From: Candidatus Danuiimicrobium aquiferis
GTDB lineage: Bacteria > Omnitrophota > Omnitrophia > Omnitrophales > Danuiimicrobiaceae
DNA length: 64,000 nt
Direction of reading: 5' to 3'
Assembly: GCA_001804285.1 (NCBI GenBank)
Contig: MHFR01000016.1
Span: 13,975-77,974, forward strand
Below are positions 1-64,000 of this stretch, piece after piece; positions within the stretch are counted from its first letter, which is position 1; each line of letters opens with the position of its first letter. Position numbers and translations under genes: made by a program. The notes below the pieces were generated by a model. The model had not been told where the DNA came from, did no database searches, and saw only the letters and a list, made by a program, of their open reading frames with translations.

Positions 1-3000
1 GAGTTTTCCACGAATTTGTCGGCGAACGTGCGCGCGCCTTTTTGAAAGAACGGATTGACTGGGACATGAATATCGCGGAGCCGCTCGCCGCGCAGGATTG
101 GGTCAGCCGCATGAGCGTGTTAGTCGCCCGGCATAAGGATTTGATTGTGTCTTCGATTAAGGATATTGCTGATCTTGATGACACGCACAAAGTCACTTTG
201 TCTCAGCTTGGCACGGAATGGGAAAGCGAGAAACTGTATCCCGTCTTCGACTGGGGCAGTAGTCCGAATCCTTACCGGAGAGACCTCATTCCGTTTCTTG
301 ACGTGTTCGGAAAAGAAAAATTAAGGTTTCGATTTTGGCGGCATGCGTTGCGCGCTTTGGATGCCGCGAAGGAATCGTATCAATTGTTAGGTGATGTGAT
401 TTGGGAAAAGTGGGCAGAAAATTTAATCAGGGAAGCGACCGATGCCGGTGAGAAAACCAAAATCATCGAACGGATCATTCGCGAAGCAGAACCGCTTGAG
501 GTGTTGAAAACATCGATAGAGACAAGGGAGATGCGCGAAGAAATTAAAAAGTTAAGTATTTTTCAATGGCCGAGCGAAATCTTGTCAACGATCGTCAAAC
601 ATCGTAAGGGACAGTTTGATTTTTACGGCATGTCGGAGAAGAGCCGCTGGACGCGAATGGTTGAGACCTATAGTTTGAGAGCAACATTAATGAGTTTAGG
701 GCTTGGAGTTTTCTTTTTGTTAATAAATTATTTGCTAACGCTAAGTAATTTCGGCGGCAGTTTAGTGTTTCGAATGATTGGCGAGTGGAGCGGCCTCGTC
801 ACACTCGTTTTCGCGTTTATCTTTGTCATGACGGGGGGGATTGTGCGTTTCGTTTTTTCGACAATCCTTCAACGGGATTGGAAAAGTTTGATGGGGTGGG
901 ATTTTATTATTTTGATACAGCGCCAGGCCAAAGATGCCCAGGCGCTTCTTGACGGGTTGTATCTTTCGGGCGACATGGACCGCGCGCATGATGACTTGTT
1001 TCTTGCAAAAAAGGAATTTTGGACTGAAACAGCGAGGTTTTTGACCCTTTTAGGGTTTGTTGGGATATGGATCGTTCCGGTGTTTGCAATGCAATTAGGT
1101 CTCTATCCATCGATGATGGTATTCGGGCCGGTAGCGCTTGTTCTGCCATTTATTATTATTGGGCTTCAGTATGGTAAGTTTTCGGCGATGCGGAAAGCGA
1201 GTCAAAAACTTGAAGCGATTCGCCGTGCCGACGAAGAGGCATCCGTCAATACCTTTAACGATACGCATCGCTCCGAAGTTCGCTTCAATACGCCCAAAAC
1301 GGGGACAGGTTCTGGATCAACGAAATCAGAACCTGTCCCCGTTTTGGGTAGCCTTTATCAAAGCGCGCAAGTGTCCTCGCAGTTTTTTGCGAGGGCCGAA
1401 GCGCGCCAGCTTGTGCGGTCACCAGTTACGAATCAGCAGAGAACGCAAAGCCTGTCATTCCCGCATGCCTTAAGCGGGAATCTACAGCCTTGGATCCCCG
1501 CTTCCGCGGGGATGACACAAAAACTACGTGCCGAAGTTCGGGCGGCGAGGAAACCGAAAATTGATTCGCAGGAAAAAGTCATGACGGCGATCGATCCGAA
1601 TACGCACACCATTTTTATCGAAGCGCGGAAGGAAATACTGGATCAATTCGTAGTGAATTTGGCCAAGCTGTTATCGATTTCGGTAGAGGCGTTGCCGGTT
1701 GACATTCAAAATTTCTTGGCTGGTTCATCCAAGTCACTTGAATTGGGAAACCATTACTTTTTGCGCCGGCTTTCTTCCCCGGCGGACGGTGAACTTGCAC
1801 GGTTTGTTTTCACTTACCACATGAACAATCTGGCGTACGGCCAACAGGAAATATTTGATCAAAATAAGATTTGGGAAACTACGCAGACTACTTTTAAGTC
1901 GGTTATCCGTGGGACGATCGGGAAAACTCGAAAACTGGTTGAGACGGTTGAAAAGCCTATTTCCGAAAGGCAATTTTCAAGGTGGCTGACGGGAAAAACT
2001 TCCGGTGAAGCGGAGACGGTTCGAAGAATTCGGGAGATGACTGAAAAAGCGGGCGTTCTGAGCGCACGCGGCGATTTTGATCAGGCGGAACGTTATTTTT
2101 ATAAGGCTTTGCAATTGATCGAGCGGCATTCAACCGTCGAGGATTTAATTTATAAGTTGCAAGCGGGTGACGACACTATTCCGGTGTTACTTTCGGGCGA
2201 AGACGGCCTTGTCCGTGGCTATCTTCGGCAATTTATGAAAGCTCCGGAAGAAGCGATTGAGGATTTGGATCGTGTTGTGGAGATCTTGGATATTGTGGAA
2301 ACCGAGTTTGTCCGAAATCCCGTAATGGACGCGAGCGTTTGGGTGCCATCACTGATTGCTGCATATGTCGAACTCGCAAAGGCCTGCATTCATGATGACA
2401 GGGTTCCTCCGGGATTGAACGCCGTACGCCGTGCGTTCGAGTTGGTGGAGCAATTTTTGGAAATTACGGAAGCATCGCCGGAAATTGCGACTCTTTTTCA
2501 GGTTTTGCTCGATGGGATCGAATCCATGTGGACCGTGCCGGCTTTTGAGAACAATGCGCTTTCACGGGATGAATTTATTGATGAACCGGTTGAAGCGATT
2601 CGTATCGGAAATCAGATTTTATCCGAAGAGAAATTCCAGGCCCAAGTTCATCCTGAGGCGGTGAAAAAATTCCGCCAGCTCGAAAAAGACGTCAATGACC
2701 GGTTGAAACAGCTACAAATGCAGTACGAGGCGAATTCGTTTGATTGGCGCAATTGGCTTACGGGGCCGGATTTTAATTTAAATCAAGCGGTGACGTTGCT
2801 TGCCAGCGGTCCGGAAGCGCAATACGGGCTTTTTCACTATATGGTGCATCCGCAGTTCCGGCAGGTATCTGTTGTCGGACAACAGCATGCATTTCGCGCG
2901 ATGGAGAGCTTGGTCCGGTCAGAGAGGATCCTTTTGAGCAACGATTATATGTGGGAGCGTTTAGAGGCGCTTGAATATGTGACAGACCGTTATGCCATGA

Positions 3001-6000
3001 AAGAGTTCAGTGAATTTGCAGACGCTGTGAGAGAGTGGCGGCGTCCGCGAGCAAGCCATCCAGCCGGAATTGTGTCTCAGCAAGCAGCCAAACGTTCTGA
3101 GGATGTGTTGCCAATTCCTATCAAGAGGTCTGCTGCTTTGGTGCGGCAGACAATAGCGCTTTTAGAGCGAAAGGACGTGGATGTGTTGGCCCAGTCAATC
3201 GCGCATGCAGCTTCCTTGATTCCGGTGCGTACGCGTGCGGTCAATCAGGAGGATGTCAGAAAATGGACTCATCAGCTCGAATATCCAAAATTCAGAAATC
3301 AAGCGGAGGCCTTGCTTGTCGCGCGCGCAAAAGAAGGAGACTCAATCAAACAGATAGCATACGAAGCTACATCGGCTTTGGGTAGCGATGGAATTGCTGC
3401 ATCTATCGCTGCGATTTTTCTTGAGCTTGCGAAAGTGAACCAACGAATCACTATCCGTGCGCTGGTAAGTGTGAGCCAAAACCGGCAGCTGGGTCAAGCA
3501 TCTTTAAGGCTGCTTCGATGGTTTTTTGAAGATGACGAAGATCGTGTCCTTGCGATTTTGCGAGATTTTGCTTCTCCAAGCGAAGAAAATCCGCTGCTTC
3601 GCGAAAAAGCAGGTCTAGTGTTGGCTCAGTTCGTGCGTTCCGAAGCGCGAAATACCGATTTGTCGAAGGGTGATGCGGGAGCGGGTAAGGAAGGGGCTGA
3701 TGAATTGGTCGTTCAAATTGCTCGGCTCGCACAAGAAATCCGTAATAGGATAGAGATATTTATAGTAGAGGATACGAATTTTGCATTTCAGGAGCAAGAG
3801 CTGGAGGCCATTCGCAATGCGATGATTCTACTTGAAAAACTTGAAAGACAATCTGGATGGAAATTAAAAAAATTGCCGCCGAAAACGGAAGTAGTGACAA
3901 GAAAATTTAATGAATTAACAGAACAAGTTAAGAAATACCGGATAGCACTTTTGGGAAGCACAGCGGATGAACAAGTAGCTATGGCTTTGCCCGGAAGCAA
4001 GTTGAGCATAGAGCAGCTGCCATGGGGGAATGGGTTTATTGCGCAAAGGTTAGAAGCGTTTAAGGGAACGCTACAAAAAAGAATGAACACAATTCGCGAA
4101 GCGACTCGGATTATCGGGGTTGGCTATTCCAGCCTTTATGGGTTTGTGAGAGACCATCCCGATGCGGCGGAGTTTTATCATATCCGACAACCAGTCCTCT
4201 CTCCTCGGAGGGGAAAGCCTTCCAACCGGGCCGAAGCGCGCCACTCTGAAAATAGTTCCAAGGAATTATTAACCAAAGCGCGCAAGAGTCCTCGCGATGC
4301 ACAAGAGGATGGAGCGAGGGCCGAAGTTCGCTTCGAAAAAGATAGTACAAAAGAGATGCTTTATCAAGGCGAACGAGTGTCTTCGATACGGTCCAATATG
4401 GATGTATCGAGGGCCGAAGTGCGCGCGAAGGGGAAAAGCGGGCAGCTTTTAGGAATCGTGGTCCGAGGCGAAGACTCACCTCTTTGGGGGCAGTTTCAAG
4501 CCGCTGTTATCGGGGCGCTTCAAGTGAAGAGAGTTCTTGAAATCACACCGGCCAATCTTGAAATTTTTCATTATTCGCCACTTGATGGTGAAATCGGGGT
4601 TCTGTCAGTGACGAACAACCACAAACAACACAACGATTCTGGCAGTGTTGCGTTGGTGACATATAGTCTGAGAGTTGAGCGGGCGAAGCATGCCTCTGCA
4701 AAAGGCGGAAGCCGTAAAATTCTTAAAATCTCAGGACAAGACACCGGTTCGAATTATCAGAGCCTCGGTATGATGCGCCTCTTTTACGCTTATTTAAGCG
4801 CGTTCCATGGCATCAATCGTTTTGTCATTGACGTTAATACCGCACCCCGATTTCTCAAACGGTTAAAAGCGCAAGGTTTCATCCTTTCAATCCGCCAAAA
4901 AGGTTTATTCACCACCGTTGATTTGAATCATGAAAAATTAGCCGCCGTACTCCGTGTGTCTAGAGCTGAAGCCCGAGATAAGGGTGTTAAAACAGCCAAA
5001 AAGAGAATGAATGAAGAGGCCAAACTTCGCCGTCGCGCGGGGCGTTTGCGCAGGAATATTTGGAACTGGATTGCGGAAAATCCGGTTGTGTTTAAACGGA
5101 CACGACAGAAATATGTTACCAATGCACTCGGCCGGTTCAGGAAATACATCGACGAAACGCACGTAAGATTTGAACGGAAATGGCTCGATTATTTAATCAA
5201 AAAAGAGGCAGAGGTGACTCGTGTTTCATTGCCGGATCAACGGATACTCAGAATGATTTTTATTCCTCTTCAATCATTTATTCCGTTTTTCGAAACGCAT
5301 CAATATCCGGACGGTGATACCAGAGGTTTCGGTTTTTTGGAGGTTAATAAACGCAGCATTGGTTCTGGATTTTATTCTTATTCCCGGACTACCGGGGATA
5401 TGATTATCGGATTTCGGATCTTTCAGGAATTCCGCGAAAAAAATAACAAAGAAGTTTTTAAGGCGTTTTTGAATGCGCTTCTTCGTAAATTTCATCCGAA
5501 AAGATTTGTTGTGCCGAACCAGCAAATACATAATGCTGACACATCGCCGGCAGCCACTCTTTTTTATCTTAAGAGTGGTTTTATCCCTTACGGCGTTTCC
5601 CATAAAATACAAGCATCGGTAGACATGCGTTTTGTGCAACTGATGGAAGGACAGCGCTTGAGTTTGAAAACGATCCGTTCTTTGCACGATCGAATAGAAA
5701 GACATATTACCTTCACCGAAAACCCTTGGCTTTATGAAGGCGTTTGGGTTTCTCCGTTGATAAAACCCAAGAACGGACGATCGGAAGTTCACTCGCAGCC
5801 TCTTATTGATCAGAATGATGCTGCGAGTACAGCTTGGCCCTTAACGGCGTCGACTGTGTCTCCGCCAAGGGCTGAAGCGCGGATTTTTCATTCCGGTATT
5901 TTAGACCGTGGATTTCAAACAGAACTTAACGGGAACCAAGTCTATATGAAGGGACTCGACCGCGTCGCGTCACATCTCCTTTTGCCGAAGCGGTCCGAAG

Positions 6001-9000
6001 CGCGGGCGGACCGGTATGGGATCGATTGGGATGCAGTCGCGCGCGGGCTGTCGACGCAGCTTAGGAACATTGAAACGTTTGTTGTTGAGGCGACCACGCG
6101 TAAAGAATGGGCCGAAGTCACGCGTGAAGTGGAAAAACTGATCAACACGTTCAAAAAAGGCGTGCAGTTTGCGCCAACGGAGGTATTAAAAGGCCCTTCC
6201 TATGAGCAACTTTTCTTTCGGCTAAACCGTGTGGTCAAAATAGTGGCCGAAGAAACGGCAAAGATGCTTGTATCCCGCATTAACTCGGATGTGCTTATCA
6301 TTCTGGCGCAGCTTTCGCTTATAGTATTTCTTTTCGCCTTGGTAAGTCTTCCTGTCGCGATCGGTTTGTCTGCGCTGCTTTCCATTGGTTCGGTTTTGGC
6401 TCTGACCGGTATCTTGCGCGATCAAAATATGCGTAAGGTAACAGCCTCATGGCTTGCTCAAAAGCAGCGGGACATCGACGATCTGGCCGCGAACGGGCGG
6501 AAAGAAGACGCTTTCAGAACTGAACGTTCCGAAGCGCGGACGGAAACAAGCGGACAACCCCAAAAGTTTTGGGTGCCACACCGTGTGTTGATTGTCGAAG
6601 ACGATGATGTTTCTGCGCGTTTTTATAAAGCACAAATAAGGGCGTTTTGGAATTTGAACGAAGATCAAATTGACATCGTCTCTTCTGGAGATGAGGCAGT
6701 TTTGCGTTTTTATCCTGAATATCCGGCGACCTATGATCTTCTCATACTAGATCATGATTTGCCGGGCGAAATCCATGGTAAGGATGTTTTAGCCCTGGCG
6801 CGGCTCAAATCTAAACAAACAATGATTGTCTTTAACTCAGCCAACAGTGTTGCGAGACAATCGGTAAGAGATTCCGGGCTGGCCGATCTGGTTGTGCCCG
6901 GAAAGATCGGCGTTGAAAAAGACTTGTCGGATCCAAAATCAGATATCAGCGTTTGGCTCCGTGAAACAAACAGCATTGCTTCCTCTCGGCGGTCCGAAGC
7001 ACGAAGTGAATTCCCATTAAATCAAGAAGAAGAACGGATTTTGCGCGAATTGGGAATGTCTGTTGATGAAAAAACAGGAAAACTTTTTTATATCGATAGA
7101 ACCGGTGAACCGAGAGTCGAACTCGAGGCAGATGTGTCAATTGTGCGGCACGGTGAAACTTTACTGATTGAACAAAGCAGAAAAGATGGGCTTCAGCGTT
7201 TTCAGGGAGCATTAGATGGCCCGGAGAATCAGCTCTCGGAAGAAGGAAAACGGCAGGCCGAAGAATCGGCATTGAAATTATATCAAGAGCTTATTGAAGA
7301 ACGGAAGCTTGATCCCCGTGAACTTATTCTTGTTTCAAGTCCATTGACAAGAGTGTTGGATACGCTGCAGGCTTTTATTGATCTTGTTAAGGAAAGAACC
7401 GGATATGAACTAAAAATAACGCGTGATGAAGAGCTCGAGCGCCTTGCTATCGAAATCAGTTTTGGCGCCTATGAAAATTTAACCGAACCGGAAATTCGCG
7501 CCATGGGCGAAAAAGATTATCAACTTGCCCGGGCGTTTCGAAACGGCCATGCGCTGGTTCGATTTCCGGCGGGAGAGAAACCGGGCGAAAGTTTCGTCCA
7601 GGATTTAGTCAGAGCGTATTATTTAACGAAATATATCAATGAACATTACCGCGGGAAACATGTTGTTCTTGGAAGCCACGGGACGACTTCTGGCGCGATG
7701 CGAGTCATTCAAAAAGATCCGGCCATGTTTAATGCCGATGGATTTGTTGATTGGCGAACGAATATGCTAAAGCCGGCTCAGGTCTTCCATTTATCGAAAA
7801 TGAGCCGCCGCGCTCCGTCTCAAAAAGGCTGGAGCGATAAAGAACTATTGGGATTAGCCAGAAGAGCGTGGAATCTCGGCTATCAGCCGGAAGAAAAATC
7901 CGAGCGGCCGGTTCCTGATGTTATGGGATTGATCGCGAAACAATTGGCCGTCGAAGATAATCAAAAAACCCGCCGACCGGAAGCACCTAACGAAATTGCC
8001 AGAGCCAATTCATCGGAGGGCATTCAACGACAGATTAAAGCAATTAATGATAGTCTGGTTAAGTTGAGGCGTATGGAACTTGACTTACTCACCCGGCTGC
8101 GTTATCCCACTGAACACACTTTTCCCTACTGGCGGAATATTTCGGAGAAAGAGTTGCGCGCAGAATTGGAAGCAGTCAGAGCACAAATTGCAAAATTAGA
8201 CACAACAGCAAATGCTCTGAGGGATAAACTCGGTCGTTCCGAAGTTCGCAACATTAATAATAGTTCCGGGTTCCGAGTTTCTGGTTCCGAGTTAAATTCA
8301 CAATTAGGAACTCGGGACTCGAAACTCAAAACTTCCGCCGAAGGCGGACGTGCCGAAGTGCGGCAGGTGAAACGGCTTGTCAATTTTAATCGCATTGTTG
8401 ATTATCTTAAGAAACAAAAAATATCACAACAGGCGCTTCATTATTTAAACGAAATGCGTTTTGATTTTCAAATTCATATGACCGACGAAAGTAATGTTTT
8501 GAAACGCTTTGATTTCTCTGCATTGGATGAGGAGGATCGTCTGGTTTTACAGGAAGCTCTGAACAAATGGGTAGAAATATTTCAACAATGCAAAGCTTAT
8601 ATTAATGGAGAGGCGTGGGTTAGATATTCTCGAGTCCTCGAGTTTCTTTTGGCGGAATATGGTGGCTTAGAGAAACTGAGAGGAAAAAAAGTGGTTGAGC
8701 TCGGGCCATCTGACCGGGATGGGCTCTTGCGGTTTTTGAAAGATTCCGGGATTGATTCAATAGGATACGATGTGAATCCTGCGGTTCAAAATGATTTAGT
8801 GAAACCGGCGGATTTTTTTCGGGTGGCTGAGGATTATGCGCCAAACACGGTCGAAGTTGTATTTAGTGTTGATTCATTAACGGTGCCGTATATGATCCAA
8901 GCGAGCGGATATAGCCGCAATGAAGTTTATCGCACGGAAAACATGAATCGCTTGATGAAAGATTTGAACAGAATGATGACCTCAACAGGAACAGTGATTT

Positions 9001-12000
9001 TTGAGATGGAGCCGGTTCAAGATTTGGATACGTCGGGTTTTGCAATCATTGAACAACCATTAATGGACCTTCGTGGATTTTGGGTTTTCAAAATACAACG
9101 TGCCGAAGTTCGCAACCTTGCAGACCAAAAAGGGGACAGGCATATGACTCCTGTTGAGCAATTGCCTGTCCCCTTTTTGGCTAATCAAGGCGAACGAGTG
9201 TCCTCGCAGCCTTTTGCGAGGGCCGAAGCGCGCGCGGAGAGTCAGCCATTTTTTGTCGAACGGAAGATGCCGTTCGTTGAGATGGTGCAAGCGCTGCCGG
9301 AACTCTCTGAAGAATTGAAAGCCCAATTTGATTATGCGCGTGCAATTTATTTTGGGGATAAAAATCGTGCGGCTGATTTATGGAAATCGCTGGCTGAACA
9401 TGGATATAAGCTCATCGGAGGGAAATGGTACGCCATGGTGTTTTCTGTCAAAATAACGCTGGCCGGGGCGAGTATTGAGCCACTTCAACCAGACAGCTTC
9501 TTCTCGCATCTTCAGGTGGTGTTGGGCCATGAACTCAAGCATCTGGATCCTGCTTTGGCCATGAAGCTGTATGAGCATCTCGGATACTTTTTTTCAAATA
9601 TGAAAGTTGATCCGAGAATTCTCCCGACGGTATTTGATCTGGATTTGAGCCGCGCCTACTATTCCGAAGGCACACTTCCGGACGGAAAAGTTTTAACGCA
9701 TGTTATATTCCCTAACACCATTAACAGAAGCGTGTCAACGTCCGATTATGTGAGCGAATTTTTCTTTGTGGATGGTGTGTTCTATGCGTATGGAGCCATG
9801 CATGACTTTTGGTCGAATGCTGAGTTGGAAGAAAGCTTTTCAGTGCTTGAAGCAGAAAATGGAAATGCGATTGGACGTGGCGTTCCTCACCTTGCCCGTG
9901 ATGTATATGAAGCGCGTCTCAAAACCATTTTGAAAATTCTGCCGGGCCGGGTGGTGCGAGTTCCGTCGGCACAATTCTCTCTGAAAGCAGACGGGCACAG
10001 CGCGCTTATTTTTTATCTCAAACTCGGGTTTCGCCCGCGGCCTTTGCCGGAGGATATTGACTTGAGAAGCAAAGTTGATGACTGGATGGCAAAGCTTGAT
10101 AGCGATCCAAAACTCCGTATTCCCGAGCGTGAAATCGAACGGTTTTTATTGCGCATGGGAGAAAAAAACCTGTATTACATTCCGCCGGAAATGTTGAGAA
10201 GGGCCGAAGCGCGCTTGAATTCGGTTAATTCAACCACTGCCCTATCGCAACTATTAAATAAAAAGGATTTATTGAATGAAGCGATAGGACTGTCATGGCT
10301 TCCGATAAATATGTTTTCACATAGTCAATGGAAAGCCATGGCTGCTTCGGGCGATGCATTGAGGCATCGCTCCGAGCTGCGAGCGGGGTTACCCGAATTG
10401 AATGGAGAAATTCCGGGCGAGTTTACGCCGAAACAAGTTGCGCGGAAAATCCGGCAATTTTCAAAACAAGCTTTTGAGGAGAAGGAGCGCGGTAAAAAGT
10501 TCAACCTTGTTTTGACACAAACGGAAGAACAGCTTCCGGAAGAAGTGACGGTGACGGCGAGAAATTTAGATGCGCGTATGAGACGAGTGAACCGATTTTT
10601 AGCAGGATTTCCGAAGGGATACAGGTTTAAACTTTACTTCGTCAACGCTCAAATTCCCGTATTGATAGTGTCTCAAGCTCAAGAAATTCCAGCTGGCGCT
10701 ATTGTCAAAGCAGACGTTTTAATGAATAAGTTAAAACATGCGAATGATGCACTCGTCAATATCATGATGACATTAAATCAAAGTAAAAATCTAGTGACGA
10801 AAGGAAATTTAACGCATCTTCGAAGGCAACTCGCAATTGTGAGACAAATATATGATGACCAAGAAGGAATGTTAAAAAAAGAATTTCAGAAAGCCTATGC
10901 AAATGCAGATAAAACTGACTTTTTGCTTATGTTTATGTTGGCTGGTGCGCTCAAAGCTGTGGCGCACATTGTCGATCAAGGAAGCCCGAAATTACCCCAA
11001 CCTGTGAATTTTACAAATTTGTTGCAGTCATTAATGCCCATGACGAAAGCATTCGATTATCCGATACAGGTTACGGATGACACCTCAATTTTAAATCGCT
11101 CCGAAGTACGACTTATGCAACCGATGATGGAAAATGCAGCTGAAATGAAAACCGCTCGACCGAGCGCGACTCAACCGAGCAGTGTGGAACAATTGGAAAA
11201 TGCGAGGGATTATTTGAATCCGGCTTTAAGTTCGAGCCGGGTGACGCGTTTCGCTAAATCGGGAATTGAAGCGCCAACAACATCTTCGACGGCTACAAGG
11301 CGTGTTTCAACAGAAATTAATCGTTCTTCGACCCCACCAAGACGCTCTTTAACTTCATCCATATCTGTACGAAGCGCACCCAAGCCTTCAGCAACAACCC
11401 GAAAATCACTTTTGAGATCTTCAACTAATACACCAACTTCACGTGCGGTAAAATCTGACGTCATGGCAATAACACCTTCTCTTTCTGCGGGAGACCGAAA
11501 TTTAGCAGACAAACCGGAAGTTGTCAATATAAATCAAGATCATAATAATATTGAGTTTAAATCAACGGTAGAGATTCCCACATTGCCTCGCAATGACGAA
11601 CGATTGATCTCTGATTCCTCAATTAACCAAGCTGCCGATCATGTGGCGCTTGCGATTGCGCCGGAATCGGTTTCGTTGAATCCGGGAGACGAAATCCAGC
11701 CGGCGGACGTTCAGCGGGAACTGGTGATATTAAAGGAAGTTGATGTTGATGTGTTCAGTGAAAAACTTCGCGCTGCAGTCATTAAAAAATTGAAAGAACT
11801 CAATCCACAGGTTGACGTTGAAATTGTTGATCCTGAAATCGTGAAACAGTTAACGGGAAACTGGATCGACTTACTCGCGGAAAAATTGAGCGGCAAATTA
11901 TCGATTGCATTTGAAATGAGCGGTCAGTTGACGGTGGATAAAATAGTTGAAGCGTTTCAAGCTGAAGGCTTTCGCGGACGGATCAAAAATTTGATTCTGA

Positions 12001-12464
12001 CCGGTGAGCGCGTTAATTTGACTCCGGATCAGCGGAAAACGATTGGGCTGCCGGTGATGTTGAGAAATCAAGTGGATTTCAGAAGATTAAATCCGGAACG
12101 GGTGCTGAGTCAAAGCGTTCTTCCGGTTGTGAGTAAAAACCCCGAATTTCAATTAGGCCCGAACAATCCCGGCTTTTTGGAAGTTGGGGTCGACACCAAC
12201 CGGGTTGATTCCGATCCGTATCTTGAGCTAACAGAATCAGTGCTTCAAATTGTAATCGGTTTATTAGCTGCAGAGAAAATTAAAAAAGTGAAAGATCTCA
12301 CAATCGAGCAAATCAGAGCCGAGCTTTTGAAGGATTTATTTATCGGATACGGAAGCCGGGAAGATATTGTCCGCATTGATCAAGGGCGGCTGATTATTTC
12401 AAGGTTGGCGCTGAGGCTCTTTTTGGAACACGAAATGACGAAACGGGTGGAGATGTCGGCGTAA
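1..12464 (+). CDS. Giant multidomain membrane protein, 5'-partial (open to the window edge). It has N-terminal and mid-protein transmembrane clusters, a CheY-like receiver domain, a histidine-phosphatase (RHG...SHG) domain and a class-I methyltransferase-like segment.
   Basis: A single stop-free frame runs from nt 3 to 12464 (more than 4150 codons), which cannot occur by chance at this GC. Its amino-acid composition is protein-like over almost its whole length. Recognisable motifs: receiver 'VLIVEDD...LLILDHDLPG...K', 'RHGET' and 'GSHGT', 'VVELGPSDRDG'. Hydrophobic helices lie at about nt 680-1190 and 6280-6420. The frame stays open upstream of the track's TTG at 42, so the gene continues beyond the window. 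Confidence 0.7.
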   Translation, partial: VFHEFVGERARAFLKERIDWDMNIAEPLAAQDWVSRMSVLVARHKDLIVSSIKDIADLDDTHKVTLSQLGTEWESEKLYPVFDWGSSPNPYRRDLIPFLDVFGKEKLRFRFWRHALRALDAAKESYQLLGDVIWEKWAENLIREATDAGEKTKIIERIIREAEPLEVLKTSIETREMREEIKKLSIFQWPSEILSTIVKHRKGQFDFYGMSEKSRWTRMVETYSLRATLMSLGLGVFFLLINYLLTLSNFGGSLVFRMIGEWSGLVTLVFAFIFVMTGGIVRFVFSTILQRDWKSLMGWDFIILIQRQAKDAQALLDGLYLSGDMDRAHDDLFLAKKEFWTETARFLTLLGFVGIWIVPVFAMQLGLYPSMMVFGPVALVLPFIIIGLQYGKFSAMRKASQKLEAIRRADEEASVNTFNDTHRSEVRFNTPKTGTGSGSTKSEPVPVLGSLYQSAQVSSQFFARAEARQLVRSPVTNQQRTQSLSFPHALSGNLQPWIPASAGMTQKLRAEVRAARKPKIDSQEKVMTAIDPNTHTIFIEARKEILDQFVVNLAKLLSISVEALPVDIQNFLAGSSKSLELGNHYFLRRLSSPADGELARFVFTYHMNNLAYGQQEIFDQNKIWETTQTTFKSVIRGTIGKTRKLVETVEKPISERQFSRWLTGKTSGEAETVRRIREMTEKAGVLSARGDFDQAERYFYKALQLIERHSTVEDLIYKLQAGDDTIPVLLSGEDGLVRGYLRQFMKAPEEAIEDLDRVVEILDIVETEFVRNPVMDASVWVPSLIAAYVELAKACIHDDRVPPGLNAVRRAFELVEQFLEITEASPEIATLFQVLLDGIESMWTVPAFENNALSRDEFIDEPVEAIRIGNQILSEEKFQAQVHPEAVKKFRQLEKDVNDRLKQLQMQYEANSFDWRNWLTGPDFNLNQAVTLLASGPEAQYGLFHYMVHPQFRQVSVVGQQHAFRAMESLVRSERILLSNDYMWERLEALEYVTDRYAMKEFSEFADAVREWRRPRASHPAGIVSQQAAKRSEDVLPIPIKRSAALVRQTIALLERKDVDVLAQSIAHAASLIPVRTRAVNQEDVRKWTHQLEYPKFRNQAEALLVARAKEGDSIKQIAYEATSALGSDGIAASIAAIFLELAKVNQRITIRALVSVSQNRQLGQASLRLLRWFFEDDEDRVLAILRDFASPSEENPLLREKAGLVLAQFVRSEARNTDLSKGDAGAGKEGADELVVQIARLAQEIRNRIEIFIVEDTNFAFQEQELEAIRNAMILLEKLERQSGWKLKKLPPKTEVVTRKFNELTEQVKKYRIALLGSTADEQVAMALPGSKLSIEQLPWGNGFIAQRLEAFKGTLQKRMNTIREATRIIGVGYSSLYGFVRDHPDAAEFYHIRQPVLSPRRGKPSNRAEARHSENSSKELLTKARKSPRDAQEDGARAEVRFEKDSTKEMLYQGERVSSIRSNMDVSRAEVRAKGKSGQLLGIVVRGEDSPLWGQFQAAVIGALQVKRVLEITPANLEIFHYSPLDGEIGVLSVTNNHKQHNDSGSVALVTYSLRVERAKHASAKGGSRKILKISGQDTGSNYQSLGMMRLFYAYLSAFHGINRFVIDVNTAPRFLKRLKAQGFILSIRQKGLFTTVDLNHEKLAAVLRVSRAEARDKGVKTAKKRMNEEAKLRRRAGRLRRNIWNWIAENPVVFKRTRQKYVTNALGRFRKYIDETHVRFERKWLDYLIKKEAEVTRVSLPDQRILRMIFIPLQSFIPFFETHQYPDGDTRGFGFLEVNKRSIGSGFYSYSRTTGDMIIGFRIFQEFREKNNKEVFKAFLNALLRKFHPKRFVVPNQQIHNADTSPAATLFYLKSGFIPYGVSHKIQASVDMRFVQLMEGQRLSLKTIRSLHDRIERHITFTENPWLYEGVWVSPLIKPKNGRSEVHSQPLIDQNDAASTAWPLTASTVSPPRAEARIFHSGILDRGFQTELNGNQVYMKGLDRVASHLLLPKRSEARADRYGIDWDAVARGLSTQLRNIETFVVEATTRKEWAEVTREVEKLINTFKKGVQFAPTEVLKGPSYEQLFFRLNRVVKIVAEETAKMLVSRINSDVLIILAQLSLIVFLFALVSLPVAIGLSALLSIGSVLALTGILRDQNMRKVTASWLAQKQRDIDDLAANGRKEDAFRTERSEARTETSGQPQKFWVPHRVLIVEDDDVSARFYKAQIRAFWNLNEDQIDIVSSGDEAVLRFYPEYPATYDLLILDHDLPGEIHGKDVLALARLKSKQTMIVFNSANSVARQSVRDSGLADLVVPGKIGVEKDLSDPKSDISVWLRETNSIASSRRSEARSEFPLNQEEERILRELGMSVDEKTGKLFYIDRTGEPRVELEADVSIVRHGETLLIEQSRKDGLQRFQGALDGPENQLSEEGKRQAEESALKLYQELIEERKLDPRELILVSSPLTRVLDTLQAFIDLVKERTGYELKITRDEELERLAIEISFGAYENLTEPEIRAMGEKDYQLARAFRNGHALVRFPAGEKPGESFVQDLVRAYYLTKYINEHYRGKHVVLGSHGTTSGAMRVIQKDPAMFNADGFVDWRTNMLKPAQVFHLSKMSRRAPSQKGWSDKELLGLARRAWNLGYQPEEKSERPVPDVMGLIAKQLAVEDNQKTRRPEAPNEIARANSSEGIQRQIKAINDSLVKLRRMELDLLTRLRYPTEHTFPYWRNISEKELRAELEAVRAQIAKLDTTANALRDKLGRSEVRNINNSSGFRVSGSELNSQLGTRDSKLKTSAEGGRAEVRQVKRLVNFNRIVDYLKKQKISQQALHYLNEMRFDFQIHMTDESNVLKRFDFSALDEEDRLVLQEALNKWVEIFQQCKAYINGEAWVRYSRVLEFLLAEYGGLEKLRGKKVVELGPSDRDGLLRFLKDSGIDSIGYDVNPAVQNDLVKPADFFRVAEDYAPNTVEVVFSVDSLTVPYMIQASGYSRNEVYRTENMNRLMKDLNRMMTSTGTVIFEMEPVQDLDTSGFAIIEQPLMDLRGFWVFKIQRAEVRNLADQKGDRHMTPVEQLPVPFLANQGERVSSQPFARAEARAESQPFFVERKMPFVEMVQALPELSEELKAQFDYARAIYFGDKNRAADLWKSLAEHGYKLIGGKWYAMVFSVKITLAGASIEPLQPDSFFSHLQVVLGHELKHLDPALAMKLYEHLGYFFSNMKVDPRILPTVFDLDLSRAYYSEGTLPDGKVLTHVIFPNTINRSVSTSDYVSEFFFVDGVFYAYGAMHDFWSNAELEESFSVLEAENGNAIGRGVPHLARDVYEARLKTILKILPGRVVRVPSAQFSLKADGHSALIFYLKLGFRPRPLPEDIDLRSKVDDWMAKLDSDPKLRIPEREIERFLLRMGEKNLYYIPPEMLRRAEARLNSVNSTTALSQLLNKKDLLNEAIGLSWLPINMFSHSQWKAMAASGDALRHRSELRAGLPELNGEIPGEFTPKQVARKIRQFSKQAFEEKERGKKFNLVLTQTEEQLPEEVTVTARNLDARMRRVNRFLAGFPKGYRFKLYFVNAQIPVLIVSQAQEIPAGAIVKADVLMNKLKHANDALVNIMMTLNQSKNLVTKGNLTHLRRQLAIVRQIYDDQEGMLKKEFQKAYANADKTDFLLMFMLAGALKAVAHIVDQGSPKLPQPVNFTNLLQSLMPMTKAFDYPIQVTDDTSILNRSEVRLMQPMMENAAEMKTARPSATQPSSVEQLENARDYLNPALSSSRVTRFAKSGIEAPTTSSTATRRVSTEINRSSTPPRRSLTSSISVRSAPKPSATTRKSLLRSSTNTPTSRAVKSDVMAITPSLSAGDRNLADKPEVVNINQDHNNIEFKSTVEIPTLPRNDERLISDSSINQAADHVALAIAPESVSLNPGDEIQPADVQRELVILKEVDVDVFSEKLRAAVIKKLKELNPQVDVEIVDPEIVKQLTGNWIDLLAEKLSGKLSIAFEMSGQLTVDKIVEAFQAEGFRGRIKNLILTGERVNLTPDQRKTIGLPVMLRNQVDFRRLNPERVLSQSVLPVVSKNPEFQLGPNNPGFLEVGVDTNRVDSDPYLELTESVLQIVIGLLAAEKIKKVKDLTIEQIRAELLKDLFIGYGSREDIVRIDQGRLIISRLALRLFLEHEMTKRVEMSA
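1268..1406. repeat. In-frame palindromic insert module bounded by ccgaagttcgc and ggccgaagcgcgc. It has a 20-bp stem (cccaaaacggggacagg / cctgtccccgttttggg) and a gcgcgcaagtgtcctcgc / gcgagggccgaagcgcgc hairpin.
   Basis: Inverted repeats read directly from the sequence; translated as ...RSEVR...ARAEAR... Confidence 0.7.
1452..1519. repeat. MITE family B copy (tgtcattcccgc...gcgggaat / ggatccccg...cggggatgaca) lying in-frame inside the giant ORF.
   Basis: Near-identical to the intergenic copy at 17495-17567. Translated in-frame as SLSFPHALSGNLQPWIPASAGMTQK. Confidence 0.75.
4228..4426. repeat. Composite in-frame repeat module: three tandem ggccgaag[ct]gcgc units, each with a caa[ag]gcg..gtcctcgc hairpin arm.
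   Basis: Sequence repeats; translated RAEAR...ARAEVR...SRAEVR. Confidence 0.65.
6526..6575. repeat. In-frame module ccgaagcgcgg + ccccaaaagttttggg hairpin, immediately before the receiver domain.
   Basis: Shares the motif and the palindrome with the module at 1268. Confidence 0.55.
8235..8364. repeat. In-frame module bounded by cgttccgaagttcgc and gtgccgaagtgcgg, with ccgagtt / aactcgg and ccgccgaaggcgg palindromes.
   Basis: Sequence repeats; translated RSEVR...RAEVR. Confidence 0.6.
9098..9237. repeat. In-frame module with the same architecture as 1268-1406: ccgaagttcgc, a ccaaaaaggggacaggc / gcctgtcccctttttgg stem, then gtcctcgc..gcgagggccgaagcgcgc.
   Basis: Aligns along its whole length with the module at 1268-1406. 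Confidence 0.7.
10201..10290. repeat. In-frame module gggccgaagcgcgc + ttgaattcggttaattcaa palindrome + ccctatcgc / gcgataggac hairpin.
   Basis: Read directly from the sequence. Confidence 0.5.
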
Positions 12465-12484
12465 TTGATTCTGTGAATTAATAT

Positions 12485-12823
12485 GAAGAAAAAAGAATGC
12501 TCGCTGCTCGGCACTGACTTACATTGAAAATATTTAAAAGTTTTCTTATTTCGGTAGTCAGTACCGCCCTTGAGCTATTCAATAAAATCTTTCTTAAGGA
12601 AGCTCAATGGGCGGACATATCTGCGCTCCAGTGGGTGCTCGATAACTCGCTTCGAGCATTCTTTTTTCTTCATCTGTTCCGCCTCTCCGCCATCATAGAA
12701 GGTAAAATTTGTGAAAAAGGAAGCCGTACAACAAGTTATCTATCCACGAGTTCGGAAAAAGCGGAGGGAATTCACTCATTAGCTTTTTACGCTGTCTGAG
12801 TGGGAGATAACTTGTTGTACGGC
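12485..12823. other. Structured intergenic region with two long perfect inverted-repeat pairs: 12485-12503 pairs with 12655-12673 (19 bp), and 12716-12734 pairs with 12805-12823 (19 bp).
   Basis: Reverse-complement matches read from the sequence. The second stem is followed by cttttag. Candidate terminator, ncRNA or MITE pair. Confidence 0.5.
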
Positions 12824-12891
12824 TTTTAGATCTATTGTTTAAATATTCTAAACCATTTCATATCAACACTTTACGATTTATTTTAATTTTT

Positions 12892-12921
12892 TTGACATTT
12901 ACTCTATAAGTTTGATATAAT
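12892..12921 (+). promoter_or_regulatory. Sigma70-like promoter for rplM-rpsI: TTGACA, 18-nt spacer, TATAAT.
   Basis: Exact consensus hexamers with an 18-nt spacer, about 75 nt upstream of rplM. Confidence 0.6.
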
Positions 12922-12996
12922 TCCCGCCTTTCTCGCATCCAATAAGGAGCGGGGGTTACACTTTAAAATCAGCAAAGGAAGTTCGGGTTAGACGTT

Positions 12997-13425
12997 ATGC
13001 AAAAAACATTTATTCCAAAACGAAAAGATATTAAAGAAGAGTGCTATCTCATTGATGCACACAATAAAATTTTAGGCCGGCTTGCCACGCAAATTGCAAA
13101 TCTCCTGATGGGAAAAGGGAAAGTTTGTTACGTGAAGCATGTTCAGTGCGGAGATCGTGTCGTGATCACCAATGCGAAGGGCGTGAAAGTAACGGGCCGA
13201 AAAGCGGATACAAAAACATACGCTCATTACACCGGATATCCGGGCGGCTACGAAGAGTTGCCATTCAAAGAAGTTTTGTCGAAACATCCCGAGCGGATTA
13301 TTGAAGAAGCGGTGAAACGGATGCTTCCCAAAAACCGATTGCGGGCGAAATTATTAAAAAGACTTCATATATATGCTGGCGCTGAACACGAACAAGCAGC
13401 GCATAAGCCAGTCGTGTTGAATTAA
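12997..13425 (+). CDS. rplM: 50S ribosomal protein L13
   Basis: 142 aa. The N-terminal sequence and length are typical of L13, and it is adjacent to rpsI. Confidence 0.93.
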   Translation: MQKTFIPKRKDIKEECYLIDAHNKILGRLATQIANLLMGKGKVCYVKHVQCGDRVVITNAKGVKVTGRKADTKTYAHYTGYPGGYEELPFKEVLSKHPERIIEEAVKRMLPKNRLRAKLLKRLHIYAGAEHEQAAHKPVVLN

Positions 13426-13446
13426 TTAAGGAGAGAGTGGGTACTC

Positions 13447-13881
13447 ATGGAAGAAATCGTTCAAAATCAAGAATCAAAAAAAGTAACAAAAGTGCCGGGG
13501 TCTTATTATGCAACCGGCCGGCGCAAGAGATCAATCGCGCGTGTGTGGTTATTTGATGGGACCAAAGACATCAGTGTCAATGGAAGGACAATGGAAGACT
13601 TTTTCCCGCGAGAAACGCACCGCATGATTATTCGTCAACCCTTTGAGGCTACGAAGCTGACTGATCGGTTCGGGATTCGTGCAAGCGTCGAAGGTGGCGG
13701 CGGGAGCGGACAGGCAGGTGCGGTTCGGCTTGGGATTGCGCGTGCTCTTATTGTTTTCGATGAAAAATTAAAAACCGTTTTGAGAAAAGCGGGTTTGGTG
13801 ACGCGGGATCCTCGCGAGCGTGAACGGAAAAAGTATGGAAAGAAAGGCGCCCGCAGAAGTTTCCAATATACGAAGCGATAA
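13447..13881 (+). CDS. rpsI: 30S ribosomal protein S9
   Basis: 144 aa with GRRKRSIARV and a basic C-terminal ...RRSFQYTKR, as in S9. Confidence 0.93.
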   Translation: MEEIVQNQESKKVTKVPGSYYATGRRKRSIARVWLFDGTKDISVNGRTMEDFFPRETHRMIIRQPFEATKLTDRFGIRASVEGGGGSGQAGAVRLGIARALIVFDEKLKTVLRKAGLVTRDPRERERKKYGKKGARRSFQYTKR

Positions 13882-13900
13882 TCAGTCGCTTATTTCCGTT

Positions 13901-14032
13901 ATGGAGAAATTGAATTGGTGGTTGGTTGCGTTTTTGTTGTGTGTGGTGTTGATTGTCTCGAGCGGGTGCGCGGCCTTTCTTGAAGATTACAGCTATAATC
14001 CCATCGGAAGCGGTTACTCAAGTAATAACTAA
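13901..14032 (+). CDS. Possible small lipoprotein/membrane peptide (about 43 aa)
   Basis: MEKLNWWLVAFLLCVVLIVSSGC has a lipobox-like SGC. There is no clear Shine-Dalgarno sequence. Confidence 0.25.
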   Translation: MEKLNWWLVAFLLCVVLIVSSGCAAFLEDYSYNPIGSGYSSNN

Positions 14033-14056
14033 GTCTTTTTCAAAGCAGTCCATTTC

Positions 14057-16681
14057 ATGAAGGGACATTCAATGCGGCGCGGTCTCTTTGTTGTGATAAC
14101 CGCGGTTTTTATTGTGGTTGTCATTTTTTTCTTTGCGCTTCCGTTTGTTGTTCGTCCTGCATTTTTACAAAATCTCATTCGAGAGCGGGTGGAAGCCCGT
14201 CTTGGGTTGACGCCTTCCTTTCAAACTTATCGGGTTTCTTTATGGCCGCTTCCCGTGTTGCATTTTAATGTATGTAAGCTAACCAATTCTCAAGAGCGCA
14301 ATGCCCTGCCGGTTTTGGAAGCGGAACGCGTGAGTTTTCGGCCGAGCATTCTTCCGCTTTTTGGGGGACGCGTCGAATTTGCCCAAATTTCATTAGTTAA
14401 TTCTAAAATCCGTTTTCCGCTCCGGATATTTGATAAGAAATTAGACAAGCAACTCGTTCTGGAAAATATTTCATTAAATTTATGGAATGTCCGCTCTCGT
14501 AACCGTGTCCGGTATAATTTGCAGGGAAAAATGTGGAGCGGCATTGATAATATTCGATCGAAAGGGGAGTTTCAATTTGACTTTGACAAATTCGATTTGA
14601 AAGACCTTTTCTTCGAAAGCGATTTTTCGATAGAAAAAATAAAGTGGCAGAAATGGGTTGAATGGTTTGGTGTGTTGCCGATAGACCTTCTCGATGGAGA
14701 ATCTTCGTTGATGGGAAGGGTGAAGAAAAGTCCGGGGAGCAAAGCGTTTACGATCGACGGGCTTGGGCAAGTGAAGAATATGGTTTATCAATCCAAAGAT
14801 AAACTCACCAAAAGTTATCCTACCGATTACGATATTCAAGCACAGGCCGAGTTTGATGTGGAAAAAGGTTTTGTAAGGCTAAAGGATGGCATCTTGAACG
14901 CGCCTTTTACAAAAAAAATTCAAGTAAGCGGAAAATTTATTTATGGCACCGGTGTGTTCGAGGAATTGTTATTAAAAGCCGAATCGCTCCGGTTTGATTT
15001 GCTCCCGCTCCACATTCTTTCTTTTGCGGATATATTTCCCGTGAACCTGGGGCTTTCCGGCGAAAGCGGATTGGATTGTTATGTGAAAGGGAATTTAGCG
15101 GAGCTATCCATTAATGCGCATCTTGATTTAACAAAAAACGTCGTGAATTATTCGACTTATTTTTCGAAACCGGCGGATACGCCTCTTATTTTGGGGTGGG
15201 ATTTGAAATTGTTTTTAGGTCGCTTGCTCAGAGGAGATTTTTCTATTAATTTTGATAAAGCTTCGGCGAAAGGGTCCCTTGTTGATTTTGATTTGCGGAG
15301 TTCGACGGGCGAAATGACAGTAATGACGAATAATTTTATAGTTGATGGCTGGCAAAAATATTTTCCATCAATTCAAAATGTTGAATTTACAGGTGGGCTA
15401 AAAGTCTTTTCCAGTGCCAAAGGAAATTTTAAGGAAATCTCAAAACTAAAGTGCATGAACAATCTTACTTTTTCAGATGTGAACGTGAAGGCAGCCAATG
15501 GTGCATTGCTTGAAAAATTAAACGGCTTGATTGACTTCGGCCCTTTTGAAGCGGAAATGAAAGATGTGAAGTTTAACATGGGCGGGGCATCTTTTGCGAT
15601 GCAGGGAAAAATGCTGCGGCAAGTTGACGCGACGTGGCTTTTTCAGATTGATTCGGAACAATTTCACATGATCAAGTTGATTGATCAAGCCGAGAAAATA
15701 TCAAATGCGATTCAATTATTTGGCAAAACGAAATGGGATTCCGTACCGATTCAAAATTCGCTGCGCGAATGGCTTGCGGGCGGTGACATATTTGATCGCT
15801 TAAGCGTTCAGGTTGGATATCGGCCGGGACAGCTTGGGATTCCGGAAGCGCATTTTGATGCTTACGGAGGAACGGTTTCGGGAAAAGCGCTTTTTGAGCT
15901 TGCCGCGGAAAAACCATCTTCAAAATTTGAATTGCAGTTTGAAAAGCTTAATTTGGTACGGATGCAGGGTGAAAAAGAAAACCTGCTTGTCGAAGGAAAT
16001 TTGTTTGGAGCGGCGCATTTTGCAAGTGATGGGCCGTTTGATGCCGGATGGCTTGACCGGTTAAAAGGAGAAGGAACGGTTGGCGTGACAAACGGGGAGT
16101 TCCGGACATTTGATCTTGTGGGCGAATTGGGGAAAATCGCGGAACTTGCGATGCTTCTAAATTACGGGACCAAAACAACAAAATTTAATGATGTACGTTG
16201 CGTTTTTTCGATCGGCGATAAAAAAGCTTCGTCCAAAGATATTTTTCTTGTTTCCGACGACCTTGAAATTAATGGAGAAGGGGATATCGATTTCAGCGGC
16301 AATTTAAATACGCGGCTTTCGATTTATTTAATGCCGTCGATGGGCGGGAAGGTGACGAATAAAATTAGCCAGGATGACCGTCTTGGGCCGATTCCTCTGT
16401 TGCTTACGGGGACGCTTAAGAAACCGATGATTCAAAAAGATGCCATCGCGCTTCAAACTTTTCTTGATCTATTTTCGCAAGGACAATTTTCGAAGATTGT
16501 TTCGGCCATTACGCGAAAGCGATTACCGAAAAAAGAATCCGCCGAAACAAAAGATGCATCAAATTCTTCAGGTAAGAAGAAAGAAAATCAACCCGCCGCT
16601 TCTGAGCTTACTCAACAAATCTTAGATACCGGATTTGGACTTCTCGATCAGTTTCTTGCGAAGCGGGGAACCGCTTCTTAA
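14057..16681 (+). CDS. AsmA-family outer-membrane biogenesis protein-like (N-terminal transmembrane anchor, 874 aa)
   Basis: N-terminal transmembrane helix followed by a long beta-rich periplasmic region; overall resemblance only. Confidence 0.55.
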   Translation: MKGHSMRRGLFVVITAVFIVVVIFFFALPFVVRPAFLQNLIRERVEARLGLTPSFQTYRVSLWPLPVLHFNVCKLTNSQERNALPVLEAERVSFRPSILPLFGGRVEFAQISLVNSKIRFPLRIFDKKLDKQLVLENISLNLWNVRSRNRVRYNLQGKMWSGIDNIRSKGEFQFDFDKFDLKDLFFESDFSIEKIKWQKWVEWFGVLPIDLLDGESSLMGRVKKSPGSKAFTIDGLGQVKNMVYQSKDKLTKSYPTDYDIQAQAEFDVEKGFVRLKDGILNAPFTKKIQVSGKFIYGTGVFEELLLKAESLRFDLLPLHILSFADIFPVNLGLSGESGLDCYVKGNLAELSINAHLDLTKNVVNYSTYFSKPADTPLILGWDLKLFLGRLLRGDFSINFDKASAKGSLVDFDLRSSTGEMTVMTNNFIVDGWQKYFPSIQNVEFTGGLKVFSSAKGNFKEISKLKCMNNLTFSDVNVKAANGALLEKLNGLIDFGPFEAEMKDVKFNMGGASFAMQGKMLRQVDATWLFQIDSEQFHMIKLIDQAEKISNAIQLFGKTKWDSVPIQNSLREWLAGGDIFDRLSVQVGYRPGQLGIPEAHFDAYGGTVSGKALFELAAEKPSSKFELQFEKLNLVRMQGEKENLLVEGNLFGAAHFASDGPFDAGWLDRLKGEGTVGVTNGEFRTFDLVGELGKIAELAMLLNYGTKTTKFNDVRCVFSIGDKKASSKDIFLVSDDLEINGEGDIDFSGNLNTRLSIYLMPSMGGKVTNKISQDDRLGPIPLLLTGTLKKPMIQKDAIALQTFLDLFSQGQFSKIVSAITRKRLPKKESAETKDASNSSGKKKENQPAASELTQQILDTGFGLLDQFLAKRGTAS

Positions 16682-17356
16682 TTTTTTTAGCAAGCCTGCA
16701 GCTGCTTTTGCTTCCGCTTCCTTTAATGTCCGACCTTTTCCTTTCGAACGCATTTTCCCGTGAATGCTGACCCACGCTGTAAATTGGTGTTTTTCTTTAT
16801 GGCCGATTTCATAGCTTGGCAGGATGTGCAGTTCTTTTTGCACGTATTCCTGTAGCGTGCTTTTGGGGTTGGGGTCAATTCGAAACAATTTTTTCTGATC
16901 AAAATAAGTATTAAAGTGTTTTGCTAAAAATTCTTCGGTTTTTTTCAGGCCACGATCATAATAAATGGCCGCAACCAATGCTTCAAACGAATCGGCCAGA
17001 ATTTTTTCTTTGAGGAGAGAAAATTGTTTTTTTTCATGCTTGCCGATGTCCAGAAATCTGTGAAGTTTTATCGTTTTTCCGATTTTGGCGAGTACCCTTC
17101 GTGAAACAAGGATGGAGCGCAACCGGCTGAGAAGGCCTTCGTCAGCATCGGGAAATAGCTTGTAAAGTCTTCTTGCGATAAAAAAATTTAAAACAGAATC
17201 GCCGAGGAACTCGAGACGCTGAAAACACGCTACGGGTTTTACGGAGACGCACTCATTCCGATAAGACGGATGTGTCAGCGCAGCTTCGATCAATTTCTTA
17301 TTTCGAAAGGAGAAACCCACAGCTTTTCTTAGTTTTGCGATTGTTTGTTTTGCCAT
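16622..17356 (-). CDS. rnc: Ribonuclease III
   Basis: ERLEFLGDSVL signature and a C-terminal dsRBD; 244 aa. Confidence 0.92.
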   Translation of the reverse strand: MAKQTIAKLRKAVGFSFRNKKLIEAALTHPSYRNECVSVKPVACFQRLEFLGDSVLNFFIARRLYKLFPDADEGLLSRLRSILVSRRVLAKIGKTIKLHRFLDIGKHEKKQFSLLKEKILADSFEALVAAIYYDRGLKKTEEFLAKHFNTYFDQKKLFRIDPNPKSTLQEYVQKELHILPSYEIGHKEKHQFTAWVSIHGKMRSKGKGRTLKEAEAKAAAGLLKKLRSGSPLRKKLIEKSKSGI

Positions 17357-17494
17357 AGATTAAAATAAGGTGTTAAATTTTGAATGGATTATGCTCAAGT
17401 TGACATAACCTATTCATTTGACAAAAGATAAGCAATTTTTTATAATATCGACTCACATTTTTTTAACTTAAATGATTTGAACTCTGCAAATTTC

Positions 17495-17567
17495 TGTCAT
17501 TCCCGTAAGCTTTAAGCGGGAATCCAGAAAAACATGGATCCCCGATAAAAACATTCGGGGATGACAA
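17495..17567. repeat. MITE family B copy (two gtcattcccg..cgggaat / ggatccccg..cggggatgaca hairpins)
   Basis: Inverted repeats in the sequence; intergenic between rnc and argC. Confidence 0.75.
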
Positions 17568-17709
17568 ATTAGTAATTGTCAAAGAGTTGTGATTATTACG
17601 CCATAAAAAGTGCAGAACTCAAGTTAAATGATTAATCACTATTGGTAATAAAGATATCGGATTCCTCTGGTTTTTTTAATTTCATTTACAATAAAAAAGA
17701 GTATTTCTT

Positions 17710-17816
17710 TAGCGTTTTGAAGTTGACAGGACTCCAATACCCTTCCGCCAAACAGCGCGTCGGATCCGCCTCTGACGGAAACCCTCTCCCTCAGGGAGAG
17801 GGCAGGGGTGAGGGCG
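17710..17816. repeat. Family A element (tagcgttttgaagttgac ... ccctctccctcagggagagggcaggggtgagggc)
   Basis: The same module recurs at 21186-21268 and 44351-44452. Confidence 0.6.
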
Positions 17817-17876
17817 ATTTCAGTCATTTGATATCTGATAATTTTGATACAGAAACAAATAATCCGTGAGGTTTTT

Positions 17877-18899
17877 ATGATTTCTTGTTCGATTATTGGC
17901 GCAACGAGTTATACCGGGAATGAATTAATCCGGCTTTTGGCGAAACATCCGAATGTAAAGTTCGGATGCCTCACCACACGATCGGAAGACCCTGTTTTGG
18001 CGGCGGAAATGGTGCCTTCTCTCGGTAAAAATGACACGCTCTGGATCGAAAAGTTTGACGAGAAAAAAGTGCTTAAAGTATCCGATGTTATTTTTCTCAC
18101 GTTACCGCACACGGCAGCGATGGAATATGGGGCGAAGTTTTTCAAAGCGGGCAAAGTGGTAATCGACCTTTCCGCGGATTTCCGGTTTCAAGAACCGAAA
18201 GTTTATGAAGAGTGGTATCGCGTAAAGCACAGTGCGACTGCGCTTCTTAAGAAAGCGGTTTACGGTCTTCCGGAAATTTATCGGGAACAAATTAAAAAGG
18301 CGAATTTAATTGCGAATCCCGGTTGTTATCCCACCGGCCCAAGTATTGCGCTTTATCCGCTTCTGAAAGGAAGTCTGATTCAAGCGGAGTCGATTGTGAT
18401 TGATGCCAAGTCGGGCGTAAGCGGCGCGGGAAAAAAACTTTCTCAGGTCACGCAATATTGTGAAGTGGATGAAAATTTCAGCGCGTATAAAGTTAATTGC
18501 CACCAACATCAGCCGGAGATTGAGCAGACTTTGTCGGCAATTGCCGGTAAAAAGATTAAAATTACTTTCGTTCCGCATCTTTTACCGCTTCAGCGGGGAA
18601 TTCTTTGCACGATCTATCTGAAACGGAAACGAAATGCAAGCAAACAGAAAATCGTAGAAACGTTTGAAAAGTTTGCCGGAAAACAGCCGTTCGTTCGTTT
18701 TCTCGGGCACGGAAAATTCCCGGGGTTGCATCAAGTTCAATATACAAATTTTTGCGATATCGGAATTGCCGTGGATGAAAATTCTGACGGGGTGATCGTG
18801 ATTACGGCGATCGATAATTTACTCAAGGGCGCAAGTTCTCAGGCCATACAAAATATGAATATCAGAATGGGATTCGCCGAAACAGCGGGGTTGTTATAA
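17877..18899 (+). CDS. argC: N-acetyl-gamma-glutamyl-phosphate reductase
   Basis: Rossmann N-terminus IIGATSYTGNEL and NPGCYPT active-site region. ATG at 17877 has a Shine-Dalgarno sequence; the track start at 17844 is TTG. Confidence 0.9.
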   Translation: MISCSIIGATSYTGNELIRLLAKHPNVKFGCLTTRSEDPVLAAEMVPSLGKNDTLWIEKFDEKKVLKVSDVIFLTLPHTAAMEYGAKFFKAGKVVIDLSADFRFQEPKVYEEWYRVKHSATALLKKAVYGLPEIYREQIKKANLIANPGCYPTGPSIALYPLLKGSLIQAESIVIDAKSGVSGAGKKLSQVTQYCEVDENFSAYKVNCHQHQPEIEQTLSAIAGKKIKITFVPHLLPLQRGILCTIYLKRKRNASKQKIVETFEKFAGKQPFVRFLGHGKFPGLHQVQYTNFCDIGIAVDENSDGVIVITAIDNLLKGASSQAIQNMNIRMGFAETAGLL

Positions 18900-20155
18900 T
18901 GAAAGATTTGAAAGTGGTTCCAAACGGCAGTGTGACATCCCCTCAGGGTTTTAAAGCTTTTGGAATGTATGCGGGCATTAAAAAGAATGCGCGCAAATAT
19001 GATGTTTCTTTGATTTGTTCGGATGTGCCGGCGGTTTCGGCCGGAACGTTTACGACGAGTAAAGTGAAAGCATGGCCGCTTCAATATAATTTAAAAATCA
19101 TGAAAAATAAAACGCACCGCGCGATTTTTGGAAATAGCGGGAATGCCAATTGTTTTAACGGGATCGGCGGGAAAAAAGCGGTGGGTGTGGTTGCCGGCCT
19201 TCTGGCGCGGCGATTAAAAATCAAGCGTAATCAGATTTTCATGAATTCGACGGGGATTATCGGGCGTTCCTATCCCACTGAAGTGGTTGAGAATGCGCTC
19301 CCGCAGCTCGTGAGTGGTTTGTCTTACGAAGGCGGCCATGAAGCAGCGCGGGGAATTTTGACGACGGATACGCATCCAAAAGAAATTGCGGTCCGTTTTT
19401 CACTACACGGGAAACCCGTGACAGTCGCAGCGATGGCGAAAGGTGCCGGGATGATGTATCCGGATATGAATGTGCGAGGGGAAAGTCCGAATTCGATTAA
19501 GGGAAAGCATGCGACGATGCTTTGTTTCGTGACAACGGACGCGAATATTTCTAAACGATTGCTTGAGCGTGCACTTGAAAACGTGATCCGGAAAACCTTC
19601 AACAAGATTGCGATCGACAATGATCAAAGCACGAACGATACCGTCTTGATTCTGGCGAACGGCCTTGCAGGAAATCAAAAAATCGTCAAGCAAGATCAGG
19701 GTTTTCTCGCTTTTGAATCGGCGCTACTCTGCGTTTGCGAATATATTGCCAAACATCTGCTCAAAGACGGAGAAGGTGTGACTCACGTTTGCGAGATAAT
19801 CGTGAAGGGCGCAAAAACGGGTGAAGAAGGAAACCAGCTTTGCCGCCAAATCGCGACGTCCATGCTTGTGAAAACGATGCTCGCGGGCGAAGATCCGAAT
19901 TGGGGGCGTCTGATGGGATGCGTTGGGTCGAGTCAAGTGGCTTATTCGCCCGAACTTGATATTGCGTTTGACGGAGTTCCGATTATTAAAAATGGCTGTG
20001 AAGTAGCTAAAAACAAACTTCATCTTCGTCAGTGCCTGAAGAAGAAAGAGTACGTGCTCGAAATTGATTTAAAAAAAGGCCGCTATGAAGAGCGCTTTTG
20101 GACGACGGATTTAACCAAGTTTTACGTGTGGATTAATTCACAATATTCGACGTGA
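18899..20155 (+). CDS. argJ: Bifunctional glutamate N-acetyltransferase / ornithine acetyltransferase
   Basis: ATMLCFVTTDA self-cleavage/threonine motif; TAATG overlap with argC. Confidence 0.9.
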   Translation: MKDLKVVPNGSVTSPQGFKAFGMYAGIKKNARKYDVSLICSDVPAVSAGTFTTSKVKAWPLQYNLKIMKNKTHRAIFGNSGNANCFNGIGGKKAVGVVAGLLARRLKIKRNQIFMNSTGIIGRSYPTEVVENALPQLVSGLSYEGGHEAARGILTTDTHPKEIAVRFSLHGKPVTVAAMAKGAGMMYPDMNVRGESPNSIKGKHATMLCFVTTDANISKRLLERALENVIRKTFNKIAIDNDQSTNDTVLILANGLAGNQKIVKQDQGFLAFESALLCVCEYIAKHLLKDGEGVTHVCEIIVKGAKTGEEGNQLCRQIATSMLVKTMLAGEDPNWGRLMGCVGSSQVAYSPELDIAFDGVPIIKNGCEVAKNKLHLRQCLKKKEYVLEIDLKKGRYEERFWTTDLTKFYVWINSQYST

Positions 20156-20181
20156 ATGGTTAGAAACAGTTTCGTAAAGTC

Positions 20182-20209
20182 TGTCATCCCCGCGAAAGCG
20201 GGAATGACA
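20182..20209. repeat. MITE family B single hairpin (tgtcatccccgcgaaagcgggaatgaca)
   Basis: Palindrome in the sequence. Confidence 0.65.
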
Positions 20210-20253
20210 TGAGAAAAAAGTTAGGTTAAAACAATAGGAGTTAAAGAAACAGC

Positions 20254-21114
20254 ATGATCGAAGAAATTATTGATAAAGCGGATATTTTAATCGAGTCGCT
20301 TCCGTATATTAGAGAATTTCGGGGAAAAGAAATTCTGATTAAGTATGGCGGAGCTGCGATGACGGATCCGGAAATCAGGGATCACGTTTTACATGATCTT
20401 GTATACATGAACTACGTCGGGATTCGGCCGATTTTGGTGCATGGCGGCGGGCCGGCCATTACGGAAAATTTGAAAAAAGCCGGAGTCGAATCCAAATTCG
20501 TGAACGGTCTTCGTGTGACGGATGAAGCGACGATCAAAGTGGTGGAAGCGACTTTGCGCGGGTTGAATCAAGAACTCGTCAGCGATTTAATTAAATTTGG
20601 TGCGCAAGCCATGGGGTTGTCGGGCCATGATGCCCGGATTTTAAAAGTGAAGAAACACACAGCGAATAATGTCGACATCGGTTTCGTTGGCGATGTGGTT
20701 GAAGTGAATACCAAGCCGATCAAGAAACTGACGGAAGCAAATATGATTCCGGTGGTTTTCCCGATCGGTTACGATGCGGCCGGTGCGATGTATAATGTGA
20801 ATGCGGATGAAGCAGCGGCGCAAATTGCAATTGCGATGAATGTGAGCAAAGTGATGGTACTTACAAATGTGAGAGGGATTCTCCGTGATAAAGATGACGC
20901 CCGGACGCTCATATCGTCCCTTCATGTGAACGATGTCGAAATGCTGAAGGAAAAACAAGTGATTTCCGGAGGAATGATTCCGAAAGTAAATTCCTGTATG
21001 AAGGCAATCAATGGAAATGTTCCGAAAGCGCATATCATCGACGGAAGAATCAAACATGCGCTTTTGTTCGAAATTTTTACTGAAAAAGGAATCGGTACAG
21101 AGATTGTAAAATAA
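20254..21114 (+). CDS. argB: Acetylglutamate kinase
   Basis: ILIKYGGAAM ... amino-acid kinase family; 286 aa. Confidence 0.9.
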   Translation: MIEEIIDKADILIESLPYIREFRGKEILIKYGGAAMTDPEIRDHVLHDLVYMNYVGIRPILVHGGGPAITENLKKAGVESKFVNGLRVTDEATIKVVEATLRGLNQELVSDLIKFGAQAMGLSGHDARILKVKKHTANNVDIGFVGDVVEVNTKPIKKLTEANMIPVVFPIGYDAAGAMYNVNADEAAAQIAIAMNVSKVMVLTNVRGILRDKDDARTLISSLHVNDVEMLKEKQVISGGMIPKVNSCMKAINGNVPKAHIIDGRIKHALLFEIFTEKGIGTEIVK

Positions 21115-21127
21115 CGCTATGGATTTA

Positions 21128-21320
21128 GGTCACTAGTCACCGGACACTGGTTACTATGTTCTGTTGACATTTAGTGTTCTCATTCCTTCTCCCTTTTGGG
21201 GAGAAGGTTAGGATGAGGGGGAATTTCAATCCCTCACCCTATCCCTCTCCCACAGGGAGAGGGGAAAGTATGTAAATATCAGCAGAACATAGTGAATAAA
21301 TGAGAAACCAGTGACTGGTG
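21128..21320. repeat. 193-bp palindromic element with 35-bp terminal inverted repeats (ggtcactagtcaccggacactggttactatgttctg / cagaacatagtga...ccagtgactggtg) enclosing ccttctccc/gggagaagg and ccctctccc/gggagaggg hairpins
   Basis: Inverted repeats read from the sequence; lies between argB and argD. Confidence 0.7.
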
Positions 21321-21345
21321 TCAAGTGTCTATCGACGAGGAAGTT

Positions 21346-22533
21346 ATGAAAACCAAAGAAGTTCAGGAACAATATAATCAATATGTGCTTCCGACTTACA
21401 CGCGGGTTTCGATGTGTATTGTCAAGGCAAAGGGCCTTAAGGTTTGGGATATCGAAGGGAAAGAGTATCTCGATTTTTTTTCGGGTTGGGCGGTTTCCGG
21501 ACTCGGGCACTGCCATCCGGCTGTTGTCAATGCGATTAAGAATCAGATCCGGAAAGTGATTCATATTCCAAACAATTTCTATGGTATCAAACAAGGTCAG
21601 CTTGCGGAGAAAATTATTCAGCATTCATTTCCGGGGCGTGTTTTCTTTTGCAACAGCGGAGCGGAAGCGAATGAGGGCGCGATTAAATTTGCGCGACGGT
21701 ACGGATCTCTTTCCGGGCGTTATGAAATTGTGACGATGAAAAATTCGTTTCACGGAAGAACATTGGGTGCGCTTGCCGCGACGGCACAGGAAAAATATCA
21801 AAAAGGGTTTAATCCGCTGCTTGAGGGATTTAAATATGTTCAACTGAATGATTTCGAAGCGCTCCAAAAAGTGGTATCGGATAAGACTGTTGCGATTATT
21901 TTGGAGCCGATTCAGGGCGAAGGCGGAGTGAATATTGCCGATGTCGATTATATCAAACGCCTCCGGACATTTTGTGATGACCGGAAGATACTGCTTATTT
22001 TCGATGAAGTTCAAACCGGTATGGGGCGGACGGGATATTGGTTTGCCTTTCAGCATTATGGAATAGAACCAGACTTGATGACGCTTGCGAAATCGCTTGC
22101 AAATGGCGTTCCGATCGGCGCGTTGGTGGTGAACCGGAGGATTAAAGAGGAAGTTTTAGTCGCCGGGACGCATGCGTCGACATTCGGTGGAAATCCGTTG
22201 GCAACAGCAGCAGGACTTGCGGTTTTTAAGGCGATTGAGGAGGGTGGATTGCTCACTCGCGCGAAAGAAATGGGTGAATATTTGCGGGCGGGTCTTGAGA
22301 AAATAAAACAAAAGCATCCGGCTGTCATTAAAGAAATCCGGGGGATGGGGCTGATGCTTGGCGTTGAACTGCATGTACCGGGGTCCGATATTGTGAATCG
22401 CGCGCGGGAAGCGGGTCTCCTGATTAATTGTACGCAGGACAAGGTGCTTCGGATTATTCCGGCGATGACGATTACGAAACGGCAGGCTGATCAGGGACTC
22501 GACATCTTAGATCAAGTGTTAGCATCTGTTTAG
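21346..22533 (+). CDS. argD: Acetylornithine aminotransferase
   Basis: Class-III aminotransferase with the PLP-lysine region FDEVQTGMGRTG. ATG at 21346 has a Shine-Dalgarno sequence. Confidence 0.9.
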   Translation: MKTKEVQEQYNQYVLPTYTRVSMCIVKAKGLKVWDIEGKEYLDFFSGWAVSGLGHCHPAVVNAIKNQIRKVIHIPNNFYGIKQGQLAEKIIQHSFPGRVFFCNSGAEANEGAIKFARRYGSLSGRYEIVTMKNSFHGRTLGALAATAQEKYQKGFNPLLEGFKYVQLNDFEALQKVVSDKTVAIILEPIQGEGGVNIADVDYIKRLRTFCDDRKILLIFDEVQTGMGRTGYWFAFQHYGIEPDLMTLAKSLANGVPIGALVVNRRIKEEVLVAGTHASTFGGNPLATAAGLAVFKAIEEGGLLTRAKEMGEYLRAGLEKIKQKHPAVIKEIRGMGLMLGVELHVPGSDIVNRAREAGLLINCTQDKVLRIIPAMTITKRQADQGLDILDQVLASV

Positions 22534-22540
22534 CGCTTTG

Positions 22541-22650
22541 AAGTAGCGAATACGTCAAAGTTGTGTCATACCCGCATGCAGCGAAGCAGGCATGACAAAA
22601 AAGTTGAGGTCCTTTTACGGATAAGCACTTCAAAATGCTAAATAAATGCA
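22541..22650. repeat. Family A element (tagcgctttgaagt ... cacttcaaaatgcta) with a nested family B hairpin at 22574-22607
   Basis: Terminal inverted repeats match those of the copy at 44351-44452. Confidence 0.55.
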
Positions 22651-22668
22651 AGCATTAGAGGAGTAAGT

Positions 22669-23592
22669 ATGAATTACAAACGGTGTATTGACGTATACGA
22701 TTTCAGCGTTTCGGAGATTTTTGAAATTTTTGATCTTGCGATGCGGGTGAAAAAAAATCCGCTTGCATATAAAAATCTTTTGAACGGGAAAGCGCTCGGC
22801 CTGATTTTTGAAAAGCCGTCAACACGGACCTGGGTGTCGTTTGACATCGGGTTTTCGACGCTCGGCGGACATGCGATTTATTTAGGCCCTCAGGATATCA
22901 AACTCGGCGTACGCGAAGAAATCCGGGATGTGGCGCGTGTGCTGGCGCGGTATTTGGATGCGATCGTGATGCGGACTTTTTCGCATAAAACGATTATTGA
23001 ATTTGCGCGCTATTTTGCAAAGCCCGTGATTAACGGATTAAGCGACTTAGAACATCCGTGCCAGGCGTTAACGGATTATTTTACCATGTTGGAAATTTTT
23101 GGCGATTTCAAAGGACGAAAAATTGCCTATGTGGGTGACGGAAATAATGTTTTAAGTTCGCTTTTGTTACTTGCTGCGCGGCTGGGCGTGGATTTTTCGT
23201 TTGCGACCCCAGAAGAGTGCCTGGTCCGCCGTTCGACGTTGATGCGGGCCCGGCGGGAAGCCAAGCGGACCAAAGCAAAAATTTCAGAGTTTCACAATCC
23301 CGGCCAGGCGGTCCGGGGCGCAGACATCATTTATACGGATGTCTGGGTGAGTATGGGCGAAGAGCACAAGTCGAGTAAACGGAAATATTTTAAGCCGTTT
23401 CAGGTGAATCAAAAACTTTTAAGCAAAGCAAAAAAGGATGTGCGTTTCATGCACTGCCTTCCGGCACATCGCGGGGAGGAAGTGACAAACGACGTGATCG
23501 AAGGAAAACATTCGGTTGTGTTTGATCAGGCGGAAAACCGCATCCATGTTCAAAAGGCGATTTTAATTTATTTGTTGGGAATGAATGCATAA
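22669..23592 (+). CDS. argF: Ornithine carbamoyltransferase
   Basis: STRTWVSF and HCLPAHRGEE motifs. Confidence 0.9.
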   Translation: MNYKRCIDVYDFSVSEIFEIFDLAMRVKKNPLAYKNLLNGKALGLIFEKPSTRTWVSFDIGFSTLGGHAIYLGPQDIKLGVREEIRDVARVLARYLDAIVMRTFSHKTIIEFARYFAKPVINGLSDLEHPCQALTDYFTMLEIFGDFKGRKIAYVGDGNNVLSSLLLLAARLGVDFSFATPEECLVRRSTLMRARREAKRTKAKISEFHNPGQAVRGADIIYTDVWVSMGEEHKSSKRKYFKPFQVNQKLLSKAKKDVRFMHCLPAHRGEEVTNDVIEGKHSVVFDQAENRIHVQKAILIYLLGMNA

Positions 23593-23640
23593 GTCAAATG
23601 AGCGCTCGACCTTACGGAACGTAAGTCGATGCGCGAATTT

Positions 23641-23746
23641 GATCCCCGCATGTTTTTAGCGGGGAACCATTGTTCTGGATTCCCGCCTCCCTGGAAATAC
23701 AGGGCCGGCCCTCGCTTTACCGAGGGAAGGCATGCGGGAATGACAA
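23641..23746. repeat. MITE family B full-length copy, in opposite orientation to the copies at 27769 and 32232
   Basis: The reverse complement aligns with 27769-27878. Confidence 0.75.
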
Positions 23747-23804
23747 TGTTCGAAGTTGAGGAATTAACAGAGTTCAAACGTTGATTGTATGATGAAGGTG
23801 ATTC

Positions 23805-24989
23805 ATGAAAAAGATTGTATTGGCTTATTCGGGCGGACTTGATACATCATGCGCGGTGAGATGGCTCAAAGATACTTACGAAGCTGAAGTGGTTTGTTTT
23901 TCGGCGTTTATCGGTGAAGTCGGAGACCGGAAGCTTTTGATGCAAAAGGCAAAATCCGCCGGAGCTTCCAAAGTATACGTCGAGAATTTAAAAGAAGAAT
24001 TTGCGGATGATTTTATTATGCCGGCGCTTTGGGCTCATGCGAAATACGAGGGGAAATATTTGCTGGCAACGGCGCTTGGCCGGCCGCTGATTGCAAAACA
24101 TCTTGTGAAGATTGCGGCAATCGAAAAAGCCGATTGCGTGGCGCACGGCTGTACGGGAAAAGGAAACGATCAGGTCCGGATTGAAGTGGGTGTGAAAACG
24201 CTCAATCCCGATCTTCAGATCGTCGCTCCTTTAAGGGAATGGTCCTTCAAATCAAGAGAAGAAGAAATTGATTATGCCGAAAAGCACAATATTCTTGTAT
24301 CTGCGACGAAAAAAAGCCCTTATTCCATCGATAAAAATATTTGGGGGATAGCGATTGAGGCCGGAATCCTTGAGGACCCGTGGACGGAGCCGCCGGCAGA
24401 TGCTTATTTCATGACGCGGCCGCTTTCTGAGGTTCCGAAGAAACCCCTCTATGTCACGATTGGATTTGAGGAAGGGCGTCCCGTTTCTCTGAACGGCAAA
24501 AGCATTAAACTTGTGGCATTAATTGAAAAATTGAATGACATTGGCGGCCGGTATGGCGTGGGGCGGTCGGATTTAATTGAAAACCGTTTGGTCGGAATTA
24601 AATCGCGCGAAATTTATGAAGCGCCGGCGGCGACCATTCTTCAGCTTGCGCATGAAGAACTCGAAGGTCTTGTGATGGACCGTGATTTTCTGCATTACAA
24701 GCGGGTGTTATCGGAAAAATATGCGGAACAGGTTTATTACGGACTTTGGTTTACGCCGCTCAGAGAAGCACTCGATCAATTTTTTGCGACGCATCAATCC
24801 CGAGTAACCGGTTTCATCCGGATTAAATTAGACCAAGGGCAAGCGGTTGTCGTCGGACGGAAGTCGCCCTTTTCGCATTATTCGGAAGAGCTTGCGACTT
24901 ATTCTGAAAAAGACAAATTTGACCGGAAAGCAGCCGAAGGGTTCATGAAAATTTGGGCGATGCCGTATCGAGGGCATAAAGGCAAATGA
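23805..24989 (+). CDS. argG: Argininosuccinate synthase
   Basis: AYSGGLDTS P-loop; 394 aa. Confidence 0.93.
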   Translation: MKKIVLAYSGGLDTSCAVRWLKDTYEAEVVCFSAFIGEVGDRKLLMQKAKSAGASKVYVENLKEEFADDFIMPALWAHAKYEGKYLLATALGRPLIAKHLVKIAAIEKADCVAHGCTGKGNDQVRIEVGVKTLNPDLQIVAPLREWSFKSREEEIDYAEKHNILVSATKKSPYSIDKNIWGIAIEAGILEDPWTEPPADAYFMTRPLSEVPKKPLYVTIGFEEGRPVSLNGKSIKLVALIEKLNDIGGRYGVGRSDLIENRLVGIKSREIYEAPAATILQLAHEELEGLVMDRDFLHYKRVLSEKYAEQVYYGLWFTPLREALDQFFATHQSRVTGFIRIKLDQGQAVVVGRKSPFSHYSEELATYSEKDKFDRKAAEGFMKIWAMPYRGHKGK

Positions 24990-25057
24990 CGAAACGCGAA
25001 TGACAAATGTCGAATTTTGTAATTCGTTATTTAACATTGTAATTAAATGGTGAACGT

Positions 25058-26491
25058 ATGAAAAAATTATGGGGCGGACGGTTTAAAACAGATCTCGATC
25101 CCGTGGCGAAGAAATTTTCTTATTCGCTTGCGGTAGACTGCGAATTGTTGGATGCGGAGCTTTATGTGACGGCTGCGCATGTGCTGATGCTTGCGAAGGT
25201 GGGTATCCTTTCAAAGAGAGAAGCAAAAGCGATTGTGGACGGCCTTTGGAAAACAAAAGAAACTCTCAACAAAACAGTGGTTCAGGACGTCGCTCAAACA
25301 TGTGAAGATGTTCATACTTTGATTGAAATGACGCTAACCCAAAAGATCGGATCAATGGCAAAGAAAATCCATACCGCCCGGTCACGAAATGATTTGGTGG
25401 CCACATCGACGCGGCTGTATGTGAAAGAAAAAATCCATTCAATTTTGGAAGGGATTAATTCATTTCAATCAACGCTCGTTGCGCAGGCTGACCGGTATGC
25501 GGATGTGGTGATTCCGGGGTACACACATTTGCAGCGTGCGCAGGTTGTTCCACTCAGCCATCATTTGCTGGCGTATGTTGAAATGCTTGAGCGGGATAAG
25601 TCGAGGTTTTTGGATGCGCTGAAACGGCTCAATGAATGCCCGCTTGGCGCAGGAGCGATTGCAGGCAGCGGACTTCCGATTGACCGGACGTTTGTTTCGA
25701 AACTTTTGGGATTTGAAAGGCCGACGGCGAACAGCATTGATTCGGTGAGCGACAGGGATTTTGTCGTAGAAGTGACATCGTGTGTTGCGGTTGCGTATAT
25801 GCATTTATCGAGATTTGCAGAGGATCTGATTTTATGGAATTCTCAGGAATTTGGTTTTATCGAATTGGATGACCGCTTTGCAACGGGATCGAGCTTGATG
25901 CCGCACAAGAAAAATCCGGACATGCTGGAACTGACCCGCGGGAAAACGGGCGAGGCTTACGGAAATTTGATTTCTGTTTTGGTGACCATGAAAGGGCTAC
26001 CGCTTGCGTATAACCGGGATATGCAACAGGATAAAAAACCGCTTTTTGCTTCACTGAAAATGTTTACTGAAACGCTGGATGTTCTATCGGGAACCGTCAA
26101 GACATTTAAAGTGGACAAAAATAATTGCAAACGCGCGTGTAACGATAGTTTCCTGTTTGCGACGGATGTGCTCGAGTATCTCGTCAAAAAAGAAATTCCG
26201 TTCCGGGAGGCGCATGAACTTGTCGGGCGGCTTGTTCGTTATGCATCGGAAAGCAATACGACACTCGGCGCGCTGACGCTTGAAACATATAAAAAATATT
26301 CCGAAGCGTTTGAGAAAGATGTTTTTGATCTTTTCGATCCGCTCGTTTCGGTGAATTCAAAAGTGTCAACGGGCAGTGCGAACCCGGAGCTTGTAAAAGC
26401 GGAAATGGATCAGTGGAAAGTGCGTTTGAAATCAGAAAAAACAAATCTGAAGAAACAATATCACATCACCCAAGAGGCGTTTGTCCTGTAA
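25058..26491 (+). CDS. argH: Argininosuccinate lyase
   Basis: GSSLMPHKKNPD fumarate-lyase signature. Confidence 0.93.
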   Translation: MKKLWGGRFKTDLDPVAKKFSYSLAVDCELLDAELYVTAAHVLMLAKVGILSKREAKAIVDGLWKTKETLNKTVVQDVAQTCEDVHTLIEMTLTQKIGSMAKKIHTARSRNDLVATSTRLYVKEKIHSILEGINSFQSTLVAQADRYADVVIPGYTHLQRAQVVPLSHHLLAYVEMLERDKSRFLDALKRLNECPLGAGAIAGSGLPIDRTFVSKLLGFERPTANSIDSVSDRDFVVEVTSCVAVAYMHLSRFAEDLILWNSQEFGFIELDDRFATGSSLMPHKKNPDMLELTRGKTGEAYGNLISVLVTMKGLPLAYNRDMQQDKKPLFASLKMFTETLDVLSGTVKTFKVDKNNCKRACNDSFLFATDVLEYLVKKEIPFREAHELVGRLVRYASESNTTLGALTLETYKKYSEAFEKDVFDLFDPLVSVNSKVSTGSANPELVKAEMDQWKVRLKSEKTNLKKQYHITQEAFVL

Positions 26492-27750
26492 TGCATGATT
26501 TTCGATATGAAAATGGAGAGCTTTTCTGCGAATCCGTCCGTGTGCGCGATATCGCAAAAAAAGTCGGGACACCATTTTATGTTTACAGTTATAAAACGGT
26601 GATCGACCACTTCGAGAAACTCAAACAGGCTTTCCGCCCCGTGAAACCCATTATTTGTTTTTCAGTGAAGGCAAATTCAAACCTTTCGGTTTTGCGGTCG
26701 CTTGTCAAAGCCGGTTCCGGGCTTGACATTGTTTCCGGCGGCGAACTTTTCCGGGCCAAACAAGTGAAATGTCCGTCATCCAAAATCGTGTATGCCGGTG
26801 TCGGGAAGACGGTGGATGAAATCATGGCGGCGATCAGAGCGAAAATTTTGCTTTTTAACGTTGAGTCGGCCCCGGAACTTGCACGAATCCAGCGGATTGC
26901 CTATCTGATGGGAAAGAAAGTGAACGTGTCTCTCCGCATCAATCCCGCGATCGATCCGGAGACGCATGACCACATCGCAACCGGGAAAAAGGAATCGAAA
27001 TTTGGCCTTGAAATGGAAGAAGCCGATCGCATTTTTGAAAATGCCGATCAATATCCGAATGTGTCTTTGTGCGGTGTGCACGTGCATATCGGCTCGCAGA
27101 TTGTAAGCGGCGAACCGTTTGTCCGGGCACTCCGGAAAGTAATGATCTTCATTCTCAATTTGGAAAAGAAAGGGCATAAAATCAAATATCTCAATTTGGG
27201 CGGCGGAATGGGGATTGTTTATTCGGATGAACATCCGCAGACTGCCGACGAATATGCGAAAAAGATTTTACCGCTGATCCGGCGAGGCCGATATCAAGTA
27301 ATTCTTGAACCCGGGCGTTTTATCGTCGGGAATGCGGGAATTTTTGTAACGCGCGTTGTGTATATCAAAAAAACGCAATCGAAAAATTTTGCGATTGTTG
27401 ACGGCGGCATGAACGATCTCATCCGGCCGGCTTTTTACGGATCATTTCATGATGTGTGGCCGCTTGTAAAAGATGGCCGGGCGCAAAAAATTGTATACGA
27501 TGTGGTCGGGCCAATTTGTGAAAGCTCCGATTTCCTTGCGAAGAACCGGCTGCTTCAGGAATTGGATGCCGGCGATGAAATCGCGCTGGCCAGTGCGGGT
27601 GCGTACGGTTTTTCGATGTCTTCGAATTATAATGCGCGACCGCGTGTATGCGAAGTGTTTGTTCACGGTTCGAAGTTTGAAATCGTGCGCCGGCGCGAAA
27701 CGTATCAGGATTTGATCCGCGGCGAAAAAGTTCCAGCGTGGCTCAAGTGA
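26491..27750 (+). CDS. lysA: Diaminopimelate decarboxylase
   Basis: VVGPICESSDFL and the PLP-fold N-terminus. ATG at 26491 overlaps the argH stop (TAATG). The track start at 26413 is upstream and in-frame. Confidence 0.9.
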   Translation: MHDFRYENGELFCESVRVRDIAKKVGTPFYVYSYKTVIDHFEKLKQAFRPVKPIICFSVKANSNLSVLRSLVKAGSGLDIVSGGELFRAKQVKCPSSKIVYAGVGKTVDEIMAAIRAKILLFNVESAPELARIQRIAYLMGKKVNVSLRINPAIDPETHDHIATGKKESKFGLEMEEADRIFENADQYPNVSLCGVHVHIGSQIVSGEPFVRALRKVMIFILNLEKKGHKIKYLNLGGGMGIVYSDEHPQTADEYAKKILPLIRRGRYQVILEPGRFIVGNAGIFVTRVVYIKKTQSKNFAIVDGGMNDLIRPAFYGSFHDVWPLVKDGRAQKIVYDVVGPICESSDFLAKNRLLQELDAGDEIALASAGAYGFSMSSNYNARPRVCEVFVHGSKFEIVRRRETYQDLIRGEKVPAWLK

Positions 27751-27768
27751 CAAAGGACGCTTTTTAAG

Positions 27769-27878
27769 TGTCATCCCCGCATGTTTTCCCTCGGTAAGGC
27801 GAGGGCCGGCCCTGTATTTCCAGGGAGGCGGGGATCTAAGGGGCAATAGATTCCCGACAAAAGCTTTCGGGAATGACA
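27769..27878. repeat. MITE family B full-length copy
   Basis: Hairpin modules gtcatccccgc / gcgggga.. and ggattcccg / cgggaatgaca. Confidence 0.75.
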
Positions 27879-27898
27879 AATATCTGAAAATAATCAAT

Positions 27899-28774
27899 AT
27901 GACCAATACAAAAACGATTCCATTCTGTAAAGCAGTGGCTTCCGGAAACGACTTTGTTGTCGTCGATAACCGGAAAGGATTGATCAAAAACGAAAAAAAG
28001 TTTGCGCAAAAAGTTTGCCGTCCGCATCTTGACATCGGAGCCGATGGGGTTCTTTTAGTTGAAAAATCAAATAAAGCAGATTTTTTTATGAGAATAATCA
28101 ATTCCGACGGTTCGGAAGCGGAAACCTGCGGAAATGGATTCCGTTGTATCACGCTGTATGCACACTGTGTATTGGGTTTCCCGAAAAAAATGAAATTTGA
28201 AACACTTGCCGGAATGATTGACGGTGAGATTCTTTCGTTTTCCCAAAATGAGCGTCCGGGCGATGCGGGAATTTGGGCCTGTATGCGGGCAAAAATGGTG
28301 AATCCGAAGGATTACAAGAAAGATATCTTTCTTGAGCTGGAGGGAATCAAAAAACTGCTCCACTGCTCATTTATCGATACCGGGGTTCCTCATGCGGTGA
28401 TTTTTACGGAAGGACTTGAATCCGTGGCTGTTCACGAATTGGGGAGAAAGGTCCGTTACCACGACAGATTCATGCCTCGCGGCACGAATGTTAATTTTGT
28501 GGAGATAACGGGGAAAAGTGCTCTATCGATTCGAACATACGAGCGCGGAGTAGAGGCCGAAACGCTTGCGTGCGGAAGTGGTTCAACGGCGGCAGCTGTG
28601 ATCGGATGTCTGACAGGGCATGTTCAATCGCCGGTGAAAGTGAAGACGAAAAGCGGTGAGATTTTAACCGTCCGGATGAAGATTGCGGGCGATAAAGTGC
28701 GAAATGTATTTTTAGAAGGCGATGCGAAAATTGTATTTGAAGGAAATATATTAGTTAAGGGAGACGTAAAATGA
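27899..28774 (+). CDS. dapF: Diaminopimelate epimerase
   Basis: GNDFVVVD and CGNGFRC active-site cysteines. Confidence 0.9.
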   Translation: MTNTKTIPFCKAVASGNDFVVVDNRKGLIKNEKKFAQKVCRPHLDIGADGVLLVEKSNKADFFMRIINSDGSEAETCGNGFRCITLYAHCVLGFPKKMKFETLAGMIDGEILSFSQNERPGDAGIWACMRAKMVNPKDYKKDIFLELEGIKKLLHCSFIDTGVPHAVIFTEGLESVAVHELGRKVRYHDRFMPRGTNVNFVEITGKSALSIRTYERGVEAETLACGSGSTAAAVIGCLTGHVQSPVKVKTKSGEILTVRMKIAGDKVRNVFLEGDAKIVFEGNILVKGDVK

Positions 28775-29694
28775 AATTAACAAGAAAAAATTTAAAAGGT
28801 TCAATGGTGGCGCTTGTGACTCCTCACAAAAAAGGGGAGATTGATTTTGATACGCTTAAAAAACTGATTGATTGGCAGATTGAAGAGGGCACGGACGTGC
28901 TCGTCCCGTGCGGGACGACCGGCGAGGCCGCGACCATGACACACGATGAGCATAAACGAATGATGTCATTTGTGATCGAATACGTAAATGGGCGTGTTCC
29001 CGTGATTTGCGGTGCCGGATCGAATTGCACGCAGGAAGCGGTTGGTCTGATTTCGCATGCAAAGAAAGCCGGGGCGTCTGCGGTTTTGCTTGTGACGCCC
29101 TACTATAATAAGCCAACGCAGGAAGGTCTTTATCGTCATTATGAATGTTTGGCGAAAACAGTCGATATACCTATTGTACTTTATAACGTGCCGGGAAGGA
29201 CGGGTGTCTCTATTTCGCCCGAGACGGTTGCGCGTCTTTCGAAAATTTCGTCGGTTATCGGAATTAAAGAGGCGAGCGGTAATATTGACCAGTCGAGCGC
29301 GATACTGTCGCTCTGTGACCTTGCGGTGGTTTCCGGAGACGACAGCCTGACGCTTCCGCTTCTTTCGATCGGAGCGAAAGGCGTGATTTCGGTGGTGGCC
29401 AATGTGGCGCCCCGGAAAGTTCATGAAATGGTGACGGCTTTTCTTGCCGGAAAAACGGATGAAGCGCGAAAGCTTCATTATGAACTGCTGCCGCTTGCGA
29501 AAAACTTGTTTATTGAAACGAATCCGATTCCGGTGAAAACGTCGCTCGCGATGATGGGTTTGGTTCGCGAGGAATTCCGCCTTCCGCTGTGCGAAATGGG
29601 GGAAGGGAACCGGAAAAAACTGGAAGAGGTCCTGAAATCCTGCGGGCTCCTGAAAGCAGGACAAAAAAAGTTATCAATGACAACGAAGGCGTAA
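28771..29694 (+). CDS. dapA: 4-hydroxy-tetrahydrodipicolinate synthase
   Basis: PCGTTGE and YNVPGRTG motifs; ATGA overlap with dapF. Confidence 0.9.
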   Translation: MKLTRKNLKGSMVALVTPHKKGEIDFDTLKKLIDWQIEEGTDVLVPCGTTGEAATMTHDEHKRMMSFVIEYVNGRVPVICGAGSNCTQEAVGLISHAKKAGASAVLLVTPYYNKPTQEGLYRHYECLAKTVDIPIVLYNVPGRTGVSISPETVARLSKISSVIGIKEASGNIDQSSAILSLCDLAVVSGDDSLTLPLLSIGAKGVISVVANVAPRKVHEMVTAFLAGKTDEARKLHYELLPLAKNLFIETNPIPVKTSLAMMGLVREEFRLPLCEMGEGNRKKLEEVLKSCGLLKAGQKKLSMTTKA

Positions 29695-29697
29695 TCG

Positions 29698-30510
29698 ATG
29701 GAAAAACAACGTATCAAAATAGTGGTTGCCGGGGCTGCCGGCCGGATGGGAAAAGCGATTCTCGATCTTGCTCATCGGGACCGCGAAATTGAAATTGCCG
29801 GTGCGTTTGAAAAGGCCGATCATCCGATGACGGGAAAAACCGTCGGCGTATTGATAGGCGTGGATTCCATTCAGGTTCCGATCGATTCCGATATCGCAAA
29901 AACCATTGCGAAAGGCGATGTGGTGATTGATTTTACGCATTCTGATGTGACGCCGAAAATTTTTGAAACCGTATTATCGATGAGAAAAGCGGTTGTAATC
30001 GGGACGACGGGGTTACAGCAAAAATTTATCGAACAATTATCGCTTGCCTCCAAAACGATTCCAATTGTTCAAGCGCCCAATATGAGTATTGGTGTCAATT
30101 TACTTTTTCGGCTTGCGTCTATGGTCGGCGAAGTTTTGGATGACCGTTATGACGTTGAAATTGTGGAGGAACATCACCGCCATAAAAAAGATGCACCGAG
30201 CGGAACGGCCCTTGAGCTTGCCCGGCTCATCGCAAAGGCGCGAAAAATTAATTTGGACGAGAAAGCGATTTATGGCCGTCACGGAATGACGGGCGAGCGT
30301 TCACAAGGTACGATCGGAGTTCATGCGGTTCGCGGCGGAGATACCGTCGGATATCATCAAGTCTGTTTTCTGACGGAAGGCGAACGGGTCGAGCTGGTTC
30401 ATCGGGCGACTTCGCGAAACGCTTTTGCAGCCGGAGCTTTGAAAGCTGCGAAGTTCCTTGCGGATAAAAAGAGCGGGTTTTTTAATATGCAGCAAGTGCT
30501 GGGCCTGTGA
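29698..30510 (+). CDS. dapB: 4-hydroxy-tetrahydrodipicolinate reductase
   Basis: VAGAAGRMGK and EEHHRHKKDAPSGTA. Confidence 0.9.
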   Translation: MEKQRIKIVVAGAAGRMGKAILDLAHRDREIEIAGAFEKADHPMTGKTVGVLIGVDSIQVPIDSDIAKTIAKGDVVIDFTHSDVTPKIFETVLSMRKAVVIGTTGLQQKFIEQLSLASKTIPIVQAPNMSIGVNLLFRLASMVGEVLDDRYDVEIVEEHHRHKKDAPSGTALELARLIAKARKINLDEKAIYGRHGMTGERSQGTIGVHAVRGGDTVGYHQVCFLTEGERVELVHRATSRNAFAAGALKAAKFLADKKSGFFNMQQVLGL

Positions 30511-30576
30511 TGTGAAGTGAGATCGTCGAAACCAAAATATCGAATTTTAAAAAACAATAGCCGGGAAATAACAATT

Positions 30577-32187
30577 ATGATTTCAGGGCTAGTGAAGCGA
30601 AATAAATTTTTAGGTTTCTGTGCTTTGGTTTCTGTTTTTTTAATCTCGTTTTCTTTTCTGTCTAATGGTTTTGCCCAGACGGATCAAATTCCCAAAACTC
30701 CTCAGGCCTCTTCCGAGCAGCCGTCAGTTAACTATCTTTTTCGCGATTCTTTTTACGCCAATCCAAACCTCAAAGCCAAATATGACATCACGGAAGTCGA
30801 GGGGCTTCTGCTTGTTAAGAATCAGGATTTTTTGCGGCGGTCGAATTATTCGATTGTGACCGGCTTTGAAGGCTCAATCCTGGAGTCCCGTGTTTTGAAA
30901 AATGTCCGTTCCAAGGAAGAAGCTCAGGCCTATATTGAAAAGAATCTGAGAAAAATTCATTTCGAACGCATTCCTATCCGCGAGCTTCCGCTTGTTGAAA
31001 AAAACGGAACACCGACGTCCAGATTCTGGGTCGGGCAGCGCGCATTTTCGACATTAGAAGATGCAAAAACGAGTGTTGTCAACGCGAAAACCATGATTGA
31101 AACAGATGGCGGAAATTTCGACAAAGCGCTTGAACTTGTCGAAGAGTATTTTCCCGAAATGCCTGGTCCGACGGAAGAAGAAATTCGGGCGAATTACAAA
31201 CGCGAAGAAGAACTTGCGGTTAAAATGATGGATTGGCTTGATATCGGCGAAAAACTTTACGGGCCAATGACGGGAACGCCGATCGGTGAGCGGCTCCTTT
31301 GGCAGTCATTCGGGGAAACTTCTTTTCGCGATACAAATTTATCAAATCATAGTTTTGACGGACAGACAGGCTATTGGACGAACCGGTTGGTATTTAAAGG
31401 ACTCCGGTTTTTAGGAGAGCCGACACTTGATCCTTATGTTGAAGTGACTGCTGCAGCTGATACCGAAGGGCTTAACTATCCGAAGCATCTCGACTTGATC
31501 GGTGGTGTGGAATACCGCCCGCTTGGACGAGCGGCGTTTCTTGAGAATTTCAATCTCTATGGGTTAAATGTTCTCAAGTTTGCGCGAAGTTACCGGCTTT
31601 ATGTTCAGTACATGGAGCGTAAAAATTTGACCGATGAAATCGAAGGGAGCAGAGATACCGATCTTTGGGCAGGCTTGGATATTTTCTATGAGTGGGGCAT
31701 TGATCTTGAACAGCCGTGGGTAGGGCGCGACTCGAAAAGTATTTCCAATTTAATCCGGAATTATGTTTGGGGCGAGTATTACGGAAATTACCGGTGGGAA
31801 AAGACGGACTTTACTACCAATGAACATTTTCATTCCTGGATTTTAAATTCGACGGTGACGTTCGGCATTAAATGGCCGAGGATTGATCTTCCCAAGAACC
31901 CGATTAATGACGAATTCCTTCTCATGCCCTATCTGCGTTTCGAGCAAACAACAAATCCAAACCGGGAATTTTCATTTCAAAACCAAATGTATATGGCCGC
32001 CGGTGTCCGCTGGATGCCGTTTAGGAGTTATCAATTTATGAATAATGAGTGGCTGTTTAAAACAAAATTATTCGCCGAATATGCCGGAATCGGAGGCATT
32101 GGCCATCCCGGACCGGCCGGAAAATCACCCGATACGCCGGATTACGATTGGCGGTTCGGCGTGAACGTGTCGTTTAAACGGTATTAG
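30577..32187 (+). CDS. Secreted protein of unknown function (signal peptide; possibly outer-membrane associated)
   Basis: ATG at 30577 gives MISGLVKRNKFLGFCALVSVFLISFSFLSNGFAQ, a signal peptide. The rest is beta-rich and aromatic-rich. Confidence 0.55.
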   Translation: MISGLVKRNKFLGFCALVSVFLISFSFLSNGFAQTDQIPKTPQASSEQPSVNYLFRDSFYANPNLKAKYDITEVEGLLLVKNQDFLRRSNYSIVTGFEGSILESRVLKNVRSKEEAQAYIEKNLRKIHFERIPIRELPLVEKNGTPTSRFWVGQRAFSTLEDAKTSVVNAKTMIETDGGNFDKALELVEEYFPEMPGPTEEEIRANYKREEELAVKMMDWLDIGEKLYGPMTGTPIGERLLWQSFGETSFRDTNLSNHSFDGQTGYWTNRLVFKGLRFLGEPTLDPYVEVTAAADTEGLNYPKHLDLIGGVEYRPLGRAAFLENFNLYGLNVLKFARSYRLYVQYMERKNLTDEIEGSRDTDLWAGLDIFYEWGIDLEQPWVGRDSKSISNLIRNYVWGEYYGNYRWEKTDFTTNEHFHSWILNSTVTFGIKWPRIDLPKNPINDEFLLMPYLRFEQTTNPNREFSFQNQMYMAAGVRWMPFRSYQFMNNEWLFKTKLFAEYAGIGGIGHPGPAGKSPDTPDYDWRFGVNVSFKRY

Positions 32188-32231
32188 GAGGAGTAGAGAG
32201 TGAAGAGGGCAGAGAAGAGAGTATCTTTTCG

Positions 32232-32340
32232 TGTCATCCCCGCATGTTTCCCTTGGGAAAGAAAGGGCCGGCCCCAGTTTTTCCGGGGTAGGCGGGGATC
32301 TACGATTCTGGATTCCCGACAAAAACATTCGGGAATGACA
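32232..32340. repeat. MITE family B full-length copy overlapping the 5' end of the next ORF
   Basis: Near-identical to 27769-27878. Confidence 0.75.
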
Positions 32341-35300
32341 CAGGTCTTGGGTATTTGCAAAATTTTTTTTAGTGTCCAGTGTCTATTGACTTTATTCTGC
32401 GCTTGTGTACTTACATTCTTTGCCCCATTGGCAGTGCACGCTATCGTCACCAACCAAACCAACGTTCTTGGTAATGAAAGTTTTGAGTTGGCGCTCGGTG
32501 GCTCCGGAAATTGGGATAATACGCCGGGGCGCGCAATTAGCAATCCCAGCATAACAGGTGCTGTTGATGGTGCGCATGTGCTTCGCTTAGGTGAAATTAC
32601 CGGTGGAAGTTATACATTTCAAACTGTGACTGGAGTTAAGGCAGGTGATTATATTGGTTTAAGTATTTATGCTCGTCGCCTCAACTCTGATGGTACCAAT
32701 TGCCAGTTTCTTATAGAATTTCAAACCAGTGCCGGAGCTCTTATTTCAAGCACCGTACCTGTCGAAGTTACTTCCTCATCTTTTATGCAACATACTACCG
32801 GAGACACTGCGCCTGCTGGTACCGGACAAATTGTGTATGTTTTGAGGCTAAATGGTGGCGTTGCGACAGGCGGTACAACTATCGGTGAATTTGATGCTGC
32901 CGTTGGAACGGTTTCGAGTTTGCCGATCATTATGGATTCTTCGGCTTCAAAGCCTAATCTTACCAAAGGAAGTGCTACATTTATCAGCAACCGGATGAAA
33001 AATATTTCTGGTAGTACGCTCAATAATGTTCAAATGGTGGTCACCGTACCGGAAGGATTTGTATTTATTGATTCTGCGTCACGGTTGGACGGAACACCGA
33101 TTAATTCTACGAAAGGTTCAAGAATCTTTTCGATTGGTTCAATCGGCGGGTTTGAGTATAAGGACCTCGGATTTTTGTTGGTGGCTTCGCAGGCGGTTCA
33201 GATTGGGAAACGATATGAAGTTTCGTTTTATGCACGTGACAGCGTTGCCGGAACGGTTCTTTCTAATATTCAAAGAATGGAAATTGTCATTTCTGCCGAC
33301 CCATTTTTCGACGAAGGAACGATTCTTGGGAAAGTGTTCGACGATAAAAACGAAAATGCGGTGCAGGACAAAGGTGAAGACGGTATCAGCGGCGTCAAAA
33401 TCGCGACGGAAGAAGGAATTGTGGTGGTGACGGATCCTCGCGGCCGGTATCACATTCCTGCAATCAAGCCGGGCCGGCATGTGGTTAAAATAGACGGGCA
33501 CACGCTTCCGAAGAATACAAAATTTGTTTCGGAAGAATCGGTGTTGATTAAAACCACAAACGGAATGATGAACGTCGTGAATTTCGCGGCGAAACTTCCC
33601 GAATCAAAAATCCCGGAGAGCCATCGCGATAAATTAAAAGTCATGGTGACGCAGGGAACGGATTTTGAAAAGCCGGAACTGGCCGTGACGATGCAGCCCG
33701 AAGTTCTGCGAATGGGCGTCGGAGTGTTTGAAGAAGATCCACGTTTTATTATTAATACGAATTACGGAGAGTTAATCGCGGGTTGGCGAATTGAAGTAAC
33801 GGATCAATTTGGCGAAAAAGTATGGGCAGGATACGGCCTCGGAGTTCCGCCTGCGGAAGCGCCGTGGACGGGAAAGAAAGCCAACCGTGATCCGGTGGAG
33901 AAGGGTATCTATGCGTACCGCTTAGTTGTCCGCGATAAAGAAGGCCATGAAGATTGGACGCCGCTCAGGTATTTCCGCGTTGTAAGCAAGCTTGATTCCC
34001 ACGTGCCCGATCATCCGGACATTCAGGTCCCGGCGGCGGGAAATATGGTGATCAATCGGGACGGCAAGCGCAGTATTCCGATTAATGCGAAACCGAAAGT
34101 TCTCATTCGCGGGACGACCCAACCGTGGAATACGGTGGCGGTGAATGGGGAACAGGCGACGGTTCATTTGGACGGAACGTTCAGCAAAGAAATATATGTT
34201 CCGCCCGGAAAACAATCTGTGACCGTAACGACTACAGATCAGAATGGGAATGCCGTTTCCTATCAGGAAGATGTGGATGTGAAAGATACGATGTTTTTTA
34301 TGGTTGGGTTGGGCGAACAGGAAATGGGAGCCAATTTTCTTGACGGGAATCTTGAAGCTTTGGGCCGCGACGAAAAATTCCATCAGGGATTTTATCAGGA
34401 CGGCCGGCTTGCGTATTATTTAAAAGCGAAAATAAAAGGGAAATTCCTCGTGACATCCCGTTATGATACCGACGATCCGCGAACTGCTTTCTTTACCAAT
34501 TTAGACCCCGATCAGTATTATCCGGTTTACGGGGATGATTCACAGATTCAATATGACGGCGAGACCGCCAACCGTTTTTATATTTTAGCCGAAATGGACC
34601 GTTCGTATTTGAAATGGGGGAGTTTCAGTACGAATTTTACAGATACTGAACTTGCGTCGCACAACCGGACATTTTCCGGCCTCAAGATTCATTATGAGAC
34701 GTTGGCCATGACGCGTTATGGCGACGCGAAACGGGGGTTTGCGGTTTACACGGCGAACGTCAAGCAATTGGGTGATCATAACGAATTTATCGGGACCGGA
34801 GGATCACTCTTTTATTTGCGGAATAAAAATGTGATTCAGGGAAGTGAAAAAGTCCGGGTGGAGGTTCGCGATTCCATTCAAAATATTCCGGTCTACAGCA
34901 AAGACCTTGTTTACGGCACCGATTATGAAATTGATTATCCTCAAGGGCGGATTATTTTGAGAAAACCGCTTTCGGCTGTGAGTTTCTCCGATTACATCAT
35001 CTCGAATGATATTTTGAACGGCAGCGATACCTATTTGCTGGTTGATTATGAATTTGATCCGCAAGGAGAAATGAATAACGGCAATAACGGAATTCGCGGG
35101 TATACGCATCTCGGCGACCATTTCAGGGTTGGAGGAACAGCGATTGAAGACCGGCAGCCGGGGAAGGATTACGATTTGCGGGGCGTTGATTTGACCGGAA
35201 AATTCGGAAAAAATACGAAAATAATGGCTGAATATGCGCGTTCACAAGGCAGCACGAACCGGAATGCGATCTCTTATAACGGTGGAATCACATTTACGGA

Positions 35301-36948
35301 TATGCCGACGGGCGAAAAGTTGCTTAAAAAACCGACGCGCTTGTTTGATGACGCTTATGCCGTGAAGGCTCAGACAAAATTGATCACGGGGACGGACGTT
35401 TCCGGTTATGTTCAGCGGATGGATCCGGGATTTTCAAATGCGGATTCCATCAGCCAGGCCGGGCTCCGGAAAGCGGGCCTTGAGATGCGCCATAGGGTGG
35501 GGGAAAATGTTGAGCTTCGCTATCGTTTTGATGATCAGAAGGCAACAGATCCGGGAAATAGCGCTGAAATTTTCACGGAAAGTCCGAGCAAAGGCCAGTT
35601 TCATACAGCACAGATGAAAGCCGATTACGATAACTATTTGGGTGCGGTGGAATACCGCTATCAAAACATCAGTACCTATGAATCGTATGACCGGTATCAC
35701 ACAAATGAATTTGATTCGTCGGCGTTTAAGAACGCACTCGGCGCAAAACTCGGATATAAATTAAGTGAAGGCGTGATGCCGTATGTGAAAGGACAGGGGA
35801 CTTGGGACGGACAAAACGGCGCAAATAATCAATTCGGTGGCGGGCTTGAATCGGACGTGATGGGCGGTAAAGGACGGGTTCGTGTGGAAGAAATGGTGGG
35901 CAATGTCGGAGATGCGACAACGCTTGGTTTTAATATGAAAACCTCCGAAACGACCGATGCCTATACGACGATTCAAACAGGCCCCGATCCGGAACACTTG
36001 AATCGTAACTATAGCACAACCATCGGAAGTTCGACGCAACTTGACAGTAAAAGCCGGTTTTACAGCGAGCGGGAACTTTCTTCATACCGGGTTGGCGATC
36101 GGGAGGCCAACATTCTGGGCTATGACCGGCAGCTTTCGGAGCGTTGGAGTGTTGGCGCGAATGTAGAGCGCGGTCGGCTTCGCGAAATTTCCGATGTGGA
36201 TACGGATCGTACGGCCGGCGCGGTCGAAGTGAGTTATTTAGATCGTGAGTTTCTTAAAATTATCAGCCGTTATGAATTGCGTTATGACCGCGGTGGGCCG
36301 ACGGACCGGATACAATTTCTCTTTCGGGATACGGTTGATTGGAAAATCAATGAAGATTTCCGTTATTCCGCACAGCTCAACCGTGGCGATAGCATCGCTC
36401 TTACGAATGTGCATAAAGACGGGCTGTTTACGGAATTCAACACAGGGCTTGCTTACCGGCCGGTCGCGAATAACCGTTTGAATGTACTGACTCGGTATAC
36501 ATGGCTTGAAAATATCGGAGCGGACAGTCAATTTGATACACCGGACATTTTTGGAATCGGGGTTGATGAATCGGCGCATATTTTTGGCCTTGAGTTTGGG
36601 TATGATGCGTTGCCGCCTTATTTGAGCGTGACCGAAAAATTGGGCTATCGCCGTTCGCTCCTTACGGCGGAAGGCGATACGCATGAAATCAGTAATTATC
36701 TTTGGGCGACCCGGTTTAATTTTCATGTGATCCGGAAATGGGATTTGATTGCGGAATACCGGCTGTTTTGGGATTTCGAGATGATCCAGGCTTTGAAACA
36801 CGGGCTCATTCTGGAAATAGACAGAGAACTGATGGACTATGTTCATTTTGGTATTGGTTATAATTTTTCCGACTTTACGGATGATTTACAGTCGCTCAAT
36901 AATTATGACCATCATGGGTTATATACGCGATTAAGCGGTAAATTTTAA
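32335..36948 (+). CDS. Large surface/outer-membrane protein (about 1540 aa). It has a signal peptide, a Cna-B/SdrD-B-like domain, and a C-terminal beta-barrel-like region ending in F.
   Basis: Signal peptide ...FFAPLAVHA. KVFDDKNENAVQDKGEDGISGVKIATEEG...TDPRGRYHI is a Cna-B-type fold motif. Alternating-residue beta strands and a terminal ...SGKF. The start is uncertain: the first ATG lies inside the MITE. Confidence 0.55.
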   Translation: MTQVLGICKIFFSVQCLLTLFCACVLTFFAPLAVHAIVTNQTNVLGNESFELALGGSGNWDNTPGRAISNPSITGAVDGAHVLRLGEITGGSYTFQTVTGVKAGDYIGLSIYARRLNSDGTNCQFLIEFQTSAGALISSTVPVEVTSSSFMQHTTGDTAPAGTGQIVYVLRLNGGVATGGTTIGEFDAAVGTVSSLPIIMDSSASKPNLTKGSATFISNRMKNISGSTLNNVQMVVTVPEGFVFIDSASRLDGTPINSTKGSRIFSIGSIGGFEYKDLGFLLVASQAVQIGKRYEVSFYARDSVAGTVLSNIQRMEIVISADPFFDEGTILGKVFDDKNENAVQDKGEDGISGVKIATEEGIVVVTDPRGRYHIPAIKPGRHVVKIDGHTLPKNTKFVSEESVLIKTTNGMMNVVNFAAKLPESKIPESHRDKLKVMVTQGTDFEKPELAVTMQPEVLRMGVGVFEEDPRFIINTNYGELIAGWRIEVTDQFGEKVWAGYGLGVPPAEAPWTGKKANRDPVEKGIYAYRLVVRDKEGHEDWTPLRYFRVVSKLDSHVPDHPDIQVPAAGNMVINRDGKRSIPINAKPKVLIRGTTQPWNTVAVNGEQATVHLDGTFSKEIYVPPGKQSVTVTTTDQNGNAVSYQEDVDVKDTMFFMVGLGEQEMGANFLDGNLEALGRDEKFHQGFYQDGRLAYYLKAKIKGKFLVTSRYDTDDPRTAFFTNLDPDQYYPVYGDDSQIQYDGETANRFYILAEMDRSYLKWGSFSTNFTDTELASHNRTFSGLKIHYETLAMTRYGDAKRGFAVYTANVKQLGDHNEFIGTGGSLFYLRNKNVIQGSEKVRVEVRDSIQNIPVYSKDLVYGTDYEIDYPQGRIILRKPLSAVSFSDYIISNDILNGSDTYLLVDYEFDPQGEMNNGNNGIRGYTHLGDHFRVGGTAIEDRQPGKDYDLRGVDLTGKFGKNTKIMAEYARSQGSTNRNAISYNGGITFTDMPTGEKLLKKPTRLFDDAYAVKAQTKLITGTDVSGYVQRMDPGFSNADSISQAGLRKAGLEMRHRVGENVELRYRFDDQKATDPGNSAEIFTESPSKGQFHTAQMKADYDNYLGAVEYRYQNISTYESYDRYHTNEFDSSAFKNALGAKLGYKLSEGVMPYVKGQGTWDGQNGANNQFGGGLESDVMGGKGRVRVEEMVGNVGDATTLGFNMKTSETTDAYTTIQTGPDPEHLNRNYSTTIGSSTQLDSKSRFYSERELSSYRVGDREANILGYDRQLSERWSVGANVERGRLREISDVDTDRTAGAVEVSYLDREFLKIISRYELRYDRGGPTDRIQFLFRDTVDWKINEDFRYSAQLNRGDSIALTNVHKDGLFTEFNTGLAYRPVANNRLNVLTRYTWLENIGADSQFDTPDIFGIGVDESAHIFGLEFGYDALPPYLSVTEKLGYRRSLLTAEGDTHEISNYLWATRFNFHVIRKWDLIAEYRLFWDFEMIQALKHGLILEIDRELMDYVHFGIGYNFSDFTDDLQSLNNYDHHGLYTRLSGKF

Positions 36949-37003
36949 TTGTTTCGAAGAAATGCATTGATTACAATTTCCCTTAAGGGAAAAGGAGGCT
37001 CGG

Positions 37004-37438
37004 GTGAAAAAATTTTTTAATGGTTTTATTTTCTTAATGATCGGAGTCATGTTGGTGATTGGCGGATGCGCCAGCGTAGAGGGGCCTAAATGTGATCAAG
37101 TGCTTGTTTATGAGCAACCCTATGATTTGACTTACCTGCGGGCGTTGGAAGCCATGAATGAATTTCAAGGTTGGCTTCTTGAAGCAACCGATAAAGGGAC
37201 CGGCGCCATACGGCTTCGCAATACTGAATATGGGCATATGTTTGATCGTGATAAAGCGGTTGCCGATGTGGTGGTGAAACGGATCTCGAAGGATAAAACT
37301 TCTATCTCCTTAGCTCCTGATTCACAAATGGTTTTGAAGGGTAAAGAACTGCTTGAACATATTGATACCTGTTTGAAATCAAAACCTGCACATCGAAAGG
37401 TTGATGCACCGGTGACAGGGGATAAAAAAGCAGGTTAA
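37004..37438 (+). CDS. Lipoprotein, unknown function
   Basis: GTG start with an AAAGGAGG Shine-Dalgarno sequence; lipobox VIGGC. Confidence 0.5.
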   Translation: MKKFFNGFIFLMIGVMLVIGGCASVEGPKCDQVLVYEQPYDLTYLRALEAMNEFQGWLLEATDKGTGAIRLRNTEYGHMFDRDKAVADVVVKRISKDKTSISLAPDSQMVLKGKELLEHIDTCLKSKPAHRKVDAPVTGDKKAG

Positions 37439-37554
37439 TTTAAACGTTCCATTTCTTTCTGAAGAGAACCGCGGGCAGAGGCTGATTCCTTCCGATTGTA
37501 TTTTCATATGAGGCATTCTATTACTTCCGCAGTCAGTGACTTTTGAGCAGGAAC

Positions 37555-40338
37555 ATGAAAGAAGAAATTGTTTTAACGGGTGTCCGTACTCACAATTTAA
37601 AAAATATCGATGTTGCCATTCCGCACCGGAAGATAACCGTTATAACGGGATTAAGCGGTTCCGGAAAATCATCGCTCGCATTTGATACCCTTTATGCGGA
37701 AGGCCGCCGACGGTATGTTGAATCGCTTTCAACCTATGCACGCCAATTTCTGGAAAGAATCGAAAAACCCGACTTAGATAGTGTTGCTGGGATGCTTCCT
37801 GCAATTGCGATTCAAGCGAAAAATGTCGTGACGAATGCGCGTTCAACCGTCGGTACGCAAACGGAGCTTCATGATTATTTCAGGCTTCTATATGCCCGAA
37901 TCGGGGTTACGTTATGTACGTCCTGCCATAAAAAAATAGAGGTGGATTCTGCTGAAAGTATTTACGAAAAGCTCGCCAAGTCTTTCGAGGAACAATTGGT
38001 AACGATTTCTTTTCCGTTTTCTGTTTCAAAAAAATCCATGAAGGTGACCGAAGGCGTGGTCCAGGAACTCGAGAAACAGGGCTTTTTATTTTTAATGCTC
38101 GGAGGGAAAAAGGTTGCGCTCGAAGAATTGCAAAAACAGCGCCTGAAACAAGTTAGAGATATGTTGATTGTGGCGGATGAAGTGGAGCTTAAACCGAGAA
38201 ATCGCAATCGAATCATTGATTCTCTTGAAAGTGCTCTCAGATTGGGAAAAGGATTCGTTTCTATTTTTTCTGAGCAGGGTAGTGAGTTTGTTGGGCAGAA
38301 ATTTTCCAGCCATTTCCGCTGTGCTCATTGCGATTTGGAATATCGCCTTGCGACACCAAATACATTTTCTTTTAATAATCCGCTCGGCGCTTGTCCGGAA
38401 TGTCAGGGGTTTGGGAGAGTGATTACGATTGATTGGAATCTGGTTGTTCCCAATCCACAGCTTTCAATTTCGGAAGGCGTCATTGAGCCATGGACCAAGC
38501 CAAGTGCCGTCAGGGAATTCCGACAGCTTAAAAAATTTTGCGAACACCGCCAAATACCAAAAGACGTTCCGTTTTCTCAACTCGCCGAGGAACAACGTCA
38601 GTGGATTTTAAAAGGAGGAAGTGGGGACGCAGATTATTTCAGCGTAGTCGATTTTTTTAAATATCTTGAGAAGAAAACTTATAAAATGCACATCCGGATT
38701 TTCTTAAGCAAATACCGCGGATATATTCCATGCGCCACTTGTTTGGGAAAACGGCTCAAGCCCGAAGCGCTTGCGGTAAAAGTTGACGGCAAGGATATTT
38801 CGGAATTGAGCGCTTTTACGATCTCGAATCTAAAGTCTTTTTTCGAAACATTGAAATTTTCCGAATATGATGAGAAGGTGGCAGAGCCGATTCTCCTTGA
38901 AATTCGGAAACGGCTTAATTTTTTGTACCATATCGGGTTGGGATATCTTTCACTGGATCGCTTATCGCGGACTTTATCCGGCGGAGAAGCACAGCGGATA
39001 CACCTGGCTTCTTCGCTCGGCTCTGCTCTGGTTGATACCCTTTATGTGTTGGACGAACCGAGTGTCGGGCTTCATGAACGCGATAACACCATGCTAATCA
39101 ACCTCCTCAGGGAACTTCGCGATTTGGGAAACACCGTTGTGGTGGTTGAACACGATAAAATGATGATTGAGGCCGCGGATTATATGATTGATCTTGGGCC
39201 GCTCAGCGGCGGGAAAGGCGGCGAAATTACGTTTGCCGGGCCGTTTGAAAATCTCAAATATGCGAAAGATTCATATACCGCGCGTTATTTTTCAGGTGAA
39301 TTTCAAATTAAACGCGGGAAGCCGTTTCTTGCCGAACCCGGCAGTGGAAGGACGATTTCAATTGACGGCGCGCGGCAGCATAATTTAAAAAATATTTCAG
39401 TTTCAATTCCTTTGCAACGGATGGTAGTGATTACCGGAGTTTCCGGTTCAGGGAAAAGCACGTTGATGTACGACATCCTTTACAATCATTATTTGCGTTA
39501 CCGGGGGAGGAAAGTCCAGGATGTCGGTGAAGTGAGGGGGGGCAAGGGGTTCGAATGCATTAAAGATATTTTATTGATCGACCAGTCACCGATCGGAAGA
39601 ACCCCTCGCTCAAATCCTGTCACGTACCTTAAAGCATTCGATTATATCCGGAAAGCATTCGCCGGTACGATTGATGCGAAGCGAAGGCATTTGACGGCCA
39701 GTGATTTCTCATTCAATGCAGGGAAAGGACGTTGCGAAGAGTGTGAAGGAGCTGGGGTGATGATGGTTGAAATGCATTTTTTGGCGGACATTTCAATGAC
39801 GTGTGAAGCGTGTGGCGGAACACGGTATCAATCGCGGGTTCTTGATGTTCGATACAAAGGTAAAAATATTCACGAAGTTTTAAATATGACGGTTGATGAG
39901 GCGTATGATTTCTTCGGAGATCTGAGAGCTCTTGTAGAGCGACTCTCGATATTAAAACAAGTCGGCCTTGGATATCTCCGACTGGGCCAGTCTGCGACGA
40001 CGCTTTCAGGCGGCGAGGCGCAAAGGCTCAAGCTTGCCTCTGAAATGGTAACGTCAAGCCAGGAAAATCTCCTCTATTTATTTGATGAGCCGACCACCGG
40101 ACTTCATTATCACGATATTGCTTCGCTTTTATCCTCTTTTGAAGTGTTGCTCAAACGCGGACATTCGCTTTGCATTATCGAACACAATATGGAAGTGATT
40201 AAATGCGCCGATTATATTATTGATCTTGGCCCAGAGGGCGGTGATTCCGGGGGAGAGGTCATTTATGCCGGGCCGCTTGAAGGGATCCTGAATGTCCCTA
40301 AATCATATACGGGCAAGGCTTTACGGAAATATATGTGA
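37555..40338 (+). CDS. uvrA: Excinuclease ABC subunit A
   Basis: GLSGSGKSSLAFDTLYAEGRRRYVESLSTYARQFL and tandem ABC ATPase modules with zinc fingers. Confidence 0.95.
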   Translation: MKEEIVLTGVRTHNLKNIDVAIPHRKITVITGLSGSGKSSLAFDTLYAEGRRRYVESLSTYARQFLERIEKPDLDSVAGMLPAIAIQAKNVVTNARSTVGTQTELHDYFRLLYARIGVTLCTSCHKKIEVDSAESIYEKLAKSFEEQLVTISFPFSVSKKSMKVTEGVVQELEKQGFLFLMLGGKKVALEELQKQRLKQVRDMLIVADEVELKPRNRNRIIDSLESALRLGKGFVSIFSEQGSEFVGQKFSSHFRCAHCDLEYRLATPNTFSFNNPLGACPECQGFGRVITIDWNLVVPNPQLSISEGVIEPWTKPSAVREFRQLKKFCEHRQIPKDVPFSQLAEEQRQWILKGGSGDADYFSVVDFFKYLEKKTYKMHIRIFLSKYRGYIPCATCLGKRLKPEALAVKVDGKDISELSAFTISNLKSFFETLKFSEYDEKVAEPILLEIRKRLNFLYHIGLGYLSLDRLSRTLSGGEAQRIHLASSLGSALVDTLYVLDEPSVGLHERDNTMLINLLRELRDLGNTVVVVEHDKMMIEAADYMIDLGPLSGGKGGEITFAGPFENLKYAKDSYTARYFSGEFQIKRGKPFLAEPGSGRTISIDGARQHNLKNISVSIPLQRMVVITGVSGSGKSTLMYDILYNHYLRYRGRKVQDVGEVRGGKGFECIKDILLIDQSPIGRTPRSNPVTYLKAFDYIRKAFAGTIDAKRRHLTASDFSFNAGKGRCEECEGAGVMMVEMHFLADISMTCEACGGTRYQSRVLDVRYKGKNIHEVLNMTVDEAYDFFGDLRALVERLSILKQVGLGYLRLGQSATTLSGGEAQRLKLASEMVTSSQENLLYLFDEPTTGLHYHDIASLLSSFEVLLKRGHSLCIIEHNMEVIKCADYIIDLGPEGGDSGGEVIYAGPLEGILNVPKSYTGKALRKYM

Positions 40339-40418
40339 CAATCAGCACATTTGACTTTTCTCCGTTTAGCAGCTATGTTTTATTATGATTTAATATTGTC
40401 AGGAGTTTAACCGTTAAT

Positions 40419-40763
40419 ATGATGAAATATCAAATTGATTTAAAGCGGATCATTTACGGAGCTGTTTTTGTTGTTTTCGCAGCTGTTTTATTTTTCAGGA
40501 TGCCGAATGGTTTTGGTGGTTTTCAGAGAGATTTGATCAAAGAAACCCAGACGGAACCGGTGCAGGTGACTGAAGAACTTTTGAAACGGGAATCCGAGAC
40601 GGGGCCGGCTTCGCCGACGTTTAAAATGCCGGATGCAAATCAATTTTTGACGGATAAACCCTACGAGGAAAGTCAGGAAGAAGAAGTTGTTACCGAAAAG
40701 AGCGAAGAAAAGACGAAATGGTGGGATAAATGGTTTAACTGGAACGACGAAAAGAATGAATAA
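40419..40763 (+). CDS. Small membrane-anchored acidic protein, unknown
   Basis: N-terminal transmembrane segment and a glutamate-rich tail. Confidence 0.3.
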   Translation: MMKYQIDLKRIIYGAVFVVFAAVLFFRMPNGFGGFQRDLIKETQTEPVQVTEELLKRESETGPASPTFKMPDANQFLTDKPYEESQEEEVVTEKSEEKTKWWDKWFNWNDEKNE

Positions 40764-40926
40764 TTCGTACTAACCTGTTATAAATCAATCATTTAAACAA
40801 AATTAACAAAATCTCGGGTGAACTTGACATTATTTGGGATAAACGCTATTCTTTAGGAAGTTAGGATGAATAAGAAGCATCCTGCCAAGAGATAAAATCT
40901 TTTAACCATCGAATGGATGTGAGGAA

Positions 40927-42600
40927 ATGAGCAAATTCGGCAGACGTTTTAAAATGAATCTTATGAATCATTGGGTGAAGCTTGCGATCACTCTTTCGGT
41001 CGTGATTATGATAGGGCTCTCCATTTGGGGAATGGCTTCTCTGGAAAGCTATTACCGGAACATCACGCTTGCGACGATGCCGATTAATATGCTGATGATG
41101 GCGGTCAATGCCGTCGTTTTTGTCTTCTTATATACCATGGTGATGCAGGGCGGTTTTTCCAAGATAGATACGAAAAGTGTCAATGCCAAGGAAGTGAATA
41201 TTAAATTCAGCGACGTTGTCGGCATGGACGAAGCAAAGGAAGAAGCATGGGAAGTTGTTCAGCTAATCAAAGATCATTCCAAGCTGAAAAAAATTGGGGG
41301 AAAGATTCTTCGGGGAATTCTAATGTTGGGGCCTCCGGGATGCGGGAAAACGTATCTTGCCAAAGCAATTGCGACCGAAGCGGGCCTGCCGTTTCTTTCA
41401 ATGTCAGCCAGTGAATTTGTTGAGGTTTTTGTCGGAGTCGGCGCTTCCCGCGTGAGAAAATTATTTAAAAAAGCGCGCCAACTTGCTTATGGTTTCGGCG
41501 GCTGCATCATTTTCGTTGATGAATTGGATGCCGTTGGGCGTAATCGAGCGTTTAATCAATTTGGAGGATCCGAAACCAATACGACACTCAATCAATTGCT
41601 TGTGGGGATGGACGGACTCGACAGCCAGCAGGAAAATGTTATTGTGATTGGGGCGACAAACGCGCCTGAAGACTCGTTAGACGCGGCACTTCTCCGTCCC
41701 GGGCGATTTGACCGGAAGGTTTATGTGGTGAGGCCGAATTTAGAAGACCGCGCGAAAATGTTTGCGTATTACTTGGAGAAAGTAAAACACGATTCCTCGA
41801 TTGATGTTGCCGTCTTAGCACGCAAAGCCATCGGGAAATCTCCGGCGGAAATTGAGAATATTGTGAAAGAATCCGCTTTGATTTCAGTCCGAAAAGGCCT
41901 AGATGTGATTACGTATAAAGAAATTACGGAAGCAGTCGAGCGGATCGAGCTTGGAATTAAGAATAAAATTAAAATGAATCCACGCGAGCGGGAAATGGTG
42001 GCATATCATGAAACCGGTCATTTGATGGTGACTTATTTGCTACATCCGCGCGACGATGTGTTCAAAGCGTCGATTATCCCAAGGCGAAGTTCTCTGGGGG
42101 TTGTTCACCCGACACCGCGCGAAGAATGGTTTGTGCATGATCGTGAGGCGATTTCAGCGGATATTAAGGTTTGTGTTGCGAGCTATGTCGCTGAAAGGCT
42201 TAAATTTAATACGACCACGAGCGGTGTTTCAGCAGATTTTCAACATGCGATGAGGATTGCGCACCAGATGGTTTGGAAGCTCGGGATGGGGCCATCCGGT
42301 TATATTGGGGATTATTCCTCTATTCCCGAAAACCAGCTTGCTGAAACGATCAAAACCAAACTAAACGATGACACCAATAAAATCCTGAAGGATTGTATGG
42401 ATGAGTGCGAAGCGCTCCTGAAGAAAGAAAATGAGATTTTTGAAAGGTTCGCGCACGAGCTTTTAGTCAAAGATGAGCTTGAATATGATGAAATTGAAGC
42501 GATTTTTAATGAGTACGGCAAGTCAAATCCGAGAATTTTTGGCGGGAAAGGGACCAGTTTTGATAAGGGGCCCGGAACCGATTCTCAGCAAAAGACGTAG
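40927..42600 (+). CDS. FtsH-like AAA+ zinc metalloprotease (single N-terminal transmembrane region)
   Basis: Walker A GPPGCGKT, Walker [10 protein letters not shown], and an HETGH zinc motif. Confidence 0.85.
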
Positions 42601-42615
42601 GGAATGAACGGAATT

Positions 42616-42654
42616 TAAAAAACGCGGAGCATGACCTGCTCCGCGTTTTTTTTA
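42616..42654 (+). terminator. Rho-independent terminator (A-tract, cgcggagca/tgctccgcg stem, T9)
   Basis: aaaaaacgcggagcatgacctgctccgcgttttttttt directly after the ftsH-like stop codon. Confidence 0.8.
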
Positions 42655-42680
42655 GAGAAAAAATTTAAAAATAAATCAAA

Positions 42681-44105
42681 ATGATAAATCAAAAACTCAA
42701 TATTGCATTTCTTTTGTTATTGCTTTCTTTTGCCACTTTTGTCGGTTGCGGGAAGGCGACCTATGATGAGCAAAATATCATCAAGGAAATGAAAAAAATC
42801 TGCTTGGAAGAGTATAAGGTTTCTGATGTTGAGGTGAAAATTGTCGGGAAAACAATAGGTGTTTTTCTTCCGTTAGAGCGCCTTTTTGAAAGTGATATTA
42901 AGAAGATGATTCTTTCCGGAAAAACCACTAATTTGGATTCTCTGTTTGTTCCGCTTCCGGACGCGATGGATAAATTAAATGATGTTCTTTTTACAACGGC
43001 ACGCGTTGTGCTGAGTTCGGATATCGGGCTTGAATTTTATCAGCTCTATGTCTCGGATGTTGAATCGACAGGCCTCCAGATTGTGTTGACCGGTTATATT
43101 CCGGACCTTGACCGGATGCGAATGTGGGACATTCCCCATTCAGAGTATCGAAAACGTGTGCTGCATGATTTAAAGTTGAATCGGGCGTTGCTTTGGGAGA
43201 GACCCGTTCGGAACTTATTCCGTGACGCCGGAAAAATAAGTTCTTTTGAAGCGCTGAGTGTCTATTTTTCAGAACCGCCAAAGCCATTGACTGTGTCACC
43301 TTTATTTTATAATTTTTTAACGGAAATTCAGAACAAGAAAAATTTAAAGATTGATCTCCAAACAGTCAAGGGCCGAACTTACTTTGGGAATCAAGGATTG
43401 ATTTACGTGAAGCTTGTCGAGACGTACGAACCGAAAGATGGAACGAATCCTTCGGGGATTTCTTACCCGTCCGGATCCGAGCTCGAATATATCTTTATTG
43501 TGGATATGATTGAAGAGACGTTTAAAATTACGCAAGTTATTCCGCTGTATTATTTGGATGAAAACCGGCAGCTTAAAAAAATTGCATTCCCAAAGGAGTT
43601 GGATTTATATCAGAATTTGGAATCGTGGCCGGATCATTTTGAAATTGAAGACATTAATATGGGAGAATTCATCGCGATACAACTCGCCCGTCGCATGCAG
43701 AATCTTCTGGCCGAGGATGAGCGGATTCGAAATACGATGACGATGGCTCAAGTGAATATTTCATATTTGCACCATCCGAAAGATATCGGGCCCATTCGGA
43801 AAGAACCGTATTTCAGCATTCAAATGGATTTTGAGCCAAAAAACAGCGGTGCGGGAAATGCGAAAGAATTGCCCTCGGGAACTTTTCTTGAAAACGAAGA
43901 TACGCGTTACGCGGCTGCTTTAGTGATGAAAGAATTCGTAGATGTGATCAGAAGTTACCGTTTTTCCCAATACGGTTATGTTGAGATTTTGGGACTTCAT
44001 CAGGAGTTATCAAAAAATTTTGGAATTTCTTTAGAAAATCTCGAGCTCTTCAGAAAAAAGCAGCTTAATATTAAAGAGCTTTTTGAGGCCGGTTTTAGTT
44101 TATAA
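42681..44105 (+). CDS. Lipoprotein of unknown function (474 aa)
   Basis: Signal peptide plus lipobox FVGC. Confidence 0.55.
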   Translation: MINQKLNIAFLLLLLSFATFVGCGKATYDEQNIIKEMKKICLEEYKVSDVEVKIVGKTIGVFLPLERLFESDIKKMILSGKTTNLDSLFVPLPDAMDKLNDVLFTTARVVLSSDIGLEFYQLYVSDVESTGLQIVLTGYIPDLDRMRMWDIPHSEYRKRVLHDLKLNRALLWERPVRNLFRDAGKISSFEALSVYFSEPPKPLTVSPLFYNFLTEIQNKKNLKIDLQTVKGRTYFGNQGLIYVKLVETYEPKDGTNPSGISYPSGSELEYIFIVDMIEETFKITQVIPLYYLDENRQLKKIAFPKELDLYQNLESWPDHFEIEDINMGEFIAIQLARRMQNLLAEDERIRNTMTMAQVNISYLHHPKDIGPIRKEPYFSIQMDFEPKNSGAGNAKELPSGTFLENEDTRYAAALVMKEFVDVIRSYRFSQYGYVEILGLHQELSKNFGISLENLELFRKKQLNIKELFEAGFSL

Positions 44106-44206
44106 CCTCCTTCCTGTTTAATTCCGGATATTTCTTAAACCTCCGGTTTGTAATAGCTTACATTTTCTTGAAAACCGGTTTGAATTTGTGATATCATTTA
44201 CCCTCA

Positions 44207-44336
44207 TTAGCATTCAAATGGTTAGCCCGGATTTCTCATCGTTAATAAGAAATTCCTTTGGGCGTAACTGATACGGCCCAAAGCGGCTTTCTCGTCGATT
44301 CGCAAAATCGATGAGAAAGGCGGGTTAGAGTGCTAA
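44207..44336. promoter_or_regulatory. Putative CIRCE (HrcA operator) half-sites TTAGCATTC (44207-44215) and GAGTGCTAA (44328-44336), separated by a 103-bp repeat with TTA duplicated at both junctions
   Basis: Deleting 44222-44324 plus one TTA reconstitutes TTAGCATTC-aaatggtta-GAGTGCTAA, a 9-nt spacer. The consensus is TTAGCACTC-N9-GAGTGCTAA. The site lies upstream of hrcA. Confidence 0.5.
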
Positions 44337-44488
44337 CTGGGTTGTGCCTGTTTAGCGTTTTGAAGTTGACGCGCCTCCCTCACCCTAACCCTCTCCCTGA
44401 GGGAGAGGGCAGGGGTGAGGGAGATTTGTTAATCACTTCAAAATGCTAAACTAATACACTGGGTTAGGGATGAGAAATCCGGGCTAAT
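44222..44488. repeat. Composite repeat (family C). Perfect 19-bp terminal inverted repeats ttagcccggatttctcatc / gatgagaaatccgggctaa enclose a family A element (44351-44452) and a 103-bp inner unit (44222-44324).
   Basis: Perfect reverse-complement arms at 44222-44240 and 44470-44488. Confidence 0.7.
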
Positions 44489-44514
44489 TTGATCAGGTTT
44501 TATTAGGAGAGGAA

Positions 44515-45555
44515 ATGGAAGAGCTTTCAGAAAGGCAAAAACGAATTTTAGGATCTATTGTTGAAATGTATGTTTCAACCGTCAATCCTGTGGGCTCAAA
44601 CTCGATTATTGGATTTTCCCGGGACCGGATTTCCTCCGCGACGATTCGAAATGAAATGCATGAGCTTGAGAAATTGGGTTACGTGACACATCCCCATACG
44701 TCTGCTGGGCGGATGCCGACTGATAAAGGATATCGCTACTACGTTGACTGTCTTCTTCGCGGAGTGAGATTGAATTCACGCGACGCCATGAAGATTGCGC
44801 AAGAATTTGAAGCCAATCTTTCGAGTGTTGAAAGTTTGATGGAACGAACAACAAAAATTCTTTCTACGATTTCAGAACAAGTGGGAATGGTGGTGTTTCC
44901 TTCTTTTGAAACGCTTGTCTTAAAGAAAATCGAATTAACGATACTGAGCCGTGGATATTTACTTGTTGTTTGGGTGACGCAGAACGGATTTATTCAGAAT
45001 CGCGTTGTGGATATGAAAGAAGAAATTTTGGAAGCAGAATTAGCGCGCATCTGCCATTTTTTAAATGAAGAATTGCATGGGATGCCCTTAAGCGATATTG
45101 AGTTTTATTTAACTCGTAAACTTGAAGAAGTTCACGATTCCCTTCACAAGCTTTATGAAGAAGCACGGTCGATTATTCAAAATAGTTTTCCGCGCGAAAT
45201 GCCGGGCCGGTTAAGGATTGAAGGATCTCATTATGTTTTAGAAAAGCCCGAATTCGAAAATTGGGAAAAATCGAAGCGGTTTCTTAAAATGGTTGAGGAG
45301 CGGGAATCTCTTTTAGATTTCATTCAGCAAAGCGTAAGGCCGGAACCGGGGGTTCAGGTTTATATCGGTGAAGAGCATAACTGTGAAGATATTCGAGATT
45401 GTTCGCTTGTCACGGCGCCTTATTTTGTCCGCCGCCGCGTGCTTGGCTCTGTCGCAGTTTTGGGGCCTCGTCGCATGGCCTATAACCGGATCATTTCGAT
45501 TGTCGGTTGTGTGGCTGACCGGTTGAGCAGCGAATTGGAACATTGGTCCGTGTAA
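44515..45555 (+). CDS. hrcA: Heat-inducible transcription repressor HrcA
   Basis: N-terminal wHTH RQKRILGSIVEMYVSTVNPVGS; 346 aa; followed by grpE-dnaJ. Confidence 0.9.
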   Translation: MEELSERQKRILGSIVEMYVSTVNPVGSNSIIGFSRDRISSATIRNEMHELEKLGYVTHPHTSAGRMPTDKGYRYYVDCLLRGVRLNSRDAMKIAQEFEANLSSVESLMERTTKILSTISEQVGMVVFPSFETLVLKKIELTILSRGYLLVVWVTQNGFIQNRVVDMKEEILEAELARICHFLNEELHGMPLSDIEFYLTRKLEEVHDSLHKLYEEARSIIQNSFPREMPGRLRIEGSHYVLEKPEFENWEKSKRFLKMVEERESLLDFIQQSVRPEPGVQVYIGEEHNCEDIRDCSLVTAPYFVRRRVLGSVAVLGPRRMAYNRIISIVGCVADRLSSELEHWSV

Positions 45556-45594
45556 GCAATCGTTAAAGAGCAGCATTTTTTAAAGGTGATTCAA

Positions 45595-46290
45595 ATGAAG
45601 CCGAAGGAAAAAAACGAATTTAATAAGGACGAAAAAAAGAAAAGCAGGGAGCCCATTCCACCCGAAAATTCCGGCCATGAAATTTGTGACGAGGCGGAAG
45701 AGAATAAAACGGACGGGAAGGAAGCTTCAAATGAAAAGGTTGAATTGAATCGTGAAGAATATGATCAGTTGCTGACAACCGTGAGCGAGGCGAGTCAATT
45801 GAAGGATCGCTTTTTGCGTTCAGCTGCTGATTTTGAGAATGCGAAAAAACGGCTCTTGAAGGAAAAAGAAGATTTTATTAAATACGCGCTCGAATCATTT
45901 ATTTATGAATTGCTTCCGGTCCTTGATAATTTCGAAAGGGCGGTCAACCACACGGATGAAAACGATCCCAAAACGAAAGCGCTGTACGAAGGTTTCCGCT
46001 TAATTGAAAAGCAATTCATGATGGTGCTTGCGGTTCGCGGGCTTAAACGAATTGATGCGCTGAAAAAACCATTTGATCCCAATTTACACGAAGCTGTTGG
46101 ACATGTGATTTCCGAAGCGGATCCTGAAGGGACTGTGATGGAGGAAATGGTTGCCGGTTACGAATTGAACGGACGATTGATTCGCCCGGCGAAAGTGAAA
46201 ATTTCAAAAAAAGCTGAAGCGAGTTCCGGACAAACTCGGGAAAATGATCGAATTCATTTAGAAGAGGAAAAGAAAGAAGAGCTCACCTGA
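45595..46290 (+). CDS. grpE: Nucleotide exchange factor GrpE
   Basis: GrpE coiled-coil plus C-terminal beta-domain. ATG at 45595 with an AAAGGTGA Shine-Dalgarno sequence. Confidence 0.85.
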
Positions 46291-47411
46291 TGGCTTCCGG
46301 AACGAATAAACGGGATTATTATGAGGTGCTTGGGGTGTCCCGCAGTGCTTCTCAAGACGAAATCAAAAAAGCATATCGGCAACTTGCTCTGAAATATCAT
46401 CCGGATCGTAATCATGAGGATAAACATGCGGAAACGCTTTTCAAGGAAGCAGCCGAAGCCTATGCGGTTTTAAGTGATTCTGAGAAGCGGGCCCAGTATG
46501 ATAAATATGGCCATTCACTCGGAGGTTCCGGATTTCACGGATTTCAAGGGTTTGAAAATTCGTTTACGGATTTCAGCGATGTTATTGGAGACTTGTTTGA
46601 AAATTTTTTTGGGGGGGGATCATCCCGTAGTCATGGCGGAAAGCGCGGACGACGCGGTTCGGACTTAGAATATCCCGTTGAAATTACGCTTGAGGAAGCG
46701 CAGAAAGGAAAAGAGTACCCGATTGAATTCGAACGGGCTGAAATTTGCGAGCGGTGTGCTGGATCGGGAGCGGATACGGATAGCAAAAAAATATCTTGCA
46801 AGACATGCGCGGGTTACGGGGAAGTTCGGATTTCTCAAGGTTTTTTTCAAGTCCAGCGAACATGTCCGGACTGTCACGGTGAAGGAGAAATTATTTCAAA
46901 GCCGTGCAAGGATTGTCATGGTGCCGGGCGGGCAAAAAAAACACGAAAATTAAGTTTGAAAATTCCCGCCGGAGTTGACGATGCTTCTTGTCTCAAACTC
47001 GGAGCTGAAGGAGAAGCCGGCCAAAAGGGGGGGGCTCGTGGCGACCTTTATGTTTATATTCATGTTAAGCCGCATGCCTTATTTGAGCGTTCCGGGAATG
47101 ATATTTATTTACAAATGAAAATTGAAATGCATCAGGCCGCGCTCGGAACGGAAATCGAAGTGCCGGTGCTGGATGGCAAACAGATGCTCAAGATTCCGGC
47201 TGGAACACAACCGGAACAAACATTTTGTCTCAGAGGAAAAGGAATGCCGGACTTGCGCGGTCGTAGTCTTGGAGACCAGATTGTTCGGATTAAAGTTGAG
47301 ACACCTGCTCGATTGTCCCGCGAAGAGTGTGAACTATTGGAACAATATGCAGCTTTGAGAGAAAAATCCGGAAATAAAGGGAAAAGTTTTTTTGAACGGT
47401 GGAAAAAATAG
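46290..47411 (+). CDS. dnaJ: Chaperone DnaJ
   Basis: J-domain YHPDRN, four CxxCxGxG repeats; ATGA overlap with grpE. Confidence 0.95.
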
Positions 47412-47488
47412 ATTTGAATTTAGAACGTTGGTTTAGAACAAAGTAATATTTTTTCATTTTAAACTTTTGATAAGGAGTTAAGCTCTCC

Positions 47489-47767
47489 ATGCCAACATAT
47501 GAATACGAATGTCAGTCTTGTCAACATCGGTTCGATCGTTTCCAATCGATTAAAGAAGAGCCGGTCAAAAAATGTCCCAAGTGTAAAGGCAAGGTCCGGA
47601 GATTGATTAGTGCGGGGGCCGGGTTTCTTTTTAAAGGAAGCGGTTTTTATCAGACGGACTACCGTTCGGACTCGTACAAAAAGAAAGCGGCGGCTGAAAA
47701 AACGCCGTGTCCTTCAGCGAAGACAGATGGTTCGTGTGCTTCGTGCCCGAAAAATATAAAAAAGTAA
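47489..47767 (+). CDS. FmdB-family zinc-ribbon protein
   Basis: MPTYEYECQSCQHRFD...CPKCKG. Confidence 0.7.
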   Translation: MPTYEYECQSCQHRFDRFQSIKEEPVKKCPKCKGKVRRLISAGAGFLFKGSGFYQTDYRSDSYKKKAAAEKTPCPSAKTDGSCASCPKNIKK

Positions 47768-47794
47768 TGAGTCAATGAGTCGGGATGCAGGTTG

Positions 47795-47902
47795 ATCCCA
47801 CCACCTGTTTGTCGCGCGATTCCTAAATCGCGGTAAATTTTTCAATAAAGGCAAAAGTGACGACAGGTTGGATAAAAATCGCTTTTGCGCAAACAGGTGG
47901 TG
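47795..47902 (+). promoter_or_regulatory. 17-bp perfect inverted repeat (atcccaccacctgtttg / caaacaggtggtgggat) with an internal gcgcgattcctaaatcgcg hairpin. The right arm contains the Shine-Dalgarno sequence and start codon of the thioesterase.
   Basis: Reverse-complement arms at 47795-47811 and 47886-47902. The ATG at 47905 lies 1 nt downstream of the right arm. Confidence 0.5.
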
Positions 47903-47904
47903 GG

Positions 47905-48372
47905 ATGAAAATTTTTGATTATCAAACCCGTGTTCGATATGCCGAAACCGACCAAATGCATGTGAGCTATTATGCCAATTACTTCGTTTGGTTTGAGGCG
48001 GCCCGAACAGAATACTTTCGCGCGATCGGGCTGGTGTATGCTGATTTTGAAAAACAGGGGCTATTCCTTCCGGTAGCCGAAGCACATTGCCGGTATCTTG
48101 GGCCGAGCTGCTATGACGATGCGCTTGTGGTTCGTACGGTTGTGAGTCAGATGCGCCAAAGGTCGCTCCGGTTCGAGTATCAAATCTTTAAAAATCTTCC
48201 TCAAGTCGCCAATCCTTTTGAAGGTGCAAAGCCGATTGCGGCAGGTTATACTGTCCACGTGTTTAGCGATGCCAACTTAAAGCCGGCTCGTATTCCGGAT
48301 GCGCTTCGATCGAAGGTTGAGTTGGCCAGCTTGGATATGTCACAATCAGTCAGGCGATCAAATTTCCGATAG
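47905..48372 (+). CDS. Acyl-CoA thioesterase (YbgC/4HBT hot-dog family)
   Basis: MKIFDYQTRVRYAETDQMHVSYYANYFVWFEAARTEYF, typical of 4HBT proteins. Confidence 0.75.
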   Translation: MKIFDYQTRVRYAETDQMHVSYYANYFVWFEAARTEYFRAIGLVYADFEKQGLFLPVAEAHCRYLGPSCYDDALVVRTVVSQMRQRSLRFEYQIFKNLPQVANPFEGAKPIAAGYTVHVFSDANLKPARIPDALRSKVELASLDMSQSVRRSNFR

Positions 48373-48379
48373 AGGCCGC

Positions 48380-50251
48380 ATGAGGTTTAACTTTTGCATT
48401 TGCCGGTTTTTTTATATTCACGCTCTGCGACTGATCATCATTCCAGTTTTAGTTTTTGGTTATTCTCTTCAATCACCTCTTGTTTATGCCGTACCCTCAC
48501 GAGAACTTCGCGTGGGTGTCGCTGTGACGCGGGAGTATCAATCAAACCGCGAGTGGAAACCCTTGTTTGAACGGCGGCTTGCCTATGCGTCAAAAATATT
48601 CCAGAATGAATTTCAAATCAAATTTAAACCTGCCAAATATTGGGATTGGAATCCTTCGAATGAAAATCGGGACATGACCTATTTATTGGAAGATCTGAAA
48701 AGCCAGTTTCCTCTCAATCGAATGGATGTCGATTTTGTGATCGGGCTCAGCCGGTTGTTTGAAGTCAAGACACCGGAGGAAATGAAAGATGTAGATGTGA
48801 TCGGACGAACACAGATTTTTGCCGGCTATATTATTTTGCGAAATCCCAAAAAAACGCTTTATCAAATACAGGAAGAAACAGTGCTTGTGCATGAAATCGC
48901 CCACCTGTTTGGAGCCGTTCACACCAATGAATCAAATACGATTATGTATCCGATTGTTTACCGCCAGATTCCGACACGGTTTGACATGAAAAATCAGGAT
49001 ATTATCCGGCTGACGCGCGATATGAATTTTAAAGAAGGACAGAGGTCGCTTGATCAAAAGACTGCGAAATTATTGATCAACAATTATAAACAGCTCATGG
49101 GATATGATAAATCTTTTGGCTTTTTTTACGCGCTTGGGATTTTTTATTTGAAGCTTGGCTATTATGATGATGCGGCGAATGCGTGGAAAGCGGCGATTGA
49201 GGTTGAGCCGGACAATCCGCAGGTCCGTTATGACCTCGGTGTTTTATATTACAAGCGGGGGAATTCAAAACAGGCAATGAAAGAGCTTGCCCGGGCTGTC
49301 CAGAAATTTGATCATCCAAGCCAGCGTGGAAGTAAAATTTCAGCGCTGAAAATGCTCGGTGCCGCTTATTATGAAGTAGGAGATTCCAACGCCGCGTATC
49401 GTTCATGGACCCAGGTGTTAGTTCTCGATCCTGCAGACCAGGAAGCGAAATTGAATTTGACGACACTCAAATTAAAACAGGGGCAGGTGGACGACGCGAT
49501 TCAGTCATTCCAAAAGGCGTCCGCGAATGAAAATTCTCCACAAGTCCTCAGTAATTTGGGGTCGGCTTACTTCCAAAAAGGGGATTACACAAAAGCGATT
49601 GAATATCTCAACCAAGCGCTCGAGCTTGCGCCGAAACAAAAAACACGCGATGGCCGCGTCAACGAACTTGAAAACTGGCAACCCTCAGAGATTTATAAAC
49701 GCCTCGGATATTGTTATTTGAAGCTCAACCAAAATCAAAAGGCCCTTGAGTCTTTCGGGCAGGCTTGCAGTTTGAATCCTTCCGTTGAATGTCACGAGCG
49801 TCTTGGCGAAATCTATTTCCGGATGCGTGATTGGCAAAATACAATTCGTGAGCTGAGTGCGGTCGAAAGACAGGGTGAACAGTCCGCAGAACTTTATGGG
49901 ATTTTAGGAACGGCGTTTACCCGGCTGGGACAAACAACCGAAGCGGTCAGTATGTTCCAAAAAGGGCTGCCGCTTGCAAAAGATTCGAAAGTGGCTGCGC
50001 AATTTCATAATAATTTGGGAACTTTATTTTTGCATTTGAACCGCCCGGATGATTCGGTTAAGGAATTTCAGATCGCTATTCAAAGAAATTGGAATAATGA
50101 CGAAGCACACTTTGGGCTCGCCCGGGCATATGTTCTTCAGAACCGGTTTCCGGAAGCAAAGCAGTCTCTGGGATATGCGCTTCAATTGAATCCAAACCAC
50201 AAAGAAGCGAAAAAGCTGTTGAAAGACGTGGAAAAGAGCTTGGGACGATAG
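48380..50251 (+). CDS. Secreted zincin-like metallopeptidase domain (HEIAHLFGAVH) fused to C-terminal TPR repeats
   Basis: ATG at 48380 with an AGAGG Shine-Dalgarno sequence; signal or transmembrane N-terminus; HExxHxxGxxH motif; at least 8 TPR units. Confidence 0.65.
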   Translation: MRFNFCICRFFYIHALRLIIIPVLVFGYSLQSPLVYAVPSRELRVGVAVTREYQSNREWKPLFERRLAYASKIFQNEFQIKFKPAKYWDWNPSNENRDMTYLLEDLKSQFPLNRMDVDFVIGLSRLFEVKTPEEMKDVDVIGRTQIFAGYIILRNPKKTLYQIQEETVLVHEIAHLFGAVHTNESNTIMYPIVYRQIPTRFDMKNQDIIRLTRDMNFKEGQRSLDQKTAKLLINNYKQLMGYDKSFGFFYALGIFYLKLGYYDDAANAWKAAIEVEPDNPQVRYDLGVLYYKRGNSKQAMKELARAVQKFDHPSQRGSKISALKMLGAAYYEVGDSNAAYRSWTQVLVLDPADQEAKLNLTTLKLKQGQVDDAIQSFQKASANENSPQVLSNLGSAYFQKGDYTKAIEYLNQALELAPKQKTRDGRVNELENWQPSEIYKRLGYCYLKLNQNQKALESFGQACSLNPSVECHERLGEIYFRMRDWQNTIRELSAVERQGEQSAELYGILGTAFTRLGQTTEAVSMFQKGLPLAKDSKVAAQFHNNLGTLFLHLNRPDDSVKEFQIAIQRNWNNDEAHFGLARAYVLQNRFPEAKQSLGYALQLNPNHKEAKKLLKDVEKSLGR

Positions 50252-50345
50252 AACACAAGAGCACAAGGTTACAGGCGCACAAGTGATTAAATAGGTTGAT
50301 GAGTATTTATTCGTGTCCTTGAGAATTTGGATTGAACGGTTTGTT

Positions 50346-51131
50346 CTACCTGTGATCCTGTGCGCTTATGCTCTTGCGGCCTAATTTTGCCAAGTAGGAC
50401 TTAATCACATTTACGGGAATAGCAAAACTACGTGCTGTTTTTTGATTTGATTTCGCGTTCATAATTCCCAGGAGACTGCCATCTTCATCAAAAACCGGAC
50501 TACCACTGTCACCCTCATAAATATCGAAGTTAATTTGAATCGCGTCAACAGCATGAGCTTCTTTCGAGGGCGTATTTGATCGCTTTGCAATCGCTTTGAC
50601 TTTTCCTTCACTGATTGAATTTTTTCTAAGTTTTGAATTCCCGACGCAATAGACTTTTCTTCCGGGTTTCAATTGATCAGAATCGGCAAAACGGACGGCC
50701 ACCAGAAAAAATGGCGGCTCGATTTTGATAAAGGCTAAATCATTTTCGGGGTGAACTTCAAGTAAAATTCCGTCAACGATGGTTTTGTCGTGAAGCGCGA
50801 CACGGATGCGTCCGGATTTCTGGACGGTGTGAGCATTGGTCACAATAATACCGTCTGGATCAATAATGACGCCCGCTCCTTCCCGCTTGTAGTATACGGG
50901 ACGAACACGGCCGAGCATTACAATCCTTCCGGTTTTTGGATCAAGGAATTGTTGTTTCCCTCCAAACGCGCCGCCTGATTCTGCGCGGACAGTTACGACT
51001 GCCTGGGAAGCGTGAAATAAATTTGCCAGAACTGATTGAGCCGATTCGACTTCCGTGGTACCGGACAGAATCAAAAATTGGATTCCGATGATAAACGTAA
51101 TGGTTTTTCGAGTAAACATATCATTCTCCAT
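50346..51131 (-). CDS. Trypsin-like (S1) serine protease, secreted, no PDZ
   Basis: Signal peptide; GDSGSPV catalytic-serine motif; His/Asp regions. Confidence 0.8.
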   Translation of the reverse strand: MENDMFTRKTITFIIGIQFLILSGTTEVESAQSVLANLFHASQAVVTVRAESGGAFGGKQQFLDPKTGRIVMLGRVRPVYYKREGAGVIIDPDGIIVTNAHTVQKSGRIRVALHDKTIVDGILLEVHPENDLAFIKIEPPFFLVAVRFADSDQLKPGRKVYCVGNSKLRKNSISEGKVKAIAKRSNTPSKEAHAVDAIQINFDIYEGDSGSPVFDEDGSLLGIMNAKSNQKTARSFAIPVNVIKSYLAKLGRKSISAQDHR

Positions 51132-51349
51132 GATACCAATAAATCTATTTTATCATGATTTCTTGGAATTCATAGATGCTGATTTAAAAAATACATGTTG
51201 AGAAAAGTGAACGAAATTTTACTGTCTTTATAAATTTCTTTTCGGCACCATGCGTGAAAAAATTTGATATTTTTATGTATTTTGATTGACCGATACAAGC
51301 ATGCGTGTTAAACTCAAGCCCTTAAAAAACCCTGATAGAATAGGGTTTG

Positions 51350-51553
51350 TAGCGGGCTAACCCGACTTTCTTATTCGTTTTTTGAGTCGGCGAGAAAGTC
51401 GCTTTGGGTGCAATTTATTACACCCAAAGTTTTGCGCCCTATTTGAACAAGGGCGCAAAAGATAAGCCCTGCGGCGCAGAGATATAAGCCATCTTTGCGC
51501 CGCAGCTCTGACGAGCGGAATTTCTCATTAGCGAATCGAAATCCGGGCTAACT
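51350..51553. repeat. Family C-related element: cgggctaac at both ends, enclosing four serial hairpins (gactttct/agaaagtc; ctttgggtg/cacccaaag; gcgccct/agggcgc; ctgcggcgca/tgcgccgcag)
   Basis: Palindromes read from the sequence; located upstream of gpsA. Confidence 0.6.
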
Positions 51554-51573
51554 GTAATTATAATTTTGATATA

Positions 51574-52584
51574 ATGACAAAAAAATATAAAGTTTCAATA
51601 CTTGGCGACGGCGGTTGGGGAACGGCACTTGCCATTTTGAATGCGCGCAGAGAAAATGAAGTGATGCTTTGGAGCGCCTTTCATGATTATGTGCAGGTAC
51701 TCGAAGAAACGAGAGAAAATAAAAAGTTCCTCCCCGACGTTAAAATCCCCCCCCAAGTTCAAATGACTTCTGATATCGGAGAAGCAGTCAAATTTGCAGA
51801 TTTGGTTGTGCTTGCGATTCCATCTCTTTATTTGAGGAATGTCCTTTTTAAACTGAAAGAGTTTGATTTAAAAAATAAAGTTTTGGTTAGCGTAGCCAAG
51901 GGGATTGAGCTTAAGACACTTACGCGCCCATCTGAAATTATTCGGTCTGTCCTGGGGAATGTTGATCTGGCCGTTCTTTCAGGCCCCTCACATGCTGAAG
52001 AAGTTGCGCGTGACCTTCCAACTGTTGTTGTGGTCGGTTCGGACAACCCGAAAATTTCTCAAATCGTTCAGGAGGCATTTCGCGATACTTTCTTTCGAGT
52101 TTATGTGCAGAATGACGTTACGGGAATTGAATTGGGCGGTGTGCTTAAGAATGTGATTGCCCTCGGTGCCGGAATTTCAGACGGGTTGGGTTTTGGCGCA
52201 AATGCGAAAGCAGCGCTTTTGACGCGTGGACTTCTTGAAATGGTACGCTTGGGAGCAAAAATGGGGGCTAACCCAAATACTTTTTTTGGGCTAGCCGGAT
52301 TGGGCGATTTGATTACGACTTGTATTTCTCCATATGGAAGAAATCTTTATGTTGGGCGCGAAATCGGAAAAGGGCGAAAATTAAAAGAGATTTTAGGAAA
52401 AATGGAGATGGTGGCTGAGGGAGTTGAGACAGCGCGTTGTGCGTATGCGCTTGCTGAGAAATATCAACTTCACGCACCGATTATTACAGAAATTTATAAA
52501 ATGCTTTATGAAGATAAAGATCCGCGGCAGGCGATTGTGGATCTGATGACTCGTGAAGCGCATGAAGAGATGAAACAATATTGA
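51574..52584 (+). CDS. gpsA: NAD(P)H-dependent glycerol-3-phosphate dehydrogenase
   Basis: ILGDGGWGTALA and conserved GpsA core. Confidence 0.9.
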   Translation: MTKKYKVSILGDGGWGTALAILNARRENEVMLWSAFHDYVQVLEETRENKKFLPDVKIPPQVQMTSDIGEAVKFADLVVLAIPSLYLRNVLFKLKEFDLKNKVLVSVAKGIELKTLTRPSEIIRSVLGNVDLAVLSGPSHAEEVARDLPTVVVVGSDNPKISQIVQEAFRDTFFRVYVQNDVTGIELGGVLKNVIALGAGISDGLGFGANAKAALLTRGLLEMVRLGAKMGANPNTFFGLAGLGDLITTCISPYGRNLYVGREIGKGRKLKEILGKMEMVAEGVETARCAYALAEKYQLHAPIITEIYKMLYEDKDPRQAIVDLMTREAHEEMKQY

Positions 52585-52761
52585 AACAAAGGACCAATGT
52601 CCAAATCTCAATAACCAAGGAAGCTCCAAAGTTACAATTTTTAATTGGGGAATGATTTTCTTTGGATTTCATTGGTCATTGGGGATTGGACATTGATATT
52701 TTGATTAACTATACTAAGGTAGCTTACATTTGTAAGTTGCTCATTGAAAGGAGGTGAAAAC

Positions 52762-53034
52762 ATGAATAAGCAAGAACTCATTTCCAAAATTGCAAAGGAT
52801 ATGGAAGTTTCAAAGTCCAAGGCAAATGATATGCTGAATTGCACAGTGGAAGCGATTAAAGGTGCATTGAAAAAAGGTCAGCGTGTTCAATTGATCGGCT
52901 TTGGGACGTTTCTCGTCCGCCAGCGCAAAGCTCGCATGGGTCGCAATCCGAAAACCGGAGAAACGATTCAGATTAAGGCGCGCAAGGTTCCGGCTTTCTC
53001 AGCTGGTTCTGAATTGAAGAAGATGTTGAGGTAG
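52762..53034 (+). CDS. hup: DNA-binding protein HU
   Basis: MNKQELISKIA...GFGTF...RNPKTGE signature; AGGAGGTGA Shine-Dalgarno sequence. Confidence 0.9.
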   Translation: MNKQELISKIAKDMEVSKSKANDMLNCTVEAIKGALKKGQRVQLIGFGTFLVRQRKARMGRNPKTGETIQIKARKVPAFSAGSELKKMLR

Positions 53035-53164
53035 GATTCTTCAAGTAGGAGTCAGGTGTCAGAAATCAGGAAGCACAGGTTAGGTTTTCTTGTTGGTTTT
53101 AAATTTTGTTTTCTGGTTTCTGACATCTGATATCTTCCCTCTGTAAATGTTAAATAAAAGTTGG

Positions 53165-53238
53165 CGGGACGTGGCTCAGCCCGGTAGAGCACACCCTTGG
53201 GGTGGGTGGGGTCGAGAGTTCAAATCTCTCCGTCCCGA
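53165..53238 (+). tRNA. tRNA-Pro (anticodon GGG)
   Basis: Folded by hand. Acceptor cgggacg/cgtcccg, D-stem gctc/gagc, anticodon stem caccc/gggtg with loop ttGGGgt, T-arm gagag-ttcaaat-ctctc, discriminator A. CCA is not encoded. Confidence 0.85.
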
Positions 53239-53252
53239 GACGCAAATAGTGA

Positions 53253-53290
53253 ACGGTCAACGACTTATAGTTGTTGACCGTTTTGCTATT
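53253..53290 (+). terminator. Rho-independent terminator after the tRNA (acggtcaacg / cgttgaccgt + T-run); the 3' arm doubles as the -35 of the integrase promoter
   Basis: Stem-loop followed by tttt. Confidence 0.6.
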
Positions 53291-53303
53291 TTGGGGGTAT
53301 AAT
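53274..53303 (+). promoter_or_regulatory. Sigma70-like promoter (TTGACC, 18-nt spacer, TATAAT) for the integrase, followed by the palindrome ctacgtaaattgctacgtag
   Basis: Hexamers and spacing read from the sequence. Confidence 0.5.
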
Positions 53304-53346
53304 GCCATCTGCTACGTAAATTGCTACGTAGAAAAAGGAGAAAACG

Positions 53347-54375
53347 ATGGCTCAAGCATTCCTCCACAAGCGCGGAAAAGTTTATTACGCCCGGTACAGA
53401 AACCGGAACGGAAAAGAGTGCTGGAAATCGTTTAAAACCAATTCCAAAGAAATCGCAAACGCAAAACTTGCCAAGCTCGTAGAAGCCCTCGAAAAAGATG
53501 AGCTCGGCTGGCTCAATCCAAAACCCATTTCAGAATACCTTCCCGAATATCTGGCGATCTGCGGTGCGGAACACTCCCCAAAAACACTCAGCAATGAAAA
53601 GAAAATCTTGGATGAGTTCCTCAAATTTTGCGGAGCCCAAACCTTAAATCAAATTACGGTGGATCGCGTTGAAGCGTTCAAAGTTAAACGCGTCCATAAA
53701 GTCAGCAAATCGACGGTGAACCGGGAAGTCTCGGTCATTAAAGCTTTTCTCAACCGCGCGGTGGCGCTTGGTTATCTCAACCGGCATCCGGCACAATTTG
53801 TGAAGAAATTCAAAGAAGATCAAAAACAGATTCAATTTCTTTCAGACGAAGAGATTAAGAAACTGCTTGCGGTTTGCTCTCCGAAAATGAAACAAATCGT
53901 GACGATCTTTTTGACCACCGGCATGCGCTTGGGCGAGCTGACACATCTGCGCTGGAAAGATGTCGATTTCCGCCATAAGCAGATCATCATTCAGAACCGG
54001 CCTGACTGGACGACAAAGAGCCATAAACCGCGTGTGATTCCCATGCATCCGGTAACCTTTGCGATATTGTCATCCTTACCCAAAGATTACGATTACGTCT
54101 TTCCGACAAGGGACGGCGCCACGATCGACAGTTACATCCGCCAGGAAATCGCCCGCTATGCCGATAAAGCCGGTGTCCACGCCAGCGTGAAAATGTTTCG
54201 ATCAACCTTTGCCAGCAATCTCGTCATGAGCGGCGTTGATATCTACGCCGTCTCCAAACTCCTCGGCCACCATGACGTAAAAATAACCGAAAAGCACTAT
54301 GCACACCTAACGCCAGACTTTTTAAGCCACTCCGTCCAGAGGTTAAGTTTTGAATTTGATAAGAAGAAGGGATAG
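53347..54375 (+). CDS. int: Tyrosine-type site-specific integrase
   Basis: C-terminal catalytic region ...FRSTFAS...LLGHHDVKITEKHYAHL (R..H..R..Y), N-terminal SAM-like domain, directly 3' of the tRNA. Confidence 0.9.
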   Translation: MAQAFLHKRGKVYYARYRNRNGKECWKSFKTNSKEIANAKLAKLVEALEKDELGWLNPKPISEYLPEYLAICGAEHSPKTLSNEKKILDEFLKFCGAQTLNQITVDRVEAFKVKRVHKVSKSTVNREVSVIKAFLNRAVALGYLNRHPAQFVKKFKEDQKQIQFLSDEEIKKLLAVCSPKMKQIVTIFLTTGMRLGELTHLRWKDVDFRHKQIIIQNRPDWTTKSHKPRVIPMHPVTFAILSSLPKDYDYVFPTRDGATIDSYIRQEIARYADKAGVHASVKMFRSTFASNLVMSGVDIYAVSKLLGHHDVKITEKHYAHLTPDFLSHSVQRLSFEFDKKKG

Positions 54376-54427
54376 AATATGGCGAACTTAATGCCGAAAA
54401 AAAGTAGCAGGGAGGTTAGACGTTTAT

Positions 54428-55921
54428 ATGGCATTGCCGATTAATATCGATGAATTGTTGCACGGCCGCGTGGTTGAGACCGAGCGTCTTGAATTCAAGG
54501 AGGGATGGAATCCGCAAGCTGTCCTGCATACGATGTGCGCCTTTGCCAACGATATCAACAACTGGGGTGGCGGATATATCGTGATCGGAGTCGAGGAAAA
54601 TAAGACTGGGCCGGCCTTCTCACCTAAGGGGCTGGCGCCTTCCGAGATCAAAAAAATCCAAAAAAAACTTTTAAGCCTTTCTCACAGGATCAAACCGGAA
54701 TATTTTCCGATTGTTGACGTTACAAATTACAAGGGCAAGAACATCGTCATCATCTGGGTTCCCGGTGGAACGAACCGGCCATATAAAGCCGCGGAGACAT
54801 TAGGCAAGGGCGCGCCATACGCGTATTATATTCGCCGCAACGATACGACAAAACGCGCGACGGCGTCTGATGAGCGTAGTCTAATGAAACTCGCCAACGA
54901 CATTCCTTTTGACGACCGCGTTAATTACAAGGCAACTCTAAAAGATTTGGATATTCGGCGGATTGAACAATATCTAAGCGATGTAAAAAGCGATCTCGTC
55001 CGGGAAATGTCAAAGATGCCGCTTAAGGATCTATACCGCAGGATGAATATAGTTGAGGGACAGGATGAATTGTTGAGGCCAAAGAATATCGGACTTATGC
55101 TTTTTTGTATTGATCCCCAAAAGTATTTCCCGCGCACGACCATTGATGTCGTGAAATATAAAGACGATGTCGGCGACGACTTTGATGAAAAGATTTTCGC
55201 CGGGCCTATTCATGAACAGTTGCGCGCTGCGCTTCAATATATTAAAAATTTGATGATAATCGAATATGTTCATAAGGTTGAAGGCCGGGCAGAGGCGGAG
55301 AGATTCTTTAATTATCCGTACGCGGCTATCGAGGAATCTTTGGTGAATGCGGTATACCATCGTAGTTATGAGGAACGCGAGCCGATCGAAGTGCGGATTT
55401 ATCCGGACAAGATTTATATCATTAGTTATCCGGGGCCTTTACCGCCGCTGGGCAAAGATAATATTAATGAACCGATCGTCACGCCGCGCCGGTATCGCAA
55501 CAGCCGGTTAGGCGATTCTCTGAAAGAACTTGAATTGGCGGAAGGCCGGTGTACGGGATTTCCAAAAATCCGCCGCGCGCTTAAAAATAATGGATCGCCT
55601 CCGCCAAATTTTGAGACTGATGACGACCGCACATATTTTATGGTAACTCTTAAGATTAACCCAAGAGCGAAGAAAATGGCGGCAAAAATAACTCCTGAAA
55701 TGGCTGAGAAAAATGAGGGAATAAACGAGGGATTAAATGAGGGATTAAAATCTCTCTTGAAAGTAATTAAAGAAAATCCCGGCATCAAAGCAAAAGATGT
55801 CAGCTTGCGGCTTGACGGAAGGCCGATCAAAACGATAGAACGGCAAATAACGACTCTTATCGATAGCAAATTAATAGAACGAAGAGGAAGTCGCAAGACC
55901 GGCGGGTATTTCATTAAATAG
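54428..55921 (+). CDS. AlbA_2 (Schlafen-like) + HATPase_c_4-like + C-terminal wHTH regulator, of the family annotated as 'ATP-dependent DNA helicase RecG-related transcriptional regulator'
   Basis: LEFKEGWNP...AFANDINNWGGGYIVIGVEE N-terminal motif; NAVYHRSYEEREPIEVRIYPDKIYIISYPG core; winged helix at the C-terminus. Confidence 0.7.
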   Translation: MALPINIDELLHGRVVETERLEFKEGWNPQAVLHTMCAFANDINNWGGGYIVIGVEENKTGPAFSPKGLAPSEIKKIQKKLLSLSHRIKPEYFPIVDVTNYKGKNIVIIWVPGGTNRPYKAAETLGKGAPYAYYIRRNDTTKRATASDERSLMKLANDIPFDDRVNYKATLKDLDIRRIEQYLSDVKSDLVREMSKMPLKDLYRRMNIVEGQDELLRPKNIGLMLFCIDPQKYFPRTTIDVVKYKDDVGDDFDEKIFAGPIHEQLRAALQYIKNLMIIEYVHKVEGRAEAERFFNYPYAAIEESLVNAVYHRSYEEREPIEVRIYPDKIYIISYPGPLPPLGKDNINEPIVTPRRYRNSRLGDSLKELELAEGRCTGFPKIRRALKNNGSPPPNFETDDDRTYFMVTLKINPRAKKMAAKITPEMAEKNEGINEGLNEGLKSLLKVIKENPGIKAKDVSLRLDGRPIKTIERQITTLIDSKLIERRGSRKTGGYFIK

Positions 55922-55982
55922 TATAGGGTTCAAGTCTGACACCATTTTATGGCGGAAATCATCGAAATGATGATAGGGAAAA

Positions 55983-56042
55983 AAGGTCGTAGAAAGAGTC
56001 GTAGAAAAGGTCGGAGAAAGAGTCACTGAAAAGGTCACTGAA
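55983..56042 (+). repeat. Five tandem 12-nt direct repeats (aaggtcgtagaa / agagtcgtagaa / aaggtcggagaa / agagtcactgaa / aaggtcactgaa) upstream of hsdR
   Basis: Read directly from the sequence. Confidence 0.8.
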
Positions 56043-56087
56043 AACCAAAGGCAGATTTTACTTAAAAGGAAGAAATATTATTTAATT

Positions 56088-58778
56088 ATGAGTGAAGAAA
56101 AGTGGAATGAATACAAAACGCGGAAGGAATATATCGATAAATTGCTCATTCATTCCGGCTGGAAACCCATCGTTGAATTCAAAGAAGGAAAAAATTACGT
56201 CCATGCTTCTGTAGAAGAATATCCTACGAAAACCGGTCCTTGCGACTATGCGCTCTTTTGCAAAAACCGGCCTCTGGCGGCTGTTGAGGGTAAAAAGGTT
56301 TCCGTTGGGCCGCAGAATGTACTTCAACAAGCCCAACGTTACGCGCGCGGATTTCAAGACAGCCCGTTTGCTTTTGGTGAATATCATCTGCCGTTTATTT
56401 ACTCGACCAATGGCAGAGTGGTCTGGTTTCAGGATTTGCGCCATCCGTTGAACCGGTCACGGGAAATCACTGCAATTCATACGCCTAATGCCTTGGAAGA
56501 ACTCCTATCAAGAGACGAAGAAAAAGCTAAGGCGTGGCTTCAAAGTACGTTAATCGACAATCGGTTCCTGCGCCCTTACCAAAAAGAAGCCATTTCAGCG
56601 ATCGAGCAGGCAATCATGGATCGAAAACGCAATATGCTTGTTGCGATGGCAACCGGAACCGGCAAGACCTTCACGATCATCAATTTGATTTACCGGCTGA
56701 TGAAATCCGGTCTTGCGAAGCGGATTTTGTTTTTGGTAGATCGCCGCGCTTTGGCAGCTCAAGCGGTGACAGAACTCGCAAGTTATGAAGCAGAGCCGGG
56801 CCTTAAATTTGATAAATGTTACGAAGTCTACAGCCAACGGTTCAGGCGCGAAGACCTGGATGAGAATATCAAATATGATTCTAAAGTCTTGCCCGAAGAA
56901 TACCTGACCGACCCAAAGAGCCGGGACAGTTTCGTCTACGTTTGTACCATCCAGAGAATGGGGATCAATTTATTCGGTAAGGACGGTATGTTCGGTCAAT
57001 CGACCGGCGATTTAGATGACGAATCAGATGCGGATCAGAAATTAGATATTCCCATTCATGCTTTTGATGTGGTGATCGCTGACGAATGCCACCGGGGATA
57101 TACTTCTCAGGAAGAAAGTAAATGGCGTGAAGTTTTGAAACATTTCGATGGCATCAGAATAGGACTGACCGCGACGCCCGCTGTCCACACCACCGCATTC
57201 TTTAAAGAAGTTGTTTTTCGGTATGAATATGAGCGCGCGGTCAAAGAAGGATTTCTTGTCGATTACGATGCAGTGGCGGTCAAATCCGATATTACGATTA
57301 ATGGAGTGTTTTTGAAAGAAGGCGAAGAAATCGGCCTTAGGAATACGACAACCGGCCAGCTTGTTTTTGATGTTCTCGAAGATGAACGGACGTTGGTGCC
57401 GCAAAGCAACGAAGCGGAATGGACAGCGCCGGATAGAAATAAAAAAGTTGTCAAAGAATTAAAAAAATATCTTCTCGCTCAAGAAGAATCTCTGGGGCAT
57501 TTCCCAAAAACGTTGATATTTGCTGACAACGATTTACCGCATACGTCTCATTCCGATCAGTTGGTCGACATTCTGCGGGATGAATTCAATCGGGGCGACG
57601 CCTTTGTTCAGAAGATAACCGGCAGTCCGACGGTTGACCGGCCTCTTCAGAAGATTCGGGAATTCCGAAACAGACAGAACCCCGGAATTGTCGTAACGGT
57701 TGACATGCTTTCAACCGGCGTGGACGTTCCCAAAATTGAAAATATTGTTTTTCTGCGGCCGGTTAAATCAAGAATCCTGTTCGAACAGATGATGGGGCGC
57801 GGAACACGCCTTTGCCCGGAAATTGGCAAGACGCATTTTACCGTTTTTGATTGTTTTGGCGGAACACTTTTGGAATTTTTCAGGCAAACAACCAGCATAA
57901 CCGCCGAAGCGCCGGCAAAGCCCACCAAAACGATTCGCGAAATAGTGCAGGCAATCGCCGACAATCAAAACAGGGCATACAATGTCAAAGTATTATCTAA
58001 AAGGCTTCAGCGCATCTCAAAAAATATTACCCAGGAAAGCAGGAATGAGCTTAATTATGTCGTTGGAGAGGATATTGCGGATTTTGCAATGAGTCTTGAG
58101 GAGAAACTTTCAAAGAATTGGGCCGGGACTATCAAGATTCTTCAGAGCGAAGCATTTCTTCAGTTGTGCGAAAACTACCATCGGCCCAAGCGCGAATTCA
58201 TTATCGCGGATTCTGCGGAAGACCAAGTCACGTCTGAAATGATTTTCAGGACAGCGGATGGCAAAGAGCTCAAGCCCGTTGATTATCTCAAGCTCTTTGA
58301 AGAGTTCGTCAGAAAGAATCCGGAACACATAGACGCAATCGATATCCTTCTCAATAAACCGCGTGATTTTCACACAGACGAACTCAAGGCGTTGCGAGAA
58401 AAATTGGCCACCAAGCCGGATGCTTTGATCGATAAATTCAACGAACGAAATCTGCGCAGGGCATATAATAGACAATTGGCTGATATAGTCTCGATGATCC
58501 GTCACGCTGCGAAGAACGAGGATTTATTGACGGTCGAAAGCCGTGTCGATCGCGCCATGAAAAAAATAAAAGCAAAAAGACATTTCACGGAAGCACAAGA
58601 AAAATGGCTTGAGCTGATCAGACATCATCTGGTTGCGAACTTGTTAATTGAAAAAGATGACATTGATATCCTGCCGATATTCACGCGGCAAGGCATGAAT
58701 TATTCAAATTTAAATCGGGTTTTTGACGGGAAACTGGACGAACTGTTAAAAGAGATAAATGAGGCGGTGTTAACATGA
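56088..58778 (+). CDS. hsdR: Type I restriction enzyme R subunit
   Basis: N-terminal HsdR_N (MSEEKWNEYKTRKEYIDKL), helicase motifs GTGKT and DECHRG; 896 aa. Confidence 0.9.
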   Translation: MSEEKWNEYKTRKEYIDKLLIHSGWKPIVEFKEGKNYVHASVEEYPTKTGPCDYALFCKNRPLAAVEGKKVSVGPQNVLQQAQRYARGFQDSPFAFGEYHLPFIYSTNGRVVWFQDLRHPLNRSREITAIHTPNALEELLSRDEEKAKAWLQSTLIDNRFLRPYQKEAISAIEQAIMDRKRNMLVAMATGTGKTFTIINLIYRLMKSGLAKRILFLVDRRALAAQAVTELASYEAEPGLKFDKCYEVYSQRFRREDLDENIKYDSKVLPEEYLTDPKSRDSFVYVCTIQRMGINLFGKDGMFGQSTGDLDDESDADQKLDIPIHAFDVVIADECHRGYTSQEESKWREVLKHFDGIRIGLTATPAVHTTAFFKEVVFRYEYERAVKEGFLVDYDAVAVKSDITINGVFLKEGEEIGLRNTTTGQLVFDVLEDERTLVPQSNEAEWTAPDRNKKVVKELKKYLLAQEESLGHFPKTLIFADNDLPHTSHSDQLVDILRDEFNRGDAFVQKITGSPTVDRPLQKIREFRNRQNPGIVVTVDMLSTGVDVPKIENIVFLRPVKSRILFEQMMGRGTRLCPEIGKTHFTVFDCFGGTLLEFFRQTTSITAEAPAKPTKTIREIVQAIADNQNRAYNVKVLSKRLQRISKNITQESRNELNYVVGEDIADFAMSLEEKLSKNWAGTIKILQSEAFLQLCENYHRPKREFIIADSAEDQVTSEMIFRTADGKELKPVDYLKLFEEFVRKNPEHIDAIDILLNKPRDFHTDELKALREKLATKPDALIDKFNERNLRRAYNRQLADIVSMIRHAAKNEDLLTVESRVDRAMKKIKAKRHFTEAQEKWLELIRHHLVANLLIEKDDIDILPIFTRQGMNYSNLNRVFDGKLDELLKEINEAVLT

Positions 58779-60190
58779 GTGATGTAGTCGGTAAACTGTG
58801 GGGATTTTGTCACACATTAAGGCATGACGGCGTTGATTATGGCGATTACATTGAACAACTGACCTATCTTCTTTTCCTCAAGATGGCGGATGAAAAAGGC
58901 GCCGATATTCCAAAAGAATATTCGTGGTCGGCATTGCGTGAGAAATCGGGAACCGAATTGACGGAATTTTATATCGATGCTTTGAGAGGCCTCGGAAAAC
59001 AAAAGGGAACGCTGGGCGATATTTATGCCGGAGCCATCTCAAAGTTTGCGAATCCGGTTAATCTCAAAAAGCTGATCAATCTTATCGATGAAACCGAATG
59101 GACAACTCTCAATGTAGATATCAAAGCGGCGGCTTATGAAGGACTGCTTGAGAAATCGGCGTCGGAAGGCAAAAAAGGAGCCGGTCAATATTTTACGCCG
59201 CGCATTCTGATTCAATCAATTGTGAAGTGCATGAAGCCGGATCCGCGAAAGGCAAAAGACTTTGTTATTCATGATCCTGCTGCCGGAACAGGCGGCTTTT
59301 TGGTTTGTGCTTATGAATGGCTGATGGGCGTGACAAAAGGAAGCCTTGAGCGCGACGATGCCAAGCGAATTACGAATAAAGTTTATACCGGCACTGAACT
59401 TGTCGCCCGTCCCCGGCGGCTTGCATTGATGAATTTGTATCTGCATGGCATTCATGCTGATATCTATCTTGGGGATTCGATCTACGAACCTCTGAAAAGT
59501 GCAAGATATGATTGCATACTCACCAATCCGCCTTTTGGAACGAAAGGCGCCAATCAAGCGCCGGAGCGTGGCGATTTCACGATTTCGACAAGCAATAAAC
59601 AGCTCAATTTCATTCAGCATGTCGTGAATGTTTTAAAACCCGGCGGCCGCGCCGCAATGGTTTTGCCGGATAACTGTCTCTTTGAAGACAAAGCGGGTGA
59701 AGTGCTGGAAATTTTGATGCAGGACTGCAATCTACACACGATTTTGCGTCTCCCACGCGGTACGTTTACGCCGTACAGCCAAGGCGTCAAAGCCAATGCG
59801 ATCTTTTTTCAAAAAGGCGCAGCTACCGAAAACGTTTGGATTTTTGATGCGCGCTCGAATGTCGAAGGCATTACCAAAAAAGACCGCCCGCTTTCCGAAA
59901 AACATTTTGAAGAATTTGTAAAGTGTTACGGCAATGAGCCGAACGGGCAAAGTAAGCGGACAGATTCAGGGCCCGAAGGCAGGTTTAAAAAATTCCATAT
60001 CAGCGAAATTAAAGAACGCAAGTACAAGCTCGACATTACATGGCTTAAAGACGATTCTCTTGAGGACAGTGACGAACTCCCCGAGCCGCAGGACTTAGCC
60101 AGTGAAGCCATCACCGAACTCGAAGCCGTGGTCGACAATCTCCGGGAAATTATCGATCTTGTGGAGAAAGAAGAGGGTATTGAGAAATGA
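58775..60190 (+). CDS. hsdM: Type I restriction-modification N6-adenine methyltransferase M subunit
   Basis: HsdM N-terminus, DPAAGTGGFL, LTNPPFG; ATGA overlap with hsdR. Confidence 0.93.
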   Translation: MSDVVGKLWGFCHTLRHDGVDYGDYIEQLTYLLFLKMADEKGADIPKEYSWSALREKSGTELTEFYIDALRGLGKQKGTLGDIYAGAISKFANPVNLKKLINLIDETEWTTLNVDIKAAAYEGLLEKSASEGKKGAGQYFTPRILIQSIVKCMKPDPRKAKDFVIHDPAAGTGGFLVCAYEWLMGVTKGSLERDDAKRITNKVYTGTELVARPRRLALMNLYLHGIHADIYLGDSIYEPLKSARYDCILTNPPFGTKGANQAPERGDFTISTSNKQLNFIQHVVNVLKPGGRAAMVLPDNCLFEDKAGEVLEILMQDCNLHTILRLPRGTFTPYSQGVKANAIFFQKGAATENVWIFDARSNVEGITKKDRPLSEKHFEEFVKCYGNEPNGQSKRTDSGPEGRFKKFHISEIKERKYKLDITWLKDDSLEDSDELPEPQDLASEAITELEAVVDNLREIIDLVEKEEGIEK

Positions 60191-61530
60191 ATGGCGAACT
60201 TCCGAAGGGGTGGGCATCTGCTCGAATTGGTGAGCTCTGTGATGTTCCGAAAGACAAAGGACATGAAGGCGTTGTGCCCTATTTAGAAATCGGAAATGTC
60301 GACATTAACTCAAAAGAATATACACTCACCGACAAACCTTCGGTAAAAGGGTGTCGAATCGCAAAGAAACATGACGTTTTGGTTTCGAGGGTTAGGCCAA
60401 CGCGTGGTGCAATAACTTGGATTCGCGAAGATGAGCTCGCAGTTTCATCCGCGTTTACTATGTTGCGTAACAGGGGTGCATTTACGGAAAAGTATCTTTG
60501 GCGATATCTCGCATGGAATCAAAACTATTTTGATCATTTAGGCGAGAACTGCACTGGTACGATGTATCCGACCACTTCGGATGATGCTATTATTGATTTT
60601 AAAGTTCCGATTGCTCCGCTTCCTGAACAACATCGACTTGTGGCGAAGCTCGAAGAAGTGCACAGCAAAGTCGAATCATCACAAAAGCGGATTGCGAAAA
60701 TTCCGGTTATTCTCAAACGCTTCCGTCAATCCGTCCTCGCCGCCGCCTGCTCCGGCCGCCTTACTTCTGATTGGCGAGAGAAGGATCCGATTGCTCAGAG
60801 AGAAGCCGATAGGGACGAGATTCCTTCTGGTTGGAAACCAATTTGTGTCGGTGATGTGGTTGAGAATCTTAAATACGGAACTGCGCAGAAGTGTGGGTAT
60901 GAAAAACAAGGGGTTCCTGTGTTAAGGATTCCTAACGTGGTCAACGGTTTAATCGACTGTTCTGATCTTAAATATGCCAAGCTTCCGTCCAAAGAAAGGG
61001 AACAACTCAAGCTGTATGATGGAGATATTCTTCTGATTCGTTCTAATGGAAGTGTATCATTGGTCGGGAGATGCGCGCTCGTTGAAGAAGAATACAGCGG
61101 TTTTGCCTATGCGGGTTATTTGATTCGCATTCGTCCGATTCGCGGACTTGTTGACCCCAAATTTCTGAACTTGGTTCTCGGAAGTTATGACATCCGTTTG
61201 CAAATCGAACTTGAAGCGCGTTCAACGAGTGGCGTGAATAATATCAACAGTGAAGAAGTGAGGGCTTTGCGGTTCTTACTGCCGCCATCAACCGAACAAC
61301 AAGAAATCGTCCGCCGAGTCGAATCATTATTCGCTCTGGCCGACCAAATCGAGGCCCGATTCCAAAAGGCCCAAGCGCAGGTCGACAAGCTCAGCCCGTC
61401 CATCCTCGCCAAAGCCTTCCGTGGTGAACTTGTCCCTCAAGATCCAAATGATGAACCCGCAAGCGTCTTATTACAAAAGATTAAAACAGTCAGAGAGAAA
61501 TCTGGAGGAAAACATGGCCGTACAAAATGA
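60187..61530 (+). CDS. hsdS: Type I restriction-modification specificity subunit (two target-recognition domains)
   Basis: Duplicated target-recognition-domain architecture with conserved coiled-coil ends (..LAKAFRGELVPQDPNDEPA..); ATGA overlap with hsdM. Confidence 0.88.
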   Translation: MNGELPKGWASARIGELCDVPKDKGHEGVVPYLEIGNVDINSKEYTLTDKPSVKGCRIAKKHDVLVSRVRPTRGAITWIREDELAVSSAFTMLRNRGAFTEKYLWRYLAWNQNYFDHLGENCTGTMYPTTSDDAIIDFKVPIAPLPEQHRLVAKLEEVHSKVESSQKRIAKIPVILKRFRQSVLAAACSGRLTSDWREKDPIAQREADRDEIPSGWKPICVGDVVENLKYGTAQKCGYEKQGVPVLRIPNVVNGLIDCSDLKYAKLPSKEREQLKLYDGDILLIRSNGSVSLVGRCALVEEEYSGFAYAGYLIRIRPIRGLVDPKFLNLVLGSYDIRLQIELEARSTSGVNNINSEEVRALRFLLPPSTEQQEIVRRVESLFALADQIEARFQKAQAQVDKLSPSILAKAFRGELVPQDPNDEPASVLLQKIKTVREKSGGKHGRTK

Positions 61531-62458
61531 AACAAGTCTCACGACATCTCAAACATCAGTTCAGACGGATGCGGGATTCACCTATAAATCAACTCGAATG
61601 TTTGAACCGATACCGCCATCGACCGTAGACCTCCTCTTTTTCAAAAAGTTATATTCCAGTTTGAAAGCATCTACGGACGAAATCGCTGACCACGATATTT
61701 CGAGATTGGTGCAACCGCCTGACCAGACCACCGAACAATTCAACAGCTTTAAGATTTACGCGAAGACTTTATACAAAGTGACAATTCACATCTATGGTTC
61801 GCGCGGGGAGTACATTTTCACTGAAAACCCAGGTATCTTTGATGACCCAAGTCTTCCAGATAGAATAAACCGGGTTATATTTGAGAACTCTACACGATTC
61901 AAAACCTTTGCACAGCGTGAGCCGGTGAATCAATTCCGAATTACATTTGATTTCACGACACCACCCATTTTTGATTTCAACATATCTCCCTCGCTGGCCA
62001 CCCCCGTGAACAGCTCTCTCGACATATTTGGTCAGAATGAAACTTGGGTATCTGGGACTTACAGGAAAGTGGTTGAACTGCTTGGGAATCGAAAGAATAA
62101 ACACGGTTGGCTTCATCGGAATAATGTTTGGGATTTATTCCTTTGGCTTGCCATCATGCCGATAATTTTTAGAATTTTATTTGTGCTCCAGAAATCAATA
62201 ACGCCGCATCTGCCGAACATTTCTGGGGTTTTGAAGGGCGCGATTTATGTTTATGCCTTTTTCCTTCTGCTGAACGCTTTCAGATTCATTTTTAGCTACG
62301 CGAGATGGGTTTTCCCATATCTTGAATTGGAAACGCCGCTAAAAAAGACGAATTTACATCGACTTATCCTTGGAACTATCGTCCTTTCAATCGTAGGGAC
62401 AATGGGTTATGAAGTGGTCATGTGGTGCATCAGAACACTGTGGGGGTTAGACGTTTAA
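61514..62458 (+). CDS. Unknown protein (314 aa): about 215-aa soluble N-terminal domain plus 3 C-terminal transmembrane helices; translationally coupled to hsdS
   Basis: ATG at 61514 with a GGAGG Shine-Dalgarno sequence 5 nt upstream; 17-nt overlap with hsdS; no recognisable family. Confidence 0.5.
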   Translation: MAVQNETSLTTSQTSVQTDAGFTYKSTRMFEPIPPSTVDLLFFKKLYSSLKASTDEIADHDISRLVQPPDQTTEQFNSFKIYAKTLYKVTIHIYGSRGEYIFTENPGIFDDPSLPDRINRVIFENSTRFKTFAQREPVNQFRITFDFTTPPIFDFNISPSLATPVNSSLDIFGQNETWVSGTYRKVVELLGNRKNKHGWLHRNNVWDLFLWLAIMPIIFRILFVLQKSITPHLPNISGVLKGAIYVYAFFLLLNAFRFIFSYARWVFPYLELETPLKKTNLHRLILGTIVLSIVGTMGYEVVMWCIRTLWGLDV

Positions 62459-63498
62459 TGAGCGCTAAATTTATTCAATACTTTAAGGATTTGCGAGTTG
62501 AATTTTGCCGCGAATCTGTAAACATCCTTCTGCTGTTTGGAATTATTGCTTCTCTAATCGGCACTATGCTTGGGTCATCGGACACCATTGAACACTTTGC
62601 TTTCTTACACCGGGTATTTGCACCGGAGGTTTATCGGATTGATGCAGGAATCAAGGAACTAACATTTTTCCCGCCAAACGGTAAACATGCCGCATTAAAT
62701 CAGACCGAAACCGGTTTTACTGAAATTCTCGAAATAATTCGACATAATGATCAAGGAGTTCCCCAAAAAATTGTCCAAATTACGAACCGCAAGGAATATC
62801 CCGCTATTTTTTATTGGTCTCACAAAGGTGACCAAAATGCGATATTGTTAGACTTGGTTGAACAAGCAGACGATCAAAGTGAAGTATATCCTGTTAATTA
62901 CACGACGGATGTTTTTCGATGGGTAAACCAAGAACGGATGAAGATACTTGTTTCGCGTGCTTTCATTTGGATTTTTGTAGGGATTTTGTTTGATTTCGTC
63001 GGATGCTTTTTTTGTTTTCGATTGAGACGAAATCGAACAGGAAAGAAAGTTCGGTCGGATGATTCGTCTCAATCAACGAGCAATCGAGGATGCGAATTAA
63101 ATCCGAATTATTGGAAAATTCCAATGGCGATTCTTTTTCTGCTTCTCGGCTATTGGATTATCTATTTCAATAGAAAAAGTCTGTTTTATTTTCCCGCCAA
63201 AGATTCATTTGACGATATGCCGCGCCTTTGGGGTTGTATTGCGGCGAGTTTTATCGGATTCGCTTTTCTCGCCTTTAAAAGTATTCCGAGCAAAAAGACA
63301 ACATTCCCGTGGACGTATTTATGGTATTACCCGGTTTTGTGCATTATTGGGGCGACATTGATCTTTGCAGTGTGTCAATTGTTTGAACGTTCAAACGGTT
63401 ATTTATTTTACTTCCTCGCTTTTCCATTATCATTCATTAGTGCGAATCTCACGGATTACTTTTGGACAGTAATCCTGCATCGGCTATTGAAAGAGTAG
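62458..63498 (+). CDS. Unknown polytopic membrane protein (346 aa, at least 6 transmembrane helices), TAATG-coupled to the preceding gene
   Basis: ATG overlaps the upstream stop codon; multiple hydrophobic helices; no recognisable family. Confidence 0.5.
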   Translation: MSAKFIQYFKDLRVEFCRESVNILLLFGIIASLIGTMLGSSDTIEHFAFLHRVFAPEVYRIDAGIKELTFFPPNGKHAALNQTETGFTEILEIIRHNDQGVPQKIVQITNRKEYPAIFYWSHKGDQNAILLDLVEQADDQSEVYPVNYTTDVFRWVNQERMKILVSRAFIWIFVGILFDFVGCFFCFRLRRNRTGKKVRSDDSSQSTSNRGCELNPNYWKIPMAILFLLLGYWIIYFNRKSLFYFPAKDSFDDMPRLWGCIAASFIGFAFLAFKSIPSKKTTFPWTYLWYYPVLCIIGATLIFAVCQLFERSNGYLFYFLAFPLSFISANLTDYFWTVILHRLLKE

Positions 63499-63662
63499 CG
63501 GACATTGTCAAGCCACCAAGGCGGGAATCCGTTCAAACATTTCAAGGCAGATTTCGGCTTGAGGGGAAACGCAAAACGTTCTAAATTCGTCCAAAAAATT
63601 GACCGAAATCAGGATCATGTCGTTTTCTCCCTCAAAAGCGAATTTCGAATTGAAAGGTTAAC

Positions 63663-64000
63663 ATGACCGAACAAATTCATAATTCATGTGTTCATGATTT
63701 CGAACAGCTGCTTCAATATGTTGCTGAAAACAAGATTGCTCTGACGCCAAAGCAGAGTTTGATTCCTTTGCGGCATATTAAGACGGTTATGCAGCGGTTT
63801 CAGATTCAAGAATCTCACGAGCATTGCATTGGTGATAGGGCTTACAAGACGCGGGATGAAATGGAGTATCCCCGTTTTTATTTTCTGGATCTTTTGGCCA
63901 TAGGGGGAAGACTTCTCAAAATTACCGGTAAGAATTTGCTTGCTAAAGGGCCGAATTGGGAAACTTTTTTTGCCGCGGAACAGAGGGAGAGAGGCTTCCT
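63663..64000 (+). CDS. Partial ORF (3'-truncated by the window end), unknown
   Basis: ATG at 63663 and an open frame to the end of the window (MTEQIHNSCVHDFEQLLQYVAENKIALTPKQ...). Confidence 0.3.
   Translation, partial: MTEQIHNSCVHDFEQLLQYVAENKIALTPKQSLIPLRHIKTVMQRFQIQESHEHCIGDRAYKTRDEMEYPRFYFLDLLAIGGRLLKITGKNLLAKGPNWETFFAAEQRERGF

Follow-up and report, generated by a model that had tools for sequence, protein, structure and literature searches.

Two membrane-protein genes coupled to hsdS at the close of a type I restriction operon of Candidatus Danuiimicrobium aquiferis: candidates for independent accessory defence genes

The type I restriction–modification (R-M) operon of Candidatus Danuiimicrobium aquiferis (Omnitrophica bacterium RIFCSPLOWO2_12_FULL_44_17, an Omnitrophota genome from groundwater) ends in two membrane-protein genes, here called X and Y, which are most likely two independent candidate accessory defence genes and not a dedicated restriction-linked pair. 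We consider it about an even call that they are unrelated, independently mobile candidate defence cargo, carried in a variable slot 3′ of type I R-M in an island next to tRNA-Pro. An earlier sequence-only reading of this DNA, a 64,000-nucleotide stretch of contig MHFR01000016.1 (the window), had proposed X and Y as a candidate restriction-linked defence or toxin module.

Results

X and Y form the tail of an hsdRMS operon

The island comprises the following genes, all on the + strand:

53165-53238, +, tRNA-Pro(GGG), probable island integration site (ARAGORN; Rfam tRNA 61.8 bits)
53347-54375, +, tyrosine integrase (Pfam Phage_integrase 7e-26)
54428-55921, +, SLFN_AlbA_2 / HATPase_c_4 protein (Pfam; PADLOC pAgo-associated N-terminal models)
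56088-58778, +, hsdR, 896 aa (Pfam ResIII, Helicase_C, EcoEI_R_C; PADLOC REase_I 1e-92)
58775-60190, +, hsdM, 471 aa (Pfam N6_Mtase 1e-61, HsdM_N; PADLOC MTase_I 1e-169)
60187-61530, +, hsdS, 447 aa (Pfam Methylase_S in two stretches; PADLOC Specificity_I 3e-87)
61514-62458, +, gene X, 314 aa (ORF list, sequence, hydropathy, independent gene callers)
62458-63498, +, gene Y, 346 aa (ORF list, sequence, hydropathy)
63663-64000, +, first part of a 250-aa ORF without known family that runs beyond the window edge, possible island member

By Pfam and PADLOC, the hsd genes encode a type I R-M system in one operon: HsdR is a helicase-nuclease and HsdM an N6-adenine methylase, and HsdS has two target-recognition domains. 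The ORF coordinates and the sequence bear out the gene order and coupling described in the sequence-only reading. The hsdR/hsdM and hsdM/hsdS junctions are 4-nt ATGA overlaps, the X start codon (ATG at 61514) lies 17 nt before the hsdS stop with GGAGGAAAAC 5′ of it, and the first base of Y, at 62458, is the last of the X stop codon (TAATG). The 314-aa X (OGW81016.1, A3G33_01415) and the 346-aa Y (A3G33_01420) were called identically by independent gene callers in six public assemblies containing the same island. X and Y are real genes, and translational coupling ties them to the last gene of the restriction operon. A terminator upstream of X would have spoken against this arrangement; the sequence scan found no terminator-like site between hsdS, X and Y, and a scan for sigma-70-type promoters gave nothing above shuffled expectation. 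Because there is no terminator-like site and no intergenic gap, and each gene overlaps the ORF upstream of it, X and Y are expressed from the 3′ part of the hsdRMS message.

The SLFN_AlbA_2 / HATPase_c_4 protein is of a kind commonly found as a neighbour in defence islands, and a 27%-identical counterpart stands at the head of another X-bearing island (L005). The 250-aa ORF after Y has a complete copy in locus L027 (11206-11958) and was without match in Pfam, NCBIfam and PHROGs. No repeat matching the tRNA-Pro end, as expected of an attR copy, was found up to 6 kb after Y, and repeats that might border X/Y as a cassette were likewise at chance level.

X combines a soluble domain with three transmembrane helices

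Hydropathy analysis and an AlphaFold2 (AF2) model divide X as follows:

61514-62131, +, aa 1-206, predicted cytosolic alpha/beta domain (hydropathy; AF2)
62132-62188, +, TM1, aa 207-225 (hydropathy)
62231-62293, +, TM2, aa 240-260 (hydropathy)
62363-62425, +, TM3, aa 284-304 (hydropathy)

This agrees with the earlier description of a soluble domain of approximately 215 aa followed by three transmembrane (TM) helices, the soluble part now being set at about 206 aa. The topology obeys the positive-inside rule. In the family alignments, the best-conserved motif, FSYARWVFPYLE, falls in the cytosolic TM2-TM3 loop (62291-62326), and the AF2 model (pLDDT 81.9, pTM 0.73) places a short strand of this loop beside the soluble domain. 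Identity among X homologues is 57-75%; dN ranges from 0.09 to 0.40 while dS is saturated, and omega, where computable, is 0.055-0.13, so that X is under purifying selection. It is also a rare, solitary family, represented by 32 clusters among 5.8 billion and by seven loci in 185,579 species genomes.

That neither protein is recognisable was upheld by broader searches. X and Y had no match in Pfam, NCBIfam, PHROGs or PADLOC, and every alignment member searched in the same way gave nothing recurrent; against PADLOC-DB v2.0.0, candidate systems included, none of the 5027 models matched at E ≤ 0.1. Profile searches of X and Y against PDB sequences, a fold search of X against PDB and viral folds (no significant match) and a comparison of the X profile with HEC-07, an Hma-embedded candidate defence protein with a proposed AdoMetDC-like N-terminal sensor domain, were also negative. 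Relatives of X and Y were absent from 50,697 phage records and 72,556 plasmids, and from IMG/VR contigs at the sensitivity of a pattern scan. This outcome does not match superinfection-exclusion proteins borne on phages, prophages or plasmids, although one locus (L012) is ICE-borne and another (L036) adjoins a mobile element.

Y is a fusion of two modules

Y is divided by a basic linker into two parts:

62458-63042, +, N module, aa 1-195: TM1, a probably extracytoplasmic domain of ~130 aa, TM2
63094-63495, +, C module, aa 213-346: 4-TM bundle

The sequence-only reading gave Y at least six TM helices. Hydropathy supports five strong ones (21-39, 169-187, 219-237, 258-276 and 291-309); the sixth, at approximately 316-345, comes from the secondary structure of a low-confidence AF2 model only. 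This model, built from three sequences, reached a pLDDT of 45 and was therefore unsuited to a fold search. A search of representative sequences showed that both modules also occur as separate small proteins. Residues 200-346 aligned by hhalign with a stand-alone 140-aa family (alignment A7) at 99.9% probability and E 2.5e-32, with 63% identity to one such protein, P0047. By these alignments, the C module belongs to this unnamed 4-TM family, which comprises about 100 representative clusters and has no Pfam model, and Y as a whole is a fusion of a 2-TM module, with its loop domain, and a 4-TM module. The Y family itself is rare and patchy. Diverse Y alignments held no conserved stretches for scanning, and a narrower scan returned only three metagenome loci.

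At all three close Y-type loci (the window, L012 and L015), what precedes the Y-type gene is hsdS or a type I operon; in L012, which is borne on an ICE, the Y homologue trails an unrelated hsdM-S-R operon. More distant relatives of the N module (L034, L035) had no hsd neighbours among the genes scanned. The ORF that follows the distant N module in L035 was tested as a C module and is not one.

X and Y are not a pair

Y was absent from all of the approximately 17 X loci and X from all five Y-type loci, and tblastn over all loci collected detected no second copy of either gene. The two occur together only in this island and its identical copies from other samples. In L015, a Y homologue stands straight after an hsdS tail with no X in between. 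Because they co-occur in no other locus, X and Y are not a pair. The one-base overlap (TAATG) and the membrane location of both products would suit two genes that stabilise the island as toxin and immunity (or addiction) factors, or that together make up an abortive-infection effector, as was first proposed. Elsewhere, though, each gene always occurs without the other, so that no further X-Y pair, beside type I R-M or otherwise, exists in the loci collected; the L015 arrangement, too, speaks against such a pair. This reading is largely refuted by the lack of co-occurrence, and we regard it as highly improbable.

The slot after hsdS is a recurrent site for cargo

One stretch of hsdS accompanies the genes behind it:

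61395-61530, +, hsdS 3′ tail (..LSPSILAKAFRGELVPQDPNDEPA..) travelling with cargo genes (blastn, tblastn)

This tail contains both the Shine–Dalgarno sequence of X (GGAGG, 61504-61508) and its start codon. In L008, an unbroken blastn match extends from 61395 through X, and tblastn identified remnants of the HsdS C-terminal tail (..AFRGELVPQD.NDEPA..) directly upstream of X homologues in L008 (1.7e-8) and L009 (3e-5) and of the Y homologue in L015 (1.3e-4). X was intact where the adjacent hsdS had decayed to a 56-aa or stop-containing remnant. The type I systems of L005 and L012 are of different families (21-26% identity, different gene order). The tail remnants at three loci, together with Y-like genes behind another type I system, mark the slot after hsdS as a recurrent cargo site. 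The window, L008, L009 and L015 may descend from one ancestral hsdS–cargo junction and are thus not independent counts.

Close relatives of X attach to various defence operons

In the close clade of X, same-strand defence or mobile-element genes lie immediately upstream at six of six loci. These are type I R-M genes (twice), AbiE (AbiEi/AbiEii), Dcm/Vsr/MazG, DUF4145 and HARE-HTH/PDDEXK. The DUF4145-type locus has a Fic gene downstream. At four of the six loci, X starts within −17 to +9 nt of the end of the upstream ORF (−17, −11, −14 and +9 nt), each time behind a Shine–Dalgarno-like GGAGG, GGAG or GAGG. Close-clade X thus attaches to the 3′ end of whichever defence operon precedes it, and tight coupling is a habit of X and not a bond to HsdS. 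In alphaproteobacteria, X adjoins ParE, PIN or type ISP enzyme genes or plain metabolic genes, the neighbours being purely metabolic at four loci, about half of those. When upstream and downstream ORFs of all loci were compared, no small conserved partner common to them emerged; the only shared items flanking X were the hsdS tail and, in Bradyrhizobium, a split N-terminus.

The functional tie to restriction inferred from the coupling therefore stands in part. The type I link recurs, in L005 (where X follows an unrelated hsdM-S-R operon) and in the hsdS-tail remnants of L008 and L009, but X is also found behind AbiE, Dcm-Vsr-MazG, DUF4145 and HARE-HTH/PDDEXK genes. Homologues lacking R-M neighbours, which if widespread had been named as evidence against the tie, exist among these loci, and the objection applies in part.

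Discussion

Several observations favour X and Y as independent defence cargo: the composition of the island (tRNA-Pro, integrase, SLFN/AlbA_2 protein and hsdRMS), the separability, rarity and patchiness of both families, the recurrent tail coupling of X behind defence genes, the hsdS-tail remnants before X and Y homologues with X intact beside a decayed hsdS, and the positive-inside topology and confident model of X, with its loop strand beside the soluble domain. Against this, no PADLOC model matches, X has only metabolic neighbours at about half of its alphaproteobacterial loci, the distant N-module relatives of Y are not beside R-M genes, one ancestral junction may underlie four of the loci, and the Y model is unreliable. 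As independent cargo, X and Y would each serve by itself as an accessory defence gene in which a sensor is joined to a membrane effector. The cytosolic alpha/beta domain of X, which probably docks on the invariant TM2-TM3 loop, might sense an infection cue; the 3-TM bundle would then open or become disordered and the cell depolarise, giving abortive infection. Y, with its conserved outward-facing domain, may work at the envelope, where it could for example block entry or signal envelope damage to the 4-TM module. Coupling to hsdS, which encodes the least abundant subunit, could keep a potentially toxic membrane protein low and in step with restriction expression.

That X and Y are instead passengers with an envelope or physiological role, riding on mobile islands and standing after hsdS by chance, is possible, although we doubt it. 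The metabolic surroundings of the four alphaproteobacterial X loci, the fair breadth of the stand-alone 4-TM family and the lack of a defence-library match are all consistent with such a role; the upstream defence or mobile-element genes (6/6) and tail coupling (4/6) of close-clade X, and the position of the close Y-type loci, are not. The extremely patchy distribution is also typical of accessory conflict genes and not of housekeeping genes. X or Y might instead anchor or localise the restriction complex, since there are reports of type I enzymes at the inner membrane and the gene is co-translated with HsdS. One would expect such an anchor to track its partner, however, and X stands next to three unrelated type I families and, at most loci, next to no R-M gene at all; this role is very unlikely.

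Direct coupling behind hsdS, retention of the hsdS tail upstream of X or Y homologues at three other loci, and two further homologues behind unrelated type I operons (L005, L012) would also fit a guard of the Ronin or PrrC type, for which RonA (discussed below) provides the precedent of a TM effector tightly linked to hsdS-hsdM. X and/or Y would then be lethal membrane effectors that the HsdM/HsdS core keeps in check until a phage anti-restriction protein of the Ocr/ArdA type binds the enzyme, an anti-anti-restriction backup within a complete R-M system. We regard this as unlikely. X is intact and under purifying selection beside a 56-aa or stop-containing hsdS remnant, it also occurs behind AbiE, Dcm/Vsr, DUF4145 or toxin–antitoxin genes or among metabolic genes, and ronA homologues, unlike X, are always linked to hsdS/hsdM. 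As the type I systems of L005 and L012 are of different families, a specific protein–protein fit to one HsdS is improbable. Quite unlikely, too, is the reading in which a complete, restriction-competent type I system carries X or Y as its own membrane-acting suicide or exclusion module, silenced by HsdS/HsdM or by coupling to them until restriction is disabled by a phage. Relatedly, the conserved hsdS 3′ tail might be a recombination and translation anchor through which such effectors are swapped between operons.

To our knowledge, there is no experimental phage biology in Omnitrophota, a candidate phylum. We regard X and Y as reasonable candidates among thousands of uncharacterised defence-island families, and not as a demonstrated new system. 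If either were anti-phage, the defence catalogue would gain one or two new families of membrane effectors with architectures modelled by no library, namely a solitary sensor with three TM helices (X) and an outward-facing domain with a 4-TM module (Y). Independent cargo of this kind would be promoter-less and spread by latching onto the last gene of defence operons, with the hsdS tail as a landing pad; ‘guilt by embedding’ would be extended to ‘guilt by tailing’, which could be mined systematically. Were the suicide- or exclusion-module reading true, the Ronin decoy principle would extend to new, much larger effector families.

The closest known system is Ronin (RonA + HsdS + HsdM), which confers decoy immunity and, like the present operon, tightly links a membrane-protein gene to type I-like specificity and methylase genes (Silas et al., bioRxiv 10.1101/2023.04.06.535777). 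RonA is a TM cell-death effector of 61 aa. Its toxicity, evident when it is present by itself, is suppressed by HsdMS and unleashed by Ocr, ArdA or Aop1, and it is proposed to kill or arrest cells through membrane damage; its homologues are always linked to hsdS/hsdM (bioRxiv 10.1101/2023.04.06.535777). Given this membrane effector tied to HsdMS, the earlier argument that genes embedded in R-M loci are never membrane proteins is outdated. X and Y nevertheless differ from RonA as described in size and architecture: RonA consists of a single TM helix without a soluble domain; X (314 aa) has three helices and a 206-aa domain, and Y (346 aa) has six. Moreover, Ronin lacks hsdR and uses HsdMS as a decoy, whereas the operon described here includes an intact hsdR of 896 aa, and X often occurs without any R-M gene.

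The ‘guilt by embedding’ principle concerns defence genes that sit inside multi-gene systems (Payne et al., bioRxiv 10.1101/2024.01.29.577857), as exemplified by TgvAB within the type I operon of Vibrio VPI-2 (PMC11411939). Such cassettes are independent, share an operon with type I R-M, BREX or Hma, and recur in different host systems. They lie between the genes of the host system and encode mostly nucleases, ATPases and GmrSD-like enzymes, whereas X and Y come behind the last gene, encode membrane proteins and have no PADLOC model.

PrrC and RloC resemble X and Y as accessory genes co-located with hsd genes, and provide back-up abortive infection when restriction is blocked. They are cytosolic ATPase-nucleases usually encoded between the hsd genes, in contrast to the membrane proteins at the 3′ end here, and searches of Pfam, NCBIfam and PADLOC gave no signature of an ABC-type ATPase or anticodon nuclease in X or Y. 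TM effectors of CBASS, Pycsar or type III CRISPR systems, and SLATT-type proteins, which are found in defence islands, join a soluble sensing domain to a few TM helices and respond to a signal from an adjacently encoded partner enzyme. No SLATT or related Pfam model matched X; it is similar to these effectors in architecture, but is solitary.

Layout of the island and coupling of X and Y to hsdS

The island lies in the groundwater MAG Omnitrophica bacterium RIFCSPLOWO2_12_FULL_44_17 (synonym Candidatus Danuiimicrobium aquiferis) and begins at a tRNA gene.

53165-53238, tRNA-Pro(GGG), left end of the island
53347-54375, tyrosine integrase, next to the tRNA
54428-55921, SLFN_AlbA_2/HATPase_c_4 protein
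56088-58778, hsdR, overlapping hsdM by ATGA
58775-60190, hsdM, overlapping hsdS by ATGA
60187-61530, hsdS, last hsd gene before X
61514-62458, + strand, X, 314 aa
62458-63498, + strand, Y, 346 aa
63663-64000, 250-aa ORF 3′ of Y (full gene at 11206-11958 of L027, a public assembly of the same island)

The ATG of X at 61514 is located five bases 3′ of GGAGG and 17 nt ahead of the hsdS stop, and Y starts on the final base of the X stop codon (TAATG). These overlaps, first proposed in a sequence-only reading, were confirmed from the sequence and by gene callers, which gave identical 314-aa and 346-aa products in six independent assemblies of the island. No terminator-like hairpin was found between hsdS, X and Y. 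We conclude that hsdS, X and Y are co-transcribed, in a geometry of translational coupling.

The 6 kb after Y were searched for a direct repeat of the 3′ end of the tRNA, without success; the right border of the island is possibly between the 250-aa ORF and a GHL10 gene (L027 11041-17375). Searches of this ORF against Pfam, NCBIfam and PHROGs were negative, and none of the other compared loci has a relative of it. The SLFN_AlbA_2/HATPase_c_4 gene comes first in both X-bearing type I islands (window 54428-55921 and L005 521-1942; 27% identity), and also matches N-terminal regions of pAgo-associated PADLOC models. In another public assembly of the island (L029 1802-6321; ERZ28563641), this gene and hsdR are each called in two pieces, either through misassembly or because restriction is inactivated in that strain variant.

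X and Y are two unannotated families

Topologies were assigned by the positive-inside rule. Hydropathy gave X a 206-aa soluble N-terminal part without signal sequence followed by three TM helices, as expected. For Y, to which at least six helices had been ascribed, it supported one TM helix, a ∼130-aa loop domain and four further strong TM helices; the sixth (∼316-345) was seen only in the secondary structure of a low-confidence AF2 model (pLDDT 45, no usable model). X, Y and members of their families had no match in Pfam, NCBIfam, PHROGs, PADLOC or any PDB sequence, which agrees with the initial failure to recognize a family for either. Homologues of X are 57-75% identical and lie in varied genomic contexts; dN is 0.09-0.40, synonymous change being saturated, and omega is 0.055-0.13 where computable. 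Both X and Y are real genes, and they are two unannotated families.

Folded with 32 relatives, X yielded a confident predicted structure (pLDDT 81.9, pTM 0.73) consisting of an alpha/beta sandwich and then three long helices; Foldseek returned nothing at E ≤ 1e-3 against PDB and viral models. Model and family alignments place the most conserved motif, FSYARWVFPxxE, on a short strand in the TM2-TM3 loop. Across both X clades, the polar residues D146, T163 and S167 are invariant and H201, D207, R264, E271 and R283 near-invariant. They lie at the membrane face and in the loop that precedes the last strand, and this set could, judging from conservation, form a catalytic or ligand site.

An exhaustive profile search showed Y to be a fusion of two modules. 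Residues 1-195 form the N module, a loop domain between two TM helices, which also exists by itself in proteins of 180-210 aa. For the C module, residues 213-346, the counterpart is a 140-aa 4-TM protein encoded on its own, with 63% identity (hhalign probability 99.9% against the family of that protein). Full-length Y has two relatives.

Of 5.8 billion clusters, only 32 belong to the X family. A search of 185,579 species genomes placed X at seven loci, six alphaproteobacterial and one in a Terriglobia MAG; viral contigs, phage records and plasmids yielded none. The first homology search missed X itself (P0153/OGW81016.1, window 61514-62455), because the representative of its 90% cluster is P0031, a fragment of 133 aa; such representatives may hide full-length proteins. 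The Bradyrhizobium homologue is split into 97-aa and 219-aa ORFs overlapping by 4 nt (L016-L019 162-455 and 452-1111), with 89 contigs on record for the 219-aa part; a fixed frameshift, a pseudogene or recoding could explain the split.

X tails varied defence operons independently of Y

We read 17 X loci and five Y-type loci, and no locus besides this island carried both genes; the proposed X-Y pair therefore fails. X of the close, Omnitrophota-like clade always lies downstream of defence or mobile-element genes on the same strand.

Genes upstream of X in the close clade
Window: hsdRMS type I system
L005: unrelated hsdM-S-R operon and DUF2971-like gene
L008: AbiEi/AbiEii
L009: Dcm, two unknown genes, Vsr, MazG-like
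L002: unknown gene and DUF4145 (Fic downstream)
L010: HARE-HTH/PDDEXK protein

X begins -17 to +9 nt from the end of the upstream ORF at four of the six, with a Shine-Dalgarno sequence of GGAGG, GGAG or GAGG type ahead of it. Such spacing makes tight coupling a property of X wherever it is placed, not one specific to HsdS, and the functional tie to restriction originally read from it is not supported. The alphaproteobacterial X is solitary, in mixed surroundings: a type ISP enzyme with ParE, an AAA ATPase with PIN, a mobile-element edge, or metabolic genes only.

A Y homologue (P0012) follows an unrelated hsdM-S-R operon on an ICE (L012), with three genes between them. This ICE-borne defence island (1-21281) runs from a UvrD-like helicase through ThsB_TIR and 8xMP to hsdM-S-R; beyond these lie genes for a YgjP-like peptidase, a Dev_Cell_Death-domain protein, a 197-aa unknown, P0012 and a TPR protein, then T4SS genes (TrbC, TraC-like, CagX). 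A type I R-M link of X or Y is present in the window, L005 and L012, and as hsdS tails in L008, L009 and L015; X is also found with AbiE, DUF4145 or metabolic genes.

The slot after hsdS is a recurrent cargo site

By tblastn, remnants of the C-terminal tail of the window HsdS were detected in L008, L009 and L015. The L008 remnant, an ORF of 56 aa, separates AbiEii from X and overlaps X via GGAGGAAA-ATG, the same as in the window; nucleotide similarity to the window starts within hsdS at 61395 and continues unbroken through the whole of X. In L009 the remnant contains an in-frame stop; in L015 it sits at the extreme contig start, 26 nt ahead of a Y homologue, with no X between. These remnants, together with the Y homologue after a second type I operon, mark the slot after hsdS as a recurrent cargo site for X, Y or both. 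The cargo outlasts the hsdS gene it came with.

The L008 tail ORF (1778-1948) has its own ATG overlapping the AbiEii stop and a frame open up to the X start, which suggests that it is kept as a leader through which translation of X is coupled (AbiEii to tail ORF to X).

Interpretation and comparison with known systems

The description that fits X and Y best is of two independent candidate genes for defence, carried as cargo and tail-coupled to hsdS. The genomic part of this description is well supported, defence function being a candidate: X and Y are independent of each other, and X habitually tails defence operons. X would be a solitary sensor-effector whose cytosolic domain packs on the invariant TM2-TM3 loop and controls the 3-TM bundle, which would depolarize the membrane upon infection. 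The conserved domain of Y, predicted to face outward, would act at the envelope, and coupling to hsdS would keep the dosage low. With these roles included, we regard the cargo reading as evenly balanced between right and wrong.

That X and Y are passengers without a defence role is conceivable though rather doubtful; some alphaproteobacterial X loci have only metabolic neighbours, and the close clade keeps to defence or mobile-element genes. A toxin-immunity pair would suit the TAATG junction, but it is highly improbable given that X and Y do not co-occur outside this island. A membrane anchor for the restriction enzyme is likewise highly improbable. An obligate partnership with the neighbouring HsdS is opposed by L008 and L009, where X is intact and under selection beside hsdS remnants.

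The view that R-M-embedded genes are never membrane proteins is outdated by RonA of Ronin, a 61-aa TM protein tightly linked to hsdS-hsdM (bioRxiv 10.1101/2023.04.06.535777). RonA alone is lethal; HsdMS silences it, and Ocr, ArdA or Aop1 are the triggers (bioRxiv 10.1101/2023.04.06.535777). A Ronin-like guard, while matching the hsdS-linked membrane gene, is unlikely here: the window operon has an intact hsdR, X often occurs without hsd genes, and X and Y are unlike RonA in size and architecture. Embedded defence cassettes are well documented in type I, BREX and Hma systems (PMC11411939; Payne et al., bioRxiv 10.1101/2024.01.29.577857), TgvAB being one example (PMC11411939). Many comparable candidates exist, and it is the recurrent hsdS-tail junction and the promoter-less tailing that are worth pursuing.
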